A stretch of 33,896 bases of DNA from Cystobasidiomycetes sp. EMM_F5 (Eukaryota). This document shows, one piece after another, positions 1 through 33,896 of the stretch; position 1 is the stretch's first letter, and every line of letters begins with the position of its first letter. The notes beneath the pieces were generated by a model. The model was not told the origin of the DNA. It saw only the letters and a list, made by a program, of their open reading frames with translations, and ran no database searches. The stretch is taken from the NCBI GenBank assembly GCA_051047955.1, contig JBPGPT010000064.1, positions 1 through 33,896 of the forward strand, given 5' to 3'. The position numbers and the translations under genes were made by a program.

Positions 1-801
1 AGTGTGTATAACGCTCGTGCACAGCCTGTATGGTAGCATTCTTTTTGTTGTGATGTCGGACCTGTCCCACAAAAATCTGCTACTTCCGTCACCGATGGGA
101 AGTACATGTCTGGCATATCTCGCCCAGTCTCGAGCGAATGGCGAGAGCGGGAGATTGTCATTGGGCCAGATGGAAAGAGCAGCTCGGATGTAGAGTGGCA
201 CGCCCCAAACAGCTGGGACATCGTCGAGGACTCTCGCCCCAGCACCGTCAACTACATTCCGCCAATGACAGTACCACCCCCTGCCGTGCTTTCGAACTCC
301 AATGCCAAACCAGATGCACGAGACATTGATCCCACTACTTTCGGCGTACCAAGGTATCGCAGCCTGTTTGCACTACGCAGATTGACGTCACAACGCAGCA
401 GACCTACTTCGAGCATGTCGCACATCACTGGCATGTCTGGCTTCCCGCGTTCCAGCATAGGCGGAGAGAGCATGTTTTGTACATGCGATCTTGACGATAT
501 ACAGGAGCAATACGATACCGAGGGGCAGAGCAGCATTCGTACCGACAGACCAGAATCTACCGGCTCTTCCATCCACCTCGATATCGAGGAGAGCAGAGTG
601 CAACGATGCAGGGTCTGTCTGAGGCGGTCAACTCGGCCCTACAGCAAGGCGATTCTGAGTCCCGCATTGCCCGTGTCCGGAGCAAGCACGCCAAACAGAT
701 CGAACAGAAAATCACGCAGGCCGCGTCGTACGGAGACCCTCAATACTGCACGAAAAGGGAGAACTGTGGTTGCAGGACGTTTGTATCAGGACGAAGTATA
801 G
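1..801 (+). CDS. Probable 3' part of a hypothetical Ser/Arg/Pro-rich protein whose 5' exons lie outside or at the edge of the window
   Basis: 231-aa low-complexity ORF 106..801 ending in TAG. No recognisable domain; the 5' boundary is uncertain. Confidence 0.5.
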
Positions 802-961
802 AGGACACAAACGTATTCCAGCCTGGAGGGAATAGTGTTTATCGAGCAGTCACAGCAATTATGTTAGCCAGCGATATTTTGTCGTATTTGTACTTGTGCC
901 TTCCATAATCAACAGAGACAGCTCCTTTGCCAATAGATCATCAGACAATACTAGAAATGGA

Positions 962-1818
962 ATGAGTGAGCAGCCTAGCACTGCAGCTGCTGCAGTTTCT
1001 ACCGATGCACCCGCTTCAGTCAAATCTGCCGACAAACCAGAGCCGACGGGTGCTTCTGCGGACATCAAGCCAGCTCGAGTGTCGCAATCCAAGCTGAAGA
1101 CTGTCGCGTCGTGGCTCACGTCCAAAGATCTCTCATTAACGAATGTCGGGTCTGTCGCGCGCGACCATCTCGCTGTATGTGTCTCATTGTGTGCTCCGCA
1201 GCGAAACAACTGAAACACGTTCCTCGACAGAATGAGGTCAGCTACAGACTGGCTGTCAAACCAGCATGTTCTGATATCGAATTGTATCTTCAGAGAACCT
1301 TTCTAGCATGGCTGCGAACGTCTTTGGCGCTAGCCAGTATCGGCGTCGCAATCTCGCAGCTCTTTCGACTATCCTCGTCCGTATACACCATTGGTGCCAC
1401 AGATATCTCCCTACCCTCGCCTAGCGCCATTCTGCCCTCGCCGACCAATCCGCAAGATGTAGCCAGTGCAGTCGCTAGTCTGATTGCCATTGTCGGGCAA
1501 CAGAATGACAGAATACAAGCTCTTGGCACCTCAGTCCAGAATGAACGAGATCAATATCATAAGCTAGGGCGACCTATCGGAGGTGCTTTTGTATGTCTGT
1601 CCCTCGTCATGATGGTTCTCGGTTCGCTTTTCGTCAATCTGTCCGCCACGCAGTGCCAGCTGATATCTTACTGTTCAGGCGGGCATCGCTACCTCTCTGT
1701 GCAGCATCATCTGACAACAAGCAATCTATTCCCGCCTGCTCGCCGATCAATCCTCGTGTCTACGGCATGCATTGCGTGTCTTCTCGTCGGAACATTCGTC
1801 TCGCTTTTGGTGGTGTGA
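962..1818 (+). CDS. DUF202 (YidH-like) membrane protein, copy 1; exons 962-1174, 1231-1236, 1294-1621, 1679-1818
   Basis: Splicing GT-AG introns 1175-1230, 1237-1293 and 1622-1678 gives NVGSVARDHLA-NE-RTFLAWLRTS, the DUF202 signature, followed by hydrophobic helices. Confidence 0.9.
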
Positions 1819-2476
1819 ATTCAGCATGGAAGTAACCCTCTGTAGCAGTAATAGACAATGGACAATACATATTCACACGACCTTCAATGTCATGACGGCC
1901 TGCAATGCTTATATCCCTCAGCCAAAGAGACGGCATCTACTCACAACATGCCCTGTGCAAGGCTGTAGTATCCGGAATATACTTATGCAGACGCGCCTCG
2001 CATCAAGACCCAATTTATGTAAGGCGGCGTTGCTTTGCATGGGTGACATGCGCAGAAGGCCGATCTTGGGAGCGGAAGAGTATAAAGGTGTGGTGTCATC
2101 AGTTGTGCCCATGGCATAGTCAGACAAGCTTGCGAGGATATCGATGCGGAGATGTCATTAATCCGGTACCGCAAATTGAACGTTGTCTACGAGACGCGCA
2201 TAGGCCGTATAATGGCATGGATTCGTATGAGCTCGCATTTGTTCTGCGCAACTCTCTCTGTCAGTTCAGCTTTGTTCCGGTTGAAGTCGATGGCGAGCTT
2301 TGGGCGATAAATGTCCAATCACCCCTAATTTGGAGTCCTCCGGATGACGGTGTATGGAATGGTATTGCGAATTTGCTGCTCAGCTCCAGACTGAACGGAG
2401 ACCCTGTCGCCAATGCAGAATATGGCTATCGTAATGACCACCGAGACAGTCATTCGCTCATGACAGTTAAGGCGGC

Positions 2477-3430
2477 ATGTTCTGGTGGCAACCATCAGGC
2501 AAGGCGCCAAACAACGAGCGCACTTCTTTGTTACAACGCAAATCTGCTTCGAGAGCAAGCAGCAGCCAGGACGCCCAGCCAAGTGGCAGTCGCAGTGATC
2601 CGAACAGCAAGAATGCCAAATCTTCAAGTTCAGGGATAACAGGATGGTGGAGCTCACAAGATCTAGACCTACTCAACGTTGGCAGCGTAGCGAGAGACCA
2701 TCTAGCCGTGAGTGCTACGGTTTCCAGCATCACACAGAAGCCACAATTGACGCCCTCCACCTGATTTGCATGAAGAACGAGGTGAGACAGCTTGAGGTGT
2801 CAAGCTGGAAACTTCGCTGATGCAAGTCCCGTTAGCGCACATTTCTTGCGTGGTTGCGCACATCTCTGAGTATATCTGGCCTTGGCATCACCATCACCCA
2901 GATATTCCGGTTGCAAAATGTCTCTCCACAAGCCGTACACCGCATGTCAATGGCGGTAGAAGCGGCCAACGGGGCAGCCACCAATCGTCACGATAGTTCC
3001 TGGCGTTCATTGGATGCTCAAGGTCTCATTCACCGTGATGGCCAGCTCCAAGACCTACAAGACCAGGTCATGCAGTTGACTTTGCGGCTAGAAGCGCTCG
3101 ACATCAATTTTCGGTTACTCTCGCAGCACGATGAGAGAACAAGGCTGTATAGCAAGCTCGGAAGGCCTATCGGAGGAGCTTTCATTGTGCTGGGGTGCAT
3201 CTTCCTAGTAATTGGTGAGTCTGGCAGTGTCTTCCGTGCAGTGGACTGCGGCTGACAATGCGGTGCGGCATCACACGACAGGTGGGGCTCGTTATCTGTC
3301 AGTTCAGCATCACCTAGCATCGAGCAACAGTTTCCCTCCAGCCAGACGGACAGTCATCATCGCTTCAACGAGTGTAGGAGTATTGATGACGTCCGCCTTT
3401 ATCGTCATAGTCGCTGTAGCATTACATTAG
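2477..3430 (+). CDS. DUF202 (YidH-like) membrane protein, copy 2; exons 2477-2707, 2776-2781, 2836-3214, 3282-3430
   Basis: Same motif (ARDHLA-NE-RTFLAWLRTS, KLGRPIGGAF, RYLSVQHHL, FPPARR) and the same three intron positions as copy 1. Confidence 0.9.
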
Positions 3431-3636
3431 AGGGAGTATTTGTCCTTTAGTGCAGACGCAGTGCTGTGTAGTCGTAACTCGCGCACTGACGCCGCAGTCT
3501 CTGTTGTCCAAACCATGCAGCCGGTAACGGGCGTTCAACCCCTTTGAGTGCCGCAGGGGTGCACTGAGCGATTCGATGCTGCTGCTGTTGTGAGTGCTCT
3601 TGTCAAATCCAAGTCTTGGGTTTTCTGCTAATCGCC

Positions 3637-4904
3637 ATGGCGCAGCCTCGACATCGTCCGTATTCCACGGCCAGCTCTGCGCAGCTTGAACGTCCGCTGT
3701 CGAATTTCTACGGCGAGTTGCCTGCCGGTGCTGCGCCTTCGCCTGGCGCTCGAGGCAGCGTAGCCTTCACTCATCGTGACAGTCAGTACGGTGCAGGCGG
3801 ATATGGCGCGCGTCAGAGCGGTTTCTATTCTATGCAAAACGAGGACGATGATGAGGACCGACCACTTCAGCCATCACCGCACGACTTTTACGCAGACTTT
3901 GCGACTGGTTCCGGCCCAAGATATGCAGAGCGCTTGAACAGCAGTGCCGATGTCTATGCCGCAAAGTCTCCCACCTCCCCGCTCAATGACACCAAGACAT
4001 CGCTCCTCGACAAACAGAATGGTGGACTGAAAAGCCCAGGCAGCGGAGGCATACGCAGTCCAGGCAACAGGGCTTCCGTCGTTGCAGCTGGTGAGGTGCT
4101 CCTCGCGCCCGAGTTGGGCAAAGAATGGGGAGGCGCCGAAGAGGCACGCGTAAACAAGGCAGTCCGAGACAAGAGCCGCTTCAACGGAACGACGCGACTT
4201 TTTCCAAGCTTATGGCAAGGCTTCTTGCGATGGTTTGAATGGAAGCGATTCATCTTTGTCGTGTTTGCTTTCATCTGCTGGTGAGTGACGTGCAAGCGCA
4301 TTAGGCGGAGAACGCGCTAATTTCGCGAATTAGTCTTGCTGCGGTTTTGTACTTTCTCGTACCACGCGTTCCCAGTCTCGAGCTCAACAATGACATGCCA
4401 TTGAATGTGACGGCTAATTCGGAGCCAGTATTTACTCGAACTCCGACAATCATGGACTGGGATGCTCAGCTCAACATCGCGATTGATGGCCAGTCTAATT
4501 GGATTCCAGTAGGTGAAGCTAAACTGGATGTTGTTGTCACTGCTGATAAACCCTCTGCCTAGTTTCACTTCAATTCCTTTGGCGTCACGGTCTATGATCT
4601 AAACACTGGCAAGAAGGTCGGGCAAGGTGGCATCACCGGTGGACGCAAGGACTTTCCCGGACGTGATGTCACGCCAGTAACGCTGGATCTCTCCTTCTTC
4701 TACCGCGCCAACAACGTATCCGACGAGACTTGGCAAGATTTCTATCAGGCCTGCTCGCACAAGTATACCAACGTAAATAGGCCAGGACTCAGCTTGACGG
4801 TCGAGGTGGATATGTCTATCAGAGGTATTATAGGCTCGAGAAAGACATCTGCGTCTTTGAGTAGCGTTGCTTGTCCCATAGAATTGCCGGCGGAGAATGC
4901 TTGA
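3637..4904 (+). CDS. Single-pass membrane protein with disordered N-terminus and probable LEA_2-like C-terminal domain; exons 3637-4280, 4334-4508, 4563-4904
   Basis: Spliced frame gives a TM helix (FIFVVFAFICCLAAVLYFLVPR), then SNWIPFHFNSFGVTVYDL...CPIELPAENA-stop. This resembles the fungal TM plus LEA_2 architecture; the domain call is by recognition only. Confidence 0.75.
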
Positions 4905-5540
4905 TTGTTGTAGCGTTCATGAGCAAGACCTGCGATCAGTTGTATGTTTTGATGTGCTCACTCATTGCAGCTCTTGACGGTGCATTCGATGATTACCTGC
5001 AGTGTACGACATTCGCAGCTGGTGGCGATCGAAGAATTTTGCTATCGGAATGAGGCTTGTGAACAGTGTTATGAATCATCTATAGTAGAGTCGTATAGTG
5101 TGACTCAGTAAACCGATCCGCCAGACGACAATCATTCTTCTCGAATTTGTATCAAGCTTTTAGTAGTATCTTGTGTGTGATCGTTGTCACTGGGTATTCT
5201 TGGAGAAACTGTGACCGCTTCGGTCAGACAATGGAAATGTGCCGCTCTGGTACGGTGTCCATAAAGGTGCTCTGACCTCGAGCGGAGGCGTACGTACTCG
5301 AGACTTGCGTAAGAGTCAGGCACCGTCTTCCAGGCCTCGAAGAGGCAACAGGTGAAATCGGTTTGGACACCGTTGGAGCTGCTTGGCAGTCTCTTACTCT
5401 AGTGGGCTTGCGAGTATCTGCCACGTTTCGGTTTGAGTTGGGGGAGAAGGGCGTGCCTTCGGGAACACACTCCTGGGAGAGACACACTCCTGCGAGAAAA
5501 TATTCGAAGGAGGAAAGCCGTGCTGGTCTTTGTAAGACAA

Positions 5541-5548
5541 TTATATAT
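5541..5548 (+). promoter_or_regulatory. TATA-like element upstream of the tRNA gene
   Basis: TTATATAT lies 33-40 nt upstream of tRNA position 1. Upstream TATA elements are known for Pol III tRNA genes in some fungi, e.g. S. pombe. Confidence 0.5.
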
Positions 5549-5600
5549 GTTTTGATGGCTTCGTTGTGGCTAAAATAGGCGTCCTGATGGTCTAGTAGTA

Positions 5601-5654
5601 GTGAGTTTGCAAACTATCATTAAACCCCAAAACTTAGAGCTGACAACATTGAAG
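5601..5654 (+). other. Spliceosomal-type (GT-AG) intron inside the tRNA D-arm, position 21/22
   Basis: GTGAGT donor, GCTGAC branch motif at 5639-5644, first downstream AG at 5653-5654, and a 54-nt length like neighbouring mRNA introns. Confidence 0.75.
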
Positions 5655-5670
5655 TGATTTATCCTTAGGG

Positions 5671-5684
5671 AAACAATGCCGAAA
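5671..5684 (+). other. Canonical 14-nt tRNA intron at 37/38
   Basis: AAACAATGCCGAAA begins one base 3' of the AGG anticodon. The antepenultimate A can form the anticodon-intron pair with U32. Confidence 0.8.
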
Positions 5685-5730
5685 TGGATGAGGTCCAGGG
5701 TTCAATTCCCTGTCAGGACCGCTCCCTGCC

Positions 5731-5735
5731 TTTTT
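5731..5735 (+). terminator. RNA polymerase III terminator
   Basis: TTTTT 10 nt after the tRNA 3' end, followed by further T-rich tracts. Confidence 0.7.
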
Positions 5736-6049
5736 CTTGTTCTTTTCCCATACTGGTCGTTTTCAATCTTTCCTTTTTTCCTTCAAATATGGGATTCACT
5801 TTCTGTTGCTTTTGCCCCTGCCTTCTACCTTGCCGGTGTCTTTCTCCTCGCCCGCGATCGTCGTCTCTTTGCCCCCCGCCTGCAGCTGTTTTTACACCCG
5901 CTAGATCTCTGAATTTCCAATTCCGCGAGCCAAAGTAGCAATTGCGAGGAAAATATCAACTCGAAAACAACGACCATACCATATGCAAGCATGAGAGAAG
6001 CAGACTAATTTATGATCATTTAGGATGGAACTGCATTGAAATTGGTGCA

Positions 6050-7581
6050 CTACCACGCCATCCCTAACAATATCAATAAATCCTTCTCGTCTCTATCTCT
6101 ACTAAACCTCCCAGATACGAGCTTGCCCTGCCAGCGCCCTTTACCTCCACCTTTGAGTCGCTTGCAAAGCTGACTTTCACCCTTCTTTATTTCCTCACTA
6201 ATCCTTGCCGCGACAGCTTCGTCACTTGAAAAGACGACGAGACACCCATCAGGCACTGCATTACCGTGCCCACTGTGTGCAATTGCGAATGTGTACGCCT
6301 TCTCGCCGGAAAGACGTTCCTTGATCTTCGTAGAAACCAACGACAAAAAGTCGACATCGTTAGTCGCATCCTCCTCCCGCACCAGAGCGGCGATCAGATG
6401 CCCATCTTTGGATTGAGACCGGGCCTTGTCGATGGCTTGACTGGCCACCATTTCCGCCAACTCGTCCCGCATCCGCTTTTCGCGCCGTCCCAGCTCTTTG
6501 GCATTATCAGACAGAGTCTGTATGCGTGATGGAAGATCGTCATTACTACAAGACATGATGAGTGAAGAGTCGCGTAAAACAGACAGCCCTGTCGTGAGCT
6601 GCGAAATAACTCGCGGCCCCGCAATAAAGTAAACTCGCGTATTCGTGCCGCGTATAGGCGTGGTTGCACGCGAGACGTGTATACCTTGCAAGGGAGCCAA
6701 GGAGTGGTAGTGCGTTCCGCAACAAGGATTGCGATCCAGATTATCGATAATCACATGCCGTACGACCCCGCCGATATAGTCCGCTGGCAAGGTTGAAGGC
6801 CTGCTGTCCTCCTTGGCTATCTCAAATTCCACTCTAACCCGACGCCCTTCTACGATGAGGTCGTTGCAGATCTGCTCTGCTTCAGCTAGCTCCTCCTGCG
6901 TCGGTTTCCTGGGTAGCTCGATATAGCTTAGCTCCGGAAAAGCAGAAAGGGCCCAGCCCACGGTGTCAAGCTTGAAATGATGTTCAAAAACTGCTGATAG
7001 AAGATGCTGTGCAGTATGCTGAGTGCACGAGTCGTGCCGTCTAGTCCAGTCTACTTTGACCAGCACCCGCTGGCCGACTTCCACAGGACTAGTACAGATG
7101 TGAACAGCTGCCAAGTTTCGTCGAACGACTTCCTTTACGACTATTGGTGTGGCAGAAGGTTTGCCTAGAGGCGCGAGAAGGCCGGTATCTGTAGCTTGAC
7201 CGCCACCTGGTTGCAACTCAGTTGCAATCCCACGAAGCATGTCATGAGCTTACCTTCAGGGAACAGGGCGGTATCGGAGAGCTCAATCTCCCACATCTCT
7301 TCGTTAAGCGCTTTACCATTTTGTTTACCCTTGGCTTTGCCGTTACTTCTCGACACTAAAGCTTCGCTTGTCGACGTTCGCTTCTCGCATCTTGTGACAT
7401 AAGCCTCCAACTCGCGAAGGTTGGGATCTATTTGACAGGCCAGCAGCCCGACGTATCGCTCTCGAGGCAGCTTGAATGCTATTTCGGCATAATCCTCAGG
7501 GGTGGTAACGGGTTCCGAAAGACTGATGCGAGCGAGCTGGCCATTCAACGTAGCCATATCAGAGAGTATGGCGGCGGTCAT
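6050..7581 (-). CDS. Free-standing alanyl-tRNA editing protein (AlaX/AARSD1-like); exons 7581-7254, 7206-6050
   Basis: DTALFPEGGGQ across a 47-nt intron; Zn ligand motifs QHTAQHLLSA (HxxxH) and CCGTH (CxxxH); C-terminal GGGKG DHHA1-like motif. Confidence 0.92.
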
Positions 7582-7765
7582 GTTAGGATACTGCGAGTCT
7601 CTGTAGGTTAGAGAAAGACTGCGAAAGCCATGATGCTGTCAATAACCAACGTGTTTGTGAATTGTGGTTGCTTTCAGATTCCATTACCTTCTAGCTTGGA
7701 CGCGGACACGCGCCAGACGATGAAGGCGCAGAAGAGTCGGTCCGAAACGCGTGCATGCAGTGAAC

Positions 7766-8996
7766 ATGCAAGAGCAACGCAGCGATGACCGGAGTATGCG
7801 CAGTCCTGGCCGGTCATACCGAGCAACGTCGCGCAAGATCAGGCTGGCCGTGCTAGTCATACTCGGAACGCCCATCTTTCTGTACACATGGCTTATATGC
7901 TTCACACACCGTCTCAGTACGGCGTACGTGAGTCCGCTATTGCTAGATGCTCGCCGTATCCTCTGGGTCACGGCTCATCGTGAGTAATTTACGCGCCAAA
8001 CCATCCGAATTCGTCATTCAAATAGACCCTGCAGCGGACGACGAATCCATGTTCTTTGCCCCGAGCATCTTCAATCTGCTGTCAAGTCATCATAAAAGCG
8101 ACGGTACCGAGTTCAATCCGATTGGACACATCCTGTCTCTTTCGTCCGGCAACAACGACGGTTTGGGTGCCAGAAGGACCGTAGAGATGCGAGCTGCGTG
8201 CTGGGCTCTCGGAGTGATCAGCGAACACTGCATCGTCCTCGATGTCGAGTAGGTCTGCGCGCTTCCTTTTGACCAATTCTTACTTAACGCTATGCCTCTG
8301 GATGTGTAGTACGCTTCCCGATAGTATGAGTCTCTGGTGGGAGGAGCGCGTTATAGAGTCGTGGGTAAGGGCATACATGCAAAAGTGGAATATAGACACA
8401 GTCAGTCGGTTGCTGCTGCCTCATTGCGAATGGCTTGCTAAATGATGATACAGATCATCACATTCGATGAGGAAGGCATCTCCGGGCACGCGAATCATCG
8501 AGCAATCCATGCAGCACTATTAAAAGCAGTCAATGTTGATCTGGACTTTCCGCCAGTCTTCACCTTGAGGACGACACGATCGTTCATAGCGAAATACACT
8601 TCGTTATTCATGTATCCGTATCTCCGTGCGTTGCATCGCTGGCGGCTGGGACACCCACTTCCAGAAATCACATGGGAAGCAGACGAGCATCCTATCGGCC
8701 ATCAAAAGTACGAATTTCTACAGACTCGTCCAGATTTCAGTCAGGAGCAGAAACAGAGCGGGTATCTGCATCCCTTCAGTTCACATCCTAGTCTGTTGGT
8801 CAACTCGCCATGGCAGTACTTGAAGACACGCACTGCCTTCAAGCAGCACAAAAGTCAGGTCGTCTGGTTTAGAAAATTGTACATGATGCTCAGTCGATAC
8901 ATGTGGTTCAACGAGCTGGAAAAGATTGGGAGAGTACATGAGCGAGTCATTGATCTCAGAAGAGTAAGAGAGAATGCGCAAAAGGACGCGTTGTAG
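7766..8996 (+). CDS. GPI12: N-acetylglucosaminyl-phosphatidylinositol de-N-acetylase (PIG-L); exons 7766-7979, 8035-8248, 8310-8400, 8454-8996
   Basis: N-terminal TM, WVTAHPDDESMFFAP after splicing, ITFDEEGISGHANH, and HKSQVVWFRKLYMMLSRYMWFNEL. The start could also be the ATG at 7796. Confidence 0.92.
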
Positions 8997-9105
8997 ATGT
9001 ACAATGCATAGATGCATACTCGACAATAATCCGACAATCTTGATGTAGTCGAGTATGTTCTTGCAAGTCTGTCGCTCGGCGCGCCCTTACTATTGTACAA
9101 CAGTC

Positions 9106-10156
9106 TCACGCGATACCCAGCTCTTTCAACTTGCTCACCAGTTCGTCAACACTCTCCACCTTTGCCCCTCCCTTGCGTTTCGGCGGTTCTGTAACTTTGA
9201 GAATTTCAATCCTCGCTTCTTTTGTTTCGTCGATACCTAGATCGGCTAGAGTGAATTTTTCAATCTTCTTCTTCTTGGCCTTCATGATGTTGGCTGCGTA
9301 CTCGAGTGAGCCATACTCTGGTGTATTCCAGAAAACAACAGCGCAAGGCATTGCTCACGTAGTGTTGCATAACGCGGCTCATTCAGCCGGAGATCCGTCG
9401 TGATGACTGCTGGCAGGTTCATGCGCAACTTCTCCAGACCACCGTCAATCTCTCGGTCCACCTCGGCTTTCGTGTCCTCAATCGTGACCTTGCTTGCACA
9501 ATTTGCAATTGGCCAGTTGATAATGCCCGCTAGCATCCCACCCGTCTGATGCGCATCATCATCAATAGCTTGTTTGCCCATGATGACGAGATCTGTGTCG
9601 CTAGCTTTGTCCTTGATGATCTTGGCGAGCGCTTTTGCAACAAGTAAAGGTTGGAGGGCCGCTTCGTCAAACTTTGCTGGCGTTTCGACATGGATGCCCG
9701 AATCTGCTCCCATAGCCAGCGCTGTCCTCAATACATCTGTCGCTTTGGCCGACCCGATAGTGACGACCTTTATACTCTTGACTTGGTCCTTTAAGCGTTC
9801 GCGCAGGCGGACTGCTTCCTCGACTGCGATCTCATCGAATGGGTTCTAGAGTATAGAAGAGACGAGTGAGAAGGATACGTGTTGATGCGACTAGAGCGCA
9901 CCATGGAATGCTTGACCCCGTTAGTTTCGACGGCCGTCTGGGCCGCATTGACTCTGATTTTTCTGGTAGCGACGGTTCTCGATGAGTAAATGAAAAGCAA
10001 CGAGGGCATCTGCATGTCAGCTCACACCGCATAGTCGACAGTCCTACAATATCCAAATCAGCTCCGCCGGCAAGCTCAGTCCTTTCTTTCCGGAAAAACG
10101 GCGCACCTCTTCACTGGCACGAGGATATTGAGCAGCCTCGTCGCTGAAGGTCGCAT
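9106..10156 (-). CDS. ETFB: Electron transfer flavoprotein beta subunit; exons 10156-10107, 10043-10026, 9962-9902, 9845-9359, 9293-9106
   Basis: Spliced product: [19 protein letters not shown]...[18 protein letters not shown]...ALAMGAD...GKQAIDDD...[23 protein letters not shown]. Equivalent to yeast CIR1. Confidence 0.96.
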
Positions 10157-10442
10157 ACTTGTATCAGCCCGTCAACTTGGGTCGACAGCTATCAGAAGTC
10201 GGCGCCCGGACAACCACCGGAGCCGGCTAATGGTCAGTCTGAAAACGCAGAATATAATTGCTTTGAATGTGATACAGCTCAATAATGAAGACCTGGTAAT
10301 GGGTAATATCAAAGCAACCAACGTACAGCTTCTGTGAACATCGTGCAAATGTTCTGAAGTCCGCCGCCACAAAGTCTGGTCTGCGAATTTCAGATGCCGC
10401 AGCTTAGACTTGGACCAAATCTGCAATTTGCACCAAGTTATC

Positions 10443-11932
<1,490 letters not shown>

Positions 11933-12315
11933 TCTCGTAAGTCTCTTCGTTACGTCTTTTATCCTCATTACCTTTTCCCTGCCGTGGATGAGCAATCTAT
12001 TTCTTCACTTTCGGACCCTTCTTCATAGAAGGGATATGAAGACCGAAAAAGACAAATGACAAGCATATGCCTGAGGCTCTCCTCCCTTTTCTGTGATGAG
12101 ACTCTTGGATGTGTCAGTACTGATGGCATTTCCATATTCAGGCGCATCTGGTCCTTTTCCCTTCAGCTGTTGATCGTCCCTAATGTTGTTGTCTCTCCTA
12201 AATTTGTCTATGCTACATTGATGTTTCATTGCGAGTGACAAATTTTCAAATGATGTCGAAATGTCACACTTGCTCCTCGCCTGTCTGGACTAACGACATA
12301 CTGTCACGCTCCTAC

Positions 12316-15300
12316 CTATAGAAAGCCCCTGATAACACGCTTCGGCTCCAGCACTTCCTTCGAGAGTTTGGCCGCTGCCCCATCCGCAGTCGCACCCCGA
12401 TTCATTTCGTCAGAAAATTCTTCCGAGTCTGATTCGCTGTCCAGCCTGAGCATAGGATTCACACTGAGAGTCTTACGATGACTGGGCTGCGGTGTGCTGG
12501 CATCCGTCTTCGTACGGCGGGTGGCTTCGCCCGCTGCCAGTACCTCCTCGGCTGTCTTGACGGTGAGCGGCACATCGAAAAGCTCAAGAATATACGATCT
12601 GACTGATGCCCTGAAATGCGATGTTGTCAATAGCTGGATAGCCCGATAGAACAGCGGTTTCGAGCCGAAGATATTCGGGTTCTTTTGCTTCAAGCGCGCC
12701 AATGTTTTCGACGACTGATGCGTCAAGAGGTTGTTGCTCATGCTTTCGAGTGCAGTCATTACTTCTCGCTCGATAGCGTTGGATGGGAGTCCTAAATCAT
12801 GCTGTGGCGGCATCGACAGGCGATGCGACTTCCAAGGCGGCACTTCAAGGAACGTGTCGATATTGTCCGGCAAGCAATATCCGATAGGAACGCCGATAGG
12901 CGAGTATGTTGAGGTCCAGCCGGCCGCGTCCAGAAGGTCGGCCCCTTCCGTCGTTGACGAGATGAGACCCAGAACGTAGTAGCATGTCCCGCGGAGGCTC
13001 AAGACCTTGCTGGAATATGCGATATCGACAATGTCGTCTATGCAGCCCTCAATTTCCAGGAACGAAATGCCGCCGGTAGTGGCACCGATATGGCCCTACG
13101 AAATGTTGTGATATCAGACAAATCGTGGTGTCTCGGCCGATGCGACTTACGACCGCCCATAGCACAGACTTGAGCTTGTTGATGACGGCGATATCAGTTT
13201 CCTCCGTAGCGTGTTCCCGAATAAAGATAGCAAACTCTCGAAAGTGTCCTTTGGCTTCAAGGATCATTCGCCCTTCGCCAGTCTTGACGAGTTCGCCGTA
13301 GAAGTGTAGCGGGATGGAGCCATCGAAGCTAGAATGTCATGTTAGTTACGAACCAGCCCAAAATCTGATTAGCCTTGTCGTACTCGGACAGTGTATCGTC
13401 AATATCCTTAGGCGCCAGAGACATGGCTTTTGCAAGGTTGACTTCAAGTTGCACGGTGTATTGGTCGTTTAGCTCCTAAAGTTATTTTTTTAGGATTCTA
13501 CGCCGTGGCAAGCCTTCGGAGACGGTCCGCTCACGTGAAACCAGCGTTCCATCTCACACTCGATGAACTCGACTTCGTGCAAGTAGCGGACGCCGACTGA
13601 AGTCGACAAAAACCTGATCGCTCGAAATGAGATCCCGTATGGCGACGCAGTTATTGAGCTCACCGAAACAAGAGAGGTTCGCCGGACGGTCCCAAATGAT
13701 CTAAAGCCGGACGCAGTTCGACCACATTCTCTAGAAGAGTGAGGTCCTGACATAGATCGAGAAGCATGGCTACGGCAAGATCTCGGACTTCTGTGGAAAT
13801 GTCGTATAATTGCGTCACGAGGAGTTGTATGACCCACTGTTTTGAGGTCGTCGAGTCGCGCAGGAGCCTACCCAAGTGCTTCGTAGCGAAGAGGCGAACG
13901 TGTTTGTAACCTGAATGGAGGGACTTTGACAAGACAACTCTTGTGTGAGCATCGCTGCGACGTAGAGTCAGGACACATCTTCAACGTGCTGTTCGAAGTG
14001 TCGTGTCTTACATGTCATAATTCAGGCTCTCTATGCATGCTGTAACGATATCCTCTCGACCTTTCAGATCAGTAATGCGGTAGAAGAGAGTAAAGATCTT
14101 GGCTTTCTCCACTAATCGCAGCCCCTCTGGATGTTTGCTCAGAGTGCCCAGCATGGCAAAGTATCCCGACGAGAGGGTTTCGGCGAACTGCTTCTCCGTA
14201 AAGATGGCATCAGCAGGGTTCATTTGGTAGTGCTATGATGAAGTGCATCAGTGTTTCCGAGCAGGAGCCACTCAGGCGTTTGAGTGCGCACCGGATCTAG
14301 ATGGCTCAATGCCTCAGCGATCTGACGGAGAAGCTTGTCTTGTTGAAGAAAGGCGATACCATCGGGATTTGCTACGAGTGTGGTCAAGAGGGAACATGCC
14401 AGTTTTGTCCATTTCAAATTGGCCTATTCTGTGATCAGCAACGCTGAAAATGATGCATGCCGGCCTCCACTCACAGGACTATTTTCTAGTACTGAATATT
14501 GCTTGTCGAATGGATAGAAGAAGGCAATGATACGCCTGACAAATTTTGTACCCTTGATAGCTTCATTGAGTCTAGCCGGATTTAACATTGGGCCCTCAAC
14601 GACGCCAAGAATGGCATTGTAATCCCATTTTGTGTATTCCTTGTGCAGAAGCACTTGCGTCTCGAGGAGTAGGCTCTTCCATGCAAGATCATCGATTTGC
14701 ATGCCTAAGCGTATCCTGGACGTCTCGACGTGTCTTTGCCCTCGAACAAGCGGATCTTCCAGGCTATTCGCGCGATGCCGCAATGGCTGGACACTCAATC
14801 CGACAGCCTGTCGCTTTGTTTGCGACTGACTGTAGCGATCAATGTTTGACATAACGTTTGTGCCAACCAGGCGATCCGGCAGACTGCCAAAATTAGAGGC
14901 CAAATTGAATATACTCGGAAGGGACTGCGTAAGCAGGACTCGGTCAGTATATCTGCTTGCCTTATCTCATCCCTGCTCTACTTACCTGCCATTGTGTAGC
15001 GTAGTGTGACGGCAGCACTCGGTTTGAAAGCGCAATCAGTTCGCCAACCAGCATTGCTCCTTTCCGCTGCACAAAATGTGATCTGTCTTTAGCGGCCAGA
15101 AGAGTCTGTCCGGACAGGTAAGCCTCAACCGGATCAGGCGGGAGTAAGAAGCCTACGCTGAGTAGTCCTGCATCAACAAGAACAATCAGGATCAAGCCAA
15201 GGTAGTGCTCTATCAAATTGAGGCGATTGTAGGGTTCGTCTCGTCTGTGCCCGTTCATAGTCCGGACCGATGAGTCTGAAACCGCCCGAGCCTTGACAGT

Positions 15301-17431
15301 ATCGGTCGACTTGCGTTCTGTTGCCTCCCAATGAGTCGAAGTGTGGCACAGCTCATTTTATCGCTTACTGGCTTTGTTCCCTAGCGCATCTATATCTTCA
15401 ATCCGGAAGACGTTGAAGAGAGTGTTCATGACAGCTTGCTGTCATTGCCAAGGGTCAGGTGATTATCCCCGATCGCGATTTGTACAAGCTCACTCTGCAG
15501 GTCACAGAGGGACTATCCAGTCCTCCGACGAAAGAGCGCAAAGCTTGCTTGTTATTCATGCAAAGATACATCAAGCCTGGATCTGAATCGTCAAAATGCA
15601 TCACAAAACAATAACGGGATAAGATACATACCCGTCCAGGATCTGAGGTACATGCCAACGATATGAGCACAAGTCCGCAACTTCTCATCGTGACCACTAG
15701 ATGTTTTCGAGCCAGCGGTAGAGAAGGCACTGACTACGAGCTAATTGGGAAATGCAGTCAGCCACTACATATTGGAACAGACTGAGGGTTGCTACCTCGA
15801 TGTCCAGCCCAGGTCTCAGCATTCTGCGAGCATCAGGCATGTCCATTATCGGCAAGAACACCAAAGCGAGATACGGCGAGAGCTCAGGCGGTCCCTCGAC
15901 GAATGATTGAAGAATGACGCGAAGGCCCTCGGAGCGTGTCAGGAGCGCCATGTCGTATACGCTAAGCTCAGAGAGTACTGCCAGAGCGAGCAAACGCAGT
16001 CTATCTTCGCTATTTTCGCACATGGCAACAATGGCTCGGACGAGTCCCTGAGTCAATGGATATGGCTTGGAGTGCATTGGCATCCAGCTTTTGACAAGCA
16101 AAAGCGCCTCGCTCTTCTCCAGATCGTATGAGGCGTTGCGGGAAAAGGTTCTGAGGCTCGTAGCATTAGCATGGAAGGACAATAGTCTATTGTCTCTACT
16201 GCCTACTTGATAAGAAAGAGCTCCAATCCGTGTGATATCAGGATTTGAATGTCAGCAGCTGTGGATTGGAGATAACGCAAGGTGCGATATGCCGCGGCTC
16301 TTAAATTTTGACTACTGGACTCTGCTAGCTGTGGGAGCAAGCTTGGATAGCGACGTCTTAGATAGATGGTATTTCTAAACATCCCGCGATGCTTACCGCT
16401 GAGTCACATCCTGAATAGGTATTTCCCACTTGATGCGCTCGTCCCGCTGCATGATCTGTGTGACAAAAGCGACACGAGTACATTGTCAATACAATAACAC
16501 ATCAGTTTGCACTTCCGCCATACCTGCAACAAGCGGTTGAGCGCATCTATCTTGCGGTCCTGTTGTGCAAAAGAAGTTCCAGCAGACGTCGATTGCTCCT
16601 CATCGTCTGACAGCGAGCGCAAGATTTCCATCGCAGATGCCGCGGCCGCAGTCGTCAAGTCTGCCAGTATACCATTGCGTCAGTCATTTACCCGAGGCAA
16701 CAGGAAGCTAGGCTCGTACCCCCATTCGAGTACATGTCATCGTCACTGGCAAAGTCATTCGCCTGTTGATCTGTGGTTGAAACAGAAAATAGCGTCAGTA
16801 TTGTACCATTGGTGTAGTGTGCAGGAGAGTTTCACCTACCTCGCATGTATGAACGCAATTCGCGGATACGCGCTTCAAGACTGGTAATCTGACTATTTGC
16901 CGCAGCCAAGGCGGCTTCGACTTGCAGTCTGAGATCTTCACGCTCGTTCTTCTTACGAAACACTTGCAATAGGTTCTCGGCGCCATCTTTGACCTTGATC
17001 TCGATGAGAAGCCTATTCAAGAGCGCTTCAAGCTGTCATGTCAATGCGGAATACGAATGCAACGATAAGAAGCGAATTAACGGAATCGGATTCGCAAGGC
17101 ATACCTCCATCTCCTCACTCCGGAACTGTTGTGCAGAGAGGCTTTCCGTTCCGGTAGATGGACTTGCTGGGCCGTTAGCTACACTCGGCAACGGTTTATT
17201 GATATTGGACGTGGAGGGTCTGCTGAAGTTGTAAAGGGTGGACGAGTCTGGAAATATGGACGCAGTGGATGAGACGCCCAGGCCATACTGGTGATGCGGT
17301 ACATCTTTCGAGACTTCGGGAGATTGTGGACGTGATGCCGTCACGGTGCTCGAAGTCGCCGTGGAATTGCTGGTCCCAGGCTGGACAAGGACCAGCGGCG
17401 TTGGTGTCAGTGACCGCGACGATAGAGGCAT
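12316..17431 (-). CDS. RICTOR: TORC2 subunit Rictor (yeast AVO3/TSC11, S. pombe Ste20), multi-exon
   Basis: N-terminal HR1-like helix (EIKVKDGAENLLQV); ARM-like exons; LHSGYKHVRLFATKHL; LVTQLYD; PLHFYGELVKT; KSVLWAVGHIG; SLRGTCYYVLGLISST. Many short GT-AG introns; not every boundary was resolved. Confidence 0.92.
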
Positions 17432-17690
17432 GCTGCTTCAGTTTCCGATATCATAACTTCGGATCATGCATGGTCAATTTAATGGAATGACGCGCTGACT
17501 GGGAGACCCGAAATTCAACTAATGTTCTCTCGATATTGAGTCGATACAACAAAAGGGGTGCAGACTAAAACGACGCCGCTCGTCTGCCCGCTGTCGTGCG
17601 CACGCGTTGATGCGGACAAGCTGTTACGGAGACGCCGCGTGCCTTCATAGTCCGCAAGAGCACGAAAGACGACAGTATGCGACTGCTGGC

Positions 17691-18779
17691 TTACGCCTCA
17701 ATCTGTCTCCGTCCGCTCTCTTCACGGTCCAACTCTACGATTCCAGACTCCTTCGCTTTGGGAACTTCCTCGCCAGCAGCGCCGAGGATAATTTCAATGT
17801 GGCACGGGTGTCCTTGGTACGGGTTGATACGACCGTGAGCGCGGTATGTGCGGCGGCGTGTTTTCTGCATAGAAGACATGTCAGAGGTGTTACAATGCAC
17901 GGAAGTAATGGGAAACAGCAGCTTACGGGTGCTTGTTGAACGACGACGTTGCGGATCGAGAGATCCTCAGAGGCAAGCTCGTTGGCAATGGCGTTGGATT
18001 CAGCATTCTTGAGCAGATCGCGCATAAACTTGGCAGACTTTACGGGCCATCGACCTGTCGAAAGGAGCGCGAATTTAGCCGATGAAGCATTAAAAATGGG
18101 CGATAATGCAACGCACCGAGGGTCGCCTTGAACTCCTTTGCTTGTGAAGTCCGGCCAACACCTCCGGCAAACCGCCTGAATGGAACGCATCGGCGGTGGT
18201 TTGTGACATCGTCAAGGTAGGCGTAGGCGTTTGCTAGAGTCATTCCGCGGAGGACGGCGCCCAACTCGCGAGAGTTTTTGAAATGCGTCCTCAGATGAGT
18301 TCCGCGAGACAAGCCGACCTTTTTCGAGTCAGACACGAGGTGCGCCTGACTGTACTTTCGGCTCAGAGGGTTTGCAGTTTTCTTGACCTAAATTATTTGT
18401 AAAAATATGTCAGTGATAGCCATAGGGCGTCATGTTTGGGCTCCAGGGCAGTCATCGGCATAGATCATCGATGCTATTGCGCTTCGCTAGTCTTGCCGGT
18501 CCAGTCCTCGTCGCCGTCTATATGTCGGAAACCAGCTGTTTATGCACGCTTCATCCGGTCGTCCAGCCAAAACTTTTCGCGAAAGCTCCAGAGACGTTCC
18601 GTCGACAAGTACATGGCGTATTCGTGTAGCAGCTTCACCCAATATCTGTACCATTCCCATTCTGTTTGCCGTTTGTCGAGCTCCTCCATCCTGATTCCTC
18701 CATCCACTCCCAATCCCGTCGATGTCCATGCCGATGCCTGCCCAGCCCATGCCGCAGCATATGTTTCGCAACTCACCAT
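17691..18779 (-). CDS. RPL17: 60S ribosomal protein L17 (uL22); coding exons 18779-18777 (ATG only), 18387-18117, 18054-17927, 17864-17691
   Basis: [56 protein letters not shown]. Confidence 0.96.
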
Positions 18780-19569
18780 CTTGACTTGTGTAGTGCCAGT
18801 GCAGATGCGCCGCTAGAATGCAGCGGCCTTTGGCGAGACTTGGGGAGGGGAAAAGGGAGTCTTCTTTTTGAGTGGTCGATCGCAGGAAAAACTTGAAATT
18901 TCGAGAGAGGGCTGAAAGGCAAAGAGCTGGGACGCTGAGAGAGAGATAGAGCCTGCACTCGCCCTACATGTAGACATTGTAGAGCATCCTCTTACTTCCG
19001 ATTTGCTGAGCTCGTGTTAAATACCATTGTTTTGAAAAAACGACACATTGCGGGGCAAGCTTAGATGAACCCCTCTACCTTGCCTAGACGTGCGAAAGCC
19101 CAAGAATGGTCTCCGTTAATCCAAGTAACAACTCATTCCGCCGTGCAAAGATGTGCAGCGGGCAGCAGGAAACGGCGGTGACTATAAGCTGCAGATGATT
19201 GGACGCATCATATATCGACATACGTTACAATCTCTCCTCTTGATGACGAAGGCGGCATTTCTTCTCTTCGCTCTGTCCGTGCTCGACCCGTCTACCGGCT
19301 TGCGAAATCTCTCGAGAGTCTTTGTAATAGCGGCATCATGATATGCATAGTATCCCTTTCCAGATACATGAGCCATTGCGTGTACGTGTCACAGTCTTTA
19401 CTTCGCAAAGACTGGCTCAAGGCGATTATACGAGGACGTGTATCTCAATTCAATATATCTTTCTACTGCCTGATTGTACATCTGTAAAGGGCGTTACTTG
19501 CCATACTAAAGCCAATCTACCACTCGGCGCCCACACACTTTGCGCACGACGCCTGAACGACTGTTGTGC

Positions 19570-20183
19570 TCAATCTGAAAGAGCTCCCAACATTGGAATG
19601 AGCGAGCCAGCAAATGCCAACGCTGGGCCCGTCAAGCCTATGCTGTAATCGCTAATTGCGCCAGATGCGTATTGTAGTGCCAGTAGAGCGTACAATGCCT
19701 TGTCTACGTGTCGAAATCAGTCGTTAGTCATCAACGATTCGCGCTTCGAGTGTATGCGACATACCTAGAACGGACGGAATACCTGCATTACGTCAACATG
19801 GTCAGCAAACGCCCAAGCCGTAACAGCGAGCTGCTCAATCACCAGTGTACGAGAACTTTAGCTGTATCAGAGCACCAGCAAGGAACCAGCTAGCGTTTTG
19901 GTAGAAGGCGACCTTTTGCGCTTTCGCCGGTCGTGTCATGTCGCTCAAAGGCTGGTTTGCCATTCCGGCAGTTGTAGCTGGCGCCAGGCTGTTGGCGATA
20001 TGCGATAAGGACGTTAGTGGACAATAAGTCCTCTGCGCGGCATAGCACTGCACATTAGAGCAATGCAGACGGCGCGTACAATAGCTTGGTTCCCGCAATG
20101 GCAATACTGCCGAGTGCTGACAGTCGGAGCAGCGTGCCAGCCAACGGAGACGGCGCGACGATGGCAAAGATGGAGGGAGCCAT
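19570..20183 (-). CDS. Small multi-pass membrane protein of unknown function (133 aa); exons 20183-20080, 19988-19843, 19782-19765, 19703-19570
   Basis: Three GT-AG introns with CTAAC/CTGAC branch sites join into one open 402-nt frame: MAPSIFAIVAPSPLAGTLLRLSALGSIAIAGTKLFLAP...KVAFYQNASWFLAGALIQLKFSYTGIPSVLDKALYALLALQYASG...PALAFAGSLIPMLGALSD. Confidence 0.75.
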
Positions 20184-20492
20184 GGCTTTGAGCGTAGAGA
20201 TGCTACAGCGGTGGATTGGCAGATATCGGAATGGTGCAAAGGCAAGGTTGCGAGGTGTTTTGTAATTCATGTCGCTGATGCCCGCGATCGACGAGCTACA
20301 CCTCAACTTTGCTCCTCGTCATGCCCAAATGATGCATTTGTCAATTTGCACACTGGTTACATTGGCTGATTGAGCTCTCCGGGCGCAAAAACCCAAAACA
20401 TGCAGAGATTATACATTGCTCCCCTGGGCATACACGCTTCACGTCAACCCTACCTCCCACACCGCTGCCTTCTCCGGCGTCTCGTTGACATG

Positions 20493-22580
20493 TCACGCAG
20501 GAAGGTATTGCTGTTGCGTTTGCGGAGGCGGTAGTTGCCCTTGCTGTAATGAAGCGCCTGTCCCGCGATGCCGTGTCTCCAGATGCTCAAAGACAAGAAC
20601 AAACTCCTTTTGCACCCGTTCCCACGAGTTGGGATCAAAAAAGATGTAGCTACCTCGCTCGTACGTGGCAGTCTTCTGTATCGGCTCTGACCCCACATCC
20701 TTGGTCAACCACAAGTGGAGATCTTTGTGGTACCGCCAATTGCGCTTGTACAGTTGCTCCGCCGCAGCTTCTTGCATAGCATCCCGAGGTTGCGAATAAA
20801 AGATGAGAAACAGCGTCTCGTCGCTAAAAGCTGCAATCTTGCTCGACGCAGGTGGTGGTTGCACATTGTAGCATGATGGCAGCTGAAATTCTGGTTCAAC
20901 ATTCAGACTTGCCACTTGCTCCGCGTCCGCCCAAGGCGTAATGAAAGACGAATGTAGGGGGCTGTTTCTGATACATCAGCCATCCATCCATCTACTGCTG
21001 CTCTCAAATTGACTCACTCGTTACTGCCAAGATCGAGGCCCAACTTTTCCAAATCTGTCCCCAGCGTTATTAGGCTAAAATCTGGATCCGCCGATAGCTT
21101 TATAATGTTGAGCAAGCCTAGCAAGCCAAACCTGTCGGCTGGACTATACAAGACTTGCTGCGCCGGTGTTTGCGGTAATTGGGTTTGATGATCTGTACTC
21201 AGCAGCCGTTGTTGCGCCTCTCGTTGCGACGCAATATGTTGTTGTAGTAGTATTTGTGACAATTGAGGCGGTAGATTGGACATATTCGGTGGTTGACCGA
21301 CAAGAGGCCGGCTATTTCTGATTGACGGGCTGTCATTCGGTGACGCGCTCTGCCCGAGGCTTCCTTCCAAAGTCTGGCTTATCCCGTTTAGTAGCGAATG
21401 TGACGCATGTGGACTTGTTTGCGTAGTGCTCTGTTGTGATAATGGCGGTAATGGCGAGTTGGCAGGATAAGGCGATAGAGATGATGTCGCTGACGGTTGT
21501 GATGCCATCTTATTGGGATAAGTCTACACGCGGCCAAAAGCTTTAGCTCTTTTTCCTGACTCGGGAACCTGCACTACCAACCTTCTTTTGTGAATGCAAG
21601 TCTTCACTAGGGTACGTCGACGCATTTGACACTGATCTCCCCTGAGATTGGGCGCCCGCCGACATACCGCCGAGTAACGCCTGCCTGTGAGCCAGGGCTG
21701 CTGCTGCACTAGCCTGTTCGGAAATGTGCTGTTGCTGCTGCCGTTGCTGATGCTGTTGTCCGTTGAGCAGGCCATTCATCTGGGGCAAATGATCGTGTCC
21801 TTGACCGTCGTTGACGGCGGCCGACAAGGCTGGAAAATCGTCTGCGCTAAACTCGCGTTGTTGTGGATTCAGCAGTGACCCGCTCGCTGCGTTGTTGCCT
21901 ATCGTCGAAAAGAAGGGCTGTTGATCCCGCCCTGAACTGGCTGCCGATACGTTTGAAGCAGAAGCTTGGGTCGCATATGATGATAGTAGAGATGGTCCTT
22001 GCCCTCCTATCGCGCTGCCCAGTCCGCCAATCACGCCAGACCCTCCTAGCGCCGGAAAGTCTGAAGGGTCGAGATTGAGGTCCGACAAGGTGGAGGCGGT
22101 GTTGGCGTTTGAGGCTATTGCTGTGTATTTGAGCAACAAGGCATGTCAGACGAGCCTCGTTCAGGCGTATATCCTCCTGACTGTGCCCGAACCCAGCAAC
22201 CACTCACGCGAAGCGTATGAAGCCATTCCGCCCTGTACTGCCTGCGCTCCGACGTTGCTGACTGTCCTGTTGGGTCCAGCACTGAGGAACGCTGCCTGGG
22301 CCTGTCCAGACTTTGATCCCAATCCGGAGCCAGCTGATGCTGATGCTGCCGTTCCAGGTCCGGCGTTGTTGGAGTTGAAGACGGACAGCAGCGACGAGGC
22401 GTTGTTGAGGTTTGGAATGGCGTTGCTGCTGAGGGTGAGACTGCTGTTGTTGCTGTTATTGCTAGATCCAATAACACCCCCAGCGCCAGACTGCTGCTGC
22501 TGGGTCGTCCGCGAAGGCAGACTGAAACCAGCTGGGCCTACGACTCCGCCGTTGCCAGAGCTGCCGCCGCGATATGCCAT
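20493..22580 (-). CDS. NOT2: CCR4-NOT subunit Not2 (Cdc36); exons 22580-22208, 22120-21582, 21523-21018, 20961-20493
   Basis: DRFGLLGLL, LGTDL, SFITPW, and the NOT-box FSDETLFLIFYSQPRDAMQEAAAEQLYKRNWRYHKDLHLWLT; Q/S/G-rich N-terminus with two DFPAL motifs. Confidence 0.93.
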
Positions 22581-22846
22581 ACAGAGGTGTCCAAGTCCGC
22601 GCGCAGGTTGGCTGTATTTGAATTATTGTCGGAGAATAATGCCCAGTTGTCCAATTCCAACGAAGTCTTTTTGAAGACAACTGGCCATATTGTTGATATC
22701 ATTCTGATACTCTGGCAAGCTCGGGATATCTTTACTCTCAAATCAGCACGCGCTCTCGTCTTCAAGTAACGGTCGACTTGCTACATTCTTCAAAAAAGAC
22801 CAACACTTTCGTCAAATTGTTGACATCAAATACGTGCACGGCAAAG

Positions 22847-23705
22847 ATGACTGCGATGCACAATCAGGCTGGAGCACCTGGAAAGCTGTATATTATTGGT
22901 GAGTCGCGCTAGCTGCTTGGTGCTTGCACTTTAGACCATTATTGCTAAATGTCGCTATATCTATATGCCTCCAGAACATATGGAAGCCGATGAGAACACG
23001 CCCGAGTCCCTTCCACCCTGGGTAAAACTCGAGTATGCTCATATGCTCGAACGGACTTGCTTGCCGTCTGTATCTCAGAGTGAACAGCCCAACAAGGTCT
23101 ACTTTACGAACCTATCACAACGATCAGCCAGTGCTCTCACGCAGCAGCTTCAGCGCAAGGACAATACTGCCAACAATCAGTCGGCATTCGAGGCAACAGC
23201 TACCTCAGTCGAGCAACTAATTAATTCGAAAGCCTTGCCACCCAAAAACCGCATCTGCTTGCTGGATCCCAAAGCCCAACATGCCATTTCTCCACAGGAT
23301 GCAGATGAGTTTGACGGTTTTCTCTTTGGAGGGATACTGGGGAACGATCCACCAAGAGACAGAACAAAAGAACTTCGTAAACTCGGCTTTCCGGGACGTC
23401 ATCTCGGTCCTGTTCAGATGACGACAGATACAGCAGTCTATGTGACCAGTATAGTCGTAGATCAACAAAGTGAGGCTGGGTATTCCTGAAGCGATATGGT
23501 TTCGATTACGTCTAAACAATCGTACATAGTTCCGCTGGATCAGATACCGTTCATCGACCATCCGACAATAACATTCAACAAGCAAGAAAGCGTAGAGATG
23601 CCCTTTCGCTACGTTAAATACGCTGAGGATGGTCAGCCAATTATGCCGGAAGGCATGCGCGAGCTTCTCTACGCCGATATGAACAAAGGTTTCGAAGAGT
23701 TGTAG
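22847..23705 (+). CDS. SFM1: SPOUT-family methyltransferase Sfm1-like; exons 22847-22898, 22975-23469, 23530-23705
   Basis: Splicing restores YIIEHME; also WVKLEY, CLLDP, FLFGGILGNDPPRDRTKELR, GRHLGPVQMTTDTAV, ESVEMPFRYV. Confidence 0.9.
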
Positions 23706-24255
23706 TTGGGTATGTGCAGTGACAAAAGTCAAGACCTGCGCCCAAGGGCTGCTTCTTCGGAAGAACCGCTCACTTCGTCTATTATAGCTCAAAACGGACG
23801 CGATAGCTAGCCTGTTCGAAAGCTACACTTTGCAACTTTTCCGAGGAGGAGTACGGCTTGAAAGTCGTGCCGAGATCAAACAAGCTTGTGGAGTGCGCGG
23901 AATCGATTGAACGCCGCTGAAACACTTAATCTTTCCTGTACCGCAAGCTTCCTTGTTGTCGAGCTGGAGCTACCAAACTTCAATATTGGCGGACAATTCT
24001 CGCGCAAGGCGGACAGCTGGACGCCGTTCAATCGAAGGCTGTCTACATCGCTCTGTGCCATCTTACCAAGATGAGGTTCTTGGACGATGGCGCACATGCA
24101 AATAACATTGCTAGCAAAGTTGCACAAGCTCGATGGTGCGACAGTCGATTGACCGTTCAACAGTTCAAGTCGAACTTGGGACGCTGGCGATCTTTACACG
24201 CCTCTCCCTCTTGCTTACTACTATTCAATCATCATCTTATCTCTTTGTAGAATTA

Positions 24256-25492
24256 ATGACGAGCCTTCCACGCGACATATGGCGTTCAATTGCACAGGCT
24301 TGTCACCAGCACGACATAGACGAGCGTGGAAACGCTACACTTCGCTCGCTATCAAAGTGCAGCGTCGAGATACGAAAGATTGTGCTACCGTTGGCGTATC
24401 AGGTACTTTTGATATCGGGTTTGAGCGAGTCTCCTGCCGAGATAACATTTTTGATTCCAGACGCTACACATTCGCCGGGCTCGGTCGAGTGACTTGTGCA
24501 CAGCTTCGCTGATCCCGGATCATCTCGCCGGATACGTGCAAGAGGCTGTCATCGCTTTACGACCATCTGACGGCAGCGATGGCACCGGACCGAGACTTCG
24601 CGAAAGCAATATGGCATTGGCCCAACTTTTGAGCAAATTGGTAAATGTCAAACACTTGACCATCCAGCACTACTGCCAAGGTGACACTTCACCGATGACA
24701 ACACCTTGCCATCCTGTTACTCGCGTAGAAGAAGCTGTAACACAGCTGGCAAATCTTGAGTCTCTGACCATTCTCGATAGCCAGGGTTTTAGCGATGCAT
24801 GGAGCGAGATGCCTTGGCGCTGTCGCTTATCAGCGATCACGCTGCGCCTGACGAATGAGCGCAACGATTGGGACACCTTGGCATCTACAATGACATATCA
24901 TGGGCTTCGATCCCTGTTGGAAATGCATGCGAGCTCCCTCACGGAAATCCGGATAGAAAACGCAGTGGCGCATCCAAATTATCATTCTTGGTACCCGTAT
25001 GGCCAGATGTACGAGTCTCGACCATCCCGATATTTCCGAACTTGGCATGAGGAGTCCATCGCTACTAAGCCTGAAGAAGAATGGCACAAGGTAAAACTCG
25101 TGGCGCTGACAAGCATCATCATCGACAACGAAGGGATGTCCTGCAAAGATCTGATGCAAATGTGTCGCTGCGCGAAGACGTTGAATCGCGTCAACTACGC
25201 CGTGCCGTCAGAGATTGTGCGCAATTCTTTGCGAGCCTCTGAGCTACAAAGTCTGTCTGACTGGCTACTATCCGGACCCAATATTCAGGAGTTCAATTTA
25301 TGCTTGTTCCGTAAGGGGCACTATGAAAAGGCCGATGACGAACCTCTTATTGTCAAAAGTGCCTGCGAGAAACGCCGAATCACCTTTGCGTTGGTGTACC
25401 GGCCATCAGCAGAAGACTTGGGTAGATCAGCGTGGCACTCAGATGGCGACAGTGACAACGAAGCAATCGATGCTGACACTGGCGGCTGGTAA
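24256..25492 (+). CDS. Hypothetical F-box-like / RNI-like LRR protein; exons 24256-24402, 24461-25492
   Basis: N-terminal SLPRDIWRSI...LRSLSKCS...IVLPLAYQTLHI matches the basidiomycete F-box-like pattern; LxxLxxLxI-type repeats follow (LVNVKHLTI, LANLESLTI, SLTEIRI). Confidence 0.65.
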
Positions 25493-26418
25493 TGCAGATT
25501 GCTAATGTGATCGGTCAGTCTCTTGGGAAGTCTCAGGATGCGGAAAGCTTCAGTCATTTCGCAAGTCACATTTTTGTGGGCTATAGGCTACACGATGCGG
25601 GCTGTAATAGTAGTTGCGCTGCAGAATGAACTTTTGCAGCGATGGCAGCAACGTATTTCAGCAGATCTCAGTGGTTTAGATAAGGGTCGTGTAATGCTAG
25701 GGTCCCCAAAGGCCCATGCATTTCGCGAGATGGGCCTGTTGCGTCGGTGTAGCGACCTTGAGCGGATGGACGACGGGATCGAGCTAGTTGCGGGGCTGAA
25801 ATGAGTGCTGCGCTGCCTCCTGCAAACATTGCGACGTGACGCGGGGCTCTGCGATATCATAACGACCTTGAAAGTCAGTGGTAACAGATTGAGTTTAGGG
25901 ACGGACGTGACCTACGGCGATCGCGCATTTACGACGCCTTGATATCCACGTCGAGCTGCGGTACGCCAGGCTTGAGACATATTGTGTCAAAGGTGCTTAA
26001 GATAGTCGATTGACTGTTGTTGGCAACGATGCCAAGGACCGACCTGGACGGCAAAGCCTCACCACGAAATAGGTGACCACATGGCTTGACAGCAAGATGG
26101 CGGGGCAGATGGCAAGGTATGTCATCGCCGAGAGCCGGGTGGCACCCGACACGAGTAACGGAAAAGCGAATCGACATATGCGCTTACTGCGCGCCGTGTT
26201 GAAGCCCAGAAGTAAATCCTGCTGTCATCGAGGGCTGCTTCTCAACCAACATCGTCAGTGCGTCAGCGGATTCATGGGAAATTTCATGATGGTGAAGTAT
26301 GGATCTGAAACGCCACTTGAGGCCACGCTCCACAAGGCATCATCATCTACAAACACTTTCCTCTGTATCGCCCTACATCTAAAAATCAGATTAGACGACT
26401 GTATCTCTGCTTACAAAA

Positions 26419-27986
26419 TTACAAAGACAGTTCGTCCGCCCACGGCAGCTTATGCGTGTCACCGACGGCCACGACGGTAGGTCTGCTCTTGAGCGCTGCT
26501 TTCGCTGCTTCTGTTACTTTCGAGGCGGTGACGCCATCAAGGGCGCTCATGGCCTTTTCGACGCTAAAGTCGTTGCCAGACAGGATCTTCGTCATAGAGT
26601 ATGTGTCAGCCAAGACTTGCCATTGGTGACAACGTCAGGAGTTTTGTTCATACCTGATGCGCAACCAGTTGATGAGCACTGAGACGCTGTTCCAAGACTT
26701 GTGCAGCAAGGAACTTGGCTTGCGCTACAGCTCGCTTGACCTCCTCCTCCTTTGCGCCTTTTGCGATATTCTTGAGTGCCTGGATAGACTCTGTAGCGAT
26801 ATCCTTGACCTTTTCTGTAGGAGCGTCGACAAAAATGCCAAAGAGTCCTGCATCAGAATATGCCAAGTTGAAAGCTCTCGCAGCTGGGTTGCTCGGTAGA
26901 GCACCGGCTTTTGTTGAGATTTGAGCCAGAGGAGAAGCACCAGCCGACCATTTCAAAGATGATTCACCGCCGAGCAGAGCGCGCAGTACAGCGTACTCTG
27001 GCTGAGAGGCTGATCCACCTTGGAAACCGAGCAACAGCTGACCCTGCTGGCTACCGCCGTGTACGGTATGGGGAATTCGCATGTCTCCGCCATAGTATTG
27101 CGACTTGCCATCGCTTGAAGTATCGACGGCAGCTTTACTCGCAGACGAAGCCGAGGCGGAGGAACCAGTGAAAAAGTCGTTGACGAGGCTAGTAAGGGTG
27201 GATGAGCCAATGCCAGAACCGACTACAGCGATACCAGACTCGTTCGCAAAGGCACTACGAGCATAGGCGACTGCGGACAGAAGGTCGACTGAAAGATGCG
27301 GGGTCGCAAAGAGCGAATTGCCGAGGCCTCGTCGGAAAGCGAGCTGGTGAGCGGCATCTAGTGCCAATACTTGCGGTTGCGCCTCCGCTTGTTGGTACTC
27401 CATAGCGATAGAAGGGACGACGGTTTCGTTGTACTCGTGCGCAGCAAACTTGCTCGAGGTGAGGACATCGCCTAGAATCTCTGCAAAGTACACCCTGTAA
27501 CGATGTAGGATTGCACGATCAGTCTGGACGGAACTCAAAGGATCGGCTCCACAGCACCCACTCGTCGCCGCGCATGAATTCGGCCGTAAGGTAGAGATTT
27601 TCTCTTGACAATGTTGTAGACAGGACACCTCCGAGCAGTTCGGTCTCGCGCATCAGGCGGAGAGCAGAGCGTTTATTGGTGTTCTTTTTCGACCGGGAAA
27701 AGCGGGCGGACAAGGGTCAGCTGTAGTTATTTACGATACTCGAGCACCAGCGCACCTTGAATACAAAGTTCTTGAGAACGTGGGCCAGACCTGGCTGGGA
27801 CTCGTATCTGCTGCCAGCTTTTATGGCTACGGTAATGGCAGCTGAGGGCGACATTCCTTCCGCTGCGGCTACTCTGATCCCACTGCCCGCTGACGATAGC
27901 TGAAAGTCACCACCAGCGCTGCTCGTCGTCGCATAAGACCTCGCCAGCGACGCTACACGCCGGCTGGTGGTCCGCAGGCTTGCCAT
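26419..27986 (-). CDS. QCR2: Ubiquinol-cytochrome c reductase core protein 2; exons 27986-27756, 27683-27562, 27494-26654, 26586-26419
   Basis: Mitochondrial presequence, [50 protein letters not shown], and C-terminal VGDTHKLPWADEL. Confidence 0.94.
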
Positions 27987-28525
27987 GGCTGGGGAACGGG
28001 GCTCGAGAAGTGAAGACTGGGCGCGTGTCGGGTATTCAGCGCAGCGCCTGCTGAGCTTGGCTGCCGTTTGGTTGTAATATGGCTGGCTGGCAGTGTATGG
28101 TCTGGCGCAAGATTGAAGTTCGAAAACGGCGGAGACCCTCAGAGGTCCAATCGGAGAAGTCCGTAATGGGTCGCAAGAAACAGCAACGGGTAATATTCAA
28201 CAAAACACCCCAGACACAGCGCACACTCATACTCGGATTCACACATCTACAACGAGACTGCACGCCTCGTCACACTTCTACATCGTTACATCTTGAGAAC
28301 CCCGGTGGAACCCGGGAGGGTATTAACGTTGACAATGTCCAATTCCTGATGGCATGATGCGAGAGATAGAGGTAGCCAATTGTCCATCTTTTTGTTTCTT
28401 CGTCAAATTTACTTGCTTCACACTTGTTTGTATCTGTACGCTCTGTGTGATAACGGATTGTCTGTACGGATCGTGCTTGGGGCACTTCTTGCTTATGTCG
28501 TTCGTGTATTGTGTGACAAGCGTTG

Positions 28526-31500
28526 TCAAGATACGATGCAATCTGCATCGCTCTTTCGTCTACCGCCCTTTTTTGGTATACCGCTCATAGGTCCGGATCC
28601 ATTGACGGATGCAGACCCTTTACGGTTAGGCGGGACGGCTTTATCGCTCGACGTTCCATGTACAATAGGGTAAGCTGACCCTCTTTTGGTATTCGTATTA
28701 GGAGAGGTAGGGCTCTGTACGCTCGATAGCGGTGATTGGAGAGGCCGTCCTTGACTGTCTTGGTTTACGCCGAGCGAGATCAGGCGGTTTGTTGCACGCT
28801 TGTCGCCATGCTCGGCAGCCCGCTTAAACCAAGAAATAGCTTCTTGCTCGTCTCGATGGGTTCCAACACCGACTTCGGTAAAGTAGCTATAGATGGCAAA
28901 ATCAGTCATTCTCGTAGAATAGGCTCAGGCAACATTGCTTGACTCACCCAACGGCATACTCTGCCTTTGACAGACCTTGCTCTGCCGCCTTCTTCGCCCA
29001 CAAGTACGCTTCAGTGTCCGACTGGGGCAGGACGCCAGGCGATCCGACAAGATACCAAGCTGTAAGAGCAAAGCAAGCTTCCTTGTGGTTTTGCTGGGCA
29101 GCAATGTCTGCGCAAATCAAAACGTCAGCATTGCCGATGTATTTCATGTGCTCGAGCGTACGACTCACTATAATAGTGAATACTCAATGCCGAGTCCTGG
29201 GGACATCCCATTCTGCCATACTCGTAGCATTCTCCAAGCTTGTAGGCAGAAGGAGCAAAACCCAATTCGGAAGCCCTTGCCAAAAGTTCTGCAGCATACT
29301 CGTTATCCACAAAGACGACATTGTCAATGCCCCTCTCATGCAGAAAGGCCATCTCATGGAGTGCCTGAACAGCACACGCTCGTGCTCCAGCGTTGGCTCC
29401 AGGATTGTTAGGATCATCCGTCATGAGCGAATTCTCGGCACCATCGACGCCGTTGCCCGTTCCGCTGCTCGATTCCGCCAGTTCAGCAACCCGCTTCAGC
29501 CACTTGAAGCCTTCCTTCTGGCAATCCTTGAGTCCAAGCTCGCCATTCAGTTCTGCCATGCCGAGGCGGTACATGGCTTCGGGATGAGACTGCACTGCAG
29601 CTTTGCTGTAAGGGCGCAATGTAAATCTATCAGTGGACAACTCGCAAGCTACTTTTGTTCTAATTTAGCAACCCACCGATAAAATTGCACTGCTTTTGAT
29701 GCATCTCTTCTGCAACCCCAGCCATTCTCAAAGCATTGACCGGCTCTGTAGCAGCTTGGCGCATGACCGTGTTTTGCAGCAGCGATATACAGAGGCAGAG
29801 CTTTATCGTAATCTGGCCTGCTTCCGTCCTTGCCTTGCGTTGATTGAGCGGGTGAAGCATTGAATGGACTCCCCGTAGACGAAGAGCTCTGTGTCAATGC
29901 CATTGCTGTAGATCCTGCTCCTCCGCCAACCAGCGGAGAAAAAGATCCGGGACTGATGGCAGAATTCGGGCCGTGTGCACCAGGTGCAGGAAGGAGATTC
30001 GAAGTATTCAAGGAAGGAGGAGCATTGAATATCGAATTATTGAACGATGGGACATTCGATCCGGGATATGCAGACTGAGGGGCACCACTGGGTGGATTCT
30101 CACTCGACCCGCTACTTCGTCGCGTATCTACGCCCGAAGCATAACAGTCGGCCAAAAAGAACTGGGAGGGCATGTGTCCGCGATCGGCATTACGCTTCAA
30201 TAGGGCCATCGCTTCTGAAATGAGTGCTTTACGCTCGCTTGAAAGGTTGTTTGTCGTGGTAGGCGACAGATTGCCCGCCAACGTGTTTCGATCGCCTTCT
30301 TTCGGATACGCACTCTGAGGACTTGCATCCTTGGCATTTGAGCCTAGTAGTACAGAAGGTAAAGAGGAAGCAAGAGCAGCGACTGAAGAACCTCGCTTCT
30401 TTACACGCTGGGCGACACTGGGTTGCGAGCTAGCTGCTGAAGGCGTAGCGAGCGTCAGTTGCGGCAGTGACGGTGCATCAGCCGACGATCCAGAGCTTCG
30501 TGAAGCAGTCGAGAAGGATGGATCAGGTGAAGGTGTGCCCGAATGATCATTAAGACTACTAAGCAGATTTTCATCCGAATAGTCATTCGCAACGGGTGAG
30601 GAATGGTAAGAGGAACGCTGTTGAGCGTCTGTCGATCCCAATTCTCTGGCGATACCCAGCATAAACGCCGCAAATTCGTACGTCACTTCGGGATCATTCG
30701 TCTTTTTCACGTTCGCGCGGTACAGTTCCAGCGTTTTCGTGTGCGATAAAAGAGACGCCCGGTCTCCCGGCCTGAGATGTGCTTGTGATAACGTCGGAAT
30801 ATTTGGCACAGATGGCAGATTGTCGCCTGATGAAGTTGGACCGAGTTGGGGGGAAGAATTTTGCATACTGAAACCATAGATGCTGCCTGGATTACTGCGG
30901 GTCGTCCAGCTCGATACGCGTCTCCGATGCTGTTGCTGCTGTTGAGCTGTCGAAGACGTGCTGTCCGTTTGTGCGTGTCCCCTATTTTGAGGTTGGACAC
31001 TTCCACTTCCACTTGAGGTGCCTTGCCCAGTCATGGCTTCAGAAGCGGCTCCGTTGGCAGAACCATGACTGAACACATCACTGCGACGTCCGACGTTGCT
31101 TGTACTGCTATTATTGGCTGGCGAATATCGGCCACCGCGTAGAGCGGAGTTATAAGCGTAATCGATGCCAGCAGGCGACACTGAAGGAGCGCGAGAAGTA
31201 GCGGCGGAATGGTAGGTCGACGTCGATGGGTTTGCACTATGTGATGCGACGTGTTCTTGTGATGAGGAAGGGGTTGCGCCATTGTCTAGTCCATAAAAAG
31301 AAGACCTCGACTGTTGATGGAACCGATGATCTGGCACTGGTCCTCCTGCAGACGAAGGATGGGGCGGACTTGTAGTATACGACGCCGTCATACTTGCGTT
31401 GCTTCCCTGCGATACGTGATGCACTATCCTCGGGGACGCAGAACGAGTAGCAGACTTGAGTACTGGGGTAGGTAGAGTTGACGATGAGGGTGCTCCAGCT

Positions 31501-32156
31501 GTGGCAAATTGGTGTTGGGATGCGTTGACCTGCCGCGGTGAACGGCCTAGCCTGCCTAGCGGACCCTGGTACAGAGAATCGGACGACAGCTGCTCGTCTC
31601 CACCAAAGAAGGAGTCTGGTCGTTGTGGTATATTATTCGCGGGCACGTTTCTGCTCTGGGTGTCCAATTTGCCCAGCGAGGGTTTTGGACTGCCTGGGGT
31701 GGACGATACCGCTGGCAGGGCAGGGAGAGGATGTTGGTGCGACACTTGCTGCCTGTACGACCTGCTAGGTTGCGCAGTATCGCCGTCTGCAGTCGCATTC
31801 GAGCCCGTACTTTCTGTCGGCGCGTGCGAAATGGTACGCGCAGCCGTTGCGGTTGTTCCCGACGGGACAGACTGCGACTGCCCTGCCATTGTAGACGAGC
31901 CGGGAGGAATGCTGTAATTGGATGTTGTCGGGCCACTCCCATTCCTGCTCTGCTGAGACCCAAAGAAGCTGTTTGGTCTGCCCGGCTGCTGGGACGACAT
32001 CGCCGTACTCGCATCGCCAGCCTTGCCTGTCCCCAGACTACTCGACAAGGCCATTGCCCCTCTAGCTGCTCCAGTGATTATACTGCTGCTCGCTGCTGGA
32101 GGCTGTGGTTGCTGGGTCATTGTCGTCGACGTCGATGCAGAACTTGAGGGTGGCAT
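28526..32156 (-). CDS. Sel1-repeat protein, chitin synthase regulator (Chs4/Skt5-like); exons approx. 32156-29677, 29605-29169, 29107-28948, 28886-28526
   Basis: LELYRANVKKTND; Sel1 repeats (AAKHGHAPSCYRAGQCFENGWG, APSAYKLGECYEYG, KAEYAVGYFTEVGVG); C-terminal CaaX CIVS. The start is uncertain (first in-frame ATG used). Confidence 0.87.
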
Positions 32157-32932
32157 CACTTTTGCGACGGGAAAGTTGGCTGGCTGCGAGTGACGAGGCA
32201 GCACTACAGCCAGTCAGGGAGCGTAGCAGCGTATCGTATCGAATGGGCTGTATTAATGCCCGCTGATTGCCGGCACCTCTGACCTTTTAGACCGCTCAAA
32301 CGCTGGTGCTCGTAAAAGTGGCGCACCTCGAGCAGTTGCGTTTGTAATTGACGTCGGAGTTGGACTTGTGCTGCGTGTCCAGGGTAGAATTACTGAGATT
32401 ACTGTGTTAAATTGGCCGTATTCTGATTGTCCTGTAATACAATTTGTTGTGATGTTGTGCTTGAATGGAATGGAATGTCGACCGGCGTTACGGCATTCAG
32501 GCCTGTTGATGGTGAATGGATGGCTGGCTGAGCTGTGAGTGATTGCTGAGATTACAATTATGTATCGCCGTTGTGATTCTTGCTCTTGCTTGTGCTCGCC
32601 CAATCCGGTATTAGTCTTGTCGTTCTTTCTTGGCTCTCTCAATCCAGCTTGTACTCAACAACTCCCACTGCCTCACTATATCCACCCTGTATAATCCTCC
32701 AATATCTCCAATATCGTTACCTCAATATCAACCTCACCGTCGATACTGCTGCCCGTCTTGCCTTGCAAACTTGCTCTCAAGCTGTCGAGCTGTCAGGGCA
32801 GCTGCAAGGGCAGAGTGCTGTGCCTGAATGGGTGATCGAGATATTTGACGCGTCAAGGAGGAGACGAAAAGAAGAGTACTGCATTGCAAGACTGGCCTTT
32901 GTTCCACAACGTGAAGGTTAAATAGCCTAATC

Positions 32933-33896
32933 CTACCGTCTGCGTCTCCTGATTTCCCTGATATGCGTTGTGTAGGTGCAGTCAGGATAGTCTACATCGT
33001 ACCGAGAAGAAGTGTGAACGCGGCGGTGCTGGCGTCTGTCAAGACCATCGCTTTCACGACGACCACCTGCATTCCTCCTCCTCTCCTGCCCATTACCGTA
33101 GAAGCCATCTCCAACACCTCGGCTCCTAGTAGTGCTCGTAGTCGCTCTGGCTCTCTCACCGCGGCCCGACCGGTCTCGTCTCCCACGGTGTCCATCGTCC
33201 ACCACTCCAGGAGGAAATGGAGAGCTGTCGTCCAGTATTCGTTCACGAGTAGCAGCAGCGTCAGTAGAGTAATAGACTGGGTGTGTGGTGGCGCGTAAGC
33301 GGGATCGCAAGCGACGGCTGTATTCAGCTAGATCAGTAGAAGACGAGCCCGACGATGAAGGTTGTGCACATCCAAATGTAGGCAGGCACGTCATGCCGCT
33401 GAAGCGATTCTGCAACCGTCTCAAAGTCCCGTTTCGTGTAGGCGCAAGACCACTCGATGATGAAGAAGCATAGATGTCACGAAATCGATCAGGTAAAGGC
33501 CAGCACCGTCTCCCACCGTCCAATAAACTATTGAAAATCCCGCTGAGGAATGGTCGCACAGTCTGCGTCCGTGGAGCAGCTCTCGTCACTCTCATGCCAT
33601 TCCGTGGCCCATTCCATGTGGTATTGGATGGCACACTACCAAATATCGTCGAATCGTTCTCAGTCGAATCTTCACTCGCACCTGGTGGAAACAGGTCTGC
33701 ATAGTCGGGATCCATGCTTCTGATCTGGTTGTAGGCATAGCGCCGTGCTCTGCGTCTGGCAGTAGGGCTCGTCTGACGCGCAGTGTTGTTTCTTGAAGTC
33801 ACGGGAAGGCGAGCAGGACGAGAATTTGGAGTAGCGCTGGAGCTGGAGCTGGAGCTGGAGCTGGAGCTGGAGCTGGAGCTGGAGCTGGAGCTGGAG
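32933..33896 (-). CDS. 3' part of a hypothetical Arg/Ser-rich protein that continues beyond the window
   Basis: The frame of the 289-aa ORF stays open to the window edge, through a poly-Ser-encoding repeat. No domain recognised. Confidence 0.5.
   Translation of the reverse strand, partial: SSSSSSSSSSSSSSSSSSSSATPNSRPARLPVTSRNNTARQTSPTARRRARRYAYNQIRSMDPDYADLFPPGASEDSTENDSTIFGSVPSNTTWNGPRNGMRVTRAAPRTQTVRPFLSGIFNSLLDGGRRCWPLPDRFRDIYASSSSSGLAPTRNGTLRRLQNRFSGMTCLPTFGCAQPSSSGSSSTDLAEYSRRLRSRLRATTHPVYYSTDAAATRERILDDSSPFPPGVVDDGHRGRRDRSGRGERARATTSTTRSRGVGDGFYGNGQERRRNAGGRRESDGLDRRQHRRVHTSSRYDVDYPDCTYTTHIREIRRRRR
33836..33896. repeat. (GCTGGA)n hexanucleotide microsatellite, at least 10 copies, truncated by the window end
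   Basis: Perfect tandem repeat read directly from the sequence. Confidence 0.97.

Follow-up and report, generated by a model that had tools for sequence, protein, structure and literature searches.

Introduction

The U6 snRNA is a product of Pol III; its introns are reportedly the subject of work by Tani and Ohshima in 1989 and 1991 and by Canzler et al. in 2016; for introns in other snRNA genes and in rRNA genes, Takahashi et al. in 1993 and 1996 and Bhattacharya et al. in 2000 are said to be the sources. Rhodotorula hasegawae, one of the yeasts with an interrupted U6 gene, is a Cystobasidiomycete-type red yeast, like the host of the DNA described here. The U6 snRNA genes of Schizosaccharomyces pombe, R. 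hasegawae and other fungi contain mRNA-type introns, up to four per gene, which in the account consulted have canonical 5′, branch and 3′ sites and are otherwise unconserved (PMC5855946). The same account places spliceosomal introns also in U1, U2 and U5 snRNA genes and in the rRNA genes of ascomycetes (PMC5855946). Non-canonical or multiple introns of tRNA genes are described for Cyanidioschyzon merolae, for the nucleomorphs of cryptophytes and chlorarachniophytes, and for Crenarchaeota, where, in the sections of these sources that deal with them, the introns are either defined by a bulge-helix-bulge (BHB) motif or 3–24 nt long, and are cut by the tRNA endonuclease (PMC4090602, PMC3728597, PMC8450103).

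The subject of this report is a tRNA gene within a window of 33,896 nt, the term window denoting the whole stretch of fungal DNA that was analysed. It is quite probable that positions 5581–5720 constitute a nuclear tRNA-Pro(AGG) gene that carries a 54-nt spliceosomal-type intron in addition to an ordinary 14-nt intron at 37/38, and that Pol III transcribes it and the spliceosome processes the transcript. The splice signals, their conservation around unconserved interiors, the compensatory changes in stems and the terminators all point to this reading. The gene appears to belong to a wider class of fungal Pro and Ala tRNA genes with one to three GT-AG introns plus the canonical one. A literature search that covered mostly non-subscription journals yielded no description of tRNA genes with spliceosomal introns, and PMC6108506, PMC2633312, PMC3978253 and PMC11782384 proved not to bear on the question; the class is apparently undescribed, and an account may exist elsewhere.

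Among the closest known systems is U6, a short non-coding fungal gene whose introns are conserved in their splice signals alone. However, a tRNA is not a component of the spliceosome, so that proximity to the catalytic centre cannot explain intron gain; moreover, the tRNA transcript depends on the endonuclease and ligase of tRNA splicing as well, and its introns lie between or adjoin the intragenic promoter boxes. The U1, U2, U5 and rRNA genes are alike in having GT-AG introns in structural RNAs outside mRNA, in Pezizomycotina-type fungi, and the rRNA genes are further alike in that spliceosomal introns occur in transcripts not made by Pol II, yet all these belong to other RNA classes and polymerases and none is a tRNA. 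The introns of C. merolae, nucleomorphs and Crenarchaeota are, as far as those sources describe them, similar in interrupting the D arm and T arm, in reaching up to three or four per gene and in being missed by standard eukaryotic finders, whereas the fungal inserts are 50–55 nt long, with GT, branch motif and AG, and no BHB.

The interrupted tRNA-Pro(AGG) gene

A neighbouring protein is 61% identical to one of Cystobasidium minutum, and the host is a Cystobasidiomycete-like basidiomycete. The parts of the gene, all on the forward strand, are as follows.

5581..5600, + strand: exon 1 of tRNA-Pro(AGG), with the acceptor 5′ strand, the D-stem 5′ strand and the D-loop (tRNA positions 1–21); ARAGORN after in-silico removal of the insert
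5601..5654, + strand: GT-AG intron of spliceosomal type, 54 nt, between tRNA positions 21 and 22; sequence and ARAGORN
5655..5670, + strand: exon 2, with the D-stem 3′ strand, the anticodon stem 5′ strand and the anticodon loop through position 37 (AGG); ARAGORN
5671..5684, + strand: canonical tRNA intron at 37/38, 14 nt, which may be placed in either of two ways 1 nt apart; ARAGORN, intron option
5685..5720, + strand: exon 3, from position 38 to the discriminator C73, with the anticodon stem 3′ strand, variable loop, T arm and acceptor 3′ strand; ARAGORN and alignment

About 630 nt upstream of the tRNA gene is another gene on the same strand, and the tRNA gene is situated between two convergent genes. 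A search of sequencing runs turned up no RNA run with the locus, and in two DNA runs the contigs matched 4815–5067 and 6258–6797, outside the tRNA gene.

The original prediction held that excision at GT and AG restores a 72-nt tRNA-Pro(AGG) cloverleaf with discriminator C, and that standard finders would probably miss the locus or take it for a pseudogene, and the restoration and the miss were both confirmed when ARAGORN was run on the raw and the deleted sequence. On the raw locus nothing was called without the intron option (0 genes by default), and a spurious 96-nt 'tRNA-Asp(atc)' was called with it; Rfam at the gathering score likewise gave 0 matches. Once 5601–5654 had been deleted, ARAGORN called a tRNA-Pro(AGG) that is 72 nt long and interrupted at 37/38 by a 14-nt intron, and with both inserts deleted it called a clean 72-nt tRNA-Pro(AGG), so that removal of the 54-nt insert is both necessary and sufficient for detection by ARAGORN.

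Splice signals of the 54-nt insert

Reading of the sequence bore out the layout proposed earlier (GTGAGT, GCTGAC, GAAG and the exact boundaries). Three elements of the insert, again on the forward strand, correspond to the signals of an mRNA intron.

5601..5606, + strand: 5′ splice-site motif GTGAGT, the commonest 5′ hexamer among the window mRNA introns (7/15)
5639..5644, + strand: branch-site-like motif GCTGAC with the putative branch A at 5643; CTGAY occurs in 12/15 window mRNA introns
5652..5654, + strand: 3′ splice site AAG, no other AG standing between it and the branch motif

The insert matches the mRNA introns of its own host in length, 5′ motif and branch motif. The 15 introns of the window that join open reading frames span 50–128 nt, a range that includes 54 nt, and the two nearest measure 53 and 54 nt. 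The putative branch A5643 lies 11 nt before the 3′ end of the insert. The 3′ site AAG, in which the base before AG is not a pyrimidine, is found in none of these 15 script-derived introns and in two of the 13 tRNA inserts described below (that of the window and the D-loop insert of locus L007), but it is used by the window QCR2 intron. This intron (26653–26587, minus strand; 67 nt, GTATGA...GCTGAC...GAAG) had been cited as a match for GCTGAC...GAAG, which holds; with the intron taken out, the reading frame continues into a plausible C-terminus. In composition-matched random 53-mers, a GTNNG start combined with YTRAY (its A 9–13 nt from the end) and a terminal AG arises with P = 3.3e-5. The insert thus shows the 5′ hexamer, the branch motif, the AG and the length of a spliceosomal intron, together with signals that are conserved while the interior drifts.

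Eight further interrupted tRNA genes

Metagenome contigs were scanned with a pattern consisting of D-arm flanks plus GTNNGT, a gap of 25–55 nt and AG, with nothing else fixed. There were eight matches, all eight of them full tRNA genes (six tRNA-Pro and two tRNA-Ala; loci L001–L008), whereas neither a collection of prokaryote genomes nor viral contigs gave a single match to the same pattern. In 8/8 loci a GT-AG insert of 50–55 nt occupies the same boundary of D-loop and D-stem, it being understood that for these eight D-loop inserts the site, the GT, G5/T6 and the AG were imposed by the pattern itself. Three loci (L001, L006 and L007) contain one or two further GT-AG inserts each, in the variable loop or T arm, at 46/47, 60/61, 54/55 and 53/54. 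When all inserts are removed, the nine genes, that of the window included, are called as 72-nt tRNAs (9/9) with the anticodons CGG (two), TGG (three) and AGG (two) for Pro, and CGC and AGC for Ala. ARAGORN found nothing in five of the eight raw loci and made a wrong call in the other three.

All 13 inserts of the nine genes span 50–55 nt, a length that the scan did not demand. YTRAY with its A 9–13 nt from the 3′ end, likewise left free by the scan, is present in 13/13, set against a random expectation of 0.059 per insert, although the combination script admitted only GT..AG candidates that contain the branch motif. The 5′ sites are GTACGT, GTAAGT, GTGAGT, GTATGT or GTCAGT, positions 3–4 having been free in the scan. 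The branch motif is of the CTAAC type in the ascomycete-type loci, and in the window it is CTGAC, as in the mRNA introns of the host. The interiors of the inserts show no excess of similarity (0.43–0.66 against a shuffled null of 0.54 ± 0.05); since they are unrelated, the signals alone are maintained and the inserts are not a repeat family. The persistence of splice signals in related loci, on which the original prediction had staked itself, is seen in all eight genes. An earlier scan of the metagenomes with exon 2, a gap and the 3′ strand of the anticodon stem gave 0 matches, so conservation applies to the class and not to an orthologue of the window gene, all eight homologues being from lineages other than that of the window.

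The exons behave differently from the inserts. Across the nine genes pairing is seen in 179 of 189 stem cells, the invariant U13/U22 accounting for nine of the ten misses, and 13 of 21 stem pairs occur as two or more pair types, which is compensatory change; to judge from these alignments, the exons are under tRNA constraint. L001 and L008 share 97% identity in their mature sequences, yet they have three inserts and one insert, respectively, and the T-arm inserts of L006 and L007 are offset by one nucleotide. Differing sets of inserts in near-identical genes suggest ongoing gain and loss of introns.

A host taxon was assigned for two of the eight loci, L001 and L003, in addition to the window. 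The protein next to the L001 gene is 83% identical to one of Saxophila tyrrhenica, a Dothideomycete. The ORF-joining intron search was noisy on the short loci, and its sole credible mRNA intron, at 3495–3441 of L001 (55 nt), reads GTCAGT...GCTAAC...TAG. The protein flanking L003 has named relatives solely in Helotiales, at 27–36% identity; since these are distant, the host is graded no higher than Pezizomycotina-like. A Protein Atlas search with the L006 flank gave no usable match. The hosts span two phyla, Basidiomycota and Ascomycota. On balance we lean towards the view that a class of Pol III tRNA genes, dependent on the spliceosome for their maturation, has stayed hidden in Fungi belonging to two phyla or more, its likely hosts being a Cystobasidiomycete-like yeast, a Dothideomycete and one or more further lineages that are Pezizomycotina-like.

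It might be argued that the inserts are chance or mobile-element insertions that merely resemble introns, and that the locus is a dead tRNA gene. The window does hold a single copy of the gene; however, the insert has no second copy there and does not resemble any of the 12 other inserts, eight other genes from two phyla or more have an insert at this site and retain the signals, and the signal triple is as rare by chance as stated above (3.3e-5). The 13 inserts are alike in their signals alone, which also sets them apart from introners. This explanation is already largely refuted and retains almost no probability. A match of the locus to ciliate telomerase RNA (RF00025; 23.6 bits, E = 0.099 in a 301-nt search, gathering threshold 52 bits) was set aside as chance, the template-like stretch being absent from the other 12 inserts.

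Could the inserts instead be non-canonical tRNA introns, excised by an endonuclease (that of tRNA splicing or a different one), with the GT-AG and branch motifs a coincidence? Introns of the D arm and T arm, and tRNA genes with two or three introns, are on record for C. merolae and nucleomorphs (PMC4090602 and PMC3728597, in the portions that treat them), and a 4-bp central pairing is possible in 3/13 inserts if G-U is allowed and the best of nine registers is taken. Nevertheless, a complete bulge-helix-bulge motif is present in 0/13, the outer helix of those three reaching 0–1 bp, and the minimum-free-energy fold has no such motif either. An endonuclease would have no reason to require GT..YTRAY..AG at fixed spacing within 50–55 nt in 13/13 inserts, or a branch motif that tracks the mRNA-intron preference of the host. 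The 54-nt insert, situated at 21/22, differs in these respects from an intron of the endonuclease type, and we regard this possibility as highly improbable.

The canonical intron at 37/38, 14–41 nt long, is present in the window gene and in all eight relatives. The 54-nt insert differs from it in lying at 21/22, 16 nt upstream, and in its splice-site-type signals. With a canonical intron in every gene, two splicing systems are the natural reading, and the earlier proposal that both the spliceosome and the tRNA splicing endonuclease (TSEN) would be needed gains support from this and from the lack of a BHB at the inserts.

Probable transcription by Pol III

That these tRNA genes would be transcribed by Pol III is suggested by their box and terminator motifs, which for the window gene are listed together with an upstream element.

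5541..5549, + strand: AT-rich TATA-like motif, a possible Pol III upstream element; read directly, its function putative
5588..5598, + strand: A-box-like element, wholly within exon 1, with A for G at tRNA position 18; comparison with a consensus
5699..5709, + strand: B-box-like element GGTTCAATTCC; 11/11 against a consensus
5731..5735, + strand: TTTTT, resembling a Pol III terminator and situated 10 nt beyond the gene; read directly

The A box is interrupted by no insert in any of the nine genes, and a contiguous B-box match of at least 9/11 is found in 8/9, where for L002 the top-scoring match was spurious and the true T-loop match (9/11) was identified by eye. In the window the B box lies 111 bp downstream of the A box, and across the genes the spacing is 111–188 bp, longer than usual. 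A run of at least five T occurs within 30 nt downstream of 8/9 genes, compared with 1.8% of random 30-nt windows in the analysed sequences. The claim that the insert has no run of four or more T stands, the longest T run within the window gene being three. Two further candidates for a Pol III signature were dropped: the TATA-like motif, situated about 35–40 nt upstream of the mature 5′ end, is found at some but not all of the nine genes, and the avoidance of T runs in the inserts is not significant (one T4 against 3.0 expected, P = 0.17).

These data bear on a further explanation, in which the inserts are true spliceosomal introns and the genes are expressed from Pol II read-through or as dedicated non-coding RNAs, with RNase P and RNase Z freeing the tRNA once splicing is complete, in which case no Pol III transcript needs the spliceosome. 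Splicing is normally coupled to Pol II, and this explanation may also appeal to the position of the window gene (some 630 nt downstream of a same-strand gene and between convergent genes), to the long spacing of the boxes (111–188 bp), to the B box of L006, which is split by an insert, and to the lack of significant T-run avoidance. Against it speak the terminators in 8/9 genes at a background of 1.8%, the A boxes, uninterrupted in all genes, and the contiguous B boxes in 8/9. U6, as presented in the account cited above, also offers a precedent for the splicing of Pol III transcripts (PMC5855946). Expression through Pol II is accordingly held to be very unlikely.

State of the window copy

The guanine at position 18 is near-universally conserved in tRNA. 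In the window the D-loop after splicing reads AGTAGTA, with A at position 18 in the numbering of this analysis, so that the G18 G19 of the D-loop and A box is lacking. In the other eight genes position 18 is G in every case and GG stands at this place of the A box, the D-loop being AGTGGTA in seven and AGGGGTA in one. The class could then be real, and the window copy a paralogue in decay or out of use, whose spliceosomal-type intron is genuine but which no longer yields functional tRNA, since the change of G18 to A would weaken the A box and the tertiary contact of D-loop and T-loop. The rarity of the 3′ site AAG among the window mRNA introns may be read in the same direction, and insertions in the D arm or T arm of eukaryotic tRNA genes are by default taken for pseudogenes, as far as the source treats them (PMC4090602). 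On the other hand, none of the 20 stem pairs expected is broken, compensatory pairs peculiar to the lineage are among them, and the one stem mismatch, U13/U22, is common to the whole family. All three splice signals are in place, as are the canonical intron, the B box (11/11) and the T5 terminator, and a single substitution in 72 nt need not amount to decay. Inactivity of the window copy is considered unlikely.

Proposed order of processing

For the favoured reading, a Pol III transcript processed by the spliceosome, the following pathway may be proposed. Pol III would transcribe the whole 140-nt unit from the A box of exon 1 and the intact B box, and would stop at the T5 run 10 nt downstream. 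The nuclear spliceosome would then recognise GUGAGU, GCUGAC with A5643 as the branch point, and AAG as the 3′ site, and remove a 54-nt lariat, whereby A21 would be joined to U22 and the D arm could form. The ends of the tRNA would be finished by RNase P, RNase Z and the CCA-adding enzyme. The intron at 37/38 would be removed last, by the tRNA splicing endonuclease and ligase; the endonuclease needs a folded mature domain.

Significance

Spliceosomal and tRNA introns are kept in reviews, to the extent that the text of PMC12530127 represents them, as separate systems with separate substrates (PMC12530127), and tRNAscan-SE 2.0, in the portion of its description that concerns introns, seeks non-canonical ones in archaeal mode only (PMC8450103). 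If the proposed reading is true, tRNA would join U6 as a spliceosome-dependent product of Pol III, and the spliceosome would be a tRNA-processing enzyme in these fungi. A single small RNA would depend on two splicing machineries, unrelated to each other, that act in a fixed order, and three 'unrelated' nuclear intron systems would converge on one RNA of 72 nt. Fungal tRNA sets would be under-annotated, because standard finders miss the interrupted genes. The differing sets of inserts would be a tractable case of recent gain or loss of spliceosomal introns in genes with no reading frame, and these fungi would provide a natural system for the question of how spliceosomal introns arise.

Detection and context of the interrupted tRNA-Pro(AGG) gene

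The sequence between 5581 and 5720 reads exactly as the original prediction had laid it out, with the following features in the window:

5581–5720, + strand: tRNA-Pro(AGG) gene
5601–5654, + strand: insert of 54 nt, GTGAGT start, AAG end
5643, + strand: A of the branch-type motif GCTGAC in the insert, 11 nt from the insert end
6050–7638, − strand: AlaX-like editing protein gene (misacylated tRNA-Ala deacylase-type), adjoining the tRNA
26587–26653, − strand: last intron of a QCR2-like gene, GTATGA...GCTGAC...GAAG

It was anticipated that standard finders would miss such a gene, and both the default ARAGORN run on the whole 33,896-nt window (zero tRNA) and Rfam at gathering scores (zero RNA families) were blank. 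The excised raw locus gave no tRNA with the ARAGORN intron option off and a spurious 96-nt 'tRNA-Asp(atc)' with the option on, the sole ARAGORN match anywhere in the window. Removal of 5601–5654, proposed as a check, yielded a 72-nt tRNA-Pro(AGG) with a 14-nt intron at 37/38, and with this intron deleted too ARAGORN called a clean 72-nt tRNA-Pro(AGG) with discriminator C. A sub-threshold Rfam match to ciliate telomerase RNA, obtained in E-value mode (RF00025; window 5585–5737, + strand; 23.6 bits vs gathering 52; E = 0.099 on 301 nt) was rejected: the insert contains a 12-nt palindrome (5604–5615) followed by a C4A4-like, template-looking stretch, and since that stretch is missing from the other 12 inserts described below, the match was read as chance.

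The window is eukaryotic (Pfam: RICTOR, cytochrome bc1 core-2-like M16 domain, others), and the tRNA is flanked by two convergent genes that lie 1.1 kb apart. The best named relative of the AlaX-like protein belongs to Cystobasidium minutum (61% identity; Microbotryomycetes ~40–46%), so that the host was read as a Cystobasidiomycete-like Pucciniomycotina yeast. About 330 nt separate the tRNA 3′ end from the stop of the AlaX-like gene, which runs on the other strand; the position of the tRNA beside a tRNA-Ala editing gene is probably a coincidence.

From the 40 candidate rows of an ORF-joining script, 15 window mRNA introns were taken, one per 5′ site, with lengths of 50–128 nt (53 and 54 nt for the two closest to the tRNA), GTGAGT as 5′ site in 7, a CTGAY branch-type motif in 12 and a YAG 3′ end in all 15. 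The AAG end of the tRNA insert is the first AG past GCTGAC. This acceptor is unusual in the window, yet it has a precedent in the QCR2-like intron, which the 5′-site filter had dropped from the 15. The GCTGAC...GAAG signals attributed to that intron are present, with the intron removed the reading frame continues into a plausible C-terminus, and its AAG 3′ site, paired with a GTATGA 5′ site, shows that non-YAG acceptors occur in host mRNAs.

Related interrupted tRNA genes in metagenomes

A metagenome scan built on exon 2 plus the 3′ strand of the anticodon stem gave zero matches. In the second scan the D-arm sequence was fixed on both sides of GTNNGT, 25–55 free bases and AG; this found 8 loci (L001–L008) on 8 contigs with 7 different record prefixes, and the same pattern, run as a control against the prokaryote genome collection and against viral contigs, matched nothing in either. 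All 8 matches were full tRNA genes. In raw form ARAGORN found nothing in 5 and a wrong anticodon or intron in the other 3; with all inserts removed, 9/9 genes, including that of the window, were called as 72-nt tRNAs.

Isotypes called by ARAGORN after insert removal, with loci (numbering used here)
Pro(CGG): L001 (1994–2255, + strand; 262 nt; insert lengths 50 nt at 21/22, 54 nt at 46/47, 52 nt at 60/61) and L008
Pro(TGG): L002, L006 (T-arm insert 1891–1943, − strand, at 54/55) and L007 (T-arm insert 1905–1959, − strand, at 53/54)
Pro(AGG): L004 and the window gene
Ala(CGC): L003 (1927–2070, − strand)
Ala(AGC): L005 (177–328, + strand)

Further inserts of the same type thus occur in L001, L006 and L007. 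On its 269-kb contig, L001 combines three GT–AG inserts with a 34-nt canonical intron, i.e., four interruptions, and is followed by a T8 run. Both Ala genes combine G3-U70 with discriminator A, and share the D-arm sequence and insert site with the tRNA-Pro genes. The yeast tRNA-Ala D arm differs from that sequence; the Pro-like D arm may have been exchanged or remoulded from one tRNA family to another, or may simply reflect the selectivity of the scan pattern.

All 13 inserts measure 50–55 nt and have 5′ sites GTGAGT (4), GTACGT (3), GTAAGT (3), GTAAGA, GTATGT and GTCAGT (1 each), 3′ ends TAG (6), CAG (5) and AAG (2), and YTRAY with its A 9–13 nt from the end (13/13 vs 0.059 expected per random insert), where in the 8 D-loop inserts the scan forced the site, GT, positions 5–6 and AG, leaving free the length within 33–63 nt, positions 3–4, the branch motif and the rest of the tRNA, and where for the four extra inserts the script took solely GT..AG candidates having the branch motif, their borders being also set by abutting T-arm or variable-loop halves. 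The branch motif tracks the host: it is CTGAC in the window insert, as in window mRNA introns, and mostly CTAAC-type in L001–L008, with GCTAAC in the one credible mRNA intron beside L001. A mobile-element or chance insertion was excluded by the lack of a second copy of the insert within the window, by unrelated interiors (similarity 0.43–0.66, not above shuffles, null 0.54 ± 0.05), by the 8 other loci and by the chance of GTNNG, YTRAY (A 9–13 nt from the end) and terminal AG occurring together (3.3e-5 in composition-matched random 53-mers).

Non-canonical tRNA introns may also be cut by the tRNA endonuclease, as in red algae, nucleomorphs and archaea, where PMC4090602 describes a bulge-helix-bulge allowing it to cut at such sites. 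None of the 13 inserts has a complete motif (best of 9 registers) and the motif is missing from the minimum-free-energy fold, which makes this route very improbable here.

The exons of the 9 genes behave as tRNAs under selection. Of their 189 stem cells 179 are paired, the ten unpaired being the invariant U13/U22 (nine) and a T-T pair in L005; at least 2 pair types occur at 13/21 pairs, and the window copy has its own compensatory pairs in the acceptor, anticodon and T stems. Its D-loop after insert removal is AGTAGTA, placing at position 18, in the numbering used here, an A that the original prediction did not mention. This A18 may impair the gene; however, all else in it is intact, and that the window copy is inactive within a real class seems unlikely.

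The Csm1/Pcs1-type protein flanking L001 is 83% identical to that of Saxophila tyrrhenica, and its next-best relatives are in other rock-inhabiting Mycosphaerellales-type fungi; judged by this flank, the L001 host is a Dothideomycete. Taken together with the window host, this places the class in both Basidiomycota and Ascomycota. The L003 flank has named relatives solely in Helotiales (27–36%). Mature L001 and L008 tRNAs are 97% identical and their insert sets differ by two, and those of L006 and L007 are 92% identical with T-arm inserts one nucleotide apart, which points to insert turnover.

Transcription signals

A T5+ run lies within 30 nt downstream of 8/9 genes (T4 in the exception, L008); among 30-nt windows drawn at random from the sequences analysed, 1.8% contain one. 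In the window TTTTT lies 10 nt downstream, and no T4+ run interrupts the gene, as the original prediction had observed for its insert (longest T run in 140 nt, 3). T-run avoidance inside inserts was set aside as evidence, because it is not statistically significant. Every insert leaves the A box untouched, and a contiguous B-box-like 11-mer agreeing at 9/11 positions or more with the consensus is found in 8/9 genes; for L002 the top-scoring match was spurious and the true T-loop match (9/11) was read by eye. The A to B box spacing is 111–188 bp. The T-arm inserts of L006 and L007 are located within the B box; in L007 the terminal AG of the intron and the exon rebuild a B-box-like 11-mer (9/11), and in L006 the box remains split. 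In both genes the mode of TFIIIC binding comes into question. Splicing could alternatively act on a Pol II transcript, from which RNase P/Z would release the tRNA, but both the terminators and the promoter boxes favour Pol III, and such a route appears improbable.

Spliceosomal introns beyond mRNA

The U6 snRNA is made by Pol III. According to PMC5855946, spliceosomal introns occur in the U6 snRNA of several fungi, where a single gene can have as many as four; rRNA genes carry them too, as do the U1, U2 and U5 snRNA genes of Rhodotorula hasegawae. A 2025 paper terms the three nuclear intron types 'completely unrelated' and assigns spliceosomal introns to Pol II transcripts and tRNA introns to endonuclease cutting (PMC12530127). 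In the full-text literature, a coverage with most subscription journals outside it, no description of spliceosomal introns in tRNA genes was found. The splice signals are kept in the 8 related genes at the same D-arm site, and the interpretation of the insert as a spliceosomal intron is supported by this comparative sequence evidence. It is probable that the window insert is a spliceosomal-type intron maintained in a tRNA gene read by Pol III. Introns of this kind are already known from other non-coding RNA genes; the tRNA is rated as a new host.
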